NCBI GenBank assembly: GCA_965205975.1 | Contig: OZ242195.1 | Coordinates: forward strand, 1,344,001 to 1,408,000 | Origin: Candidatus Latescibacterota bacterium | GTDB taxonomy: Bacteria > Latescibacterota > UBA2968 | Reading direction: 5' to 3' | Length of the DNA: 64,000 nt | Shown here: piece by piece, positions 1-64,000 of the stretch | Layout: every line of letters starts with the position of its first letter | Numbering within the stretch: position 1 is the stretch's first letter | Program-made: the position numbers and the translations under genes | Notes under the pieces: generated by a model | Told to the model about the DNA's origin: nothing | Seen by the model: the letters and a program-made list of their open reading frames with translations, nothing else | Databases searched by the model: none

Positions 1-129
1 GTTTATTTTGCAATACGACCGGAGAAACTTTTTTATACGCGATCGATGATTAAAGGATGGATTACAGACGAGGAATATCGCGCACATCACGATCCCAAAA
101 AGTGGGATGCTAAAAGAAAAGGCATATGA
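1..129 (+). CDS. 3' end of a cytochrome b/formate dehydrogenase gamma-subunit-like membrane protein (partial)
   Basis: Frame 1 reads VYFAIRPEKLFYTRSMIKGWITDEEYRAHH...*; SMIxGW and the late HH resemble FdnI/cytochrome b C-termini. Truncated by the window edge. Confidence 0.55.
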   Translation, partial: VYFAIRPEKLFYTRSMIKGWITDEEYRAHHDPKKWDAKRKGI

Positions 130-132
130 CGA

Positions 133-513
133 ATGGCAGATGTTTTCTCAAAGTGGGCGCAACATATTGAAGCGATTGAGTCGGGCTATGAATTGATGCT
201 GGCTTATGCCGCACAGGGTATAGAAGGAGATGACGCGCCAGACTCTCAGATACGACACGCGCTAAAAGAGATGAATAACGCGCTCGATAATCTGGGAAAA
301 TCCGCAGTGCGTATTGCAGAAGAAAGAGAGCTTGTGGATTATCGGAATTTTTTGGACGCGATGAATGCCGATGCGAAAAGAGCACAGGCGGGCATTAAAC
401 TCGTGCTGGGCAAGCCCACCATCAGTTCCCAGTTGATCGACAACTTAAATGCCTCTATCCATTTGCGCGCGCTACTGACCGATCTGTTTTTGATTGATGA
501 GGCTTTGAAATGA
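133..513 (+). CDS. conserved hypothetical all-helical protein
   Basis: 126-aa ORF 3 nt after the previous stop, followed by a bidirectional terminator. Confidence 0.75.
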   Translation: MADVFSKWAQHIEAIESGYELMLAYAAQGIEGDDAPDSQIRHALKEMNNALDNLGKSAVRIAEERELVDYRNFLDAMNADAKRAQAGIKLVLGKPTISSQLIDNLNASIHLRALLTDLFLIDEALK

Positions 514-538
514 GATTGTAGATTTTATGTTTTGTATC

Positions 539-571
539 AAAAGGTCGTGAGTCATATTCACGACCTTTTTT
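539..571. terminator. bidirectional rho-independent terminator
   Basis: AAAAGGTCGTGA-gtcata-TTCACGACCTTTTT hairpin between convergent genes. Confidence 0.8.
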
Positions 572-597
572 ATAGGTCTGGCAATGCGTATTGCGCC

Positions 598-1428
598 TCA
601 GGGGCACTCGCCGCGTGTGAGTCTGCTCTGGATATCGTCTAATACAAACGGCACGTCCCAGATGCCATCGACGACATAGTGTGCGCCGGACTGATGCATG
701 CGCTGATATACGGTCTCGAGTTGTGTTTGCAGTACTTCGGGATCAAGTTGGTTGATTTCTTCTTCGTTTAGACCGATTTCATTTCCTGTTTTTGCAAGTC
801 CAATAGTCCACATGCCGGCATTGAGACCTTCTTCGATGCCGGGGATCGTGTCATCGACTTTGACACAGGCTGCAAAGGGATACACGCCCAGTTGCATGGC
901 ATTTTGCACACACATCCACGGTGCTGGGCGGCCTTCGGGAACGTCGGTTGCGCATACGGTTGCATCGGGTTCGTAACCGCGCTTTTTGGCTTCTTCCTGT
1001 AATAGTGCCATCATTTCGCCTGTATATCCGGTGGTTGATCCTATTTTTAATCCGCGCTTGCGAAACTCGGCAACGGCTTCCAGTGTACCGGGAATTAGAT
1101 CGGCGTATTCAGCCAGGCAACTCAGTTGCAAGGGCACAAATGCTTCAAACATCTCGTCGATATCCGATTCCTCCGGTGGTCGATTGTAGGTATCTTCCCA
1201 GCGCTGGTGTACAGATTCGATTTGAGATATTTTGTGGATGTGAACTTTTTTATGCGCCCCCATTGGCGCACGCGCCTCGGCCATGCTGATGGGTACTCGC
1301 ATGCGTTCGTACACCTGGCGAAAGACCACAGCTGGCGCATAACATCCGTAATCCATCGAGGTTCCCGCCCAATCTAACAAAATGGCTTTTAGCGCACCGC
1401 GATATGTACGTCGAAAATAAAAATCCAT
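598..1428 (-). CDS. phnX: phosphonoacetaldehyde hydrolase (phosphonatase, HAD family)
   Basis: DWAGT..DYG HAD motif I, MGAHKKVHI Schiff-base Lys motif, GRPAPWM, VKVDDT..GIEEGLNAG; start placed at MDFYF with AAAGGA RBS. Confidence 0.93.
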   Translation of the reverse strand: MDFYFRRTYRGALKAILLDWAGTSMDYGCYAPAVVFRQVYERMRVPISMAEARAPMGAHKKVHIHKISQIESVHQRWEDTYNRPPEESDIDEMFEAFVPLQLSCLAEYADLIPGTLEAVAEFRKRGLKIGSTTGYTGEMMALLQEEAKKRGYEPDATVCATDVPEGRPAPWMCVQNAMQLGVYPFAACVKVDDTIPGIEEGLNAGMWTIGLAKTGNEIGLNEEEINQLDPEVLQTQLETVYQRMHQSGAHYVVDGIWDVPFVLDDIQSRLTRGECP

Positions 1429-1456
1429 TTTCTGTCCTTTCTGATTTATTAAAAAA

Positions 1457-2605
1457 ATGAAGCGTCTTGTGAAACAGATTATCCACATGGCACCCGGAGC
1501 TATTGAGACTGTGCAGTCTTTGTTAGATGACAGAGCCGTGCGGTCTGTTTTTGTTGTGGCTGATCGCACAGCTTACGATAAATCCGGTGCAAAAATGTAT
1601 ATAGAATCCGCATTACAGGGGCGCGTCCAGGCCATATTTGATGATTTCGCGCCCAATCCCAAATACGCCGATGTGATACGCGGTGTCAAATTCTGGCACG
1701 CACATCCATGTGATATAATGATTGCCATAGGTGGCGGATCTGCAATTGATATGGCCAAGCTCATTGGCATTTGCGGTACACATCGCGGACAATACCGCGA
1801 ACTTCTCACAGGGAATATACCGATTCGGGATAAGGTTGCGCCGTTAATCGCCATTCCCACCACAGCGGGTACGGGGAGTGAAGCTACGCATTTTGCTGTG
1901 GTTTATGTCGGGGAACAAAAATATTCCGTTGCACACGCCAATGTGTTGCCCGACTACGCAATTATCGATCCCAATCTGACAGATAATTTGCCGCCTTCTA
2001 TTACCGCACATACGGGACTGGACGCACTGTCACAGGCCGTTGAATCTTTGTGGAGTGTGAATGCAACCGCGCAATCGCGTGTTTTTGCAAGTGAAGCTCT
2101 GACGCTGGTGCTCGATAATCTCGAGGCTGCTGTTCACCGTCCCACATCCGATGTGCGCGCCAATATGTGTCGCGCAGCCCATCTATCGGGCAAAGCGATC
2201 AATATCAGCAAGACCACAGCACCTCACGCGATTTCCTATACGCTCACATCTCAATTTGGCGTGCCTCACGGTTTGGCTGTGGCTCTGACGTTGGGGGCAG
2301 TTTTAATATACAACAATGGGGTAACCCGTGGTGATTGTTGGCATCCCAAAGGTGTTGCTCAAGTCCAGAAAGATATTAGAGGTATCAACAGGCTGATAGG
2401 GGTCGCGAGTTCTGAAGAAGCGCGAAAGCACATTGACGGTCTCATCAGCGCCATTGGTTGTCCAACCCACCTGCGACAGGTCGGTGTGGATACCGATGCA
2501 GACCTGGAAATACTTGTGCAGAATGTCAACACGGAACGTCTAAAAAACAATCCCCGCGCCCTGTCGGAGTTTGAGTTAAGACGAATACTCAAAGAAACCC
2601 ATTAG
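1457..2605 (+). CDS. iron-containing alcohol dehydrogenase, phosphonoacetaldehyde reductase/hydroxyethylphosphonate dehydrogenase-like
   Basis: GGGSAIDMAK, PTTAGTGSEATHFAVVY, AINISKTTAPHAISY..VPHG motifs typical of the PhpC/FomC-like subgroup; adjacent to phnX; start could be GTG 1469. Confidence 0.8.
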   Translation: MKRLVKQIIHMAPGAIETVQSLLDDRAVRSVFVVADRTAYDKSGAKMYIESALQGRVQAIFDDFAPNPKYADVIRGVKFWHAHPCDIMIAIGGGSAIDMAKLIGICGTHRGQYRELLTGNIPIRDKVAPLIAIPTTAGTGSEATHFAVVYVGEQKYSVAHANVLPDYAIIDPNLTDNLPPSITAHTGLDALSQAVESLWSVNATAQSRVFASEALTLVLDNLEAAVHRPTSDVRANMCRAAHLSGKAINISKTTAPHAISYTLTSQFGVPHGLAVALTLGAVLIYNNGVTRGDCWHPKGVAQVQKDIRGINRLIGVASSEEARKHIDGLISAIGCPTHLRQVGVDTDADLEILVQNVNTERLKNNPRALSEFELRRILKETH

Positions 2606-2820
2606 AGGTATTATGGCAGAGGCTTTAAAAGAGGTCGAGACAACACGCGATCGCCCAGATACGGTCACTCCGAGCAGTGAGTAAGATACGCCTTTAGGGT
2701 GGAAATTTTATAGACGAGTTGGATTTGGGATGGCAAACTCCGCGTTTTGTGTTATAATTTGTAGTAAATTGGTAGTTCCTAACACTAATAAAACAGAACC
2801 GGAAAAAAGGAAAGATACCT

Positions 2821-3096
2821 ATGCTCCAGATTGAAATTCACTCCCGCGACCTCGAAAAAGAGGTGAACGCCCTGATTGACGCGGGGCTTTATGCCGACTC
2901 GCAGGCGTTGATGACCGATGCTCTTGAAAAATTGGTCACTACGAAAAAAGAAGCTCGCCTTGATGCCGCAATTTTGCTCTATCAACAGCATGAAGTGACG
3001 CTCGCCAGAGCTGCGGAATTGGCCGGAATCCACCGTTTTGAGTTTGAAACTGCGTTGGAAACGAAAGGTATCTCGAAAATCGTAGAAGTCGATTAA
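2821..3096 (+). CDS. UPF0175-family putative antitoxin (possibly C-terminally truncated)
   Basis: AILLYQQHEVTLARAAELAGIHRFEF HTH pattern; upstream of a PIN gene. Confidence 0.75.
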   Translation: MLQIEIHSRDLEKEVNALIDAGLYADSQALMTDALEKLVTTKKEARLDAAILLYQQHEVTLARAAELAGIHRFEFETALETKGISKIVEVD

Positions 3097-3173
3097 ACCG
3101 AAGCCTTACAAGCAGGCGTTTTACTCATCAAATGACAGTAGAAATTAAACGACAGCGCCAAAGGGGCTTAGTC

Positions 3174-3665
3174 GTGGTTTTTGTTGATACAGATGTGCTT
3201 TCCATATTCGCTAAAATTCAACGGCTTCCCTTGTTGTTTACCGTCTTTAATGAGGATCATCTCAATATTTCCACCGCTGTAGAGAACGAACTCCAAACGG
3301 GCATCGCTAAGGGATTTGACTTTGCGCAAGACGTTATAGCATTGCATTCTCAAGGGCAAATCGTAACATATCATCCGACAACTATTGATCAACGTTTCAC
3401 TGCGACTTTGCCCATGACGCTTGGTTCAGGAGAGCGCGAGTCAATGGCGATTTGTAAACGGTTAAATGCCATCTTTGTTAGCAACGAGCGACGGGTTAAA
3501 CATCACTGTCGAGAAAATGGGATAGATTGCGTAAACCTATCTGAAATTTTGCGTGCGCTATGGGAACGTGAAATTTTAATGCAAGCCGATGTGAGGAAGA
3601 TCATCACTGAGATCGAAACGAAAGACAATCTTAAATTTCGAACAACAGATCCAATTTTCAAATGA
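3174..3665 (+). CDS. PIN-domain protein (DUF3368/VapC-like toxin)
   Basis: VFVDTDVLS N-terminal acidic motif, LGSGERESMAI, VSNER; GTG start after AGGGG. Confidence 0.8.
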   Translation: MVFVDTDVLSIFAKIQRLPLLFTVFNEDHLNISTAVENELQTGIAKGFDFAQDVIALHSQGQIVTYHPTTIDQRFTATLPMTLGSGERESMAICKRLNAIFVSNERRVKHHCRENGIDCVNLSEILRALWEREILMQADVRKIITEIETKDNLKFRTTDPIFK

Positions 3666-3732
3666 ACTCCATATAACGAGCCTTATCAAACACCCCGCTT
3701 TCGCAATCGTTTTTTTCTGTGTGATATACCTT

Positions 3733-5136
3733 TTATACAGTAAACTCTGGCCGGCCGAGGGCATCGGTGGAGTTTTGGCGCTGGTAGATGGGAATTTCGC
3801 CACCTGCATCTTCGAGTATGCGGTGTTTTGCCCGCGCGATTCTATCTGCGGCTCTTTCGGCGATGTTCTGAGTGCAGTCCGGGTCTGATGCCAGGTCGAA
3901 GACGCGTGGACGGGAAAAGTCCGCTTGAGAAAAGAACCAGGTGGTATTGTCTTTGTACCAGACGGAATTGCCGTAGCGGCAGGTCAGATAGTCTCGCTCG
4001 CTGAATGTGCCCGAGGATTCAACGATGGGTAGCAGGCTCTGTCCGTCAATTTGTCCAATCGGTGAGACGCCGGAAATGTCGAGCACTGTTGCGGGTATAT
4101 CGAGGGTATAGACAAAGGCGTCGGAGATGGTTCCGGCGCCTTTGTTTTGTGGGTGTCGCAAGATCATCGGGATGCACATGGTACCCGGATACATGTAGTC
4201 TGCGGGTTTGCCGATTATGCCTTCGGTATTGTCGGCGAAATTTGTACCGTGGTCGCTCAGGAAAATGACCATAGTATTGTCCCGCAAGCCCGCTCTGTCG
4301 ATTGTATCGACCAGTCGTCCAAACCAGGTATCTACCATTGTGACCAGTCCGGCGTAGTTAGCGCGAATAGAAGCGAGCCGATTTTCGTAGTCGGGATTGG
4401 CGCTCAAGGGGCCATAAGGCACGTTGAGACAGATGGGTACTCTGTCTTCGCGGCTACCATACAGGTCGTAGTAGTGGAGTGGTGCTTCCCATGTCTCGTG
4501 GGGAGTAAAGCTATCGACGTAGAGGTAAAAGGGCGTGTTTGAAGCGTTTTGCTCCAGAAACTCAATGGCAGCGCGAAACGTCCTCGCTGCGGGCCATGTC
4601 TCTTCGGGACGCTGGGGTTGCACATTGACCAGATGGGCGCGGATCAGGTTCTCGGCCTGTCCCTTTCGGAGTTTATAGCATCCGATCAATGCCGGGTCTG
4701 CTGCGGCTATGGCGCGATAGCGGTCCTCTGCCTGACCGCGAATGAATTGCCATTGGCGGAAGCCTCGCGTAAAATTCATTCCAGGGACAAAGTAATGGGG
4801 AACATCGGCAAAGAATCCGGTGTGATAACCAGCCTGGACCAGCGCTTCGGCGATTGTACCCTCATCACCCGACATGGGTTGCCATCCGGCGAGATAGACA
4901 TTGTCCCAGGGAACGGGACAATAGTCTTTGAAGGGAAAGGCCCGGCGCCCGGTGTGAAGGGTTCGCCGCGTCGGAATGGTGGGCAGACACTCGGGATGGG
5001 CATTGGTGAAACGCACGCCCTCTTCGGCAAACTGGTCGAGATTTGGCGTGTGGATCCAGTCGTTTCCATAAGCACCCAGGAATGATGTGCGAAATGTATC
5101 GGCTACGATGACGACGATGTTCATAGGGTCTGTCAT
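3733..5136 (-). CDS. sulfatase/alkaline-phosphatase superfamily protein with non-canonical TIPTR motif
   Basis: NIVVIVADTFR, TPNLD, PTIPTRRTLHTG, PHE, FLSDHG. Confidence 0.85.
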   Translation of the reverse strand: MTDPMNIVVIVADTFRTSFLGAYGNDWIHTPNLDQFAEEGVRFTNAHPECLPTIPTRRTLHTGRRAFPFKDYCPVPWDNVYLAGWQPMSGDEGTIAEALVQAGYHTGFFADVPHYFVPGMNFTRGFRQWQFIRGQAEDRYRAIAAADPALIGCYKLRKGQAENLIRAHLVNVQPQRPEETWPAARTFRAAIEFLEQNASNTPFYLYVDSFTPHETWEAPLHYYDLYGSREDRVPICLNVPYGPLSANPDYENRLASIRANYAGLVTMVDTWFGRLVDTIDRAGLRDNTMVIFLSDHGTNFADNTEGIIGKPADYMYPGTMCIPMILRHPQNKGAGTISDAFVYTLDIPATVLDISGVSPIGQIDGQSLLPIVESSGTFSERDYLTCRYGNSVWYKDNTTWFFSQADFSRPRVFDLASDPDCTQNIAERAADRIARAKHRILEDAGGEIPIYQRQNSTDALGRPEFTV

Positions 5137-5324
5137 TGGGATCTCCTTTTCTATAAACGTATTTTACGTATCGGAATCCAAAGTAATATATCCAGCGACA
5201 AGAGTAAAGAACTGAAACACCAAGCAGGTCCAAACGAGATTCAAGACTTGCCCCACCCATGATTTTGCTTATTTTTCTAAGCAATTGATCTCAGAAGTAA
5301 TCACCTCAATATTGGAGTGTTAAT

Positions 5325-5765
5325 ATGGCAGTTAAACAGTTTGAACCCGGAGAAGCAAAAGCCGCGATGGATGAAGCGGAAAACTCTGTTTATCTCGATG
5401 TGCGCACGGAAATGGAGTTTGCCCAGGGGCATCCCGAAGGCGCTATCAATATCCCCATTGCGATTCCCGGCCCGGCGGGCATGGTACCAAATCCCGATTT
5501 TTTGACTGTTGTGCAAAAAACACTGCCCGATAAAGAACAGCCCATTTTTTGTGGCTGTCAGAGCGGGATGCGTTCCCAGATGGCCGCGGACTTGATGGCG
5601 CGGTTGGGGTATTCGAATCTCGCCAATGTTCAGGGTGGCTTTGGCGGAAAAGTCGAAAATGGCGTTCTCGTAGTGGTGGGATGGCGAGATTCCAATTTGC
5701 CTGTCGAAACCGATGTCAATGACTCCAATTCTTATGCGGGTATTAAGGCGCGGGCGGAATCGTAG
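5325..5765 (+). CDS. rhodanese-like domain protein
   Basis: LDVRTEMEFAQGHPEGAINIP, active-site CQSGMRS, NVQGGF. Confidence 0.9.
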   Translation: MAVKQFEPGEAKAAMDEAENSVYLDVRTEMEFAQGHPEGAINIPIAIPGPAGMVPNPDFLTVVQKTLPDKEQPIFCGCQSGMRSQMAADLMARLGYSNLANVQGGFGGKVENGVLVVVGWRDSNLPVETDVNDSNSYAGIKARAES

Positions 5766-5789
5766 CCCGATTATTTCCTTTGAAGGAGA

Positions 5790-6875
5790 ATGGAATATAG
5801 TTCTCCTTTTATTTTGTGGCAGAGTGAGTTACGAGTGATTAAAACAAAAGAATCACAAGCCAGAAAAGCATTTATTGACATGGCAGATTTGCATGTTGGC
5901 AGCCGGGTGCTGGATCTCGGCTGGGAGGGAGACTGTCTCGAATGCTTGCGGGAAACAGGTGCTCGAGTGACTTTTGTGGGGGAGGATATTCGCGCTGTGC
6001 AAAAGGCAGAAACACTTGGGATAAACGGGGTGCTCAGTGCAATGCCTGCGCAGGTGATTTCCGGCGCGCGTGTCGTATTTTACAAACCCGCACAAAGATC
6101 TGCCAAAGGTCAGGTATTTGAATGGATTGATCAGGGCTTTCAGGCGCTTGAAATGGGTGGCGCGCTTTATCTGACGGGTCAGCGAAATCGAGGCATTAGA
6201 AGTTATGCCGCGTATTTACATGCGGTTTTTGGCAATAGCAAGCGCGCAGGGCGCGTGGGCAGAGTGGAAATTTATAGCGCAAAAAAGGAGCAGGACGATC
6301 CTTGCCAAGCACCGATTGACAATCGAATGACATTTGAATTGTGCGATTTGCCGGGCAGTCCATATCGCGTTGAAACCCGTGCGGGCGTTTTTTCACGGGA
6401 TGGACTCGATAATGGGACGAGGTTGCTGATCAATTGCCTGAAAGTCCTTCCTGCAGACCATGTGCTGGACTGGGGGTGTGGCTGGGGCGCACTCGGCATG
6501 GTTGCTGCGCGTCTATCTGTAAAAGGCAGCGCAACGCTCGTCGATTCAAATATTCGCGCTGTTTCCTGCACAGAGGAAAATTTGAAACGCAACCAGATTT
6601 GCAATGTGGTAGTGCGAGTGGGAGATGCTCGCATTTGGGATCGGCGTGAGAAATTCGATCTTATTGTTTCCAACCCGCCCTTTCACGATGGCAATGCTGC
6701 GGCACACCCCCTTATTGAAGGTGCTTTTCGGGCATTGAGACCGGGAGGGCGTTTGATGCTTGTTGTGATGCGTCCAGAAGCGTATTTGAGACACATTCGC
6801 AGGATTTTTGGACAGGGGAAGATCATGGCGCAAAAAGATGGATATGTCGTTCTTGAGGCCCATATTGGGAACTAA
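5790..6875 (+). CDS. class I SAM methyltransferase, RsmC-like
   Basis: GVFSRDGLDNGTRLL, VLDWGCGWG, NPPFH; two-domain architecture. Confidence 0.85.
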   Translation: MEYSSPFILWQSELRVIKTKESQARKAFIDMADLHVGSRVLDLGWEGDCLECLRETGARVTFVGEDIRAVQKAETLGINGVLSAMPAQVISGARVVFYKPAQRSAKGQVFEWIDQGFQALEMGGALYLTGQRNRGIRSYAAYLHAVFGNSKRAGRVGRVEIYSAKKEQDDPCQAPIDNRMTFELCDLPGSPYRVETRAGVFSRDGLDNGTRLLINCLKVLPADHVLDWGCGWGALGMVAARLSVKGSATLVDSNIRAVSCTEENLKRNQICNVVVRVGDARIWDRREKFDLIVSNPPFHDGNAAAHPLIEGAFRALRPGGRLMLVVMRPEAYLRHIRRIFGQGKIMAQKDGYVVLEAHIGN

Positions 6876-6925
6876 TGTATCACACAGGCGTTTATCGCAA
6901 TGAAGTATAAGGTCTGATAGTTTCA

Positions 6926-6995
6926 CGGGTTTCCGCAAGTGTTTGATCTGGTCCCCTCCCACCAGATTGGGCGTCTCGCGGAAGCCCGCTTTTTT
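6926..6995 (+). ncRNA. long hairpin with C-rich loop and U-tail (candidate sRNA or terminator)
   Basis: CGGGTTTCCGC/GCGGAAGCCCG plus GTGTTTGATCTGGT/ACCAGATTGGGCGT stems, loop CCCCTCCC, then T6. Confidence 0.4.
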
Positions 6996-7045
6996 GTGGT
7001 TGACACATCCATTTTCAGAGCGTTAATTCTCTCCCGCCAAAAGGC

Positions 7046-7074
7046 TTGACAGCCCGGAACTCCGGTTGTATTCT
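7046..7074 (+). promoter_or_regulatory. sigma70-type promoter of the molybdoenzyme operon
   Basis: TTGACA-17 nt-TATTCT; the spacer contains palindrome CCGGA-ac-TCCGG. Confidence 0.6.
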
Positions 7075-7100
7075 TAGACTTCTCAGAAAAATTCAAAAGC

Positions 7101-7134
7101 ATCCGCAGATGAATGGGTAATGGACGCAGATAAA
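7101..7134 (+). repeat. ATCCGCAGAT/ACGCAGAT dispersed repeat, copy 1
   Basis: ATCCGCAGATGAA...GGACGCAGATAAA. Confidence 0.7.
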
Positions 7135-7165
7135 ATCTGTGGTTTTAATAAAGAGGAGGAAAATT

Positions 7166-8041
7166 TTGAACGCATTTGATTATGAATCACCCCAGTCTGT
7201 AGATGAGGCTATTTCTCTGCTCAGTGCGGGAAATGGCAATATCGGCATTCTGGCGGGTGGCACGGACTTGATCGCGCAGTTGAAGGAGGGGCGCAAGATC
7301 GATTTGATGATCGATCTCAAGCAGATTCCCGAAGCAACTGTGTTGAGTTTTGATGAGGAAAGCGGTTTGAGTATTGGCGCGGCAACATCGTGTTCCAAAA
7401 TTTACAGTTACGATGTTGTCCAAAGCCGTTATCCCGCTCTTGTAGATTGTACTTCACTCATCGGTTCTATTCAGATTCAAAACCGCGGATCTGTTGGGGG
7501 CAATTTCTGCAATGCCTCACCCGCAGCGGACACCCCACCTGCTGTCATTGTCCTGGGCGGCACATGTCGTATTGCGGGGCCAAATGGCACGCGAGAAGTT
7601 GCTGCAGAGGATTTCTTTACTGGTCCAGGGCAAAGTGTTCTTCAATCCGGCGAGTTTCTCATTTCTATTCAGGTGCCAACTCCGGCTGCCAATTCGGGAG
7701 CGTTTTTCCTGCGATTTATTCCACGCAATGAAATGGATATTGCTGTGGCCAATGCTGCGGCATCTGTGGTTTTGGACAGCGGTAAAACGACTATTCAAGA
7801 AGCGCGGGTGGCAATTGGAGCTGTCGCTCCCACACCCTTACTCGTTGCCGATGCAGGCGCAGCACTTGAGGGAAAAGCGGTAGATGATGAAGACGCAATA
7901 GAAGCGGCGTGTGCGGCATCGCGCGCTGCAGCCAGACCAATTAGCGATATGCGGGGAACTATCGAACAGCGGATTCACCTGTCCGGCGTTTTGACGCGCC
8001 GCGCCATTCAGGGAGCCATTCAGAGAGCAAAGGAGTCTTGA
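7166..8041 (+). CDS. xanthine dehydrogenase-family FAD-binding subunit (CoxM-like)
   Basis: LAGGTDL, IQIQNRGSVGGNFCNASPAAD; TTG start after GAGGAGG. Confidence 0.9.
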   Translation: MNAFDYESPQSVDEAISLLSAGNGNIGILAGGTDLIAQLKEGRKIDLMIDLKQIPEATVLSFDEESGLSIGAATSCSKIYSYDVVQSRYPALVDCTSLIGSIQIQNRGSVGGNFCNASPAADTPPAVIVLGGTCRIAGPNGTREVAAEDFFTGPGQSVLQSGEFLISIQVPTPAANSGAFFLRFIPRNEMDIAVANAAASVVLDSGKTTIQEARVAIGAVAPTPLLVADAGAALEGKAVDDEDAIEAACAASRAAARPISDMRGTIEQRIHLSGVLTRRAIQGAIQRAKES

Positions 8042-8045
8042 TCGC

Positions 8046-8522
8046 ATGCCAGGAAAAGTTCACGTTACAACGACAATTAATGGAGAATCAGTCGAGTTTT
8101 TGTGCGAACCTCGGCAGACAATTCTCGAAGTTTTGCGGGATCAACTCGATCTTACGGGCACGAAAGAGGGTTGCAGCAATGGCAACTGCGGTGCGTGCAG
8201 CATACTGGTCAATGGAGAGGTTATCGATTCTTGCCTGATGATGGGAGTTGAAGCCGAGGGGCAGGAACTCACGACTATCGAAGGTGTTGCAAGTGCCGAT
8301 GGTTTGCATCCTCTGCAGCAGAAATTTCTCGAACACGCAGCTCTTCAGTGCGGCATTTGCACGCCGGGCTTTATTGTAGCCGCCAAGGCATTGCTCGATC
8401 AAGAGTCTGATCCTTCGGAAGAACGCATTCGGTTATACTTAGCGGGGAATTTGTGCCGTTGCACGGGGTATGACAAAATCGTTCGCGCGGTGCAAGACGC
8501 CGCGTCTGAAATGGCCGAATAG
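8046..8522 (+). CDS. xanthine dehydrogenase-family 2x[2Fe-2S] subunit (CoxS-like)
   Basis: GTKEGCSNGNCGAC, QCGICTPG, NLCRCTGY. Confidence 0.95.
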   Translation: MPGKVHVTTTINGESVEFLCEPRQTILEVLRDQLDLTGTKEGCSNGNCGACSILVNGEVIDSCLMMGVEAEGQELTTIEGVASADGLHPLQQKFLEHAALQCGICTPGFIVAAKALLDQESDPSEERIRLYLAGNLCRCTGYDKIVRAVQDAASEMAE

Positions 8523-8537
8523 GGAGGTGATCCCATA

Positions 8538-10832
8538 ATGGCGACAAAAACAGAAGATTATCTGGGAATTACGGATTACAAAGTTATTGGCACTCGCCCG
8601 ATCCGACACGATGGCGTCGATAAAGTCATCGGACGAGCCAAATACGGCGCAGATATCGATATGGCGGGTATGTTGCACGGGGCAGTTGTGCGCAGTCCGC
8701 ACGCACATGCGCGGGTCAAATCGATAAATACCAGTAAGGCGGAAGCACTTGCAGGTGTAAAAGCCGTGATCACGGTTGACGACCTGCCTTTGCAAGAAGA
8801 CAAAATTGAAGACCTGGGTGAAGGAGCCGCAAATCTCCGGCATCTGCGCGCAAATGTACTGGCCGATGGTAAGGTATTGTACCACGGGCATGCAGTGGCT
8901 GCGGTTGCGGCAACAGATATTCACACGGCGCAAGAAGCCGTCGATTTAATCGATGTCGAATACGAGGTGTTGCAACCCGTTCTAACTGTCCAGGAGGCCA
9001 TGAAAGAAGACGCGCCTTTGCTTCTGGAAGACCAGACTACGCAGTCGCTGGGCGAAGATACGGGACACAAGAGCAATGTGTGTACCCATTTTCGCCACGA
9101 ATTGGGCGACGTGGAGAGGGGATTTGCAGAGGCGGAACTCGTCATTGAGCGAGAATTTGATACGGCGACGGTTCACCAGGGGTATATTGAACCGCAAAAT
9201 GCCACAGCCTTGTGGAGTGCCGATGATCAGATCACGGTGTGGTGCAGCACGCAGGGTGCTTTTACCGTGCGCGAACAGACCGCGCAGATATTAGACGTAC
9301 CGGTTTCTCAGGTCAAGGTTGTTCCCCTGGAAATTGGCGGTGGATTTGGAGGCAAAATCCGGATTTATCTCGAACCCCTCGCTGCAATCTTGTCGAGAAA
9401 GACGGGGCGCCCCGTCAAGATGGTCATGAGCCGCACAGAAGTTTTACAGGCTACTGGACCGACTGCTGGATCTTTTATCAAGTGCAAAATGGGGGTTGAC
9501 AAAGCGGGTAAGCTCGTCGCTGCATATGCGTATATGGCGTATGAGTCGGGTGGTTTTCCCGGTAGTTGGGCAGCTCCAGGCGCCATGTGCATTTTCGCAC
9601 CCTACAATATTCCCAATGTGTTGATTGACGGGTACGAAGTGCTGGTCAATAAACCGCAGACTATGGCTTATCGGGCACCCGGCGCGACCAATGCCGCTTT
9701 TGCTTCAGAAACGATTATCGATGAGCTTTGCGAACAATTGGATGTCGATCCACTCGAGTTTCGGCTCAAAAACTCTGCCAGAGAAGGCACGCGTCGCGCA
9801 GATGGTCCGGTTTATCCGCGAATTGGTAACGAGGAATGTGTCAAAACAGCTCTGTCTTCAGAGCACTACGCGGCGCAACTCAGTGGTAAAAACCGGGGGC
9901 GCGGGATTGCTTCGGGCTTCTGGTTCAACGTAGGTTTGAAGTCGAGTGCTGCTGCCAGTGTAAATTCCGATGGCACGGTCAGTCTGGTTGAGGGTTCTAC
10001 GGATATTGGCGGAACCCGAACGTCTATTGCGATGCAATTGGCCGAAGTACTCGGTATCCGGGCCGAAGATGTCAAGCCACAGGTGGCTGATACGGATTCT
10101 ATCGGCGATACGGATGTGACTGGGGGAAGTCGCACGACATTTGCTACGGGGTGGGCGGCCTATCAGTGCGCCCTGGATATCAAAGAGCAGTTGATTGAAC
10201 GCGCGGCAAAATTGTGGGAGATTTCGACTGATGATGTGGTTTTTGACGATGGTACATTTTCTTCATCTGATTCTTCTAAAACAGTCTCGTTCAAAGAATT
10301 GGCCGGAATGCTTGACGAAACCGGTGGTCCCGTTATGGGTAGGGCAACCGTAAATCCGTCCGGCGTGGGCGGTGCTTTTGCGGTAATGATTGTCGATATT
10401 GAGGTCGATACGGAAACGGGTAAAGTGGAAATTTTGCGCGTCTCTATGATTCAAGATGCTGGCAAGGCTGTTTATCCCAGTTACGTCGAAGGACAAATGC
10501 AGGGAGGCACAGCACAGGGCATTGGCTGGGCACTCAACGAAGAATACGCCTATAATCGGGATGGACTTTTGACAAATGCGAGTTTACTCGATTATCGGAT
10601 GCCCACGTGTCTCGATTTGCCCATGATTGAAACCCATATCGTCGAAGTGCCAAATCCCGGTCATCCCTATGGTGTGCGAGGGGTGGGGGAAGTGCCGATT
10701 GTTCCACCTGCTGCTGCAGTTGCAAATGCGATTTACGATGCTGTGGGTGTGAGAATGACGAATTTGCCCATGTCGCCAGGCGAAGTTCTCAAAGCGTTAT
10801 GGTCCAAAAATGGAGAGAATGGGACAGCCTGA
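8538..10832 (+). CDS. xanthine dehydrogenase-family molybdopterin-binding large subunit
   Basis: HQGYIEP, GGGFGGK, AYRAPG loop, GQMQGG, RGVGEV. Confidence 0.93.
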   Translation: MATKTEDYLGITDYKVIGTRPIRHDGVDKVIGRAKYGADIDMAGMLHGAVVRSPHAHARVKSINTSKAEALAGVKAVITVDDLPLQEDKIEDLGEGAANLRHLRANVLADGKVLYHGHAVAAVAATDIHTAQEAVDLIDVEYEVLQPVLTVQEAMKEDAPLLLEDQTTQSLGEDTGHKSNVCTHFRHELGDVERGFAEAELVIEREFDTATVHQGYIEPQNATALWSADDQITVWCSTQGAFTVREQTAQILDVPVSQVKVVPLEIGGGFGGKIRIYLEPLAAILSRKTGRPVKMVMSRTEVLQATGPTAGSFIKCKMGVDKAGKLVAAYAYMAYESGGFPGSWAAPGAMCIFAPYNIPNVLIDGYEVLVNKPQTMAYRAPGATNAAFASETIIDELCEQLDVDPLEFRLKNSAREGTRRADGPVYPRIGNEECVKTALSSEHYAAQLSGKNRGRGIASGFWFNVGLKSSAAASVNSDGTVSLVEGSTDIGGTRTSIAMQLAEVLGIRAEDVKPQVADTDSIGDTDVTGGSRTTFATGWAAYQCALDIKEQLIERAAKLWEISTDDVVFDDGTFSSSDSSKTVSFKELAGMLDETGGPVMGRATVNPSGVGGAFAVMIVDIEVDTETGKVEILRVSMIQDAGKAVYPSYVEGQMQGGTAQGIGWALNEEYAYNRDGLLTNASLLDYRMPTCLDLPMIETHIVEVPNPGHPYGVRGVGEVPIVPPAAAVANAIYDAVGVRMTNLPMSPGEVLKALWSKNGENGTA

Positions 10833-10874
10833 TTTGTGTGTTTCTGAATAGACATCCAATCCAAAGGGGGTAAC

Positions 10875-11468
10875 ATGAATCGAGTGATTTCAATATTAGC
10901 TGCCTGGGGACTGGCAGCCCTGATGGTGCTGTGTGTTCCTCAGATGGCCAATGCCCTGGGGTTGGGGGTCAAAGCGGGTGTGAGTCTGACGCGCGAACAG
11001 CAGTTTGATACCTTTTATGGCATGGGGGGGCAATTTGACTCTCACCGATGGATGCTTGGAGGCAATCTCGATCTGGGATCCGTTATATTGCCCAAATTGC
11101 ATCTGCTGCCTGGCATGGATATCGCGGTACAAGAAAATTTGCGCGTTTATGTCGTCAATCTGGATGTCGTTTACTTTTTTCATCAGACTCCGGTCAGTCG
11201 GGCCTATGTTGGCGGTGGTTTTGGAACCCACTTCTTTCGCCCCACAACAGCGTCCATAGAGCCAGATCCAGTAGTAGAGGCGTCGGAAGATATCGTCCTT
11301 GAGGGCCCGCAAAACGACACCAAAATCAGCGTAAATTTGCCCTTGGGGTATCGGCGCAAATTGGGGCCGGGGTTGTCCTGGTTTGGCGAAATAAAACTCA
11401 TCATTGCCGACGATGAGAAAGATAGCGCATTGCAATTCACAATTGGTTTTCACTTTGGTAACGAATAG
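10875..11468 (+). CDS. secreted outer-membrane beta-barrel-like hypothetical protein
   Basis: Signal peptide ending ANA; alternating beta-strand pattern; C-terminal FTIGFHF. Confidence 0.7.
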   Translation: MNRVISILAAWGLAALMVLCVPQMANALGLGVKAGVSLTREQQFDTFYGMGGQFDSHRWMLGGNLDLGSVILPKLHLLPGMDIAVQENLRVYVVNLDVVYFFHQTPVSRAYVGGGFGTHFFRPTTASIEPDPVVEASEDIVLEGPQNDTKISVNLPLGYRRKLGPGLSWFGEIKLIIADDEKDSALQFTIGFHFGNE

Positions 11469-11477
11469 GAAGGATTT

Positions 11478-11576
11478 ATGGCGAGTAGTGAACGCAGAAA
11501 AGAGCTTCGTCGAAGGCGACAGAGGCGAAAAAAACGCCTTAAAGCACGTCGTCGAGAAGGAAGAAGTGGGAAGTAA
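11478..11576 (+). CDS. 32-aa highly basic small protein (DUF6800-like)
   Basis: MASSERRKELRRRRQRRKKRLKARRREGRSGK*, RBS AGGAAGGA; below the ORF-track cutoff. Confidence 0.7.
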   Translation: MASSERRKELRRRRQRRKKRLKARRREGRSGK

Positions 11577-11701
11577 GAACTAATAATGGGCATGGCGGTT
11601 AAAACGAATAGATAATAAGAACCCTTGCCATATATGCGATTTTTTGTACATTAGTATGGAATAAATCAGACCCGTAGTGTCATTTTTCAGGAGGTTTTTC
11701 A

Positions 11702-12067
11702 ATGGCTAATCCCAAAGTCATCGCCTATTTGAAGCCAGTCTGTGGTTGGAGCGGTGGTGTGCGCGCTGTTCTGGCAAAATATGGACTGGAATACGAAGAC
11801 CGCGATATTATTAACAATCCCAATAACTATCGCGAGATGGTTATGAAGAGTGGACAACCCTTACAGCCCTGCGTGCAGGTTGGGGATACGATGCTGGCTG
11901 ATATCAGCGGTGATGAGTTGGAAGGTTGGTTAATCGAAAATGGGTACCAACCCGCAGGTCCAGACGCAACGGTTCCGACAGATCGTTCCTGTACAGATGA
12001 AGAACATGAAGCAATGGCGCGCGCAGCACAGCAACCGACTATTGCCAACCCTCACTTTGGTAGATAA
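11702..12067 (+). CDS. glutaredoxin-like protein (monothiol CGWS)
   Basis: YLKPVCGWS, SGQPLQPCV; RBS AGGAGG; terminator at ~12093-12123. Confidence 0.85.
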   Translation: MANPKVIAYLKPVCGWSGGVRAVLAKYGLEYEDRDIINNPNNYREMVMKSGQPLQPCVQVGDTMLADISGDELEGWLIENGYQPAGPDATVPTDRSCTDEEHEAMARAAQQPTIANPHFGR

Positions 12068-12159
12068 AAACAAGGTGATGGTTTTTTACAGCGAGGCGAT
12101 CCTCAGGGGTCGCCTTTTTTTTTGAATAAGAGCCATTTGCAAACACTTTTATATTTACT

Positions 12160-12840
12160 ATGCAAACGCGCGTCCTCGAAAAAGAGATTGCAGGATGTAC
12201 CCTGTGCAAACGTCTGGTCGAATACTGCCGCACCTTTGATCTGGCGGAAAATCGCAAAATTGGCGATTGCGATTACTGGGCAAAACCCGTTCCGGGGTTT
12301 GGAGATGTCAATGCAGAATTGCTCATTATTGGTCTGGCTCCCGGCGCACACGGAGCCAATCGCACGGGCAGGCCATTTACAGGCGATGGCGCGGGCGATG
12401 TGCTTTACCGCGCACTCTTCCAGCACGGTTTTGCCAACCGGGAAACAGCGATTGATCTCCATGACGGAATGCGTCTGGACAATGTGTATATCACCAATGC
12501 CGTAAAGTGTGTTCCGCCTCAAAATCGCCCCAATGCTGAAGAGAAGCGTACCTGTCTCGACTGGCTGGCGCAGGAGATGACCGTCTTGTCTCGGGTGAAA
12601 ATCGTTCTGGCGATGGGCAGAGATGCGTTTGAAAGTTATATTCGGCTGGAGAGGGCAGCAGGGCGTGTGACGAGGCTGAACGCCTATCGTTTCCAACACG
12701 GTGGCGTGTATCAGTTGGACGATAAGATTCTCGTGGCGACTTACCATTTTAGTCGCTACAATATGAATACGGGCGTGCTGACAGAAGACATGATCGATGG
12801 GTTGTTTCAGCGCGTGTGCGCGTTGCTGTGTGAAGTGTGA
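12160..12840 (+). CDS. uracil-DNA glycosylase, family 5 (UdgB-like, Fe-S)
   Basis: CTLCKRL, GLAPGAHGANRTGRPFTGD, NAVKCVPP..C, YHFSRYN. Confidence 0.9.
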   Translation: MQTRVLEKEIAGCTLCKRLVEYCRTFDLAENRKIGDCDYWAKPVPGFGDVNAELLIIGLAPGAHGANRTGRPFTGDGAGDVLYRALFQHGFANRETAIDLHDGMRLDNVYITNAVKCVPPQNRPNAEEKRTCLDWLAQEMTVLSRVKIVLAMGRDAFESYIRLERAAGRVTRLNAYRFQHGGVYQLDDKILVATYHFSRYNMNTGVLTEDMIDGLFQRVCALLCEV

Positions 12841-12936
12841 TCCGCAGATGACGCAGATGGACGCAGATAAAAAGAGGCACTGGAGACTGGAGGGTTGAGT
12901 GGTTGGGACTGACTATTGATCATTGACTACTGACTT
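12840..12936. repeat. ATCCGCAGAT repeat copy 2, followed by heptamer tandem arms around a G-rich core
   Basis: ATCCGCAGATGACGCAGATGGACGCAGATAAA; (ACTGGAG)2-GGTTGAGTGGTTGGG-(YTGAYYA)~4. Confidence 0.7.
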
Positions 12937-13464
12937 GGGTGGCTCCAGCACAGCGATGTAGGGAAGATTGCGATAGGCCTGGTTGTAGTCGAGACCGTAG
13001 CCCACTACAAACTGATCCGGAATGGTGAAACCACAGTGATGAATGGGGACGGGGACGATTCTGCGGTCTGGTTTATCCAGGAGGGTGCAAATACTGAGAC
13101 TGCGTGGATTTCTGCCCTTTAATAATGTGAGAAGTGCAGAGATCGTGCGCCCGGTATCGACGATGTCTTCGACGATGATTACATGGCGATCGGCAATTTC
13201 ACGACTGAGGTCTTTTTTGAATGTCACTGTGCCCGAGCTGCTTGTACCGACATAACTCGAAATCGCAATGAAATCAATTTCAATGGGGCAGCTTATCGCG
13301 TGCGAAAGATCGACCAAAAAGTAGAGAGCGCCTGTTAAAATACCCACGAGAATAACACCGTCTGGATACTGTGCGGAAATTTCGGCACCGAGTTCACAAA
13401 CGCGGTTTTGGATTGCTTTTTCGTCAAGTAATATAGAACTGTGATGAGAATCAAAAACCTGCAC
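12913..13464 (-). CDS. hpt: hypoxanthine phosphoribosyltransferase
   Basis: VIIVEDIVDTGRT PRPP motif, LLDKP, FVVGYGLDY..YRNLPYI. Confidence 0.95.
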   Translation of the reverse strand: MQVFDSHHSSILLDEKAIQNRVCELGAEISAQYPDGVILVGILTGALYFLVDLSHAISCPIEIDFIAISSYVGTSSSGTVTFKKDLSREIADRHVIIVEDIVDTGRTISALLTLLKGRNPRSLSICTLLDKPDRRIVPVPIHHCGFTIPDQFVVGYGLDYNQAYRNLPYIAVLEPPKSVVNDQ

Positions 13465-13575
13465 TTGATAAACCTCCTTGTGGTGGAAAGATGGTATAAA
13501 TTAAACGATTTATTTTTTTAGTCAAACCCCATTGGGGCTAACTCATACCCATCAAGCAGTATTTGAAGGAATCCC

Positions 13576-13604
13576 TTGATTCAGATTTGTAAAAATGCTA
13601 TATT
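13576..13604 (+). promoter_or_regulatory. sigma70-type promoter upstream of structured RNA/mutL
   Basis: TTGATT-17 nt-TATATT. Confidence 0.55.
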
Positions 13605-13607
13605 TGC

Positions 13608-13740
13608 GTCGAAGCTTGTGCTTCACAAAAAAACGCCTTGAATCTGCATGAGGGTAGCCCCGCAGGAAGTTTTCCGCTGTTTTAACACCGGGACTTCGAC
13701 AACCATTTCGGCGCCCGGCGGGTTAGGCGTTTTTTGTTTT
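13608..13740 (+). ncRNA. candidate rod-shaped structured RNA or mutL leader
   Basis: Nested stems AAAAAACGCCT/AGGCGTTTTTT, AATCTGC/GCGGGTT, GGGTAGCC/GGCGCCC, internal bubble, GAAGT..CCG/CGG..ACTTC. Confidence 0.5.
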
Positions 13741-13761
13741 CTTTTTTTATCTATCCTCAAT

Positions 13762-15555
13762 ATGTCCAATAAAATTCGCATACTTCCGGATGATATCGCC
13801 AACCGCATCGCTGCAGGGGAAGTGGTTGAGCGGCCTGCGTCTGTTGCAAAAGAACTGATGGAAAATTCAGTGGATGCGGGATCAGACCGCATTGTCGTTG
13901 AAGTTGCTGCTGGCGGCAAGGAAAGCCTGCGGGTCAGTGATAACGGATACGGAATGTCGCGCGATGACGCGCTTTTAGCACTTGAACGGCACGCGACGAG
14001 CAAAATTCAAAGTCTGGACGATCTAAAAGGGTTGCTCACACATGGATTCAGGGGCGAGGCATTGCCCAGTATTGCCGCTGTTTCGCGCATGACCCTTGAA
14101 ACTCGCCTGGTAGGTGCGGTTGAAGGAACGCGAGTGTCCGTGATAGGTGGGCGCGTGCAGGATGTATCAGCGATTGGTCGCGGGCAGGGTACGGCTGTTA
14201 CATTGCACGGCCTATTTTTTAACGTGCCCGCCAGACGTAAATTTCTTAAAAGTGTCGATACAGAATTTCGGCATATTGTGAACGCGGTGACGGCTATGGC
14301 CATGGCCTATCCCGAGATCGGGTTTGATCTCAAGCACAATGGTCGCCAGGTGCTGCAACTGGGCAGGTCGCGCTTTGATCGGCGGGCAGAACAGATATTT
14401 GGCGTGCGATATGGCGCAGATGCCATCGGTGTTGAGAGCAAGACAAGTGGGATTGAGGTTCGGGGCTTTGTGGGCAAGCCAGAGTCCGCACGGAAATCCG
14501 GCGCCCAACAGGTTTTGATTGTCAATAACCGATGGGTGCAGCACAAAGCCATCGCTTTTGCAGTTTACGAAGGATATGGCGGGCTTTTGCCCAAGGGGCT
14601 TGCGCCATCGTATTGCCTTTGTCTGAACATTGACCCGGCGCGTGTGGATGTCAATGTTCATCCATCAAAGCGCGAGGTTCGCTTTGCCGACGAGCGGTCA
14701 ATTTACGGTCTGATCACCGGAGCGGTTCAACAATCGCTGCGCGGCGCAGATTTGATCCCAGAAATGGGCGATGCTGTTATGCCTGTGGCAGATACACCTG
14801 TGAGCATTGCAGAATCTCCCGAGATTACCTATCAGTTCGGACAGCCCAAAGTTGGCGGACAGCCTCAGATGGCATTGCCGCTAACGATGAGAATGTCGTC
14901 GGGCAAGACAAAGCGGGGAACCGGGGTTAATACCGATGATCTCGATGAAGAGGATTTTACACGGATTTCCGTATGGCAACTGCACAGCAAGTACATTTTG
15001 GCGCACATTAAAAATGGTTTGATTGCGATTGACCAGCAGGTTGCCCATCAGAGGATTTTGTACGAACGCGCCATTGACAATATGCATACCCGTCCCGCAA
15101 CGAGCCAGCGGCTGTTGTTTCCACTTACACTCGATTTTGGCGTCAAAGAAATTCTTATTGTGCGCGAGGCCATGCCCTTGTTGGAAAAAATGGGGTTTGG
15201 CATCCGTGATTTTGGGGGGCATACTGTTGTAGTCGATGCCATTCCTCTGGGATTGAGAACGTGGCAAGACGGGCAGCTTTTGAGAGATATGATTCGCGAT
15301 ATGGCCGAAGCCGAGCAAGCGACTTCTGTTCCGCCTTCTGTGCAAGCGCGACAGGTCGCGCCCGAGGAACATCGGCTCGCATCGGTTTATGCCTGGCATA
15401 CGTCGATTCGCACAGGTGAGGATTTATCGACAGAAGAAATGCGCGCGCTTATCGATCAATTGTTCGCAACGCGAGAGCCTTTCGTCAGTCCTTATGGCAA
15501 GCCGACTCTTGTGAAGATTGGGCTGGATGAAATCGACAATCGGTTTAAGCGGTAG
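13762..15555 (+). CDS. mutL: DNA mismatch repair protein MutL (endonuclease motifs degenerate)
   Basis: IAAGEVVERPAS, GFRGEAL, VDVNVHPSKREVRF; start at MSNKIRIL; upstream of miaA. Confidence 0.95.
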   Translation: MSNKIRILPDDIANRIAAGEVVERPASVAKELMENSVDAGSDRIVVEVAAGGKESLRVSDNGYGMSRDDALLALERHATSKIQSLDDLKGLLTHGFRGEALPSIAAVSRMTLETRLVGAVEGTRVSVIGGRVQDVSAIGRGQGTAVTLHGLFFNVPARRKFLKSVDTEFRHIVNAVTAMAMAYPEIGFDLKHNGRQVLQLGRSRFDRRAEQIFGVRYGADAIGVESKTSGIEVRGFVGKPESARKSGAQQVLIVNNRWVQHKAIAFAVYEGYGGLLPKGLAPSYCLCLNIDPARVDVNVHPSKREVRFADERSIYGLITGAVQQSLRGADLIPEMGDAVMPVADTPVSIAESPEITYQFGQPKVGGQPQMALPLTMRMSSGKTKRGTGVNTDDLDEEDFTRISVWQLHSKYILAHIKNGLIAIDQQVAHQRILYERAIDNMHTRPATSQRLLFPLTLDFGVKEILIVREAMPLLEKMGFGIRDFGGHTVVVDAIPLGLRTWQDGQLLRDMIRDMAEAEQATSVPPSVQARQVAPEEHRLASVYAWHTSIRTGEDLSTEEMRALIDQLFATREPFVSPYGKPTLVKIGLDEIDNRFKR

Positions 15556-15557
15556 TC

Positions 15558-16478
15558 ATGGCCTCGCTTCGAGATATTCTGGTAATTGCCGGACCGACGG
15601 CATCGGGCAAAACGGCTGTGGGCATTGAACTCGCGCAGAGATTAAATGGCGAGATTATATCGGCAGATGCGCGCCAGATTTATCGTTTTATGGATATTGG
15701 GACGGCAAAACCGACCACTGAAGAACGGGCTGCTGCGCGCCATCACCTCATCGATTTTGTCAATCCCGACGAAGACTATAGCGCGGGGCAATTTGCCGAA
15801 GATGCATCTGCGGTAATTGGAGATATTCAACGTCGCGGCAAGATGCCCATTGTCGTCGGTGGAGCGGGATTGTATATCCGCGCGTTGTTCGATGGCTTTT
15901 CACCTATGCCGAAAATTTCACCAGAGATTCGCGCGCGGTTGCAGGAAGAGGGAAGAGATTGTCTTCCCTCCTTGTACAAAAGGCTGTGTGAGGTCGATCC
16001 GGAATGGGCTGAAAAAATTCAGGCAACCGATACACAACGCATTCTGCGCGGCCTGGAGGTCTATGAAGCGTCGGGTAAGCCGCTTTCTGAATATCAGAAG
16101 GTGCCGCCAACGCCGCCGATCCGTCATACTGCATCTTATTTTGGTTTATACTGGGAGCGCGAAGTACTCTATGACCGGATCAATGCGCGTGCGTGTCTTA
16201 TGTTCGAGAATGGCCTGATTGAAGAAGCCGCAAGCCTTCGCGATAGAGGTTACTCCCCCGATCTAAACGCGCTCAATGCATTTGGATACCGAGAAATATT
16301 TCAATATCTCAATGGTAAGACGACGCTTGATCGCGCACTTGCCGATTTGCAACAGGGTACGCGACGCTATGCCAAACGACAGATGACTTTTTTTCGTAGG
16401 GATAAGCGCTTCAGATGGGTAGATGGTAGTGATGGTGATGTGGCAGATGTCATCTTGCAAAACCTTGAAACATGTTGA
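15558..16478 (+). CDS. miaA: tRNA dimethylallyltransferase
   Basis: GPTASGKT, MDIGTAKP, VGGAGLY, TRRYAKRQMTFF. Confidence 0.96.
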   Translation: MASLRDILVIAGPTASGKTAVGIELAQRLNGEIISADARQIYRFMDIGTAKPTTEERAAARHHLIDFVNPDEDYSAGQFAEDASAVIGDIQRRGKMPIVVGGAGLYIRALFDGFSPMPKISPEIRARLQEEGRDCLPSLYKRLCEVDPEWAEKIQATDTQRILRGLEVYEASGKPLSEYQKVPPTPPIRHTASYFGLYWEREVLYDRINARACLMFENGLIEEAASLRDRGYSPDLNALNAFGYREIFQYLNGKTTLDRALADLQQGTRRYAKRQMTFFRRDKRFRWVDGSDGDVADVILQNLETC

Positions 16479-16503
16479 CACCAAAGATGAACCCCTATAA
16501 ATT
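16475..16503 (+). promoter_or_regulatory. tRNA promoter
   Basis: TTGACA-17 nt-TAAATT. Confidence 0.65.
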
Positions 16504-16519
16504 GGCTATTCCTTGCGGA

Positions 16520-16595
16520 GCGGGAATAACTCAGTTGGTAGAGTGCAAGCTTCCCAAGCTTGATGTCGCGGGTTCGAGTCCCGTTTCCCGCTCCA
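16520..16595 (+). tRNA. tRNA-Gly (anticodon CCC)
   Basis: GCGGGAA acceptor stem, CAAGC-TTCCCAA-GCTTG anticodon arm, GGTTCGAGTCC T-arm, encoded CCA; 76 nt. Confidence 0.97.
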
Positions 16596-16610
16596 TTTTT
16601 TTGATAAATT

Positions 16611-17078
16611 ATGAAAAATCTCGAACGCTTCGCACCATATATTCTCATCATAATCTCCTTGGTAGTATCAGGTCATTTCATTCACGTAGCAGCCACGCGA
16701 TCTTTGACCTACCTGGAGGGTGTCATTTTGCAACTCTTTACCTTACTCGCTGGACTGGGGGGATCATTCATCTTTGGTCGCCAGTCGGCGCGTGAGGCCG
16801 CGAGAGAGTTCATCAAGCCACATGCACGGTCTGCATTCCGACGTCTTCTCTCTCTTTATCAGAGTCTTTCTCGAGTAGCGGATGTTATAGAATCATCACG
16901 AAACTCCGAGTCTCCAGAGGAAAATCAAGTGACACTTGCCAAACTCGAAGCAATTGTCGTTGAGCAAATATCTTCGGCAGATGATGCAATAGAGGATTGG
17001 AGAGATATCGTTCCAGAAGATGTGCAAGAGTTAGACCAAAGATTCTCTCCTGATAACACCACGAGGGATAGACAATGA
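16611..17078 (+). CDS. hypothetical protein, two N-terminal TM helices plus helical/coiled-coil domain
   Basis: Two hydrophobic segments, then an acidic helical region; ATGA overlap with the next gene. Confidence 0.75.
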   Translation: MKNLERFAPYILIIISLVVSGHFIHVAATRSLTYLEGVILQLFTLLAGLGGSFIFGRQSAREAAREFIKPHARSAFRRLLSLYQSLSRVADVIESSRNSESPEENQVTLAKLEAIVVEQISSADDAIEDWRDIVPEDVQELDQRFSPDNTTRDRQ

Positions 17079-17533
17079 CCGAACCAATTCGCGGAAAAGT
17101 TGCATGGGTGCTCAACTCTCGAGAAATTGCCATAAATATAGGCGTTGCCGATGGCGTCACTATGGGCATGTTCTTTGACGTAGAGTACCCCTATGGGGCA
17201 ATTAAAGACCCTGACACGAACGAAGTGTTAGGCTCTATTAAACGCACGAAAGTCAGGGTGCAGATTACTGAAGTTCAAGAGAAATTGGCTGTGGCATCTA
17301 CATACCGATCCACACGAGTGAACCTTGGTGGAGCCGGATTCGACTTTGGTCCATTTTCTCGAGCACTAATGCCATCCGAGTGGATAACAAAGTATGAGAC
17401 ATTAAAAAAATCAGACAGAAAAATTTTGATAGAAGATATTGATGAAGAAGACAGCTTCGTGAAGGTCGGAGATCCAGTCGTTCAAGTCATTGAAGAGATT
17501 GACGCAGAAACAGAAAAAAAAGCGAACACCTGA
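17075..17533 (+). CDS. hypothetical small beta-barrel protein (FlgT C-terminal-like pattern)
   Basis: GKVA..IAINIG..DGV..G..F.V...IKDPDTNEVLG...V.ITEVQEK...VKVGD.V. Confidence 0.7.
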   Translation: MTEPIRGKVAWVLNSREIAINIGVADGVTMGMFFDVEYPYGAIKDPDTNEVLGSIKRTKVRVQITEVQEKLAVASTYRSTRVNLGGAGFDFGPFSRALMPSEWITKYETLKKSDRKILIEDIDEEDSFVKVGDPVVQVIEEIDAETEKKANT

Positions 17534-17565
17534 CAACCGCTTTCTGACTTGGGTAAGCAGACCGC

Positions 17566-17600
17566 GGCGGCGAAGAACGATCCATCTTCGCCGCTTTTTT
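17566..17600 (+). terminator. rho-independent terminator
   Basis: GCGGCGAAGA-loop-TCTTCGCCGC-T6. Confidence 0.8.
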
Positions 17601-17656
17601 GATATAGAGTAGAGATTCATTTGATTGGAAAAGACTAATAAATTTAAGGATTTTTC

Positions 17657-18403
17657 ATGGATAATGAAATTCGCATTCACTATGTCAGCCATTTTCTCAA
17701 GCTGAGTTTGTGGTATGCGCGTTTTTTGATGGAACGGGAGGGGATTGCGTTTGAAGATGCGGTTACTTCTCGGGTCAATGTGTATCGCAATACGGATTTT
17801 TTCGATGGTGAGTGCCACCCGGCACGGGGATATAAAGACCCTGATTGGGACGACTGTTTGAAGGGGTTGAAGGCTATTTTCGATCGCTGTGAGGGCGAGG
17901 CCTGGGAAGAAAAAGGGCTGGCCTATTTGTGGCCCCGCGTGAAAAAGGATTATAGCAGACCTTCGACAAAGGGACGTCCTTACGAATGTTGGACATATGA
18001 CGATGGCGATGATTATATCGCGATCCACATTGGCAATGTGTATCAACCCAAATCGCCTTTGAGTGAAATGCGAGATGCATTTATGGGCACATTGCTGCAA
18101 TTGTTAAAGGATACACAGCAACGACGCTCCGATGTGAAGACTGTGAGGTGTGGCAGTTGGCTCAATTCTGCGCCGCCATTTCAAGATCTGTTTCCCAAAA
18201 TCTGGCGCGAGAGCGCAATAGTGAGTCCAAAAGCGGGATATACGATGGGACATTGGGGACAATTTATGGACCGCACGGGGCGGTTTCATATAAAAAATGG
18301 AGCGCATTTGCGGGCAACAGGGGAGTTTCTATATCCCTGTTCGACCTGTTATGCACCGATTGATGAGATTGTAGCGCATCTGGAGGCTATGGTGGAGGGC
18401 TGA
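17657..18403 (+). CDS. hypothetical protein
   Basis: 248-aa ORF with AAGGA RBS; CGSWLN and GHWGQF motifs; family not recognised. Confidence 0.8.
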   Translation: MDNEIRIHYVSHFLKLSLWYARFLMEREGIAFEDAVTSRVNVYRNTDFFDGECHPARGYKDPDWDDCLKGLKAIFDRCEGEAWEEKGLAYLWPRVKKDYSRPSTKGRPYECWTYDDGDDYIAIHIGNVYQPKSPLSEMRDAFMGTLLQLLKDTQQRRSDVKTVRCGSWLNSAPPFQDLFPKIWRESAIVSPKAGYTMGHWGQFMDRTGRFHIKNGAHLRATGEFLYPCSTCYAPIDEIVAHLEAMVEG

Positions 18404-18491
18404 ACGAATCAACGAATCAACGAATCGAAGCCCGTAACGACTTTGGGTGGCGGGGTGGGATTCGTCTATTCGTCTATTCGTCTATTCGTCT
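18403..18491. repeat. octamer-arm repeat element, copy A
   Basis: (AACGAATC)3 - G-rich core - (TTCGTCTA)~4. Confidence 0.85.
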
Positions 18492-19718
18492 TTCCAGAGT
18501 CTCGGGGACGAGGAAGAGGAAGATCCCCGCGGCGGAAAGGCCAATGCCTGCAATAGCCAGAGCAGCGGGCGATAGGCCGAGGAAGTCGGCGACATAACCG
18601 ACACATACGGGGCCAGACATGCGCCCGCCGTCGCCGATGAGGCGCCAGAGGCCCAAAAATTCGCTCAGGGCATCGCGGGGTGCGAGGTCGGCTCCCAGGG
18701 TCATCATGGCTCCTGAACTGAGGCCATTGCCAAATCCGAGCAGACTGGCGGCAAGGAGGAGGGCGATAAATTCTCCTGTGATGAGGTCGAGAAAGAAAAA
18801 GGACAGATTGAGGTGGGGAGCAAAGGATTCTGTGAGTGGGATAAGTGCCATGCCAATGGCTTGTAGCGCGAAGCTGGGTACATTGGCGAATTTGCGTCCA
18901 AAGCGATCCATGATGACCCCGGCGGGATAGAACATCATCATGTCGATAAAGCCCGAGATTGACATGATGAGACCGATTTGTTCATATCCCAGATCGAGGA
19001 CTTCAGCGCCGTAAAGCGGTATGATGATATAGCGACCACTGCGAATCGTTTGGGCAAAGAGCTGACCAGTACCTGCGGTGATCAGATTTTTTCTGTGAGC
19101 GTGAAAGATGTTGGCAAAGTGTCTCACAAGGCCGTGTTGCGGTGGCGATACGCGCTTGCGAGAGGCTTCAACGGCGATTGCCGCGACCACTGCGGCTAAG
19201 AGTGAAATACAGCCATAAACGAGAAATGGATATTCTACGGAGGTGGCCGAGGCAATATAGCCACCGATGACAGGTCCCAAAAAGGTGCCGATACGGCTGA
19301 TGCCACCAAAGACAGAGAGGGCACGGCCCCTCTGGTGGACGGCTGTGGCATCGGCCAAATAGGCATATCGCGAGATGTCCCAAAGTGCGCCGCCAATGCC
19401 TCCCACAAAGCGCAGCAAGAAGACCACAAAGATGGTGGGTGCGAAAAAGAGGCCCGCGCCGCACAGTGCAACTGTTATTACCCCCAATAGCATCGCGGAT
19501 TTGCGACCAATGCGGTTGAGCACCATGGCCGCGGGCAGGTCGCCAACGAGATGGCCGATACCCTCAGCAGCGAGTACGAGACCGACGAGGCCGTAGGAAA
19601 TGTCAAACGACTTGGCGTAGAGTGGCAATATGGGGACGATCAGGCCACTGCCCAGTCTGAGTAGAAATGTGGGGATAAAGACGGGGAGGATAAGGGGGTT
19701 GCGGATAATGGCATTCAT
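18474..19718 (-). CDS. MFS transporter
   Basis: About 12 TM segments, NRIGRK and MDRFGRK loop motifs. Confidence 0.92.
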   Translation of the reverse strand: MNAIIRNPLILPVFIPTFLLRLGSGLIVPILPLYAKSFDISYGLVGLVLAAEGIGHLVGDLPAAMVLNRIGRKSAMLLGVITVALCGAGLFFAPTIFVVFLLRFVGGIGGALWDISRYAYLADATAVHQRGRALSVFGGISRIGTFLGPVIGGYIASATSVEYPFLVYGCISLLAAVVAAIAVEASRKRVSPPQHGLVRHFANIFHAHRKNLITAGTGQLFAQTIRSGRYIIIPLYGAEVLDLGYEQIGLIMSISGFIDMMMFYPAGVIMDRFGRKFANVPSFALQAIGMALIPLTESFAPHLNLSFFFLDLITGEFIALLLAASLLGFGNGLSSGAMMTLGADLAPRDALSEFLGLWRLIGDGGRMSGPVCVGYVADFLGLSPAALAIAGIGLSAAGIFLFLVPETLERRIDE

Positions 19719-19763
19719 TGAACTAAAAAACGAAAATAGGAAGCAAAAAGCAACCACAACACA

Positions 19764-20495
19764 ATGGATTTTCCAATACGCGAAATATGCTATGCGAGCA
19801 GTATTTTTTGGATTGCGGGTAGCTTACAGGGGTTGACAGGGTTTGGGTTTAACCTGCTTTCTGTGCCAGCGATGGTTTTGTGGTTTCCCGCACAGGTGGT
19901 TGTGCCCGGGGTTTTGTTGTCTTATTTGCCTTTGGGCACAGGACAGTTTATTCAACTGTGGCGAGATGTAGATTGGAAGGTGCTGGGGATGATTGTGGGT
20001 ACTGCGATTCTGGGCATGCCTATCGGTGCGTTTATTTTACGCGATACAGATGCAGAGGTGATGAAGCGCGCCATTGGTCTGGCGATGGTGGTATTGGCAA
20101 TTGTTTTGCAATTGCGACCGGGTAATCCATTTCGACATGATGCACTGACCTGTGGGGGGGTGGGGATGTTCAGTGGTTTTTTATCCTCCAGTATCGGCGT
20201 ATCTGGACCGCCTATCGTTCTGTTTGGGCTGAAACAGCGCTGGCCGCAGGCGATGATGCGCGCAACGCTTTTGACCTGTTTTTTGTGTACTTCCACGTTG
20301 AGTCTCTGCGTGTTGTGGGCAGTGGGGGTGTTGACGCTTGAGAGTTTGCAATTCGTCCTCTGGGGGGCACCGGGTTTAATTTTGGGATTTTTGACCGCGA
20401 CTTATCTCCGCGCGCGGGTTCACCAGGTGGCGGTGTTTCGCTGGATATCGATTGGGATGGTGATGGCTGGCGGATTGGCCGCGGCGATTTTTTGA
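19764..20495 (+). CDS. TauE/SafE sulfite-exporter family membrane protein
   Basis: QGLTGFGFNL and GVSGPP repeat motifs; multiple TM segments. Confidence 0.88.
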   Translation: MDFPIREICYASSIFWIAGSLQGLTGFGFNLLSVPAMVLWFPAQVVVPGVLLSYLPLGTGQFIQLWRDVDWKVLGMIVGTAILGMPIGAFILRDTDAEVMKRAIGLAMVVLAIVLQLRPGNPFRHDALTCGGVGMFSGFLSSSIGVSGPPIVLFGLKQRWPQAMMRATLLTCFLCTSTLSLCVLWAVGVLTLESLQFVLWGAPGLILGFLTATYLRARVHQVAVFRWISIGMVMAGGLAAAIF

Positions 20496-20617
20496 TGATG
20501 AGCAAGTGCGTGCCTGTCAGTTGATAAAACTCAACGGCCTGTTGATTGGTCAGGCACGCTATTTATTTTATCTTTGTCCTCGACTTTTTCCTCTTCAACC
20601 GAATAAGAGAAAGATGT

Positions 20618-23600
20618 ATGCGTGATATAGATACAACCATTCGCAACTTGATGTCAGAGCGCATTTTACTGCTCGATGGGGCGATGGCTACGATGATTCA
20701 GGCTTATGATCTGGACGAGCAGGCGTTTCGAGGCGATGGCTTTGTCGATCATTCCGTTGATGTGAAGGGGTGTAGCGATCTCTTGTGTCTGACGCAGCCG
20801 CATTTGATCGCGGATGTTCATCGGCGTTTTTTGGATGCTGGAGCGGATATTATCGAGACAAATACGTTTAATGCCACGCCGATTTCAATGGCGGAGTACC
20901 AGCTTCAGGACCGAGTTTACGATCTGAATGTGGCAGCCGCTCGCGTTGCGCGACAAGCAGCGGATGAGGTAACAAGACAAAATCCGAACAAGCCGCGATT
21001 TGTTGCGGGTGCTCTGGGACCAACGAGTTGTACGCTTTCGCTGTCGCCCAATGTGAATGACCCGGCTTTTCGCACGCACACCTTTGAAGATGTTGTCAAG
21101 GGGTATTACGCGCAGATTGAGGGTTTGATGGCAGGGGGAGTGGATATAATCCTGGTGGAGACGGTGTTTGATACACTCACGGCAAAAGCCGCGCTATTTG
21201 CTGTGTCGCGTTATTTCTCGGATTACGGTATAAAAGTGCCCGTGATGATTTCTGGCACAGTGGCCGATCAAAGTGGACGCACGTTATCCGGACAGACGAT
21301 AGAGGCATTCTGGTTGTCGATGGCGCACGCACAACCCTTGAGTGTGGGGATTAACTGCGCTCTCGGTGCGCGGGAAATGCGACCTTATGTGGAGGCTTTG
21401 TCGCATTTTGCACCGGCGTTTATGAGTTGTTATCCCAATGCGGGGTTGCCCAATGAGTTTGGGGAATACGATGATTCTCCGGAGCATATGGCGGGTGTTT
21501 TGGGCGATTTTGCCGCGCAGGGTTGGCTCAATATCGTGGGCGGATGCTGTGGCACTACGCCCGAATATATCGCTGCGATTGCCGAGGCTGTATCCGATAA
21601 GGCACCGAGAAAAATTCCCGAGCGGCCTTCTGTGTCGCGCTTTAGCGGTTTGGAGCCGATGATTATTTATCCGGATTCCAATTTTATTATGATTGGCGAG
21701 CGCACCAATGTAACGGGGTCGCGACGTTTTGCGCGGTTGATCAAAACGGGTGATTATGCGGCGGCACTGGCAGTTGCGCGAGAGCAGGTGGTCGGTGGCG
21801 CGAATATGATTGATGTCAATATGGACGAGGGATTGCTCAATTCAAAAGATGCTATGGCGACGTTTTTAAAGCTGATTGCGGGCGAACCCGATATTGCGCG
21901 CGTGCCAATCGTGATTGACAGTTCCGATTTTGAAGTGATCGAGGCAGGGTTAAAATGTGTGCAAGGCAAGGCGATTGTCAATTCCATCAGTTTGAAAGAG
22001 GGCGAGGCGGTTTTTAAGTCGCAGGCAGAAACCGTGTTGCGCTATGGTGCTGCGGTTGTGGTAATGGCGTTTGATGAGAAGGGGCAGGCGACGTCGATTG
22101 AAGATAAGGTGCGGATTTGCCAGCGTGCATATCGCATTTTGACAGAAGATGTGGGGATGGATGCATCGGATATTATTTTTGATCCGAATATTCTGACCGT
22201 TGCAACGGGTATTGAAGAGCATAACGGTTATGCAGTCAATTTTATCGAGGCAGTGAAGCAGATCAAAGATTTGTGCCCGGGCGCGAAAACGAGTGGTGGC
22301 GTGAGCAATATTTCATTCTCTTTTCGGGGCAATGATTATGTGCGGGAGGCGATTCACGCGGCTTTTTTGTATCACGCCATTCAAGCGGGGCTGGATATGG
22401 GCATTGTCAATGCCGGACAGTTAATGGTGTATGAGGAAATCCCCGAAAATTTGCGCGTGCTGATCGAAGATGTGTTGTTCAACAGGCGGGAAGATGCAAC
22501 GGAACGGCTGGTGGATTTTGCCGAGTCAGTGCGGTCAGAGGGCAAGAGCCGTGAAAAAGACGATGCATGGCGACAGGGGGCGGTTGAAGATCGCTTGAAG
22601 CACGCGCTGTTGCACGGGCAGTCAGAGCATCTGGAAGAGGATCTGGAGGAGGCACTTGGGAAGTACAAACCACTGGAGATGATTGAAGGTCCGTTGATGG
22701 ATGGGATGAATGTGGTGGGCGATTTGTTTGGCGCAGGCAAAATGTTTTTGCCCCAGGTGGTCAAAACAGCGCGCGTGATGAAGCAGGCGGTGGCGTATCT
22801 CGAGCCTTTGATGGAGGATGATAAAGCAGGCGGCGGGGCGCGGGGTAAGGTTCTGATGGCGACGGTGAAGGGGGATGTACACGATATTGGCAAGAATATT
22901 GTGGGCGTGGTTTTGGGGTGCAATAATTACGAGGTGATCGATCTGGGGGTGATGGTGCCCGCGGATCGCATTTTGAAAGTTGCGCGCGAAAAGGCGGTCG
23001 ATATCATCGGGTTGAGCGGTTTGATTACGCCGTCGCTCAATGAGATGGTCCACGTTGCAGGGGAGATGCAGCGCGAAGCGTTTGACGTACCCCTTTTAAT
23101 TGGGGGAGCGACCACGAGCCGCAAGCATACGGCGGTAAAAATTGCGCCGGTTTACGATTATGCAACCGTGCATGTGAAGGATGCTTCACGCGCAACAGGC
23201 GTGGTGGGTACGCTGTTGAACACAGAGCAGCGCGACGAGTATGTGCAGGCAAATCGCGAGTCGCAGCAGCGGGCACTGGCGGAGTTTAATATTTCTCAAA
23301 GGCCGCTTATTTCGTACTCGGATGCACTGGCGCGTCGCCAGACGTTTGATTGGACACAGATTGATCTTCCCAGGCCGAGTTTTACAGATGTTCAGGCTTT
23401 GCGCGATTTCCCAATTTCTCAACTGGTCGAGTTTATCGACTGGGGACCGTTTTTTCATGCCTGGGAGTTGCGGGGCAGTTATCCGAAGATATTAAATGAT
23501 CCTCACAAGGGCGCAGAGGCGCGCAAATTATTCGACGATGCGCAGACGATGCTTCAGGCGATTGCCGATGAGGGATGGCTCAAGGCACAGGCTGTGTACG

Positions 23601-24274
23601 GATTTTTCCCTGCAAATACCGATGGGGACGATATTGTGGTGTTTGAGAACGAGCACAGAGATGCCGAGCGGGCGCGGTTGCCGATGTTGCGCCAGCAGCA
23701 AGAAAAACGCGGGGGGGGACCATATTTTTCACTGGCCGATTTTGTCGCGCCAGCCGGATATACGGATTATATCGGGGCATTTGCCGTGACTGCGGGTTTG
23801 GGTGTTGACGCAAAAGCTGCGGCGTTTAAGGACGCGCTGGACGATTACAATGCCATTTTGCTTCAGGCTATAGCGGATCGTCTGGCTGAGGCATTTGCCG
23901 AGTGTTTGCACGCAAAGGCGCGGAGAGATTGGGGCTATGGTCTGGATGAGGCGTTGAGCAATGAGGATTTGATCAGGGAGAGATATCGCGGTATTCGCCC
24001 TGCGCCCGGTTATCCCGCTTGCCCGGATCACACGGAGAAGGAGACTTTGTTTGATTTGCTCGGGGTTGAGAAAGAGACGGATATTCGGTTGACGGAGAAT
24101 TTTGCGATGTCTCCAGCGGCTTCGGTCAGCGGCTGGTATTTCGCACATCCCGATGCGCGCTATTTCGCCGTGGGCAAGATCAACGCGGATCAGGTGGCCG
24201 ATTACGCACGGCGGAAGGGAATGCATAAGGCGGAGATGGAGCGCTGGCTGGTGCCGAATTTGGGGTATAAGTAG
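20618..24274 (+). CDS. metH: cobalamin-dependent methionine synthase
   Basis: [47 protein letters not shown]. Confidence 0.98.
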
Positions 24275-24275
24275 T

Positions 24276-24309
24276 ATCCGCAGATGTACGCAGATAAACG
24301 CAGATGAAA
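24276..24309 (+). repeat. ATCCGCAGAT repeat copy 3
   Basis: ATCCGCAGATGTACGCAGATAAACGCAGATGAAA directly after the metH stop. Confidence 0.8.
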
Positions 24310-24318
24310 GACGAGAAT

Positions 24319-24747
24319 ATGAACAAGGCTTATGTTGAGTGGCGAGATGAAGGCTATTGGATTGCGAATAGCCGGGTCTCGCTGGATACCATCGTTTATT
24401 CATTTTTAGATGGACAATCTCCTGAGAGTATTGCCCAATCGCTTCCCGCACTGACACTTGAACAGGTCTATGGAGCTATTGCGTTCTATCTTGCTCATCA
24501 AGCAGAAATTGAGATATATCTTGAGAGAGCGAAAGCAGATTTTGATACAAGGCGAAAAGCGTCCAGGGATTCAGACCCTGTATTTTATCAGAAATTAGCG
24601 GATGCACGACATCGCGGTGAGACAATTCAGATACTTTGGAGCCATATTGAGTCTCGTCTCAATTCATCATTCCCAGAATGGCAAGAGCATATTGATAGCT
24701 TCGGTCAAGTAGCAGCCATTGAGAAGAGAATAGATGGCAAGACTTGG
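24319..24747 (+). pseudogene. DUF433-domain protein with C-terminal extension, interrupted by IS3
   Basis: IANSRVSLDTIV..GQSPESI..LTLEQVYGAIAFYL; reading frame runs into the IS left end at 24748. Confidence 0.75.
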
Positions 24748-24824
24748 TGTTATGCTTCAGATAGAAATGGACTTTTGTGGTGCATTGATAAGCTATAAAT
24801 TGGGCTGTCCCCAAGGAGGAGTCC

Positions 24825-25133
24825 ATGTCGAAGAAGCGTAAGCAATATTCTCCCGAAGAGAAGGTGTCGATTTTGCGTCGTCATCTGTTAGATGGCGTGC
24901 CCGTGTCAGATTTGTGTGATGCACACGGGATTCACCCGACGATGTTCTACCAGTGGCAGAAGGTGTTTTTCGAGCAAGGTACCTCAGCCTTTGCGCCAAA
25001 GCAGAGTGTGCATGAGAAACAGCAGGCGAGAAAGATTGCTGTCTTAGAGGCCAAATTGGCAACAAAGAACGAAGTGTTGTCAGAACTGATGGAAGAGCAC
25101 ATTTTTCTAAAAAAAAGTCTTGGGGAGACCTGA
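24825..25133 (+). CDS. IS3 transposase OrfA (HTH)
   Basis: RKQYSPEEKVSIL..VSDLCDAHGIHPTMFYQW; GGAGGAG RBS. Confidence 0.9.
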   Translation: MSKKRKQYSPEEKVSILRRHLLDGVPVSDLCDAHGIHPTMFYQWQKVFFEQGTSAFAPKQSVHEKQQARKIAVLEAKLATKNEVLSELMEEHIFLKKSLGET

Positions 25134-25168
25134 GTCAACGTCCGATTTCGAGGGTCATTCGCGATGCG

Positions 25169-26101
25169 GTGATTGATTTTGTGGTCCATTGGCACAAGCA
25201 AACCGGTATCTTTATCGGTCAGTTTTTATCCTTATTAGGGTTATCTACAAGCACATATTATGACTGGAAAGCCCGGTATGGTGCGCCCAATGGCACTTAT
25301 GGGTCACTGCCCAAGAGTTCCTGGCTCTTGGACTGGGAGAAGCAAGCCATTATCACTTATGCCATAGCGCACCCCGACCAGGGGTATCGTCGTTTGGCGT
25401 ATCAGATGATAGATGAAGATGTTGTAGCTGTTTCACCCAGTAGCGTGTATCGCGTGCTCAAAGGCGCCGATCTGCTTAGTCGAACTTTAAAAAAGGTCTC
25501 AAAGAAGGGGACAGGATTTGACCAGCCAACACGGGCACACCAGCACTGGCATGTGGATGTATCCTATTTGAATATCTGCGGGACCTTCTACTACTTATGT
25601 GCCCTTTTAGATGGCTATAGTCGCTTTCTCGTCCATTTTGAGATTCGAGAAGCGATGCGAGAAGCAGATGTCGAGATCATTATTCAAAGAGGCAGAGAAA
25701 AGTTCCCCAACGTCAGGCCGCGTATCATCTCGGACAATGGTCCACAGTTTATTGCCCTTGCCTTCAAGTCCTTTATCAGACACTGCGGGATGACCCATGT
25801 GCGCACTTCGCCGTTTTATCCGCAATCCAATGGCAAGATCGAGCGGTGGCACCAGTCGCTCAAGCGCGAGTGTATTCGTCCCAAAACACCGACGAATTTG
25901 GAGGAGGCGCGAGAAGTGGTTGCCAGATTTGTCGCGCATTACAACCACAAGAGATACCACGCCAGCATCGGGTATATCGCGCCTGTTGATAAACTGTGTG
26001 GTCGAGCACCACTTATTTTTCGAGAACGAAAACGCAAGTTGGCGCAAGCAAAATGCTTGCGTGCCCAACTCAGAGCCGTCAAACCCGTTGCCCATTTGTA
26101 G
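25169..26101 (+). CDS. IS3 transposase OrfB (DDE integrase core)
   Basis: WHVDVSY, SDNGPQF, PQSNGKIERWH, YNHKRYHASIGY. Confidence 0.93.
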   Translation: MIDFVVHWHKQTGIFIGQFLSLLGLSTSTYYDWKARYGAPNGTYGSLPKSSWLLDWEKQAIITYAIAHPDQGYRRLAYQMIDEDVVAVSPSSVYRVLKGADLLSRTLKKVSKKGTGFDQPTRAHQHWHVDVSYLNICGTFYYLCALLDGYSRFLVHFEIREAMREADVEIIIQRGREKFPNVRPRIISDNGPQFIALAFKSFIRHCGMTHVRTSPFYPQSNGKIERWHQSLKRECIRPKTPTNLEEAREVVARFVAHYNHKRYHASIGYIAPVDKLCGRAPLIFRERKRKLAQAKCLRAQLRAVKPVAHL

Positions 26102-26146
26102 CTTAACTACAACACCCAAAATTCCAATTTACTTTGAACCATTACA

Positions 26147-27307
26147 CAAGAGGATGCAGAAATCGCTCGCGCTTACGGTGTGCATCCCGTAAGTCTGTCA
26201 AACTGGAAACGTCAGTTTATAGACAGTGGTGCAGAGATTTTCTCTACCAATGATACCGTCAAGACGTATGAAGCGCGTGTGTCTGATCTGGAGCGCCTGT
26301 TAGGTCAGAAAGAAGTCGAACTGGCCTTGCTCAAAAATTTTTTAGGCAACCGTTGAGCGTGTCAGACAAAGTAGAACTGGTCGAAAAGCATAAAGGCAGG
26401 TATGGTCTAAATATGTGTTGCCGTGCCTTAGGCTTGTCGAAAGGGACGCTTGCCTATCGTCGTGGTCGGGCCTCTTGTTCTCAGGCAGATGAACAGATAA
26501 AGGCTGAGATCGTCACCACAATCCGGCATCACCCCGATTATGGGTATCGTCGCATCAAGGAAGACCTGATAGCGCGTGCTGGCATCGTGGTCAATCATAA
26601 GCGGTTGCGTAAGATATTGTCAACGTATGAGTTAGACTTACCTCGTCATCTGCCAAAACGCGGCAAGAATCCGGTATTGAAGCTGATAAGCCAAGTGGGA
26701 CAAGACGCCAATTTAGTTCAGAACCGCACCGTTGATCCCTTGCGAGTCTTTTGCACCGACTTTACAGAATTGCTCTATTGCCAAGGACAGAAAAAAGCGT
26801 GGTTAATGGCGTTTTTGGACATCCACACCAGGTGGATCGCAGGCTTTGGCGTGGGCGCACATCGCAACCGTGACCTGGCGATTTATTGTTTGGATCAGTT
26901 ACAAAACAACCTGAGTTGTTTGGACAGGAGACTGTCTGACATCCTCATCCATCACGACCGCGATTCGGTTTATACCTCATACGACTGGTTACATCGTGTG
27001 TTGATTGAAGAACGTGCAGGGATTTCTTTTGCGATGAATGGGGCAAAAGATAATCCGTGGATAGAGTCCTTTTGGGGACGTTTTAAGACGGAAAACAAGA
27101 CTTTGATTATGCACGCAGAATCTTTGACAGAACTTATCTGTGTGATTGGGCAACAAATGACGTATTACAATCAAGATCGAAGGCATTCTGCCTTGAGCTA
27201 CCAGACGCCACAAGAAGTGGTGCAGGCCATTCTTATGAGAAATATCACGGCTGACCCTTAGTGTAAATTAGCCTGATAACTGGTTCAAATTTTGGGTCAC
27301 AGATCCA
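26147..27307 (+). mobile_element. IS3-family element no. 2, left end deleted
   Basis: 5'-truncated orfA (..AEIARAYGVHPVSLSNWKRQF..LLKNFLGNR*), intact orfB, right end ...TTTTGGGTCACAGATCCA (TGGAT-type terminus). Confidence 0.85.
26353..27261 (+). CDS. IS3 transposase OrfB
   Basis: YGYRRI, VNHKRL, CTDFT, HHDRDS, DNPWIESFWGRFKTE, YNQDRRHSAL. Confidence 0.9.
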   Translation: MSVSDKVELVEKHKGRYGLNMCCRALGLSKGTLAYRRGRASCSQADEQIKAEIVTTIRHHPDYGYRRIKEDLIARAGIVVNHKRLRKILSTYELDLPRHLPKRGKNPVLKLISQVGQDANLVQNRTVDPLRVFCTDFTELLYCQGQKKAWLMAFLDIHTRWIAGFGVGAHRNRDLAIYCLDQLQNNLSCLDRRLSDILIHHDRDSVYTSYDWLHRVLIEERAGISFAMNGAKDNPWIESFWGRFKTENKTLIMHAESLTELICVIGQQMTYYNQDRRHSALSYQTPQEVVQAILMRNITADP

Positions 27308-27403
27308 GCCGAAAGCGGGACACCTTGTGTATTTGGCTTGCGGAATGCTCTATTTAACCAGATCAGAGATGCAAGAAATAGTATATATTTAAGCATACTA
27401 TAG

Positions 27404-27448
27404 TTGACAAATATGACATCACATCGTATGTTTATTTGTACATACAAA
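27404..27448 (+). promoter_or_regulatory. promoter with palindromic operator upstream of RHH gene
   Basis: TTGACA-17 nt-TATGTT, then TTTGTA-CA-TACAAA palindrome. Confidence 0.55.
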
Positions 27449-27460
27449 AGGAGGACCGTC

Positions 27461-27697
27461 ATGGCAAAAAGCAAGCGTGTTGGTTTTACATTTGATGAGC
27501 GGAGTTTAAAAGCCCTGGAAGTTATGACCGCAGAGGGTAACTATAACTCGATGGCTGATACTGTTCGTGAATCTTTGCGAATCAGTCGTGCTCTTCAAAC
27601 CCAGGCGAAGCAAGGCTTTTCTGAAATCACGTTACGCAATCCCGACACAGGTGAAGAACGCGTCGTTGTCATTCCTCATTTGCAATCATTAGCTTAA
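27461..27697 (+). CDS. ribbon-helix-helix (CopG-like) DNA-binding protein
   Basis: KRVGFTFDERSLKALE..SMADTVRESL; GGAGG RBS. Confidence 0.75.
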   Translation: MAKSKRVGFTFDERSLKALEVMTAEGNYNSMADTVRESLRISRALQTQAKQGFSEITLRNPDTGEERVVVIPHLQSLA

Positions 27698-27735
27698 GAA
27701 ATCGTTATCTCACGTTTAGCCGAGCATTTTGATTT

Positions 27736-27969
27736 ATGGCAGATAAACCAGATAAAGAAATTCAATTGGACGACGATAGTGTTATTGGAGAAATAACAGA
27801 TTTTGACCAAAAAGCCGAATATGAACAAGCCATTCAAAAACAGGAAGCGGACACTACTCGAAGGCTGGCTTTTTTATCTGTTCTGATGCTTGGTGGCTAT
27901 CTTCTTCTTCACTATATCGCGACGATTGTCATTGGTATTTGGGGACCTGACAACCTGTTGACACCGTAA
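27736..27969 (+). pseudogene. membrane protein, probably truncated
   Basis: Acidic N-terminus plus one TM segment; ends where an unrelated TIR-gene frame begins. Confidence 0.5.
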
Positions 27970-28657
27970 CACCGAAATTGCCATTGCCAACACGTTTGAA
28001 GAGAACTCCCGTCATGTGAGAGACTTCACCTCAATCGACTACGTATCACCAATAGCAACCTCAGAATCAGACTATCAGTGGTGGTATATCAGCGGGCTAG
28101 AGCAGGCTACTTCCGTTTTGCAATCAATGATTGAAGAGGTCGAGGAGTATTGGGAGGATGACTCATTAGCCGCCGGAGTTTCAACATCAGATAATAAAAC
28201 AAGTCCAGAACACCTGCGTGATGTTTTCATAATTCATGGACGCGACGACGGCACGAAAGAAATCGTCGCTCGATTTATCGAGCGACTCGGGCTAAAGCCT
28301 ATTATCCTTCATGAAGAACCCGACCAAGGGCAAACGATTATTGAGAAGTTTGAACAACATGCTGAGGTTGCATTCGCAATTGCTCTCCTCACCCCGGACG
28401 ATACTGGTGGCCTGGCAGACGAAGAACAGTCTCATAAGCCACGCGCACGCCAAAATGTCATTTTTGAATTTGGATATTTTATGGGCAAGTTAGGCCGCCA
28501 GCGAGTTTGTGCGTTAAAAAAGGAGAATGTCGAGACACCTTCCGACTATGACGGTGTGTTATATATTCCCTTTGATGAATCGGGCGCATGGAGGATGAAA
28601 CTCGTGGGAGAGTTGAAGACCGCGGGACTCGACGTTGATGCAAATCGGGCATTCTGA
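27962..28657 (+). pseudogene. TIR-like nucleotide-binding domain protein (CAP12/Pycsar-type TIR), 5'-truncated
   Basis: VFIIHGRD, TIIEKFE, LLTPDD, RARQNVIFEFGYF, PSDYDG; frame open from 27962 (HRNTEIAIANTF) with no RBS or start. Confidence 0.75.
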
Positions 28658-28791
28658 TCGTCGTGGAACAAGTCTTTGGACTTTACCAGATTTTTGCCCA
28701 CCAATCTTTAGTCCCACAAAATCAATTGATTGTGCTAACTATCTGGGCGAGAATAAGTTGTGCATTCGATTGCCTTTCCCGCTGTCCTGTG

Positions 28792-29118
28792 CTACAACTT
28801 GATACAATCTAATCTCAACCGAAATCCCAGCGCGGAGATAATGGCCATCAGGTTATCGAGTTTCGGTTTGCTGCGACTTGAAAGCACGCGGTAGAGATGT
28901 TCGCGGTTCAGTCCGGCGCGTTCTGCCAATGCACCAACACCACCTTGTGCCTGGGTGACATCGCGCAAGGCTAATAACAGCCCATCAGTCTCACCACTTG
29001 CCTCACACTCATCCAGTGCGACCTCCAGATAAGCCCGAGCTTCTTCGGGGTCTTTGAGAGATTTTATCAGTCCCTCTTCGTAACTGACCGTGTGTTTCAA
29101 AACCTGTTTTTTAGTCAT
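28792..29118 (-). CDS. addiction module antidote, HI1420-like HTH
   Basis: LKDPEEARAYL..LLLALRDV..AQGG..LAERAGLNREHLYRVLS. Confidence 0.9.
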   Translation of the reverse strand: MTKKQVLKHTVSYEEGLIKSLKDPEEARAYLEVALDECEASGETDGLLLALRDVTQAQGGVGALAERAGLNREHLYRVLSSRSKPKLDNLMAIISALGFRLRLDCIKL

Positions 29119-29449
29119 GGCTACGGCTCCTCAAATCCTGCCAATACATTTTGGCGCGTTCAATGTCGCGGCGTTGTGAGCGTTTAGTACCACCGCAGAG
29201 CAATATTACAACCACTCTTTCAAATTCTCCATAATACACGCGGTACCCTGGACCATAGTGGATTCTCAGTTCAAATACGCCCTCACCTACAGGCTCGGCA
29301 TCGCCCATATTGCCCAATCGCACGCGATTAATTCGGTTGCGAATGATCGCTCGTGCTTTTCTATCTCGAAGAGATAGCAACCAATCCTCAAAGGGCACGC
29401 GCCCTTGAAGTGAAACATAATTTCGTACCGTTCTGGGAAATACGTTCAT
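29111..29449 (-). CDS. RelE/ParE-family toxin, HI1419-like
   Basis: GNMGDAEPVGEGVFELRIHYGPGYRVYY..LLCGGTKRSQ. Confidence 0.92.
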   Translation of the reverse strand: MNVFPRTVRNYVSLQGRVPFEDWLLSLRDRKARAIIRNRINRVRLGNMGDAEPVGEGVFELRIHYGPGYRVYYGEFERVVVILLCGGTKRSQRRDIERAKMYWQDLRSRSHD

Positions 29450-29506
29450 ATTTAGAATGTAGCGTACACGCTACAAAAAGTAAACGAAAAACAGCAGGAA
29501 AACAGC

Positions 29507-30115
29507 ATGCATGTTTACGTCGTCTTCGCTCATCCGAGTAGGCGATCTTTTACGGGTGATGTGCTGGCAGAGTTCTGTCGTGGGTTGGGGGATGGAGGCC
29601 ACTCGTATGAGATAGGCGATTTATACAAAATGGATTTCAGGACTGATATGAGTCTGGATGAATACAACCGGGAGATGAATGTGTATGGCAATCGTCCAGA
29701 ATTGCCCGTTCCACCGGATGTGCAGGATGAACATGCAAAGATCGAGAAGGCTGATAGTCTGGTATTTATTTTTTCAAATTGGTGGAGTGATGGTCCGGCA
29801 AAATTGAAGGGATGGTTTGATCGGGTCTGTGTCTGTGGATATACGTATGTGTATGAGGATGAGGAATATGCGATATCTGGACTCGAGATTGATAGTGCGT
29901 TGGTCTTGTGTACTGTGGGTCACACACTTGAGCATCTTGAAGAAACCGGTATTTTGGAGAGTATGCGATGTATCTATCTCAATGATCGCCTTCGTCCTGA
30001 AATAGGCGTGGCACAGACGGATATGGTTGTGTTGGGAGGTACGGTAGAAGGAGGAGAGAGCATGAGGCTTAAGAATCTCACACGAGCCTATCAGTTAGGG
30101 AAGGAGTTTTGCTGA
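29507..30115 (+). CDS. NAD(P)H-dependent flavodoxin-fold oxidoreductase
   Basis: AHPSRRSFT, WW..PAKLKGWFDRV. Confidence 0.88.
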   Translation: MHVYVVFAHPSRRSFTGDVLAEFCRGLGDGGHSYEIGDLYKMDFRTDMSLDEYNREMNVYGNRPELPVPPDVQDEHAKIEKADSLVFIFSNWWSDGPAKLKGWFDRVCVCGYTYVYEDEEYAISGLEIDSALVLCTVGHTLEHLEETGILESMRCIYLNDRLRPEIGVAQTDMVVLGGTVEGGESMRLKNLTRAYQLGKEFC

Positions 30116-30272
30116 AAGTATTCTATCTATATATCCGTCCACCAGCTATTTAGCCCCACAACTTCTATTGATTTTGTGGGGATTTTTTATTTTTTCTAAA
30201 CTATTTTTTTTGAAAAACATTTGATGTGTTTGACTGAGCGTCGTATTATTGAGAAAATAAAGGAGGTGACCT

Positions 30273-30436
30273 GTGTCAAATATAGAGGCAATCAAGTCGG
30301 CAAATAAAAAAGATTGGGACAAATGGGATAAACAGATTGAGGCAGATTCGAAATCGGGAAAATTGGATTTTCTAATCGCTGAATCTAAAAAAGAAAAAGA
30401 GAAGGGAACACTCAAAGAGCTTTAATGCATCGGACG
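30273..30436 (+). pseudogene. eroded TA remnant: shortened antitoxin plus first codons of a toxin
   Basis: AGGAGG-GTG MSNIEAIKSANKKDWDKWDKQIEADSKSGKLDFLIAE..KEL* (30273-30425) overlapping TAATG into MHRT. Confidence 0.6.
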
Positions 30437-30457
30437 GAAAACGAAAAGGCATAAACA

Positions 30458-31870
30458 ATGCGCAGAGCGAAAATTGTGAGTACACTGGGTCCTGCGAGTT
30501 CATCTGAGCGCGTGATAGAGCAACTGATTGGGGCAGGGGTGGATGTTTTTCGGCTCAACTTTTCACACGGGACACGGGAGGAACACGCCGAAAATGTTGG
30601 GCGCATTCGGCAGATTGCGGATAACATGCAGCGCAGTATCGCCATTTTACAGGATTTGCAGGGTCCCAAAATGCGGGTGGGGAAACTCGCAGAGGATCCG
30701 ATTGAGTTGGAAGAAGGCAACAGGCTGACGGTGACGACCCGCGAAGTGCCGGGCGATGCCGAGTGCGTATCGACAACTTATGCGAGATTACCCCGAGATG
30801 TGAAACCCGCGGACCGCATATTGCTCGATGACGGGCATATTGAGTTGATGGTGCGAGAAGTCTATCGTTCGGATGTTGTGTGTGAAGTTGTGGTGGGTGG
30901 GCTATTAAAATCCAATAAGGGCATCAATTTGCCCGGTGTACAGGTCAGCGCGCCTTCTCTGACGACCAAAGACCGAGAGGATCTGGATCTGGGCATTGAA
31001 TTGGGCGTGGATTATATTGCGCTGTCTTTTGTGCGGGAACCCGACGATGTGCGAGAGGTTCAACATATTATTGAACGGGCAGAAAAGGAGATCCCCGTTA
31101 TCGCAAAGCTGGAACGCGCCGAAGCCGTCGATCACCTCGAAGATATCCTCGATGTTGCCGACGGCGTAATGGTTGCACGGGGCGATCTGGGCGTGGAATT
31201 ATCACCTGAAGACGTGCCAGTGATCCAGAAGCGCGTGATTTCGGCGGCCAACCGCGCAGGGGTATTCGTGATTACGGCTACGCAGATGCTGGAGTCGATG
31301 ACCGATCACCCACGACCCACGCGCGCCGAGGCGTCAGATGTGGCCAATGCGATTTTTGACGGCACCGATGCGGTCATGCTGTCTGGCGAGACTGCGATTG
31401 GCAAATATCCCGTTCAAACCGTGCAAATGATGGCGCGGATTATTGAAAAGGCCGAAGCGAGTGTAGAATTGGCTCCGCCAATTTTGAATCTGGATTCGCT
31501 CTCTTTTCCGGATGCGATAGGGCAAGCCGCCGCTGCGGTATCAACTGCGGTATCTCCCAAAACCATTGTCGCATTTACCCAGTCGGGATCTACTGCGCGT
31601 CTAATTTCAAAACGCAGACCGCGCACGCCGATTATTGCGTTTACGCCCAACGCGCGAATATGTCGTCGGTTGTGCTTGTGCTGGGGCGTTGAACCTCGTC
31701 AAATTACGCTGATCGACGATACGGATCGCATGGTAGCGGAAGTTGAAGCGCGTTTGCTCTCTGAGGGCAATGTGCGTTTCGGAGATACGCTGGTGATTCT
31801 GGCCGGTGCGCCCATCACGGCGCGGGCCGAGACCAATTTGCTGAAATTGCATCGGGTTGGAGAAATATAG
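30458..31870 (+). CDS. pyk: pyruvate kinase
   Basis: KIVSTLGP, RLNFSHG, DLQGPK, MVARGDLGVE, ATQMLESM, MLSGETA. Confidence 0.97.
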   Translation: MRRAKIVSTLGPASSSERVIEQLIGAGVDVFRLNFSHGTREEHAENVGRIRQIADNMQRSIAILQDLQGPKMRVGKLAEDPIELEEGNRLTVTTREVPGDAECVSTTYARLPRDVKPADRILLDDGHIELMVREVYRSDVVCEVVVGGLLKSNKGINLPGVQVSAPSLTTKDREDLDLGIELGVDYIALSFVREPDDVREVQHIIERAEKEIPVIAKLERAEAVDHLEDILDVADGVMVARGDLGVELSPEDVPVIQKRVISAANRAGVFVITATQMLESMTDHPRPTRAEASDVANAIFDGTDAVMLSGETAIGKYPVQTVQMMARIIEKAEASVELAPPILNLDSLSFPDAIGQAAAAVSTAVSPKTIVAFTQSGSTARLISKRRPRTPIIAFTPNARICRRLCLCWGVEPRQITLIDDTDRMVAEVEARLLSEGNVRFGDTLVILAGAPITARAETNLLKLHRVGEI

Positions 31871-31879
31871 ATCTCATGG

Positions 31880-33694
31880 ATGAAAAGATACATAATTCTC
31901 ATGACTTATTGTGACAGAATGAATTACATTTATTACCTAAAGGTCCTCTTTGTCAGATTGAGGACCTGTTTTATACTGATTGTTCTGATGGCTGTTGTGC
32001 CAGCTCATGGGGAAACTTTATCTGATGACCCCATTGTGAGATGGCTGCACATTTCGGGTCATCAAGCGATTTGGGGAGGGGAACTGAAAGCGTCGATGAT
32101 CACGCACGCCTCGCCGTGGTACGATTTTTTGCCCCTGGTCCATGCGCGCAGATACGATCCTTTGACTCTTGTCTCTGATCTGGAAAAGTTGCGAACATAT
32201 TACCGCGATCGGGGATATTTGGCAGTATCGGTGTATTCGACTATTGAGCAACTTAGTGCAGATGAGATTGGGCTGGAAATACATATTGCAGAGGGACCCT
32301 TGACGCGGATTTCCAGGGCGTCAGTAATCGGCGGTGAAGATATCGAGAACGCTTTTGGACAGCTCGAGGGCAAGCCGCTATCGAGCGATCTCGTGAACAA
32401 GGGCGTGTCACAGGTCGTAAGCGAGTTGCGGAACAAAGGCTATGCGTTTGCGCGAGCCAAGGTCGAAACGACGATTGTGGCACAACAAGCCGAACTCGTT
32501 CTAAAACTTGTACCTGGCCCTGTATGCAGCGTGGGCGTTGTGCAAATATCGGGGCACGAAGCCATGGCGGAAAATACCATCTTGCGCGGTCTCACATTTA
32601 AGCCGGGTGATCAATTTAGCGAAGAGGCATTGCAAAACAGCCAGTACCTGCTCTATCGTGCGGGAGTGTTTCGGTCTGTGGCGTTGGGATTGGCAGATAG
32701 CGTGGCGCACGACAACCGGGTGGATGTAGCTTTGCGCGTATCCGAACGCCCTTTTCGCACGTTGCGCGTGGGCACGGGATACGACACGGATGAAGACTTG
32801 TGGGCCTCGGGCGCGTGGACGCATCGCAATTTTGGAGGAGACTTCCGTCAGTTTAAGCTGTCTGGACGCGTTTCCGGAAAGAACAGGGAAGCGGTTATCG
32901 GCCTGCGGCAGGCGCATTTCAGGGGCAGTCGCAATTGGTTGAATATCGGTGGGTTTGTACAGCGTGAACGACAGGCGACATTTGTCCAGGAAGAGCTGGG
33001 GGGCAATATATCTCTCGAGAGAAATCTTACGAGGGCCACAGATGTAATCGCTCAGTTCAGCAGTGGCGTGGTAGATTTTTCAGCCGATAGCGCGTTTGCC
33101 GAGATGAAGGTCGGATTGCTCATGGACACGCGCGACGATATTTTTGATCCGCAATCGGGGATGCTCGCACAATTCACCCTGCGCGAACGCGGGCGATTTC
33201 TCCGGTCTGATGGCGAATTTTTGCAGGCGACAGCAGAGGGGCGATGGTTCCGCCGCATGCCTTTGCGAAGTGTGCTGGCACTGCGCGTGCAGGGCGGTAT
33301 AATTTTTGAACTGGGCAAGGCGGGCGGCGTGCCCAATGTTGAGCGGTTTTTTGCAGGAGGACTCAATAGTGTGAGGGGATGGAGATTGAATGAACTGGGT
33401 CCAAAAGACCATCAGGGCGAGCCAACGGGCGGTTTGAGCCGTATGGAAATGAGCCTGGAGATTAGAACGCAGATATTTTTTTCGATAGGTACAGCCGTTT
33501 TTATAGATGTGGGCAATGTCGATGCGAAAGCGGGTGCGTTTAACCTCGGATCGCTCAAGTACGCTGTGGGCGCGGGACTTCGATATTTGAGTCCGGTTGG
33601 CCCCGTGAGATTTGATGTGGGCTACCGCTTGTCAGATGATAGTATTGTGGAGAAACGCATTCAGTATCACATCAGTTTGGGACAGGCGTTTTGA
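31880..33694 (+). CDS. TamA/BamA-family (Omp85) outer membrane protein
   Basis: POTRA-like repeats, FFAGGLNSVRGW, SPVGPVRFD, terminal GQAF; true start may be downstream. Confidence 0.9.
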   Translation: MKRYIILMTYCDRMNYIYYLKVLFVRLRTCFILIVLMAVVPAHGETLSDDPIVRWLHISGHQAIWGGELKASMITHASPWYDFLPLVHARRYDPLTLVSDLEKLRTYYRDRGYLAVSVYSTIEQLSADEIGLEIHIAEGPLTRISRASVIGGEDIENAFGQLEGKPLSSDLVNKGVSQVVSELRNKGYAFARAKVETTIVAQQAELVLKLVPGPVCSVGVVQISGHEAMAENTILRGLTFKPGDQFSEEALQNSQYLLYRAGVFRSVALGLADSVAHDNRVDVALRVSERPFRTLRVGTGYDTDEDLWASGAWTHRNFGGDFRQFKLSGRVSGKNREAVIGLRQAHFRGSRNWLNIGGFVQRERQATFVQEELGGNISLERNLTRATDVIAQFSSGVVDFSADSAFAEMKVGLLMDTRDDIFDPQSGMLAQFTLRERGRFLRSDGEFLQATAEGRWFRRMPLRSVLALRVQGGIIFELGKAGGVPNVERFFAGGLNSVRGWRLNELGPKDHQGEPTGGLSRMEMSLEIRTQIFFSIGTAVFIDVGNVDAKAGAFNLGSLKYAVGAGLRYLSPVGPVRFDVGYRLSDDSIVEKRIQYHISLGQAF

Positions 33695-33737
33695 ATCCAC
33701 AGACATGTCCCTGTGAAAACAGGGATGAACGCAGATA
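33695..33737 (+). repeat. ATCCGCAGAT repeat, degenerate copy 4
   Basis: ATCCACAGAC...GATGAACGCAGATA between the tamA- and tamB-like genes. Confidence 0.55.
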
Positions 33738-33750
33738 GGGACCATTTAAG

Positions 33751-36700
33751 ATGAACAGGCGAGCGAAATCAATAATCTGGATTCTGGTCGGCGCTGGCAT
33801 TGTGCTGGCAATAGGGGCGATGCTCATCACGGGAGGCTATGCCAATGGTATCTTGCGCGATTTGGCGCAGCGCGCCCTGTCCCGGCAAGGGGATGAGGTT
33901 TGTCTGATTGGTGAGATTCAAGGCAATCCGCTGGGTGATTGTCGCATCGTTGATGTGCAGATCGGAGATATGGCGCGGGTGGATACGCTCAATGTGACGT
34001 ACAGTTTTTGGAATCTGCTTACAGGAAAAGTTGTGATTCATCGGCTGCGGTTGTCGGGAATCGAGATGCGACTTGATGCTTCTGATGAAGAGACCGAGAC
34101 GCCGATATGGGATGCACCTCCCCCCCTGGATTTAGATATCGAGTCGCTGGAGATTGCGGATGCCAATGTCTTGGTTGATGGTACACAGGTGCGCGATATC
34201 GCGCTAAAGGGTGCTATTTTCGCGGGAGAATCTGAGTGTCGTTTGATCCTGGAGCGTTTTCGTTCGGTGCAATTCGATCCGCCACTGGAGGTGACCAATC
34301 TATCTGGTATTGCCATTTTACAGGCCGGTAACTTGCGACTGAATGACGTGGCGTTGCACACCCACGGCTCTCGCATTTTGCTGCGCGGCAGGGTTTGGCA
34401 ATTGGATAATCCCGAGGTGGATCTCGTTGTGGAAGCCGATTCTCTATGGCTGGCAGATCTCAGCCCCCTGATCGATCTACCCACACGCGCGATGCAGATG
34501 CGAGGAAATGTGAAGGGAAGTCTGCAATCCCTTGTCACAGAATTTGTTGTGAAATATGAAGAAGCTTCAGTTGCGTTTAATGGCCTCCTGGGAATTGCGC
34601 CGTTTACAGTGCGAGGAGATGCGATTTTTGAGATCGAGACCAATGATCTCATCTCATTGGGATACACAGGATCTGATACTGATTTACCCCGTATCAGTAC
34701 AAGTCTGGACGGGATCCTCTCTTTAGCAGTGAATTCCTCTGGCGTGGAGAGTGCCGTTGCCGAGGGTGTTTTTCGGCGCGTACAGTTTGGAGATGCGCAA
34801 TTCGATTCCGTGCGTTTTGCCGTCAATTTGGCAAATGACCTGTTGCAAACGCAAGTCACCGCTAATGGACCAAGTGGCAATATAGTGGGCAATGGGAATG
34901 CGCGGTTGACCACCTGGAATGGCGAATGGGAAATGCGATTTCGCGATCTATATGCTGAACATTTACCCGGTGTACCCAAAAAAGTCGGTCCGGCGACGGG
35001 GCGTATTGATGGTGCGAGATATGTAGATCAACGGCTTTTTATCGATCATTTTGAGACACAATTGCAGGATTGGGGAACGCGCGTCACTGGAAATGGGCAA
35101 TTGCATTTTGAAGGAGACAAACCGGCTATTGCGGGGAATATCCAGGCAGAGGTCGCGTTACCTCGTTTGACAGATACAGACAGGTGGGGCACATTGCTGA
35201 CGCTTACGGGTAATGTAAATGGCATCGCGGGTGGCGATTTGAACGTTGGATTGGCGGGGAATATTGCGGGGAATGCTGCGGCAGACAGTTTTAGCGTTTC
35301 TGCGCTGGTCAATTCTGAGGGGAGGTCTGATATTCGCGCTGATCTGTCGGGCACAGGTGGGGTATTTTCCACTCAGGGGCATATTGATCGGCATTCTGAG
35401 GGCCAATGGCTGATGGATGTACAGGATTCAGAGGCGATAGGTGAGGTGATTGATGTGGATTTGTCGGGAACGCTGGCTCTATCGGGCACATGGTCGGGAA
35501 CGCTGGATGCGCCCGGTTTTTCTGCACAAGGCAGCGCAGATAGCCTTGTGGTTGAGGGTATTCCGCTTCAAAATGTTGCGATTGAGACGCAATGGACGCG
35601 CCCAGATTCGGGTACTGTCACCTTGAAGGTGGATCGCTTGACCTGGGGTGAACGGGCGTTGCGGGCGGTTTTTTTTAATGCCGCGTACAATCGTGGCGAA
35701 ACATCATTTTTGTTAGGTAGCGGCGAGCAGGTAGATAACCATGTGCTTTTTCGGGGACGCGCAGGGCAAGAAGAAGACCACTTCCAGGTAGCGATGGATT
35801 CGCTGTACGTTAAGGTTGATCAGGTCGTGCTGCATAACGAGGGACCCGTGCAATTCGCGTATTCGTCATCCCACGGCGTTCACATTGAACATCTGGTGCT
35901 TTCTGGGCCAGCGGGGCGTCTGGTCGCGCGGGATCAACAGGGCTTTCAGGCGACCGTAGAGGTGTTGTTGAAAGATCTGGATTTGCGGCCCTGGGCATTT
36001 CTGGCGGGTGCTTCAGATATGGGGGGTATTCTCAATGGTGAAGTGCTTTTTGCGGGTACATTGACTGATCCCCTTATTTTCTTTCAATTCGCTCTTGCAA
36101 AGGGCAAGATATCGAATGTGGGGTTCGATAGTGCCACAGGAGAGATGTCTCTGGGCAATGATAGGATACATTTTGAGGTGAAAGTCGTACCCGATAGAGA
36201 TGAAGTCCTGACACTGTTGGGCAGTTTTCCCATTACAGGTACAGGTGATATGCGCCTGCGCGCTCGGTCTGAGGGGATCGCGTTGAAGACACGCCAGAAC
36301 ACAGTGGATAAAAAAACGGAATTGGTCGGGAGAGAAATATCCGAGAGATTGAGATTTGGCACAGTGCCAAACGCGTTTTTCGATGTGGCTGAGGGAATTT
36401 CTGGGATGTTATCTTTCGATCTGGAAGGACGCGGCCGTTTTGAGCAACCGGATATCCGAGGGGTAATCGAAATTCGAGATGGGACGTTCCACCTGCCCGA
36501 TCTGCATCGGTCTTACACACCTGTTTCGGGGCGTGCTGTGTTTGGCGACGGGAAAATTCAGATTGACAGTCTTGCGATTGGGAATTCGGCGAATCTTTCC
36601 GGCGATATAACGCTTGAGGGTTTTTTGCCGAGCAGATGGAATTTATCTGCACAATTTCGCGATTTTGAACCGGTTGCTCGCCCCGAATTACAAATCATAA

Positions 36701-37596
36701 CAGATGGGCAATTGCAGATTGAGGGAACGCCGCAGGGCAACAATGTTAAGGGCAAGTTGGCGATGAAACAGGCTGAGATTCGCCTGGCGGAATTACTCGG
36801 AGTACCGAGCCTGACGACGAAACAGGCAGATATTCGCTTGACGGAATTGTTCGAAGAATCGGGCACAGAGATGCCACCATTTCTGATGGCTCCGGAAATA
36901 CGCCTGCAAGTGTCTGCTGACAGACAGGTGTGGTTGCGCGACCCGGTCTTTGAGGTGGAAATTGGAGGTGACCTGGATATAATAAAAAATCGCGAAGATT
37001 CGCGTATTTACGGCACGATGTCGAGTCGCCGGGGCAATTACATCTGGCAAAACCACCGCTTGCGTATTACACAGGGCGAGGTTCAATTTCAGGGCAGACC
37101 CGAGTGGAACCCCGACCTGGACATTCGCGCCGAGACGCGCGTGCGCACTGGGTCTGAGCCTGTCGATATTATTGTCACAGTAGGGGGGACATTGACGTAT
37201 CCGCAGATTTCGTTTGATGGAGAGGATGTGGGGGATATTGCCTCCCTGCTGTTGACTGGCAGACCCGCTGACCAATTTAAGTTTTCTCGCGAGCACACCC
37301 TGGATCTGTTTGCGGGGGTTGTTGCAAATCGCCTGGGGCGGCACATTGGGCAAAAATTGAGTCTGGATGTGGTGGAGATCGACTTTGGCGAGGGCATTTT
37401 CTCCAGGATTCGGTTGGGTAAGTATATTGGGAACAGGTTGTTTATGAGTTATGCAAAGGATTTTTCGAGCACGGCTTATGAAGTGGCGATGGAGTTTGAG
37501 ATCTGGCCAGAAGTGATATTGGAAGCGAGTCAGATAGAAGAGGAGAATCGACGCAGACGAGGATCGGTGGGGTTGTTCTGGAAGAAAGAGTGGTGA
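33751..37596 (+). CDS. translocation/assembly module TamB-like protein
   Basis: N-terminal anchor, long beta-rich body, C-terminal NPDLDIRA..GKYI..RLF region; follows the TamA-like gene. Confidence 0.88.
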   Translation: MNRRAKSIIWILVGAGIVLAIGAMLITGGYANGILRDLAQRALSRQGDEVCLIGEIQGNPLGDCRIVDVQIGDMARVDTLNVTYSFWNLLTGKVVIHRLRLSGIEMRLDASDEETETPIWDAPPPLDLDIESLEIADANVLVDGTQVRDIALKGAIFAGESECRLILERFRSVQFDPPLEVTNLSGIAILQAGNLRLNDVALHTHGSRILLRGRVWQLDNPEVDLVVEADSLWLADLSPLIDLPTRAMQMRGNVKGSLQSLVTEFVVKYEEASVAFNGLLGIAPFTVRGDAIFEIETNDLISLGYTGSDTDLPRISTSLDGILSLAVNSSGVESAVAEGVFRRVQFGDAQFDSVRFAVNLANDLLQTQVTANGPSGNIVGNGNARLTTWNGEWEMRFRDLYAEHLPGVPKKVGPATGRIDGARYVDQRLFIDHFETQLQDWGTRVTGNGQLHFEGDKPAIAGNIQAEVALPRLTDTDRWGTLLTLTGNVNGIAGGDLNVGLAGNIAGNAAADSFSVSALVNSEGRSDIRADLSGTGGVFSTQGHIDRHSEGQWLMDVQDSEAIGEVIDVDLSGTLALSGTWSGTLDAPGFSAQGSADSLVVEGIPLQNVAIETQWTRPDSGTVTLKVDRLTWGERALRAVFFNAAYNRGETSFLLGSGEQVDNHVLFRGRAGQEEDHFQVAMDSLYVKVDQVVLHNEGPVQFAYSSSHGVHIEHLVLSGPAGRLVARDQQGFQATVEVLLKDLDLRPWAFLAGASDMGGILNGEVLFAGTLTDPLIFFQFALAKGKISNVGFDSATGEMSLGNDRIHFEVKVVPDRDEVLTLLGSFPITGTGDMRLRARSEGIALKTRQNTVDKKTELVGREISERLRFGTVPNAFFDVAEGISGMLSFDLEGRGRFEQPDIRGVIEIRDGTFHLPDLHRSYTPVSGRAVFGDGKIQIDSLAIGNSANLSGDITLEGFLPSRWNLSAQFRDFEPVARPELQIITDGQLQIEGTPQGNNVKGKLAMKQAEIRLAELLGVPSLTTKQADIRLTELFEESGTEMPPFLMAPEIRLQVSADRQVWLRDPVFEVEIGGDLDIIKNREDSRIYGTMSSRRGNYIWQNHRLRITQGEVQFQGRPEWNPDLDIRAETRVRTGSEPVDIIVTVGGTLTYPQISFDGEDVGDIASLLLTGRPADQFKFSREHTLDLFAGVVANRLGRHIGQKLSLDVVEIDFGEGIFSRIRLGKYIGNRLFMSYAKDFSSTAYEVAMEFEIWPEVILEASQIEEENRRRRGSVGLFWKKEW

Positions 37597-37652
37597 TGAA
37601 AAAACGAAATAACAACGGTTGACAATATTATCCTGTAAGGTTAATTTTTTAT

Positions 37653-37934
37653 ATGATCAGGACATTTAAGGATAAAGAGGCTGAAAAAATATTTAATGGT
37701 CGTTTTTCCAAAAAATTGCCACAGAATATTCACCACATTGCTGAACGCAAATTGATTTTACTTCACCAATCGACAAATTTAAACGATTTGCGTGTACCAC
37801 CATCTAATCGATTAGAGGCTTTGAAAGGCAATCGAAGAGGACAGCACAGTATTCGCATAAATGATCAGTGGCGAATTTGTTTTGAATGGAATGAAGATGG
37901 TGTTTATGCTGTTGAAATCGTCGATTATCATTGA
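37653..37934 (+). CDS. higB: HigB-type RelE/ParE toxin
   Basis: DLRVPPSNRLEALKG.R.GQHSIRINDQWRICF..EIVDYH. Confidence 0.93.
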   Translation: MIRTFKDKEAEKIFNGRFSKKLPQNIHHIAERKLILLHQSTNLNDLRVPPSNRLEALKGNRRGQHSIRINDQWRICFEWNEDGVYAVEIVDYH

Positions 37935-37943
37935 GGTGATATT

Positions 37944-38240
37944 ATGAGAGACAGGCCCCCCATTCATCCGGGTGAGATTTTGCAAGAAGAATTTTTAAAG
38001 CCAATGGGAATCAGTTGCGACCGGCTTGCTCGTGATATTTGCGTTCCCGCAATGAGAATCAACCAAATAATTCGCGAAGAAAAGGGGATTAGTGCAGATA
38101 TAGCACTCCGACTTGCTCGTTATTTTGGTATGTCTGTTGAATTTTGGATAGGCATTCAAACACATTATGAAATAGAGAAAGCCAAAATGACACTGGCTGA
38201 TCGAATAGAGAAAGAGGTCAAGATTTTTGCACCTGCATAG
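37944..38240 (+). CDS. higA: HigA antitoxin
   Basis: PIHPGEILQEEFLKP..ISADIALRLARYFG..EFW. Confidence 0.93.
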   Translation: MRDRPPIHPGEILQEEFLKPMGISCDRLARDICVPAMRINQIIREEKGISADIALRLARYFGMSVEFWIGIQTHYEIEKAKMTLADRIEKEVKIFAPA

Positions 38241-38267
38241 TTGCGTAATGTGCTACAATATTGACAG

Positions 38268-38312
38268 AAAAAAGAAACTGCCTCCAGATATTTTTTGGAC
38301 GGCAGTTTTTCT
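38268..38312. terminator. bidirectional terminator
   Basis: AAACTGCC-TCCA...TGGA-CGGCAGTTT flanked by A and T runs between convergent genes. Confidence 0.7.
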
Positions 38313-40010
38313 TTATGGGGTAATTTTCAATAGTTCAGTCACTTCTTCTGATGTGCGGTATTTGCCGTCAAAGAGTTGGATGAGATAGAGTTGATAGGTC
38401 AGATAGCGGCTCAGGACGATTGTGTGGTCTTCACCCGCGAGGTGGCGTTGCCAGAGTTTGGAGGTGTTAGATGTGTTGTAGAGAAGATGGTCGCACAAAT
38501 TTTTACCCGGCGATTGGCGCAACCAATTTGCGTAATCGGCAAAGGTCTGGGGCGTGGGATTGTGCAATCGGGTGAGCCTCCGCAGGATTTTGACGGTCCA
38601 GGGTGAATGGGATATGGGTAATCCCGTGGCCTGATAGGGAATATTTTTAAAATATTCGGGAAAGGTATGGAGAAGCATTTGTCGGTAGAGACGATTGTTG
38701 GCTTTTTGTTGCAGGGGAATAGAATAGAGAAATTCCTGCACCTGATTGTCGAGAAATGGCAAGCGGTATTCGAGCCCGTGCAAAAGTCCCAGACGGGGGC
38801 CGTGCAGGGTGAATCCGCGCATGCGCCAGTCTATGTAAAAAGCATGTGCCGATCCCACTTTACTAAATGCAGTTTTGAGGTGTTGGGTCGTGTTGCGATC
38901 CGTCCGAATGTGTAGCTTATTTTTCAGGTACGCGGAGAATTTGTTGGAGGGAAATAGATGGCCAGCACCTGCCAATCCATCGCCTCCCGCTCCGTTGAGA
39001 CAGATATCACAGGCTTCTTTCTGTTGTTTGAGATGTTCAATGCCGTGCATATGGAGCAGATCGAGTGCGCCATCGGCATACCACACGCCTGAGATTCTCG
39101 GCAAGAGCCAATTTTGATCATCCAGGGGCAGGACGGTATGTGGCGCGTTTTTTACGGATGCTGCCTGGACTGCAATGCGAACATCCGCGCTGTCGGGGTG
39201 CCCGAACGTGAAAGTTCTGGGCGTGCGGGGCATGGCGGCGAGGATCGCACGCGAATCGAGGCCACCGCTGAGGGCGAGACCAGTTCGTCCTGTGGTTCTC
39301 TGTTCTACGGCAGTGCGAAAACGCGCGCCCAATTCATGTGCCAATTCGCGTTGGGTGTGATGCCCTGTGAGGGGAGCAATTTCATCCCAGGACCAGTAGC
39401 ACTGCTGTGTGAGGCTACCGTCGGAGATGCGAAATGTCATTTGCGTTGCAGCGGGCACGGGCGCGACGCCTTTGAGCCATGTGCGATCAGAAGGCAATTG
39501 TCCGGTAGAGAAAAACATGTCGCGGGAAATAGGATCGATCACAGGCGAAAATTCGGGAAGCGCGAGGAAGGCTTTGGTCTGAGACGCCCAGGCAATGCGA
39601 TTGCCCTGGCGCGTCCAGTAGAGCGGACGCAAGCCATAGCGATCGGTAATAATATGCAGTTCATTTTTCTGTGTATCGAAAACCACGCCGGAAAAAAGAC
39701 CATCAATGCGGTTCAAGGGTTCGCCTTCGCCCGTGATAGCCTGAACCAAAAATTCGGGGTCAGAGGTAGCAGCGCGAGTCAGCGCGACGCGGTTGAAAAA
39801 TTCGCCATCGAGATAGGCAATATGTCCCGATTGTGAATAAACTGGGGACACAGTACGCCAATCTGGCGCAAACGCGACGCCCGCAATGTGCGGGGCAAAG
39901 ACGATGCGGTGCGCTTTTTGATGTACGACAAGGCTATCTGCCATGTGCGTGAGCGAGTGGGTGAGTTCGCGAGGGGTAAGAGGCGATTGAGATACGAATC
40001 CGGCGAGCAT
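38313..40010 (-). CDS. asparagine synthetase-related protein lacking N-terminal Cys
   Basis: DRYGLRPLYW, LSGGLDSR PP-loop, GAGGD, RLPFLD. Confidence 0.85.
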   Translation of the reverse strand: MLAGFVSQSPLTPRELTHSLTHMADSLVVHQKAHRIVFAPHIAGVAFAPDWRTVSPVYSQSGHIAYLDGEFFNRVALTRAATSDPEFLVQAITGEGEPLNRIDGLFSGVVFDTQKNELHIITDRYGLRPLYWTRQGNRIAWASQTKAFLALPEFSPVIDPISRDMFFSTGQLPSDRTWLKGVAPVPAATQMTFRISDGSLTQQCYWSWDEIAPLTGHHTQRELAHELGARFRTAVEQRTTGRTGLALSGGLDSRAILAAMPRTPRTFTFGHPDSADVRIAVQAASVKNAPHTVLPLDDQNWLLPRISGVWYADGALDLLHMHGIEHLKQQKEACDICLNGAGGDGLAGAGHLFPSNKFSAYLKNKLHIRTDRNTTQHLKTAFSKVGSAHAFYIDWRMRGFTLHGPRLGLLHGLEYRLPFLDNQVQEFLYSIPLQQKANNRLYRQMLLHTFPEYFKNIPYQATGLPISHSPWTVKILRRLTRLHNPTPQTFADYANWLRQSPGKNLCDHLLYNTSNTSKLWQRHLAGEDHTIVLSRYLTYQLYLIQLFDGKYRTSEEVTELLKITP

Positions 40011-40160
40011 GAAAGTGCCTATTTGAATACCACCTGAAGTTTGTTCGAGATTAGATATAGTCAATATAAGTAAAACTCTACAATTTCTCTTTTCATTTTT
40101 CGCTTTTATAGGTACAATAAGACAGTCCTAATATCATCGCATTTAATCACAGAGGTCGGA

Positions 40161-41372
40161 ATGGCAGAAAAAAATTATAAGGTTCGCGCGGCGCATTGTA
40201 ATTGGCGGGCGTCGGAGGAAGAAATATACCAGACGTTGCGCCGCATTACAGACCCATTGCATCGGTCGTGGGAAAAGCTGGAGAAAGCCAATCGGATTGT
40301 GATCAAGTTCAATATGATGAAGCTACACAATCGCATTATTTACTACATGGGACGGCGGCGCGAGTTGGTCGATGACATGGTCGCACGCGCTGTTTTGCGT
40401 TTGTTGCGAGAACGAACCCGTGCGGAAATTATTGCGACGGATACCAATCCCTATACGCGCGACCATCTGATGGGTGAAGATTTTAATTACGCACATATTT
40501 TGAAAGAATACGATGTGGGGTTTGTCGATTCAAACGCGCCGCCGTTCAAACAATATGACGTGCCCGGCGGTGGATGTATGTTTGACCGCTATACGCTCAG
40601 CGCGTGTTTTGAAGGATCTGAGGTGGTTTCTGTGGCAAAGATGAAGAATCATCTGTTTATGGGGATTACGCTTTGCATGAAAAATCTTTTTGGCCTGCCT
40701 CCAATCACGCTACCACACGGCCGCGTGAGATCCTATTATCACCACTTTATCCGCCTGTCTTATGTATTGCCCGATTTGGGATTGATAACCCAGCCTTGTC
40801 TGAATATTGTGGATGCACTAACCGGACAATGGGGTAGAGAATGGGGCGGACAGGGGCGTATTTGCAATGCGTTATTAGCAGGTGACCATGTAACCGCTAC
40901 AGATGCTTGTGGTACTCATTTGATGGGTCACGACCCTGCGTCTGATTGGCCCAATCCGCCGTTTCGGCGCGACCGCAACCATTTGTTGATCGCAGACAGG
41001 CGCGGTTTTGGTACGGTTGATCTGAGGGAGATTGATTTTGAGAGCGAGGTATCTGCGCCTCTATCCGAGTTTGATTCAGAGCGTACAGACAGCGAGAAAA
41101 TTGTGGAAAGCTGGCGTCGCACCACCTGTGAACAGGCCCTGTTTTACCAGGATCGGCGAAGAGATATCGTTGGCCGGTATCGAAATGAATTTATCTTTTT
41201 GCAAGATGGCGATGTGGTCTGGCACGGTGCAGATCCCGCCAATTTGGGTAGCCGCAGGCAGTTGAGCGGACAGAAAAAGGATCAGGGGATGTGGCTCAAG
41301 TTGGTCGATCCCGAAGAAACCGAAGGCGAACGCTTTGAGACTTATGAGGCGTGTTTGAGGATGACGGGATAA
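40161..41372 (+). CDS. DUF362-domain protein with extra C-terminal domain
   Basis: VSVAKMKNHLFMGITLCMKNLFG, IVDALTG, D.TATDA..MG.DP. Confidence 0.85.
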   Translation: MAEKNYKVRAAHCNWRASEEEIYQTLRRITDPLHRSWEKLEKANRIVIKFNMMKLHNRIIYYMGRRRELVDDMVARAVLRLLRERTRAEIIATDTNPYTRDHLMGEDFNYAHILKEYDVGFVDSNAPPFKQYDVPGGGCMFDRYTLSACFEGSEVVSVAKMKNHLFMGITLCMKNLFGLPPITLPHGRVRSYYHHFIRLSYVLPDLGLITQPCLNIVDALTGQWGREWGGQGRICNALLAGDHVTATDACGTHLMGHDPASDWPNPPFRRDRNHLLIADRRGFGTVDLREIDFESEVSAPLSEFDSERTDSEKIVESWRRTTCEQALFYQDRRRDIVGRYRNEFIFLQDGDVVWHGADPANLGSRRQLSGQKKDQGMWLKLVDPEETEGERFETYEACLRMTG

Positions 41373-41397
41373 AATCCGCTGAGACAGTGCAATAGAT

Positions 41398-42129
41398 ATG
41401 GATATTTTGCGAACCGATACGGCCCATGTCTGGGCAGTGGATTTAGAGCGCGAGACATTTGACGGTCACATATTGGCCGAGACGCTATCGGCAGATGAGT
41501 GGATGCGTGCCGACAGGTTTCTCTTTGAAAAGCACCGAGCGCATTTTGTTGCCGCACGCGGATGCCTGCGCGCGATTCTCGCAAAATACATGGATTGTAA
41601 GCCAGGTGAACTGGCTTTTTTTTATGGTGAACACGGCAAACCCGCTCTGGCATCCCCGTGGGACAAATCCCAATTGCGATTCAATCTGAGCCATTCGGCT
41701 GGCCTGGCTCTTATCGCAGTTTCTCTGCGCTGTGACATTGGAGTTGATGTTGAGCATCTCAGTCGCAAGGTCGGCCAGATGCAAGACATTGCGAAACGTT
41801 TTTTTGCACCTGGCGAATACGAGCGGTTGTGCGCATTGCCGCGAGAAGAACAGCGTCGGGCTTTTTTTTGTTGCTGGACGCGCAAAGAGGCATATCTAAA
41901 AGCTGTGGGCACTGGTCTTGTTCAGTCATTAAAAAATTTTGAAGTCAGTTTGGGACACAAAGCAAAATTGTTGCGAATAAAAGAAGGCAATATAGATGAT
42001 TGGACGCTGCGACACCTCGAACCCGCAGAGGGTTATGTCGGGTCGGTAGCGATTGCGAAAAAAGATGTTGAAGTGAAGGTCGTGAAACACTTGTTGCGCG
42101 ATCTTTGTCTGAATAAGGGTGTGAGTTAA
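41398..42129 (+). CDS. Sfp-type 4'-phosphopantetheinyl transferase
   Basis: HGKP, FNLSHS, IGVDVE, WTRKEAYLKAVG.GL. Confidence 0.93.
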   Translation: MDILRTDTAHVWAVDLERETFDGHILAETLSADEWMRADRFLFEKHRAHFVAARGCLRAILAKYMDCKPGELAFFYGEHGKPALASPWDKSQLRFNLSHSAGLALIAVSLRCDIGVDVEHLSRKVGQMQDIAKRFFAPGEYERLCALPREEQRRAFFCCWTRKEAYLKAVGTGLVQSLKNFEVSLGHKAKLLRIKEGNIDDWTLRHLEPAEGYVGSVAIAKKDVEVKVVKHLLRDLCLNKGVS

Positions 42130-42161
42130 AACGCAGGGCTGGCTGTCCGATTCAGGAGCAG

Positions 42162-44390
42162 ATGATGGATCGTTTACTGGATAATGAACAAAACGGTAGT
42201 TTGAATTGGTTGAAATATGCTTTGCCCGAAGGCGAAGATGAACTTATCCGGGTGCAGACCGATCTGGATGAAAAAGGCGACTTCGGAAACCAGTGGGTAG
42301 TAGTGACGCGCAATCGCGTGCTGGTGCGACAAAATGGCGCAATAGCAGATATTCCGATTTCCGAAATTGAACTGGCGCGGACCGAGGCTCTGGTGGGCGG
42401 TGCGCGTCTGGAAATTCATCGTAAAAATAAGCCGACCATTCACGTTCCGTATTCCCTGACGCAGGCACAAAAATTTTCGGAGACCACGCGAGGGATTGAG
42501 CAACTGCGCAAGGGGCAAGAATTTTTTATCAATGCGCATCTGGATCGCACAATCTGCGAATCGTGTGGCCGACTATTGCCCGAAAAAAATGGGATATGTC
42601 CGGCGTGTTTGAACAAATTTGCAACGCTGGGGCGCATTGCATCGTATTTGAAGCCGTACAAAATACGCGCGATTGTGCTGGCTCTGGCGTCTATTGTGGG
42701 AACGGTTGCCGAATTGATTCCTCCTTATGTGACCAAGCTCATTGTCGATGATGTGCTGGTGCTGCCCGAAGGCACAGAGGTACAGTATGACGAACGGCTC
42801 AGTTTGCTCGGCTGGCTCGTAATGGCTCTGGTGGGCATCCGGCTGATAACCTGGGGGGCAGAATGGGCGCACGGCTGGACAGTTACGTGGCTTTCCGCAC
42901 GGGTGACGGCGGATATCCGCAGCCAGCTTTACAGGCGTTTGGAATTGCTATCCCTGCAATTTTACGACAAACGGCAAGTTGGCGCAGTGATGTCTCGCGT
43001 GACGACGGATAGCAGTCGTTTACAGATGTTTTTGGTCGATGGATTGCCCTATCTGGTGATCGAGGCGATGATGTTGCTGGGGATTCTCGCCGCGCTGTTT
43101 ATGATGAGTTGGTCACTGGCTATTCTGGTGCTGATTCCCGTGCCGTTAATCATGATCTGGGGATATGCGTTTTATCGGCGGATGCGGAAATTTTTTACCA
43201 GTTGGATGCAGTCGTGGTCTGACACTATGGCGCGAGTCAATGAAGCGCTCACGGGCATTCGCGTGGTGAAGGCGTTTGCACAGGAAAAGCAGGAAATCAG
43301 GGTGTTCAAAAGGCGCAATGATAAATTGACGCGCATCGGCATTACGACAGAGGTCAACCGGGGCATTTTTTACAAAACGATGACCCTGTTGACCGCGGCA
43401 GGCGTGATTATTGTGTGGTATTACGGGGGGCTGGAGGTGATCGATGGGGAGTTGACACTCGGCACTTTGATGGCTTTTTACAGTTATATGATGTTGCTCT
43501 ACGGTCCACTGGAATGGTTTGGGATGGTCAATTCGTGGATGACGCGCGCAATGGCCGGTGCTGAGCGCATTTTTGAGATTATCGACACGCCCTCCGAAGC
43601 GTATCAGGACCCCAATGCCGTGCCGATGCCCAATATTGAAGGGCGCGTGAAGTTTGATGACGTCACATTTGGATACGACAAGAGCAAGCCCGTGCTACAC
43701 GAAATCAACCTCGATGTCAAACCGGGGGAGATGATCGGGCTGGTGGGAAAATCTGGCGTGGGCAAGACGACAACGGTAAATCTGATTTGTCGGTTCTACG
43801 ATGTTGACCGCGGAAGCATTGAGGTTGATGGGGTGAATTTGCGCGATATACGGCTGGAGGATTTGCGGTCTCAAATTGGCATTGTGTTGCAAGAGCCGTT
43901 TCTGTTTTCGGGCAGTATTGCAGAAAATATCGGCTATGGCAAGCCGGGCGCGACATTCGATGAGATTGTGGAAGCGGCCAGGGCTGCCCATGCACACGAC
44001 TTTATCGTGACAAAGCCCGATGGCTACGATACGCTCATCGGTGAGCGAGGAGAATCGCTTTCGGGAGGTGAACGGCAACGCGTGTCCATTGCCCGGGCCA
44101 TTTTACACGATCCCAGGATTTTGATCTTAGACGAGGCCACGTCGTCTGTTGATGTGCAAACGGAAAAACGCATTCAAGATGCGGTTGTGCGCCTGGTCAA
44201 AGGACGAACGACTTTTGCAATAGCCCACCGTTTATCCACCCTTCGCAATGCCGACCGTCTGGTGGTGATGGATGCCGGACGCATTGTGGAAATGGGAACG
44301 CACCGAGAATTGCTGGAACAGAAAGGCATGTTTTACAAATTGGTGCAGATGCAAGAAGAGATTTCACAGATTATTGCAATTAAGGAATAG
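42162..44390 (+). CDS. ABC exporter (TMD+NBD) with N-terminal extra domain and Zn ribbon, paralog 1
   Basis: CESCGRLLPEKNGICPAC, GKSGVGKT, LSGGERQR, ILDEATS. Confidence 0.93.
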   Translation: MMDRLLDNEQNGSLNWLKYALPEGEDELIRVQTDLDEKGDFGNQWVVVTRNRVLVRQNGAIADIPISEIELARTEALVGGARLEIHRKNKPTIHVPYSLTQAQKFSETTRGIEQLRKGQEFFINAHLDRTICESCGRLLPEKNGICPACLNKFATLGRIASYLKPYKIRAIVLALASIVGTVAELIPPYVTKLIVDDVLVLPEGTEVQYDERLSLLGWLVMALVGIRLITWGAEWAHGWTVTWLSARVTADIRSQLYRRLELLSLQFYDKRQVGAVMSRVTTDSSRLQMFLVDGLPYLVIEAMMLLGILAALFMMSWSLAILVLIPVPLIMIWGYAFYRRMRKFFTSWMQSWSDTMARVNEALTGIRVVKAFAQEKQEIRVFKRRNDKLTRIGITTEVNRGIFYKTMTLLTAAGVIIVWYYGGLEVIDGELTLGTLMAFYSYMMLLYGPLEWFGMVNSWMTRAMAGAERIFEIIDTPSEAYQDPNAVPMPNIEGRVKFDDVTFGYDKSKPVLHEINLDVKPGEMIGLVGKSGVGKTTTVNLICRFYDVDRGSIEVDGVNLRDIRLEDLRSQIGIVLQEPFLFSGSIAENIGYGKPGATFDEIVEAARAAHAHDFIVTKPDGYDTLIGERGESLSGGERQRVSIARAILHDPRILILDEATSSVDVQTEKRIQDAVVRLVKGRTTFAIAHRLSTLRNADRLVVMDAGRIVEMGTHRELLEQKGMFYKLVQMQEEISQIIAIKE

Positions 44391-44396
44391 GTTCAC

Positions 44397-46676
44397 ATGA
44401 ATTACGCACCTGGAAAACCATTGATCGAAAAACTCCCCCCATCCGTGGCAAAGAAGCTGAGTGCGGCGAAGCCCAATGGCGAGACTGTGCTGATGCAGGT
44501 GGCAACGGATCTGGACGAATCCCTAAATTACAACCCGCAGTGGGTGGTGGTGACCGATCAACAGGTACTGGTGATTCCCGAATCGGGTGTAGATGGCACG
44601 CAGTCAATGGCGATTGGCGATGTGGAAGACGTGAAAGTGGAGGAGCGCGTGGGGTTGGGTGCTCTGGCATTGACGCACAAAGCGGGACCCGGAATGCATG
44701 TATCTTATTCGCCATCTCTTACCGCTGTGTTTGCCGAAGTGGCCGATGGGATTCGGCAGTTGATGGACAATGAGCCGCTAACGTTGCCCACAGAATTGGA
44801 ACAGACGCATTGCGAGAATTGTGGGCGGCGATTGCCCGAAAAAAATGGGGTGTGTGCTGCGTGTTTAAAAAAGTGGCAGACATTCCGGCGTATCGTGGGT
44901 TATATGGCTGCTTATCCCGTGCGCCTGGTGACGACCATAGCTCTGACATTTGTCAGCGCTTTATTTACGCTGCTGCCACCCAAAATTACGGAATATGTGA
45001 TTGACGGTGTTTTGACAACGGGCTGGGACGCGGTTACAATTCCATTAATTGAGTCAACAGATCGCCTTGATCGATTGGGGCTGTTGATCTTAGGGCTTGT
45101 TATTATACGGCTGCTAATCTGGGGCGTCGATGTGGTGATGGCTGCGCTGAGTCGATCGTTGGGGTTGCGCGCTATCGGTGATTTGCGGGAAGATCTCTAT
45201 CGCGCGTTTCAGATGGTACCCGTTCGCTTTTACGACCGGCGAAAAGTGGGTGCGCTGACGTCCCGCATGAATAATGATACGGACCGCATGGAAGTGATCA
45301 TGACGTATGATTTTTATTATGTGTTTTCAAACAGTTTGTTATTTGTCGGCATTCTCGGCTTTCTGGCGTGGATGAACTGGCAACTCACGCTGTTTGTGAT
45401 CGCACCTATTCCGCTAATTGTGCTTGCCGGTACGCGAATATGGTACCGCATTATGACATTCTGGACGCAGTGGTCGGGAAAGTGGGGCAGGCTATCGGCG
45501 CAGTTGAATGAGTCGATTCACGGTATTCGCGTTGTGAAGGCATTTGCACAGGAAGCAAAGGAGAGCGAGCGTTTTGACCAATACAACGAGGATCTGCGCG
45601 ATGTGGATACCCGGGGTGAACGGGCCTGGTTTGTTTTTTGGACCGTGACAAATCTATTTATGAATGTGGGTGTGTTTTTTGTATGGTACTTTGGCGGGCG
45701 GCAGATTCTGGACGGAGAATTGACGCTGGGTGCGTTAATCGCATTTATGAGTTATCTCTGGATGTTGTACCAGCCACTGCGCTGGTTCGGCGATTTTTAC
45801 AGTTATATTTTGCGGGCATTTGCAGGCGCGCAGCGCGTGTTCGAAGTGATTGATTCCGAACCTGAGCCTTACCAAAAACCCGATGCCGTGCGCTTGCCCA
45901 AAATTGAGGGCGGTTTGAAGTTCGAGTCCGTGTTTTTTGGTTATGACCCGGGCAAGCCCGTGCTCAAGGGGGTTGACCTTGAGGTGAAAGCGGGTGAGAT
46001 GATTGGGCTGGTGGGCAAATCGGGCGCTGGCAAGTCAACGCTGATCAATCTGGTGTGTCGGTTCTACGATCCCGACCGCGGGCGGTTGCTGGTGGATGGT
46101 GTGCCGATGACCGATGCGAATTTGCGCGATTTGCGATCCCAAATTGGGATGGTGCATCAGCAGCCCTTTTTGTTTGACGGCACGATTGCCGAAAATATCG
46201 CCTATGGCAAACCAGATGCGACTTTTGACGAGGTAATGCGCGCCGCAATCGCAGCCGAAGCACACGAGTTCATTGTCAAAAAGCCCGATGGTTATGATAT
46301 GCGAGTGGGAGAAAGTGGCGGGCGTCTCTCAGGTGGCGAAAAACAGCGGGTGTCTATCGCGCGGGCAATTTTGCACAATCCGCGAATTCTCATTCTCGAT
46401 GAAGCGACGTCTTCGCTGGATACACCGACCGAGAAGAAGATCCAGGTGGCGATTGCGCGTTTGGTTGAAGGGCGCACGACATTTGCTATAGCACATCGTT
46501 TGTCAACGCTTCGCAGCGCGGATCGGCTCGTGGTGATGGATGAGGGCAATATCGCCGAAGTCGGAACGCATCGTGAGTTGATGGATCGGGAAGGCATTTT
46601 TTATCGCCTGGTCAAGACACAGCAAGAGACGACACTGGATATGTTTATGACTGCGGTGGGGGTAGAGTTGGAATAA
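44397..46676 (+). CDS. ABC exporter (TMD+NBD) with N-terminal extra domain and Zn ribbon, paralog 2
   Basis: CENCGRRLPEKNGVCAAC, GKSGAGKS, LSGGEKQR, ILDEATS. Confidence 0.93.
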   Translation: MNYAPGKPLIEKLPPSVAKKLSAAKPNGETVLMQVATDLDESLNYNPQWVVVTDQQVLVIPESGVDGTQSMAIGDVEDVKVEERVGLGALALTHKAGPGMHVSYSPSLTAVFAEVADGIRQLMDNEPLTLPTELEQTHCENCGRRLPEKNGVCAACLKKWQTFRRIVGYMAAYPVRLVTTIALTFVSALFTLLPPKITEYVIDGVLTTGWDAVTIPLIESTDRLDRLGLLILGLVIIRLLIWGVDVVMAALSRSLGLRAIGDLREDLYRAFQMVPVRFYDRRKVGALTSRMNNDTDRMEVIMTYDFYYVFSNSLLFVGILGFLAWMNWQLTLFVIAPIPLIVLAGTRIWYRIMTFWTQWSGKWGRLSAQLNESIHGIRVVKAFAQEAKESERFDQYNEDLRDVDTRGERAWFVFWTVTNLFMNVGVFFVWYFGGRQILDGELTLGALIAFMSYLWMLYQPLRWFGDFYSYILRAFAGAQRVFEVIDSEPEPYQKPDAVRLPKIEGGLKFESVFFGYDPGKPVLKGVDLEVKAGEMIGLVGKSGAGKSTLINLVCRFYDPDRGRLLVDGVPMTDANLRDLRSQIGMVHQQPFLFDGTIAENIAYGKPDATFDEVMRAAIAAEAHEFIVKKPDGYDMRVGESGGRLSGGEKQRVSIARAILHNPRILILDEATSSLDTPTEKKIQVAIARLVEGRTTFAIAHRLSTLRSADRLVVMDEGNIAEVGTHRELMDREGIFYRLVKTQQETTLDMFMTAVGVELE

Positions 46677-46687
46677 GAGGTGCGCCT

Positions 46688-46714
46688 GTAGGGGCAGTGC
46701 CCCTGTGCCTGCCC
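46688..46714 (+). repeat. GTAG-type REP sequence
   Basis: GTAG followed by GGGCAG(T)GC-loop-GCCTGCCC palindrome. Confidence 0.7.
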
Positions 46715-46744
46715 GTTTAAGAGTAATTTTGATTGGAGATTTTG

Positions 46745-47314
46745 ATGGCTACGGATATGCTGGAGATGGAAGTGGAAGAGCTTAAAGAAAATGCAGAGGA
46801 ATGGAAGCCGATACCCATTGAGATGGTGCATCCCGAATCGGTTGACCCGCGTAAGATCCGCTTGTTTAAGGAGCCACAGTGGATTTTGCGGATGACGATT
46901 GAAGGGGATCGGTCCTATACCCGAGTGAAAGTAGTGCGGGCAGCACCTTTGACGGAACCGGATCGCTATTTTTGCATTCTGGATATCAAGGATGAAGCGA
47001 TCTGCATGATCAAGGATCTGGCTGATTTGCCAGAAGAGAGCCGGTCTCTGGTGTATGAAGAACTGGATAATCGATATTTGACGGCAGAGATTCAGAAAAT
47101 CGTGGCATTGCAAAATGAATATGGCGTGACGTACTGGACTGTCGATACAGACCGGGGCAGGCGCGATTTTGTCGCCAAGTCCGTCGCCGAAAACGCGCAG
47201 TGGCTGGGAGAGACGCGATTGATGATTTTTGATGTGGATAACAACCGCTTTGAGGTACCCGATATACGGGCGCTGGACCGCCGCAGTCAGGGATTGCTGG
47301 AATCGGTTGTGTGA
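46745..47314 (+). CDS. DUF1854-domain protein
   Basis: VVRAAPLTEPDRY, EELDNRY, YWTVDTDRGRRDF, DVDNNRFEVPD..LDRRS. Confidence 0.85.
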   Translation: MATDMLEMEVEELKENAEEWKPIPIEMVHPESVDPRKIRLFKEPQWILRMTIEGDRSYTRVKVVRAAPLTEPDRYFCILDIKDEAICMIKDLADLPEESRSLVYEELDNRYLTAEIQKIVALQNEYGVTYWTVDTDRGRRDFVAKSVAENAQWLGETRLMIFDVDNNRFEVPDIRALDRRSQGLLESVV

Positions 47315-47526
47315 CAATATCCCGCCAGCACACGCCTGCAGCAAGATCGTAAGCCGCTATGTTGCCCCGTGTGCTCAATTTCCGTATATTGATTTGGCTC
47401 AGGCAAGCATTTCCCCACCCCGTCGATTGGACGATGGATAAAGATGACCGGATACATGGTCTCATCAACTCTGGCAAGATGTCCGGTATCAACTGGATTT
47501 GGGAGTTCTGGAAAAGGATAGAATCT

Positions 47527-47811
47527 ATGAAGCCGAACAACGACAAAGCGATGGTTGACACCAAAACCATCGAGGCATCGGAGTTCAAGATCAAGTGTCT
47601 GAAGCTCATGGACGAGGTTGCTGAAACCGGCGAAGATATTGTCATTACCAGGAACGGCCGCCCGGTTTCGAGACTCGTGCCGTATTGGGAGAAGCCAAAG
47701 ACACTTTGGGGCATTGACCGCGGAAGATTCGAGATACTTGATGACATCATCGAGCCAATTGACGTGGAATGGGAGGCCGAAACCGGTAAAATGCGAGACG
47801 GTGACAAGTGA
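47527..47811 (+). CDS. Phd/YefM antitoxin (orphan)
   Basis: IEASEFKIKCLKLMDEV..G..IVITRNGRPVSRLVP; followed only by GTG-ATT-CTA-CTC (MILL, VapC-like start). Confidence 0.88.
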   Translation: MKPNNDKAMVDTKTIEASEFKIKCLKLMDEVAETGEDIVITRNGRPVSRLVPYWEKPKTLWGIDRGRFEILDDIIEPIDVEWEAETGKMRDGDK

Positions 47812-47835
47812 TTCTACTCGTACAATCGAGCTGCA

Positions 47836-47878
47836 AAGAGCATGCCCCGGCATTTTTGATGCTGGGGTGTTCTTTTTG
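47836..47878 (+). terminator. rho-independent terminator
   Basis: AGAGCATGCCCCGGCAT/ATGCTGGGGTGTTCT imperfect stem plus T-run. Confidence 0.65.
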
Positions 47879-47974
47879 GGGTGGGGTATCCTGTTCTTCC
47901 TTGCATCACTGGATAGAACCATTCCAGTGCAGGCTCTGCTTATCCTGATCCTTTTTTCTTGTCTGATCTTTCAC

Positions 47975-48405
47975 TTTCCTGTAGGAAGCCACGTCCTTTG
48001 GGCGTGGTCAGAGATAGTTGGCTTTGCCGTTAAGCCGTTTTGTAGGTATATTTCGCAGGTGCTATCGTAGCGCACACAAAGGCACTCTCTTTTGAGAGTA
48101 AACGGTTTCAGTGTGGGATAGCACACAAAACCCTCTCTGTGATGTTAGTTGAGAGGCAGATTTGGCAACAACAGCGGTATGGATTGCGGTTGTGTTGTCG
48201 TCAAATCTGATGGGCACAGTTAGGGGCCTGACCTCCCAAACCTGCGGTAGCAATCCGCTGCTGTCAACTGCCCTGAAGTCTCGCCACGCAGTGAGCGGTT
48301 TAAACCTAAGCCCTTGCTCGGATATGCTGCATTGCCTCCAATGGGTGGGTCAAGCACCTGGGGTGTGGCAGGGACAAGCCACCTGCTCAGCAGGTGGTGG
48401 TTGAC
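47975..48405 (+). mobile_element. non-autonomous IS200/IS605-family element (PATE-like), no tnpA or tnpB
   Basis: Left end TCAC|...GAAG plus hairpin CCACGTCC-TTT-GGGCGTGG; right end CAAG plus hairpin CCACCTGC-TCA-GCAGGTGG...TTGAC|; both guide/cleavage pairs fit the IS608-type rule. Confidence 0.8.
48024..48052 (+). promoter_or_regulatory. internal sigma70-type promoter of the element
   Basis: TTGCCG-17 nt-TATATT, 6 nt before the first stem. Confidence 0.6.
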
Positions 48406-48425
48406 GAATCACTAACTTGTCGAAA
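48058..48425 (+). ncRNA. candidate extended omegaRNA/reRNA with 3' guide
   Basis: Multiple stems; GTCAAC(48263)/GTTGAC(48400) and CCCTG/CAGGG scaffold closure; putative guide GAATCACTAACTTGTCGAAA. Confidence 0.65.
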
Positions 48426-48501
48426 CTCAGTGAGACATTTGCGCGTCTTATTGCAATCGGATATCAGCAAGTCATTTTAATACAGTTATCTGGAGGATTT
48501 T

Positions 48502-50265
48502 ATGCGAAAGAAAATAGGTCGAATTTTGGCCTGGATTGGTGGGATTACGGTTGGGCTGGTCGTCCTGACCGTCTTGTCAATTGTATTGCTATCTGGCGAA
48601 GATCCCGTGCCCGATCAGGTGATTTTGGAGATCAACCTGGAGCAGGGGGTTGCGGAGTATGTACCCGAAGATCCATTTGCAAAGTTAATCTCAGACGATG
48701 TGCGCTCGCTACGCGATGTGGTAGGTGCTTTAGACGCGGCGGCTTTAGATGACCGCGTTGTGGGGTTGCTGGCCCGAGGGGGCGGAGCACCGATGGGCTT
48801 TGCGCAGGCACAAGAGATAAGAGATGCGGTTCTGGATTTTGGAAAAAGCGGAAAACCCACCGCGATTTTTGCCGAGACATTTGGCGAATTTGGATCGGGA
48901 AATGTCGGATATTATCTGGCGACAGCATTTGAGCACATCTATCTTCAGCCCTCGGGTGATGTGGGTTTGATCGGACTGGCAATGGAGCATCCCTTTGTGA
49001 AGGGAACATTGGATTCGCTTGGGATTGGTGTGCAGATGGATCACCGGTATGAGTATAAAAATGCGATGAACCTATATACCGAAACCGAATTTACAGATGC
49101 GCATCGCGAGGCGAGTGAGGTACTTTTGAAGTCGATGGTCGATCAGATGGTCCTGGGGATTTCACAAGGGCGAGATACAACGCCCGAAGCCGTGCGCGAT
49201 CTCATTAACCGCGGACCTTTTTTGGCCTTATCTGCCCATGCCGAAGGCCTGGTAGATAGCCTGGCGTATTGGGATGAAGTGCGCGACCTGGTGAAGCGCG
49301 AGCATGGCGAAGATACCAAATGGTTGGATATAAAAAATTATCTCAAGCGCATTGATGAAAAACCTTATGGTGAAGGGACAAAGGTGGCGTTGATATACGG
49401 CGTGGGACCTGTGCTTCGCGGGAAGAGTGCCTACGATCCCTTATATGGGTCTGCTACAATGGGCGCGAGTACCCTGACCAAAGCTTTTCGCGATGCTGTG
49501 AAGGATAAGGATGTACGTGCAATTTTGTTTCGAATAGACTCTCCCGGTGGGTCTTACGTTGCTTCTGACGCGATCTGGCGCGAGGTTGCCAAAGCTAAGA
49601 AGGCCGACAAACCAGTAGTTGTATCAATGGGTAATGTGGCCGGTTCTGGGGGATATTTTGTGGCGATGAATGCCGATAAAATTGTGGCGCAACCCGGTAG
49701 CATCACGGGATCCATTGGGGTATTAGCGGGAAAGTTTGTGACAACTGAGTTTTGGGAACGTCTGGGCATAACCTGGGATACGGCGCAAGTGGGAGAAAAT
49801 GCGCTGATATGGAGCACGGGTGTAGAATTTACACCCGAACAATGGGCGAGATTTCAGACGTGGTTAGACCGCATTTACGAAGATTTCACGGCAAAGGTGG
49901 GCGAAGGACGCAATATGTCACGGGCCGATGTTCACGCTGTGGCAAAGGGACGAATCTGGACAGGGGAGGATGCAAAATCGCACGGTCTGGTCGATGAATT
50001 GGGCGGCATGAAGACCGCGATGCGTCTGATTCGGGAGGCATTGGAATTGGAAGCTGATGCATCTCTCAACCTCGTGGTATTTCCGAAAGAAAAGACGTTA
50101 ATAGAACAGGTGATGGAAAAAGGCCTGATCCGCACGATGAGCAATGGCGATGCGCTGGTGAGACTCATCACAGAGTTGCAACCCGTTTTTCGCTTTGCGC
50201 GCACAGTGGGGCAGCCGCGACAGGTTTTGGAGATGACACCCGTAGATATTCGGTTAGACGAATAG
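48502..50265 (+). CDS. sppA: signal peptide peptidase SppA (67K type)
   Basis: YYLATA, EYKNA, RIDSPGGS, SMGNVAGSGGY, ITGSIGV, GRIWTG. Confidence 0.95.
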   Translation: MRKKIGRILAWIGGITVGLVVLTVLSIVLLSGEDPVPDQVILEINLEQGVAEYVPEDPFAKLISDDVRSLRDVVGALDAAALDDRVVGLLARGGGAPMGFAQAQEIRDAVLDFGKSGKPTAIFAETFGEFGSGNVGYYLATAFEHIYLQPSGDVGLIGLAMEHPFVKGTLDSLGIGVQMDHRYEYKNAMNLYTETEFTDAHREASEVLLKSMVDQMVLGISQGRDTTPEAVRDLINRGPFLALSAHAEGLVDSLAYWDEVRDLVKREHGEDTKWLDIKNYLKRIDEKPYGEGTKVALIYGVGPVLRGKSAYDPLYGSATMGASTLTKAFRDAVKDKDVRAILFRIDSPGGSYVASDAIWREVAKAKKADKPVVVSMGNVAGSGGYFVAMNADKIVAQPGSITGSIGVLAGKFVTTEFWERLGITWDTAQVGENALIWSTGVEFTPEQWARFQTWLDRIYEDFTAKVGEGRNMSRADVHAVAKGRIWTGEDAKSHGLVDELGGMKTAMRLIREALELEADASLNLVVFPKEKTLIEQVMEKGLIRTMSNGDALVRLITELQPVFRFARTVGQPRQVLEMTPVDIRLDE

Positions 50266-50355
50266 ACGAATAGACGAATAGACGAATAGACGAACCCCAC
50301 CCAACCACTCCAAGTTAGTCAGAACTGCGTCGCTGATTCGTAGATTCGCTGATTC
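50255..50355. repeat. octamer-arm repeat element, copy B (inverted relative to copy A)
   Basis: (TAGACGAA)5 - CCCCACCCAACCACTCCAAG core - (GATTCGYW)~3. Confidence 0.85.
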
Positions 50356-50367
50356 AAGGAGGGCATT

Positions 50368-51120
50368 ATGATTACTGCAGATTTTGAAGCGTATTTGACA
50401 GATGATTGGTATGGGCAGCAGATAACGGTTGACGCTTTGCTGGAATGTGAGGCCGAAGCGGGATTTGAGATGGCGGTGGTCATGCCGCAGACCAAACCCG
50501 TTCCAGATAATGATGGGTTGCTCGACAAGACAGCGGGACACCCCCAGCTTTTGCCCTGTCCGCTCGTGGATCCACATTGGGGCGAAGAAGGAATTTCCGC
50601 TTTGAAGACGTATGTCGATCGCGGTGCTCAGGGCGTGAAGTTAATGGGTGCTATTCACAAATACAATGTGGATGATCCCATGGTCATTCCTTTTGTTGAG
50701 ACGGCGCGCGATCTGGGGATTGTGGTATCGATTCATTCTGGGCGCGACAACTGCAGTGCTGAGCGCATTGGCAATGTGGCGCGACAAGTGCCCGGCGTGC
50801 CAATTATTATGGACCACATGGGCTTTCCCGATGGGTTTGATACAGCCCTTGATGTGTGCAGAGAATGTCCCGATGTTTATCTGGGCACAACGATTCTGAG
50901 ATTTCACAAGTTGTGGGCTATTAATCCCGAAGAAACCGTGCCGCATGAGGTCAAACAGGCTGTTGAAGAATTGGGACCCGAACGGATTGTTTTTGGGTCC
51001 AATTTGCCGGAATATCGCCCGATTCAGGTCAAGCGAGCAATTCAGCGATTGGAATTGGGTAACGAAGCGGAAGCACTGATCTTTGGAGGTAATTTGGGGC
51101 GGATTTATGGCATTGAATGA
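50368..51120 (+). CDS. amidohydrolase family protein (Amidohydro_2-like)
   Basis: GVKL, IHSG, IMDHMG, RIVFGSNLP, IFGGNL. Confidence 0.85.
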   Translation: MITADFEAYLTDDWYGQQITVDALLECEAEAGFEMAVVMPQTKPVPDNDGLLDKTAGHPQLLPCPLVDPHWGEEGISALKTYVDRGAQGVKLMGAIHKYNVDDPMVIPFVETARDLGIVVSIHSGRDNCSAERIGNVARQVPGVPIIMDHMGFPDGFDTALDVCRECPDVYLGTTILRFHKLWAINPEETVPHEVKQAVEELGPERIVFGSNLPEYRPIQVKRAIQRLELGNEAEALIFGGNLGRIYGIE

Positions 51121-51173
51121 AGTGTGAAATGTGAAATGTGAAATGAGGGCGGCCTGTGGGCACGCCCTTTTTT
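51118..51173 (+). repeat. heptamer tandem (GTGAAAT)3 plus terminator
   Basis: TGAAGT-GTGAAAT-GTGAAAT-GTGAAAT, then GGGCG..CGCCC-T run. Confidence 0.7.
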
Positions 51174-51274
51174 GTTTTTTACCTATTATTTGTGTGTATC
51201 GGTGGTCATTGGTGGTTTTTTTCTGATTTTACTTGATTTTTTTTTGTAAACTTGTTTAAATTTTTGGCTTTGAT

Positions 51275-51298
51275 TTTCATCTGCGTCCATCTGCGGAT
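51275..51298 (-). repeat. ATCCGCAGAT repeat copy 5
   Basis: Reverse complement reads ATCCGCAGATGGACGCAGATGAAA. Confidence 0.75.
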
Positions 51299-51341
51299 AA
51301 ACAGATTTTGATTTTTTTACTCACAGGAGGTTAGTTCCAGA

Positions 51342-52286
51342 ATGATTCGAGTTGAGAATTTGGAGAAGTACTACGGCGACATTCATGCACTTAAGGGCAT
51401 TGATTTTGAGATTGACGACGGAGAAATCGTCGGGTTCCTGGGTGCAAATGGCGCGGGTAAATCTACGACATTGAAAATCATGACGGGCTTTTTAGCACCA
51501 AGTGCTGGCAATGTATTTATAGACGATCTGAATATTCAGGACAATTCGCTGGATATTCGCGAGCAAATCGGCTATTTGCCCGAAATGAATCCCCTGTACG
51601 GGGAAATGAGAGTGTATGACTATCTCGAGTTTATATCTCAAATTCGCGGTATAGACGCAGGAGAGTTCAAACCAGCTTTGGATCGCGTGGTCGAACAATG
51701 TGGTTTGCGCGATGTGATTCATCTGCCCATCTCTGCGTGTTCAAAGGGTTATAAACAGCGCGTCGGGCTGTCTGCCGCGATTTTGCACGATCCCAAGGTG
51801 TTGATCTTTGATGAGCCGGTCTCCGGGCTGGATCCCAACCAGATTGTGGAGATTCGGAATCTGATTCGAGAATTGGGTCAGCAGAAGATGGTGATTATCT
51901 CCAGTCATATTTTGCAAGAGATTGAAGCTACTGTGGATCGCATTGTAATTATTGATCACGGCGAAATTGTGGCCAATGGGACAAGTCAAGAATTGATGGC
52001 GGGATTTATGGGTCGCACGCAACTGACGCTCGATGTAAAATACGCCAATGAAGAGAGTCTCGCTGCGTTGCCCAACAGCGTTAATGAGATCGAAGTTGCA
52101 AATATAGAGGTGGTCGATGGCCACTGTGTTCTGTCGATAGAATACGCCCGTGAGATGGATCCTCGCGAGGCGATTTTTGATTATGCCAAAAACAGTGGCT
52201 GGGCGATTTTGGAGATGACACAAAAACAAGTTCTCCTCGAAGATGTGTTCCGCGGATTGACAGGAGAAGGAGGGAGCGATGAATAA
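51342..52286 (+). CDS. ABC ATP-binding protein, GldA-like
   Basis: GANGAGKST, SKGYKQRVG, DEPVSGLDPNQ. Confidence 0.92.
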   Translation: MIRVENLEKYYGDIHALKGIDFEIDDGEIVGFLGANGAGKSTTLKIMTGFLAPSAGNVFIDDLNIQDNSLDIREQIGYLPEMNPLYGEMRVYDYLEFISQIRGIDAGEFKPALDRVVEQCGLRDVIHLPISACSKGYKQRVGLSAAILHDPKVLIFDEPVSGLDPNQIVEIRNLIRELGQQKMVIISSHILQEIEATVDRIVIIDHGEIVANGTSQELMAGFMGRTQLTLDVKYANEESLAALPNSVNEIEVANIEVVDGHCVLSIEYAREMDPREAIFDYAKNSGWAILEMTQKQVLLEDVFRGLTGEGGSDE

Positions 52287-52992
52287 TGTGATGGCGATTT
52301 ATCGCAAAGAAGTCGGCGCGTATTTCAAGAGTCCCATGGCGTATATTTTCCTGGTGTTTTTCGCCCTGTTTAACGGCTATTTCTTTAGCAACACGTTCTT
52401 CCTGTTCAGTCAGTCCGATATGCGGGCGTTATTTAATATTACGCCGATGATTTATCTGATTTTTGTGCCCGCGGTCACGATGGGGGTGCTTGCGCGAGAA
52501 AAAAGTGCGGGCACATACGAGTTGATGGCGACACTTCCGATTAAAAATTTTGAACTTGTGATTGGGAAGTATTTGTCCGCATTTACCCTGGTGTTGGCCG
52601 GGTTGGGTTTTACGCTGATACATTTTTTCACGCTTTTGGTCGTTGGTACAAATATCGACTACGGCGGCATAATCTGTGGGTATTTGGGACTGGCTCTGGT
52701 AGGTGCATTTTACGCAGCTATTGGCACGTTCACAAGTAGTTTGACAGATAATCAGGTCGTTGCATTTATTCTCGCTGCGGTATTTGTTTTGGGATTTTAT
52801 CTTCTCGACAAATTGCTGATTTTTGTGCCGGTGGCGCTTGCTGGGCCCATTCAGTTTATGGCGGTCGATTACCATTTGTCCAATATGTCGCGTGGGGTTG
52901 TCGATTCCCGCAATCTGGTGTATTTCGGATCGCTGATATGGTTGTTTTTGGCGCTTACAGTGCGCGTCATTGATATGCGGAAGTGGAGGTGA
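52279..52992 (+). CDS. ABC-2 permease, GldF-like
   Basis: YFKSPMAY, EKSAGTYEL..LP, SSLTDNQVVAF, RGVVDSR. Confidence 0.9.
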   Translation: MNNVMAIYRKEVGAYFKSPMAYIFLVFFALFNGYFFSNTFFLFSQSDMRALFNITPMIYLIFVPAVTMGVLAREKSAGTYELMATLPIKNFELVIGKYLSAFTLVLAGLGFTLIHFFTLLVVGTNIDYGGIICGYLGLALVGAFYAAIGTFTSSLTDNQVVAFILAAVFVLGFYLLDKLLIFVPVALAGPIQFMAVDYHLSNMSRGVVDSRNLVYFGSLIWLFLALTVRVIDMRKWR

Positions 52993-52994
52993 TC

Positions 52995-54503
52995 ATGCCT
53001 GTTATTGATTCCAAAAAGAGCTTTGTGATTTTTATTGTGGTGGCTATCGCACTCGTGGCACTTGGTAATCTGGTTTCTCGCAATTTTTTCTTTCGGCTGG
53101 ACCTGACGGAGAATCGGATTTATTCGCTGTCGTCATCGAGCAAGGTGATAATCGAGAAAATTGACGATTTTTTGACTGCTAAAGTCTATTTTTCCGAAAA
53201 TTTGCCAGGGCAATACGGCAATACGCGGCGGTATTTGCAGGATATACTGGAAGAATACGCCGCGTATTCAGACGGCAATTTCCGGTTTGAATTTTACAGA
53301 CCCGATGACGATGAACAATTGGCGCTTGATGCGCAAAAGTCCGGTATTCAGCCCGTGCAATTGCAGGTACTCGAAAACGACAAGTTTGAGGTGAAGCGCA
53401 TTTATATGGGAATGGTGCTGCTCTACGGCGACAAACGAGAGGTGTTGCCGGTTATTCAAACGACTACGGGGCTGGAATACGAGATTACAACGCGAATTAA
53501 AAAACTGGTTGACGATAACCGCTCTGTAGTTGGAGTAGCGAATACCGGGGCTTCGGCACCGGCAATGGAGCGAGTGAGTGCGCGACTTCGGGAAGCCTAT
53601 GATGTGCGCTCGGTCTTTTTAAGTGCCGGCGTGCCCGACGATGTTGAAATGTTGCTCGTCAATGGGGTTGTCGATTCCCTGTCTGAAGATGCACTCGGCG
53701 CGCTGAGGAACTATATCAACTCGGGAGGCAATCTGTTTTTGGCGCAAAGCAAGATCAATGGCGATCTTCAAGCGCAACGCGGAACACCCATTGAGTCCAA
53801 TATTTTCGAGGCGCTCGAACCCTTTGGCGTGAGCCTGGCTGACAATCTGGTAATGGATCGGATTTGTGGCACAGTGACGGTGTCACAGCAGCGCGGATTT
53901 TTGCGTTTTAATTCGGCGGTGGAGTATCCATTCTTTCCCGTATTACAATCTTTTCCCGATCACGAAATTGTCAGTGGCTTAGAGCAGGTTCAGATGTTGT
54001 TTTCCAGTGAGATTGTTTACGATACGGCTGATTCAACGCGTCTTGTGAAGCCGTTGTTGGTCACGTCAGACCATTCGGGCGCAGCGGCCGGGTTTATCAA
54101 TCTCAACCCCATTCAAAATCAGGCATTTCAATCGCTCAACGAACCGGGCAAGGTGGTGGGAATCTATGCGGCAGCTACCTCAGATAGCCTGGAAAATGTG
54201 ATGAGCCAATTGGTGCTGGTGTCGTCCTCCGATTTTCTACTCGACAGCGGGGGAGGACAGGTGCCAGCCAATGGGATCTTTGTGATGAATACAGTGGATG
54301 TGCTCATTGGCGACCGCGACCTCGTGGCTTTGAGATCGCGTGAGATTACAACGCGACCGTTGCAAACTGTGGAGGATACGACTCGAACCACTGTGAAAAC
54401 CCTCAATATTGTGCTGCCCGTGCTGCTGGTCATTGTTTTAGGCCTGGTACAGTGGCGGCTTGTGGTGGCGCGTGCAAAGCGATTGGAGGCACTCTATGAG
54501 TAA
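52995..54503 (+). CDS. GldG-family ABC auxiliary component
   Basis: RLDLTENRIYSLS, LEYEIT..I, LRSR...RPL plus C-terminal TM. Confidence 0.9.
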   Translation: MPVIDSKKSFVIFIVVAIALVALGNLVSRNFFFRLDLTENRIYSLSSSSKVIIEKIDDFLTAKVYFSENLPGQYGNTRRYLQDILEEYAAYSDGNFRFEFYRPDDDEQLALDAQKSGIQPVQLQVLENDKFEVKRIYMGMVLLYGDKREVLPVIQTTTGLEYEITTRIKKLVDDNRSVVGVANTGASAPAMERVSARLREAYDVRSVFLSAGVPDDVEMLLVNGVVDSLSEDALGALRNYINSGGNLFLAQSKINGDLQAQRGTPIESNIFEALEPFGVSLADNLVMDRICGTVTVSQQRGFLRFNSAVEYPFFPVLQSFPDHEIVSGLEQVQMLFSSEIVYDTADSTRLVKPLLVTSDHSGAAAGFINLNPIQNQAFQSLNEPGKVVGIYAAATSDSLENVMSQLVLVSSSDFLLDSGGGQVPANGIFVMNTVDVLIGDRDLVALRSREITTRPLQTVEDTTRTTVKTLNIVLPVLLVIVLGLVQWRLVVARAKRLEALYE

Positions 54504-55086
54504 TTTAAAATGGCTTCTCATCGGGATTGCAGTACTGCTGGGTCTTTACGCACTTTTACAGGTCAGAGAGAGCGGATATACGACCCCTTCAGGCCTGGTC
54601 TTTCCCGAAAATACTGATGATATTTACAAGGTTGAAATGACGGCAGAGGGCGATAGCCTGACGCTGCAAAAGAAGGATCTGGAGTGGACGATTGTGGGAC
54701 ACGATACTCTGAAAGTTCGGGACCATCGGATCACGGCACTATTTGAGCAGGTACTAAAGGTGAGTCGCGAGACCCCGATGACAGACAACTCCGACAACTG
54801 GTCTAAGTATGCCGTAGATGACGCGGCGGGAACCCATATCAAGATCTATAATGCGATGGATGAGTTGCTCGCGCACGCAGTATTTGGCAGATCAAGCACC
54901 GATTGGGCGCGCAATTACGTGCGGATTGGCGATGGTCCTGAGGTGTATTTGACGGATCGAAGTATTGTCTATCAGGTGAGCACCGATGCGACATTCTGGG
55001 GCGAAAAACCCCCAGAACCCGCGCCAGCAGCGGTAGATTCCGCAGATGTAGCCCCCGATTCTACCAGATCGGAGAATGGGGAATAG
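54496..55086 (+). CDS. DUF4340-like protein
   Basis: N-terminal TM, YVR..D..EVYL motif; fourth gene of the gldAFG-like operon. Confidence 0.75.
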   Translation: MSNLKWLLIGIAVLLGLYALLQVRESGYTTPSGLVFPENTDDIYKVEMTAEGDSLTLQKKDLEWTIVGHDTLKVRDHRITALFEQVLKVSRETPMTDNSDNWSKYAVDDAAGTHIKIYNAMDELLAHAVFGRSSTDWARNYVRIGDGPEVYLTDRSIVYQVSTDATFWGEKPPEPAPAAVDSADVAPDSTRSENGE

Positions 55087-55118
55087 ACGCACAGGCAACG
55101 GGTCATAGTAAAAATCAA

Positions 55119-55153
55119 AAAAGGGTCACGGTTTAAATCACTGTGACCCTTTC
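55119..55153 (+). terminator. rho-independent terminator
   Basis: AAAGGGTCACGGT/ACTGTGACCCTTT stem. Confidence 0.7.
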
Positions 55154-55325
55154 TCATTCATTTCGATCCATTCTCTTTACCTCTGACACACTGGTGCCTG
55201 AACCCAGATAGGGGTCAAGATCACGATAAAAAATGAAGAATTTTGAGATTGGAAAGGATGAACACAAGAGGTATATTGGCACAAATTTATCATAATTTTG
55301 CCTCTATCGCTAACCACTGAAATCT

Positions 55326-56285
55326 ATGGCTAAACAAATAAGAAAAAAAGGCTTTTGTGCCTACTATCTGGGCGGTCTGTTTGTCAGGATGAGCGATAAC
55401 AACCTCTTTTTGCTCTGTGCTGGGTTGGCCTTTGCTACTCTTTTGTGTCTTGTGCCTCTGGTCTTTCTGGTCTTCTTTGTACTTGAAGCCATTCTGGACA
55501 TGAGGGCGATAGCTCACCTGGTCAATCAAACGGTGGATGTACTCATACCATATCCAGAAGAGGCCGAGTATCTAAAGGAGGTTTTATCTGCGCGCGTCTC
55601 AGGCGTCATGACCTTCAAGGAGGCTTATGGGGTTTCGGGTTTGCTGATTTTGATAGTGAGTGCCAGTAGTCTGTTCAGTAGCATGAGAACCTTGCTCAAT
55701 GCAGTCTTTAAGGTTGAGCACAGTTTAGGACCGAAAGAGGGCGAGATAGATCCTATCGCGGTGGGACAGTTAAAAAATATGGGTAATCAAGGACGCTGGA
55801 TAAAATTCTTGCAAGGGATTTTGCCGATAGCAGTGGGCAAATTTAAAGATCTCACTATGGTGCTTCTGGTAATATATATTTTTCTCCTATTGGTCCTCGC
55901 ATTGCCCATCCTATCTGCCGTCATCGACATCGCTCCGTCTCTCCTGCACGCTTATGTGACCTACTTCTATGGTCTTACTTCCCTCGCCTTGATTTTTGCA
56001 GTCTTTCTGGGGTTATACTGGCTACTCCCATACCAGAAAATCCAGATAAAGATGCTGGTTATAGGTGCATTTTGGGCCGCTTTGCTGTGGAAACTCACCG
56101 AATGGGTCTTTGGGTATTACCTGAGCCAATTCGCCTCTATATCGTATCTGTACGGGGCTTATGTTCTGTTAGTGGTCGTAGCTTTGTGGATATACTTTTC
56201 GGCGATTATTTTTATTGCAGGTGCTCAGATCGCCCAACTCTGTCGCGAAAGGCCATCTGCTGATCTTCAAAGTTCTTTGTTTTAA
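55326..56285 (+). CDS. YihY/BrkB family membrane protein
   Basis: AGLAF..LL.LVP, LYWLLP, LYGA, LWIYFSA.I...GA. Confidence 0.88.
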   Translation: MAKQIRKKGFCAYYLGGLFVRMSDNNLFLLCAGLAFATLLCLVPLVFLVFFVLEAILDMRAIAHLVNQTVDVLIPYPEEAEYLKEVLSARVSGVMTFKEAYGVSGLLILIVSASSLFSSMRTLLNAVFKVEHSLGPKEGEIDPIAVGQLKNMGNQGRWIKFLQGILPIAVGKFKDLTMVLLVIYIFLLLVLALPILSAVIDIAPSLLHAYVTYFYGLTSLALIFAVFLGLYWLLPYQKIQIKMLVIGAFWAALLWKLTEWVFGYYLSQFASISYLYGAYVLLVVVALWIYFSAIIFIAGAQIAQLCRERPSADLQSSLF

Positions 56286-56289
56286 AATA

Positions 56290-56323
56290 AAGAAGCCGAG
56301 TTTTTTGAAAAACTCGGCTTCTT
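56290..56323. terminator. bidirectional terminator
   Basis: AAGAAGCCGAGTTTTT/AAAAACTCGGCTTCTT inverted repeat between convergent genes. Confidence 0.8.
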
Positions 56324-56343
56324 TATTAATTTGCCCACAACAC

Positions 56344-59010
56344 TTAAAATTTGAAATCGTAATTGACTTTTGCGTATAGAAATGTGCCGCCAAAGCCATA
56401 AGGGCTATACTCGCCAAATGGCCTGCCAACTATGGGACCTGGATTGACGCCTTCTTCGATATTATCAGGCTCGACATTGAGAATATTCTGAATGCCGGCG
56501 GTTATTGTCGTTCCATCGCCAATTGAGAGACTGGACTCGAGATCAATCAAAAACGCGCTCCCAAAGACTTGATGACCAACACTCCACTCATCCCAAGAAC
56601 CGTAATAATTGACGCGTCCCAATGCACTCCAATACTCGGTCAGGGGCTGTGTCAGGGTCAAATTTCCGCGATGCCTGGGAAGGCCCTTCTCCAATAGGGT
56701 AATACGCTGTTCATTGAGAACTTGAGAGTCGTATTTGGTCACCTCAGTAGAGGTATAGTTATACGCGAAGCTCAGTGTACCCGTACATCTCACTGGAGCT
56801 GTGAGAACGAGGTCGATACCCTGGGTTTTTGTCTCAAAGTTATTGGTAAAGAACCGAAATTCTTGCAGATTTCTCGCATTGATGCCCGTGGCTTCCAACT
56901 GATCAATCTGTTGAAGTGTGAGTGCTTTATCGCTGGAGGTCGCCATGCGATCTTTAACTCCAATATTGAAGTAATCGAGCGTTACATTTACCGGGGGGAT
57001 ACCGGTACCTGCGGGATAAATGGGGAGTGTCAAAATAAGGCCGGTCGAGATATTGACCGACTTTTCTGGTTTAAGCCCTTCGCCTCCTACGAGTGCGGCT
57101 GCAGGGTGGGTAGAGGGAATCGTGCCTCTATTGACCAGGATGAAATTGCCGTCGTCATCTTCACCAAATTCGGTCGTGACGTTAAAGGCGTTTTGTTGGC
57201 CGGGCGACGGTGCTCTGAAGCCCGTGCTAAAGCTGCCGCGCACTTTCACATTTTCATTTACCTTAAAGTTGGTCGCCAACTTGAAATTGGTTGTGGCACC
57301 AAAACCCTCGAAATTTTCAAAGCGCAGTGCAGCACCGAGCAACCAGTTTTCCTGTGGGTTAAATTCGGCGTCTCCATAAACAGCCCAATTGGATCGGCTC
57401 CAGCTTCCCGCGGCAATATCGCCGAAACCGGGAAAACCGTTGGAACCCGAGCTAAATCCCTGACTCGCCAGCGGGCCTATTTCAAAAGATTCGCGCTGCC
57501 CAGCTATAACTTCAAAGTTTTCAACGCGATATTCAAGACCGGCGGCGAAAAAGAATTGCTCACTAAACGGATAGGTCACATCAAAGTTAAAATTGGTATC
57601 CGTCTGGATATAGTCTCCTGGATTAAATTCTGTCGGCGTATTGGGTCCGAGGGAGGCATTCACCGTATTAAAAATAAAGAAATCAGAATGGTGGCGCCCA
57701 TAAGATGCACTGAGATCCCATGTCAGCAGCGACCGCGTTCCCTTGATACCCGCCAGAAAAGCACGGTCCTCCGTATTTCCGCCAAATCGGGGGGTGAAAC
57801 CACCGGGAAAGAGTTCCTGAAATGTGAACAAATTGGAGTCGTCGAAAACCTGTTTTAAGGCTGCTGCATCCGGCACCGAACAGGTTATGGGTACCACGGG
57901 GACATCGCCACCGCTCATATTGCCAACGCGCAATGTCGCTGTCAGTGTCCCGTTTACGCCATGGACAATACCCAGTTTCTCCGCTTCGGCCTGAGTATAG
58001 TAGTCGGTGCCGTCCCACATCAATACGGGTCCCTGATATACGGCACCGCGCGTATTGGGATTTCGGAAATAGAACCCGCCTTCAACTTCCTTGCTCGCAT
58101 AGTTACCATGCCCGTAGAACTCGATATTCTCGTTGATGGTGGCGCCGTAATTGGCAAAAATTTTCAGGTCGTCTCTAACAAAGGGTTGACCCCAGGGTTG
58201 GGCGGGATTGGCTACATGGGTATTGCCCCTGCCAATCAAACTCGCGGCATCGTCGCGCTGGACAGAGCGGTCTGTTTCATCCGCATTTCCATATTCCACG
58301 CTGAGGTTGATCCATGTATCTGGTGTGCCGAGCCCGATGTTGCCAGCCAGGGCGTAAGTGCCTCCGTCCCCATGCCGAAAAATACCGGGTTTGACTTCAA
58401 TAGAGCCGCCCTGGTAATTGTCTTTGAGTTCAAAATTCAACACGCCTGCGATGGCATCAGAACCGTATTGCGCGGATGCGCCATCGCGCAGGACTTCCAC
58501 GCGTTTGAGGGCAATACTCGGGATGGCAGATATATCTGGCCCCTGTGCGGCATCGGATAGACCATTGCCCAGCCAGTAAATCACAGATGCGCGATGGCGG
58601 CGCTTGCCGTTGACGAGTACCAGTGCGTGGTCGGGTGCCAGCCCTCGCAGGTTGGGCGGACGGACGATGGTTGCGGCATCGCTGATCGGCTGGAGGTTGA
58701 CATTGTAAGAGGGCACCACATTTCTCAGAAGATCCTGTACATCGCTCCCGCCTTGCTTGACAAAATCTTCGCCAGTAACGACATCAATGGGGACGGTGGA
58801 TTCGGTAACAGAACGCGGTTGGGCGCGGGTACCGATGACCACCAATTCTTCGAGCACGACCACTTCTTCGAGTATATCAGAAAGCGGGGGTACGGCAGTT
58901 GTATCCGCACTTTCGGTACGCGGATTTTCCTGTGATACGGCGGAGCCACTCATCGCAAGCAGGGCAACGAGGCCAAAAATGAAGGACTTAAAGTGGGATT
59001 TATATTCCAT
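56344..59010 (-). CDS. TonB-dependent receptor, paralog 2
   Basis: Signal peptide, LRGL..LVLVNGKR, VEVLRDGASAQYGSDAIAGVLN plug, terminal aromatic residue. Confidence 0.95.
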   Translation of the reverse strand: MEYKSHFKSFIFGLVALLAMSGSAVSQENPRTESADTTAVPPLSDILEEVVVLEELVVIGTRAQPRSVTESTVPIDVVTGEDFVKQGGSDVQDLLRNVVPSYNVNLQPISDAATIVRPPNLRGLAPDHALVLVNGKRRHRASVIYWLGNGLSDAAQGPDISAIPSIALKRVEVLRDGASAQYGSDAIAGVLNFELKDNYQGGSIEVKPGIFRHGDGGTYALAGNIGLGTPDTWINLSVEYGNADETDRSVQRDDAASLIGRGNTHVANPAQPWGQPFVRDDLKIFANYGATINENIEFYGHGNYASKEVEGGFYFRNPNTRGAVYQGPVLMWDGTDYYTQAEAEKLGIVHGVNGTLTATLRVGNMSGGDVPVVPITCSVPDAAALKQVFDDSNLFTFQELFPGGFTPRFGGNTEDRAFLAGIKGTRSLLTWDLSASYGRHHSDFFIFNTVNASLGPNTPTEFNPGDYIQTDTNFNFDVTYPFSEQFFFAAGLEYRVENFEVIAGQRESFEIGPLASQGFSSGSNGFPGFGDIAAGSWSRSNWAVYGDAEFNPQENWLLGAALRFENFEGFGATTNFKLATNFKVNENVKVRGSFSTGFRAPSPGQQNAFNVTTEFGEDDDGNFILVNRGTIPSTHPAAALVGGEGLKPEKSVNISTGLILTLPIYPAGTGIPPVNVTLDYFNIGVKDRMATSSDKALTLQQIDQLEATGINARNLQEFRFFTNNFETKTQGIDLVLTAPVRCTGTLSFAYNYTSTEVTKYDSQVLNEQRITLLEKGLPRHRGNLTLTQPLTEYWSALGRVNYYGSWDEWSVGHQVFGSAFLIDLESSLSIGDGTTITAGIQNILNVEPDNIEEGVNPGPIVGRPFGEYSPYGFGGTFLYAKVNYDFKF

Positions 59011-59118
59011 AAAAAAACCTCCGTTGTGTTAGAAACACGGGGGAGAGATACGGTTTTGGACTGTACGCATTCCAACTTATAAAAAATAAATCAACGTTAC
59101 CCAAAGTGCCAGAAAAAA

Positions 59119-59148
59119 AAGAAGCCGCGTTAAAAAACGCGGCTTCTT
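59119..59148 (-). terminator. terminator after TBDR paralog 1
   Basis: AAGAAGCCGCGTT/AACGCGGCTTCTT; adjacent A-run gives a U-tail on the minus strand. Confidence 0.8.
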
Positions 59149-59181
59149 AGTGATCAGGTGAACAATCCTTTGAACTACGAC

Positions 59182-61911
59182 CTAAAAGCCGAAGTTGTAT
59201 TTGGCATACCAGAACGCGCCGCTAAAACCAAATGGGCTGTACTGGCTGTATAAATGGCCCGAACCGCTCCTTGCATGTGGATTGATGTCGGGATAGATAT
59301 CGAGGATGTTCTGACCGCCAACGGTTACCGTTGAGTGCTCGGCAACAGTGTAACTAACTTCGGCGTCCAGTATCCATTCGTCGCCATAAACGAAGTCATC
59401 TTCTTGATCGTACCACGAACTGTAATACCGGAGGCGCCCCAGTACCTCAAGCATATCGTTCAACGGTTGGATAACCGTCAGATTCCCGCGGTGTTTGGGC
59501 AGAGCCTCTTGTATTTCCCGAACCCTTTGAGCACCCAGGGTTTCCAGATTGTGTCTGGTCACTTCGGTATTCGTCAAGTTATACGCCAGACTCAGTTGAC
59601 CGTCACACCACACCGGAGCCGTGAGCACGACGTCAATACCCTGGGTTTTGGTGTCAAAATCATTGACAAAAAATTTGAAATTTGTGATAAAATTCGCAGC
59701 CGTGATACCCGCCTGGAGCAGATCATCGACCTCCGCTGGGGTCAGGGAGAAATTTTGCGAGAGCGTCAAACGCCCCTTTACCAGGATGTGGAAATAGTCA
59801 ACTGTGATATTGACAGGGGGAATACCGGTATCCACGGGAAAAACGGGAATTTCAAAAACAACGCCAGCCGAGATATTGGTCGATTTTTCGGGATCAAGTG
59901 CCTCACCACCCTTGGATTCTGCGACGGGATTGGTTGAAGGGATGGTGCCATCATTTGTCAAATCACCGATTGTGGGATCGAAGATCGTGGATACGTTAAA
60001 CGCATTTTGCTGCCCCGGCGTAGGTGCTCTGAAGCCCGTGCTAAAACTGCCGCGCACTTTCGTATTCTCGTTAAGCCCGTAATTGGTCGCCACTTTGAAG
60101 TTGGTCGTGGAACCAAAATCATCAAAATTTTCAAAGCGCAGTGCAGCACCGAGCAGCCAGTTCTCCTGCGGATTAAATTCGGCGTCTCCATAAATTGCCC
60201 AGTTGGAGCGGCTCCAGGTACCTGCGGCAATTTCACCAAACCCCGAGAACCCGTTGGACGCGACAGTAAATCCATACTCTGCCAGCGGACCTTTGATCCA
60301 TGATTCGGTTTGCCCTTGCACGATTTCAAAATTTTCTGTGCGGTATTCAAGACCGGCGGCAAAGAAAAACTGCTCGCTAAACGGATAGGTGATATCGAAG
60401 TTGAAATTGGTATCTGTCTGGATATAGGTTCCAGGATCAAAATACGGTGCATCTTCGTGACTGGGATCAACTGTTGGTCCATTGGGCCAGGGTTGGTTGG
60501 GACCCAAAGAGGCATTTACTGTATTGAAGATGAAGTAATCGGCTTCGTTGCGCCCATAAGACGCGCTGAGATCCCAGGTCATCAGCCCTTGCGATCCCTT
60601 GATACCCGCCAGAAAGGCGCGATCATCCATAAACGCGCCAAATCGGGGCGTGAAGCCACCGGGAAAGAGTTCCTGGAATGTGAACCAATCGGGATTGTCG
60701 AAAACGCGTTGTAAGGCTGCTGCATCCGGCACATGGCAAACGATGGGCACGATGAACGCCTGGGGAATTCTAAGACCAGTATCTTCGGACTCTTCGAGAA
60801 CTTGGCTCAAATTACCTACGAGCAATGTCGCTGTCGAAGTTCCGTTTACGCCATCCACAATACCGAGTTCAGCAGCTTTGCCCGGATCATAATAGGTGGT
60901 GCCGTCGAACATCAATACGTCTCCCCTGAATACGCCACCTCGCGTATTGGGATTTCTGAAGTAGAAGCCGCCTTCGACTTCCTTGCTCGCATAGTTCCCA
61001 TGTCCGTATAATTTGACATTGTCGTTGATGTTAACACCGTAGTTGACAAAAAATTTCAGGTCGTCTCTAATGTAGGGTTGTCCCCAAATTTGTGCGGGAT
61101 CTTCCACGCGGTTATTGCCCACGCGGATCAAACGCGCGGCATCGTCGCGTTGCACGGAACGGTCGGTTTCATCCTCATTGCCATATTCCGCGCTGAGGTT
61201 GACCCAAGCATCTGGCGTGCCCAGACCGATATTGCCGGCAAAAGCATAACCGAAACCATCGCCTTCCTGAAAAATACCTGGTTTGATCTCAAAAGAACCG
61301 CCTTCGTAATTGTCTTTAAGCTCAAAATTCAACACGCCAGCAATGGCGTCAGAGCCGTACTGCGCAGACGCGCCATCACGCAGGACTTCCACGCGCTTGA
61401 TGGCAATAGAGGGGATAGGCGCTATGTCTGGCCCCTGTGCGCCGTCGGCGACACCACTGGTTATCCAGTGAATGACAGCAGCGCGGTGGCGTCGCTTACC
61501 ATTGATGAGGACCAGCGTGTGATCGGGTGCCAAACCCCGCATGCTGGGCGGACGCACGACGGTTGAGGCATCGCTAATCGGGTTTGTATTCACATTGTAA
61601 GAGGGCACCATATCTCGCAAAAGATTTTGTACATCTGTATCGCCTTGCTTGACAAAATCTTCGCCGGTAACGACATCGATGGGCACTGCGGATTCCGCTA
61701 CAGAACGCGGTTGTGCGCGTGAACCGATAACCACCAATTCTTCGAGTATGACCACTTCTTCGAGTATGTCAGTGAGTGGGGGTAAGGTAGCGGTTGTATC
61801 CGCAGTTTCTGTACGCGGCTTTTCCTCTTCCTGTGATACGGCAGTGCCACTCATTGCAAGCAGAGCAGCGATGCCAAGGGCGAGGCACTTAAAATGCTTC
61901 TTGGATTCCAT
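59182..61911 (-). CDS. TonB-dependent receptor, paralog 1
   Basis: Same plug motifs; long stretches identical to the neighbouring receptor. Confidence 0.95.
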   Translation of the reverse strand: MESKKHFKCLALGIAALLAMSGTAVSQEEEKPRTETADTTATLPPLTDILEEVVILEELVVIGSRAQPRSVAESAVPIDVVTGEDFVKQGDTDVQNLLRDMVPSYNVNTNPISDASTVVRPPSMRGLAPDHTLVLINGKRRHRAAVIHWITSGVADGAQGPDIAPIPSIAIKRVEVLRDGASAQYGSDAIAGVLNFELKDNYEGGSFEIKPGIFQEGDGFGYAFAGNIGLGTPDAWVNLSAEYGNEDETDRSVQRDDAARLIRVGNNRVEDPAQIWGQPYIRDDLKFFVNYGVNINDNVKLYGHGNYASKEVEGGFYFRNPNTRGGVFRGDVLMFDGTTYYDPGKAAELGIVDGVNGTSTATLLVGNLSQVLEESEDTGLRIPQAFIVPIVCHVPDAAALQRVFDNPDWFTFQELFPGGFTPRFGAFMDDRAFLAGIKGSQGLMTWDLSASYGRNEADYFIFNTVNASLGPNQPWPNGPTVDPSHEDAPYFDPGTYIQTDTNFNFDITYPFSEQFFFAAGLEYRTENFEIVQGQTESWIKGPLAEYGFTVASNGFSGFGEIAAGTWSRSNWAIYGDAEFNPQENWLLGAALRFENFDDFGSTTNFKVATNYGLNENTKVRGSFSTGFRAPTPGQQNAFNVSTIFDPTIGDLTNDGTIPSTNPVAESKGGEALDPEKSTNISAGVVFEIPVFPVDTGIPPVNITVDYFHILVKGRLTLSQNFSLTPAEVDDLLQAGITAANFITNFKFFVNDFDTKTQGIDVVLTAPVWCDGQLSLAYNLTNTEVTRHNLETLGAQRVREIQEALPKHRGNLTVIQPLNDMLEVLGRLRYYSSWYDQEDDFVYGDEWILDAEVSYTVAEHSTVTVGGQNILDIYPDINPHARSGSGHLYSQYSPFGFSGAFWYAKYNFGF

Positions 61912-62160
61912 AAAAAAACTCCTTTGAGAAGACGGAGGAGAGATGTGGGTTTTGGAACATGAGGGAGAGACGAGGTCCTTACATCTTAAGAAATTTTCTA
62001 TAATTTAACTTTATATATATCAGGCGTCAACCCCTAATTGCTTAGGCAAATGTAAAAGTATGTATATGCCAATTTGCAATTAAGGGTATCTTTATATATA
62101 TTTTTTCCTTTCATGTGTGAGATAAAAGACCCGTCAGATTCAATTGAAGGAGGTTGCGTT

Positions 62161-62322
62161 TTGAAGTCCAGTTACGTAAATAAAGATCTCGAGGAAACCA
62201 GACGCCTACTTACGCAGGTGAGGCGGGGTGGCAAGCGGAGCAAAAAAGCGCGTAAGAAATTGGAAGCCAAAGGCATCAGATATTACACATCTGAAGAAGC
62301 CGAGAGCCTCGGTATTGAATAA
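62161..62322 (+). CDS. small basic hypothetical protein (53 aa)
   Basis: GAAGGAGG RBS, TTG start MKSSYVNKDLEETRRLL..., hairpin and T-run after the stop. Confidence 0.65.
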   Translation: MKSSYVNKDLEETRRLLTQVRRGGKRSKKARKKLEAKGIRYYTSEEAESLGIE

Positions 62323-62356
62323 AAAAGAAAGGCGTGCGAAAGCGGCCTTTTTTGCT

Positions 62357-62962
62357 ATGAATGACGCGGGAATCATCCTTACAGGCGGCGAAAGCAGGCG
62401 AATGGGTCGGCCCAAGTACAGCTTGTCCTTTGGCGATGAAACCCTGCTTCAGCGAAGTGTAAGAAATCTGAGAGGATCTGTTTGTCCAATTGTGATCGTG
62501 AGTACACCCGGACAAAACTTGCCCGCCATACCCCATGTTTTGTCTATATGTGACCCCGTTGCCGGGCAAGGACCGTTAATGGGGCTGATGACAGGGTTAA
62601 AGCATGTCGAAGGCATTTCTGAATGGGCATTGGGAACGGGTTGCGACATGCCGTTCATCAGTACTGAATTGATCCAATGCCTCAAATCGCACAGGACAAT
62701 AGAGGCAGAGATCGTCATTCCTCGGATAGATGGGCAGTTTTATCCTTTGTGCGCGCTTTATCGAACGGCTCTCTGGCGAAAAGCCAAATTTCTACTCGAA
62801 AAAGGAGAACGGCGGCTTTTGGCATTGGTCGATGTATGCCGCGCCCAAACCCTTGCACAAGACGCACTCGCGCAGATTGATCCCGATCTCCGATTTTTGA
62901 TGAATATCAATACGCCTCAAGATTATCAGAGTGCTCTTGAATTGGTCGGTTTGCAGCGGTGA
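62357..62962 (+). CDS. mobA: molybdenum cofactor guanylyltransferase
   Basis: ILTGGESRRMGRPK, GQGPLMG, CDMPF, PLCALY, NINTPQD. Confidence 0.9.
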   Translation: MNDAGIILTGGESRRMGRPKYSLSFGDETLLQRSVRNLRGSVCPIVIVSTPGQNLPAIPHVLSICDPVAGQGPLMGLMTGLKHVEGISEWALGTGCDMPFISTELIQCLKSHRTIEAEIVIPRIDGQFYPLCALYRTALWRKAKFLLEKGERRLLALVDVCRAQTLAQDALAQIDPDLRFLMNINTPQDYQSALELVGLQR

Positions 62963-63049
62963 AATTGGACAGATGTATCTATCCACTGTTGACGATATTC
63001 TTTTTTCACATATATTGCTCCATTTACTTATCACCAAGGAGGTATCGCG

Positions 63050-63352
63050 ATGGCTATTGAAGACAAAACCATGCTGACTGAAGATGAGATTCGCGCAGAG
63101 GTTGCCGATCTCGAAGGATGGGAATATTTGGAAGACACAAAAGAATTGCAGCGCGTTTGGCATTTTGAAAAATTTGTGCCAACTATGGCTTTTGTGCGCA
63201 GGCTGACAGAGATTATGGATGAAAATAATCACCATTCGGATATCAGCCTCAACAGCCGAACAAAAACGCTCACAGTCACGGTGACGACCCACAGTGAAAA
63301 TGCCGTCACCCGTGCAGATATCGATTTTGCAGGCGCAGTAAATCGAGGGTGA
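63050..63352 (+). CDS. phhB: pterin-4-alpha-carbinolamine dehydratase
   Basis: NHHSDI, TTHS..VT.ADI.FA. Confidence 0.88.
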   Translation: MAIEDKTMLTEDEIRAEVADLEGWEYLEDTKELQRVWHFEKFVPTMAFVRRLTEIMDENNHHSDISLNSRTKTLTVTVTTHSENAVTRADIDFAGAVNRG

Positions 63353-63370
63353 AAAATCATTGGAGGTGGG

Positions 63371-64000
63371 ATGAAGGTGAATCTCAATATTCAGCCTGGC
63401 GACCTGAAAGTCAGGCTGAATCGTTTTTTTGAACTGGCCGCACAGAAAATTCGCAATATCGATTCGACGTGGGACCCCGGCCGGGGAACGCCGGTATTTA
63501 CAGAAGGTGGCAAATACACCACGCGCGGATGGACCGAGTGGACGCAGGGATTTCAATTTGGATGCGCCATTTTGGGATATGAAATCACGGGAGAGAAAGA
63601 TTTATTGCGGATTGGGCGCGAGGGCACGGTCGAGCGAATGGCGTCTCATGTAACGCATATTGGCGTACATGATCACGGGTTTAACAATGTATCGACCTAT
63701 GGCAATTTGAGACGGTTGATGCGAGAAGGTATGATTCCAGAAAACGAATGGGAGCAGCACTTTTACGAACTGGCACTCAAATCATCTGGCGCTGTTCAGG
63801 CTGCTCGCTGGACGACCATTGGTGATGGGAAAGGGTATATTCATTCATTTAATGGACCGCATTCCCTGTTTTCAGATACCATCAGGTCGGGTCGCGCACT
63901 GGCTGTAGCACACGACCTCGGTCACGTTTTGATGGGGGAGAATGACCTCGCAATTTCGCTGCTCGAGCGCTTGATTCACCACGCCGAGACGACCGCGCAG
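63371..64000 (+). CDS. GH88-like glycoside hydrolase (partial, runs off window)
   Basis: GGAGG RBS; MKVNL..YTTRGWTEWTQGFQFG..HIGVHDHGFNNVSTYG. Confidence 0.75.
   Translation, partial: MKVNLNIQPGDLKVRLNRFFELAAQKIRNIDSTWDPGRGTPVFTEGGKYTTRGWTEWTQGFQFGCAILGYEITGEKDLLRIGREGTVERMASHVTHIGVHDHGFNNVSTYGNLRRLMREGMIPENEWEQHFYELALKSSGAVQAARWTTIGDGKGYIHSFNGPHSLFSDTIRSGRALAVAHDLGHVLMGENDLAISLLERLIHHAETTAQ

Follow-up and report, generated by a model that had tools for sequence, protein, structure and literature searches.

A 431-bp IS200/IS605-type element without open reading frame (positions 47975–48405, forward strand) was identified in the window, a 64,000-nt stretch of the Candidatus Latescibacterota bacterium assembly GCA_965205975.1 (contig OZ242195.1), and the structured RNA leader of this element is a selected tnpB-mRNA element combined with lineage-specific helices. 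As judged from sequence comparison, the core of the first leader domain (domain A) has a counterpart, by homology or by convergence, in an RNA element within the RuvC-II codons of the cognate tnpB mRNA, and this match suggests how gene-less elements borrow or control a nuclease that they do not encode. The element itself is a PATE, a protein-less IS1341-type transposon of a kind already known. The module, its conservation inside tnpB and an antisense loop further downstream are apparently new, as no description of them was found in Rfam or in the literature covered, which included few of the subscription papers.

Ends, copies and distribution of the element

The source genome was found to contain three copies of the element with at least 99% identity and with different flanks, one of them without the left end. 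Among 20 further genomes of the genus, 7 contained full-length homologs, at 98–99%, 88–89%, and 68–70% identity. All 15 orthologous sites examined were without the element, and no target duplication was seen. The transposon-adjacent motif (TAM) TTCAC lies outside the element at 47970–47974 on the forward strand and was present at 11 of the 12 full-length copies listed (ATCAC in the remaining one); it is also the TAM listed for AmaTnpB, which belongs to the same clade, in the accessible part of its description. The TTCAC motif, the differing flanks and the empty sites show the insertion 3′ of a TAM, the lack of duplication and the mobility that characterize PATEs. An exact TTCAC before the insertion point (47962–47974) was found in none of the 15 empty orthologous sites (L283–L297), two of which came near, which means either that the allele entered by the element was rare or that empty alleles with the TAM have been purged. 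Two element variants only 71% alike (L035 in G016 and L018 in G020) occupy the same orthologous position with 3′ flanks 91% alike, either by replacement through gene conversion or homing or by two insertions at one site.

The left-end subterminal hairpin (47986–48007, forward strand) was 80–87% identical to the left ends of five tnpB-only elements (L021, L028, L029, L030, and L040), and this left end was common to a tnpA element of another genome (L036 in G006) as well. As in PATEs, left and right subterminal hairpins are common to tnpA/tnpB elements, and the interior contains no protein gene, its short ORFs showing no similarity to TnpB. A search of the source genome (98% complete) gave no Y1 transposase; the tnpA with the same left end is that of L036. 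Eight TnpB-domain matches were detected in the source genome, of which two are intact cognate tnpB genes with all three RuvC motifs, and the cognate TnpBs match NF040570 (guided_TnpB type).

Near position 937500 of contig C1 of the source genome, a cognate tnpB copy (L004/L012) carries an internal deletion that removes RuvC-II and has kept both ends and the omegaRNA. Lone copies of the left-end hairpin were seen on the same contig at 3068196, 4766344, and 1220998, flanked by A and T runs in a placement like that of bidirectional terminators, and two other tnpB families (near 500665, 844341, 4019808, 2506298, and 1122291) have long hairpin-rich leaders reaching from the left end to the start codon. 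In the window, a Phd-type antitoxin gene (TIGR01552; 47527–47808) that is not followed by an intact partner ORF lies shortly upstream of the element, and an 8-nt tandem repeat (50246–50293) is located directly 3′ of the sppA stop codon.

Promoter, transcript and fold of the leader

The sigma-70-like promoter TTGCCG-17-TATATT proposed in the initial annotation was found in place (48024–48052, forward strand; −35 at 48024–29, a 17-nt spacer, −10 at 48047–52), with an inferred start near 48058–59. The promoter match is weak evidence on its own, because one site was found compared to 0.6 expected in shuffled sequences. A −10-like hexamer (4–6 of 6 bases) was present 9–12 nt before the core in 14 of 19 elements from outside the Latescibacterota, which argues that the RNA starts with domain A; in six elements of the Latescibacterota lineage, it lies 23–27 nt before the core, just before helix P1.

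Metatranscriptome contigs from four runs in three studies covered 48015–48407 at a depth of 4–122, with little on the flanks; such contigs give neither strand nor ends and may hold DNA carry-over. Single contigs span both the leader and the omegaRNA scaffold. One contig stops 17 nt beyond the right end and is followed by A's, a weak hint of a trimmed guide, and the flank preceding this A-run had no match in 21 genomes. The view that the structured region begins at the promoter and runs on into the omegaRNA was borne out by the promoter-proximal core across elements and by the spanning contigs.

All stems proposed for 48058–48262 were located: GTGCTATC (48059–66) with GATAGCAC (48117–24), the hairpin ACTCTC-TTTT-GAGAGT (48084–99), CCTCTC (48132–37) with GAGAGG (48151–56), and CAGATTTG (48157–64) with CAAATCTG (48202–09). 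The 211-nt stretch gave a folding z of −3.54, and none of 200 shuffles was equally stable; 25 random 211-nt pieces of the window reached −2.7 at best. Among homologs, a 39-pair structure was 98% paired in six variants down to 68% identity, with compensatory changes on both sides in 13 of the 39 pairs. Its covariation score was 0.409, a value reached by none of 500 shuffled alignments (0.209), and was at most 0.109 when the structure was slid. These controls flatter the structure, since the sequences are related and RNAalifold had derived four of its five helices from this very alignment.

In structure alignments, domain A (48059–48124, forward strand) consists of the closing helix P1 (48059–77/48111–24) around the conserved core. 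It is followed on the same strand by the lineage-specific hairpin P3 (48132–48156), which was 100% paired in the six variants with one compensatory pair, and by the long hairpin P4 (48157–48209), in which both sides had changed in 9 of 14 pairs. The P4 loop GGATTGC (48181–87) had been suggested to form a pseudoknot with GCAATCC (48250–56), and this pseudoknot or kissing helix (48181–48256, forward strand) showed all seven pairs in all six variants, including one compensatory A-U/G-C change; one of its strands overlaps an alternative local hairpin (48244–58). Where P3 and P4 stand here, 13 elements of other lineages carry a different hairpin with a GGUU/GUAAA internal loop (domain B), the match of which to the Latescibacterota element is weak (score about 10 vs. 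15–23 elsewhere). The hairpins at 48132–48209 are thus specific to the Latescibacterota lineage, and only about 50 nt, domain A, are kept across phyla.

A conserved core in ORF-less elements of four phyla

The conserved core, AAAGGCA followed by hairpin P2 (48085–98) and YAAACGGYT, occupies 48078–48109 on the forward strand and was found, besides its tnpB counterpart, in ORF-less elements of four phyla and in metagenomes. In similar elements from Chloroflexota, Actinomycetota, Cyanobacteria and metagenomes, it was likewise situated at the transcript start. A search with the pattern AAAGGCACTC-N-GAGYAAACGG gave 29 genome loci, 14 of which were judged real (9 from the Latescibacterota lineage, 2 from Chloroflexota, 2 of Rubrobacter type, and 1 from a cyanobacterium) and 15 were dropped as chance; one of the 14 (L087) comes from an unpublished genome (G065), and no other count depends on this locus. 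With a looser pattern, 82 loci were obtained from metagenomes, of which 23 were judged real and 59 dropped as chance. Four of five cyanobacterial and one of two Chloroflexota pattern matches were set aside as chance, as were the covariance-model matches L250, L263, L265, L303, and L305, with L302 being uncertain. Two matches to the core pattern on viral contigs were both coding and due to chance, and a second core pattern gave no match to viral contigs.

Every clear match to the module sits in an IS200/IS605-type ORF-less element or a truncated one, and no TnpB ORF was ever found inside the domain-A elements or between module and right end. Automatic calling gave a right-end hairpin for 21 of the 26 elements tested, two of these calls being misplaced relative to the known true ends. 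For the pairs of domain A in 25 sequences, the covariation score was 0.241 compared to 0.152 after shuffling, and P1 was just 70% paired in this set because its register differs between lineages. A covariance model of domain A recovered the known copies in 61 relatives and added one element to them; it also found 20 copies in a single Chloroflexota genome and, in 150 Chloroflexota genomes, one clear further member. The domain A class is wide but rare, and since only 14 of 29 genome matches were real and the 150 Chloroflexota genomes yielded one new member, most PATEs manage without the module.

Counterpart of the core in tnpB mRNA

With filters off, the covariance model of domain A weakly matched eight cognate-type tnpB loci from 24 sources at one and the same site (10–12 bits, E 0.4–1.7), namely the codons just after the RuvC-II glutamate (E-D-L-K-G-I-R...K-R-F-R). 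The RuvC-II codons read AAGGCA, 14 nt, AAACGGTTTC. Of 34 distinct tnpB genes of the clade, 33 contained NGGYT, in two reading frames (RF/RL in 14; TV/TA/RA/KA/KV in 19). A 4-bp hairpin after the first block was found in 21 of the 34 genes, compared to 6.1 (maximum 14) after synonymous recoding, and NGGYT within a fixed window in 22 of 34, compared to 3.0 (maximum 8); these counts overstate independence because the genes are related.

With a matrix built from 25 tnpB mRNA segments from outside the Latescibacterota, domain A came first in each of 26 elements, out of about 355 positions, a result close to one test because the core is nearly invariant by the way in which the elements were found. 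The reverse matrix, trained on the elements, was applied to about 1030 positions per gene and put the RuvC-II site at the top in 16 of 34 genes and among the top 10 in 25 of 34. The first block is only loosely kept in tnpB mRNA, and the P2 hairpin is not kept in Latescibacterota tnpB (0–1 of 4 pairs). No covariation was detected across 22 genes between the motif and the omegaRNA stem with which it could pair, the base before GCC being A, C, T, or G regardless, which argues for a protein or tertiary contact and not for plain antisense.

In the accessible part of the AmaTnpB report by Nety et al. (PMC10278001), nt 825–875 of the mRNA, next to RuvC-II, lower DNA cleavage in a 1:1:1 mix with protein and omegaRNA; the inhibition is put down to pairing of this segment with the omegaRNA, and TnpB is described as cutting off 5′ sequence to release the omegaRNA. 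The inhibitory fragment (826–875), as given there, starts within the first block and includes the hairpin and the second block. As a separate observation, the start codon of cognate tnpB genes, including L008, L009, L021, and L023, lies about 7 nt after a −10-like box, suggesting leaderless mRNAs.

The omegaRNA scaffold, its guide and an antisense loop

The 3′ part of the element (48212–48405, forward strand) is a predicted TnpB-binding, cleavage-guiding omegaRNA, with a 77% match to the 3′ end of tnpB elements. Its parts are the stem 48212–16/48269–73, GTCAAC (48263–68) pairing with the terminal GTTGAC (48400–05), and the right-end hairpin (48379–97). The scaffold thus ends at the right end, holds a 3′ hairpin and a pseudoknot-type pairing, and is homologous to tnpB 3′ ends; its layout is that of the processed AmaTnpB scaffold, as far as the latter is given in the accessible part of its description. 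A GGGCA/TGCCC-type stem precedes GTCAAC in native omegaRNA scaffolds, and the pair showed a compensatory change in one of six variants. Since GGGCA at 48212–16 pairs with TGCCC at 48269–73, the segment 48212–48262 belongs to the omegaRNA core. The initial annotation had treated 48058–48262 as one extra domain; the last 50 nt or so of this stretch are part of the omegaRNA core.

Host flank read through from the right end would serve as guide (48406–48421, forward strand). It differs among copies and is identical or nearly identical to the sequence at the empty orthologous sites, and no TAM-plus-guide target for the three guides of the source genome was found in that genome. In other domain A elements (L117, L126, L142, L152, L168, and L176), the omegaRNA is closed by a GTAAGC/GCTTAC-type pairing and not by GTCAAC/GTTGAC, which amounts to a compensatory switch of the end motif. 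In cognate tnpB genes, the RuvC-III codons were seen to form the hairpin that heads the native omegaRNA.

A loop insert in the scaffold (48308–48323, forward strand) runs antisense to the final codons of the cognate tnpB mRNA, with 16 of 16 nt matching three tnpB copies of the source genome. The target lies at the 5′ border of the native omegaRNA and takes in the 5′ strand of that RNA's stem. An antisense match of 12–23 nt to the same site was present in all six variants; none of 1000 shuffles reached a 15-nt match, and in the source genome the 16-mer is limited to the three elements and, in antisense, the three cognate tnpB copies. Outside the lineage, no convincing match antisense to tnpB was found in 20 elements, for few of which the cognate tnpB was at hand. 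Co-folding of the element RNA with the tnpB 3′ end gave no antisense duplex and did not exceed the controls (−11.7 vs. −2.4 to −12.5 for controls); at equilibrium the duplex is absent because both strands sit in hairpins. No tnpB element with sense site and antisense loop in cis occurred in 61 genomes, and the loop is therefore not an obvious leftover of a cis helix.

Comparison with known RNA classes

No Rfam 15 family matched the stretch or 20 homologous loci at the gathering threshold; the homologous loci gave only miRNA-type and snoRNA scores below it, and the one Rfam match in the window was a tRNA elsewhere. An IStron or group I intron was rejected, as there was no Rfam intron match at gathering score or at E values up to 10, and the element ends in TTGAC without a terminal G. 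The IscB/IsrB omegaRNA (HEARO) was rejected for lack of an Rfam match; a search of the source genome for PF14239 (IscB) gave no match, and control genomes were equally blank. No group I, group II, or small-ribozyme model scored. The core loosely resembles part of c-di-GMP-I riboswitches, and this likeness was dropped together with those to pistol, SRP helix 8, the group II receptor, and 16S helix 24, none being backed by a model match.

For 48058–48262, tblastn and profile searches against TnpB gave E values of 2.5 or worse. The earlier statement that the stretch does not read as a decayed tnpB ORF thus holds for translated similarity, but at the RNA level the core (48078–48109) is tnpB-mRNA-like, this motif of about 30 nt being the sole part shared with tnpB. 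Two options had been offered for the stretch, a large scaffold extension or partner-protein binding module and a distinct ncRNA carried as cargo. The first is the better one, the stretch being conserved, covarying and joined to the omegaRNA, with protein binding the inferred part; cargo unrelated to tnpB does not agree with a core homologous or convergent to the RuvC-II RNA element of the cognate tnpB mRNA. Because the core matches a selected tnpB-mRNA segment reported to be inhibitory, neither neutral decay nor unrelated cargo accounts for it.

Possible functions of the module

The explanation that we tentatively prefer, at somewhat less than an even chance, is that domain A is a TnpB-binding site by which a gene-less element captures the nuclease in trans. 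A protein-less element would need TnpA in trans for movement and TnpB in trans for restoration after excision. Its own promoter would give one RNA of about 360 nt comprising domain A, the lineage-specific helices, the omegaRNA scaffold and the guide. The RuvC-II mRNA segment would be a TnpB-binding site that, in a normal element, catches new TnpB at the mRNA encoding it and does not let go before the omegaRNA has been loaded and processed; in the gene-less element, a stabilized copy of this segment at the extreme 5′ end of the transcript would act as a landing pad for TnpB, which would cut off the leader after capture. More speculatively, the antisense loop may add a tether to tnpB mRNA and block native omegaRNA folding, with ribosomes keeping the target open. 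We infer TnpB binding, RNA processing and the sign of the effect.

This explanation is supported by the cross-ranking of the matrices, the recoding controls and the overlap with the AmaTnpB inhibitory fragment, and also by the position of the module at the transcript start with no tnpB ORF downstream, the two cognate tnpB genes in the source genome and the RNA contigs. Counting against it are the weak model scores, the loose first block in the mRNA, the loss of P2 in Latescibacterota tnpB, the rarity of the module, the lack of an antisense duplex in co-folding, the restriction of the loop to one lineage, the strandless RNA contigs, and, from the accessible part of PMC10278001, a published effect that is inhibition and is ascribed by its authors to omegaRNA pairing.

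The same inhibition, the sole experiment on the mRNA counterpart in what could be consulted of PMC10278001, favors an unlikely but serious alternative, in which domain A is a brake that keeps the element's own omegaRNA inactive until TnpB processes the RNA, or a decoy that soaks up TnpB. In this case, the RNA would act as an inhibitor that damps cutting by the tnpB elements of the cell, and the antisense loop, whose target takes in the 5′ strand of the native omegaRNA stem, would silence tnpB mRNA; the lack of an exact TTCAC in all 15 empty orthologous sites would also fit. The element has, however, kept a complete omegaRNA whose stems covary and whose ends pair, and in one lineage a single genome carries 20 copies, both of which fit use of TnpB and not its blocking. 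The absence of covariation between motif and omegaRNA stem points the same way, and so does, as a weak hint of guide trimming, the RNA contig that stops 17 nt beyond the right end and then runs into A's. That the module acts on TnpB at all, a premise common to the landing pad and to the brake or decoy, is probable.

It is distinctly less likely that the leader is a generic 5′ stabilizer or folding aid which guards the RNA from 5′ decay until TnpB arrives, its likeness to tnpB mRNA reflecting origin only. P1 sequesters the first transcribed bases in all lineages, and a compact fold could result if the GCAA-type hairpin that directly precedes the omegaRNA core docked on domain B or, here, paired with the P4 loop. 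Yet for protection, a single-stranded core of 17 nt would not have to be invariant in four phyla, and the same motif would not have to be under selection midway along an mRNA. An independent cargo RNA (ribozyme, riboswitch, or host-protein sponge) without link to TnpB, resembling tnpB mRNA by chance, is more improbable still: the lack of Rfam matches for the stretch and 20 other loci, the absence of any counterpart of P3–P4 and domain B in tnpB genes (no consistent domain B site in 34 genes) and the loose likeness to c-di-GMP-I riboswitches would agree with it, but the cross-ranking against tnpB genes, the restriction of clear matches to IS200/IS605-type elements and the lack of scoring ribozyme or intron models do not. 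A neutral leftover of a deleted tnpB that folds by chance is largely refuted and very improbable, for even though the core can be read as derived from tnpB coding sequence and internally deleted tnpB copies occur in the source genome, the compensatory changes, P2 lengths that are not multiples of three, an invariant core between unrelated flanks and the lack of any other tnpB remnant on either side speak against it.

Taken in its widest form, the landing-pad explanation would mean that AmaTnpB/IS1341-type tnpB mRNAs hide a RuvC-II TnpB-binding element that enforces cis loading and that gene-less transposons of a widespread class captured it as a 5′ landing pad, with an antisense loop disabling donor guides added in this lineage. 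This combined proposal we regard as possible but rather doubtful.

Relation to known systems and implications

PATEs and stand-alone omegaRNAs, in the parts of the reports that could be consulted (10.1101/2023.03.14.532601; PMC10691335), are likewise ORF-less, with subterminal hairpins, a TAM at the left border, several copies, and a right-end omegaRNA with the flank as guide, TnpA and TnpB being supplied in trans. Unlike the PATEs as described there, the present element has a promoter-proximal, tnpB-mRNA-like module found across phyla and, in this lineage, an antisense loop. The AmaTnpB mRNA segment, as far as the accessible part of PMC10278001 describes it, agrees with the module in TnpB clade, TAM, place after the RuvC-II glutamate and a two-block motif around a hairpin; it differs in lying inside an ORF, in having been tested in one ortholog and in being thought to pair with omegaRNA. 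The conservation reported here is at RNA level and clade-wide, and the module here opens a non-coding RNA, where it has acquired a new closing helix. IStrons, which combine a group I intron with IS605/IS607, also have a large structured RNA reaching from left end to omegaRNA, according to the sections available (10.1101/2023.11.20.567912, PMC13565253). Unlike them, the present element has no group I match, lies between genes under a promoter of its own, and has C as its last base and not a splice-site G.

SINE/Alu elements are non-coding parasites whose RNA module helps capture the LINE reverse transcriptase made by an autonomous element. Under the preferred explanation, the present element would similarly be a non-coding parasite capturing the protein of an autonomous element through an RNA module; it is a DNA transposon associated with an RNA-guided nuclease and involves no reverse transcription, so that the likeness is one of analogy only. 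If that explanation is true, bacteria would have a counterpart of SINE parasitism, in which an RNA-guided nuclease is stolen by means of an RNA module dedicated to this task, and the module would be portable as an enhancer or an inhibitor of TnpB; because the clade includes the characterized nuclease AmaTnpB, it could serve as a loading aid or off-switch. A 50-nt RNA makes testable why part of TnpB's mRNA inhibits the enzyme, an effect seen a single time in vitro, and by what route stand-alone omegaRNAs acquire TnpB in trans. The module would be lost unnoticed when tnpB is recoded, and the finding shows selection on RNA structure within the catalytic-site codons of a very abundant gene family.
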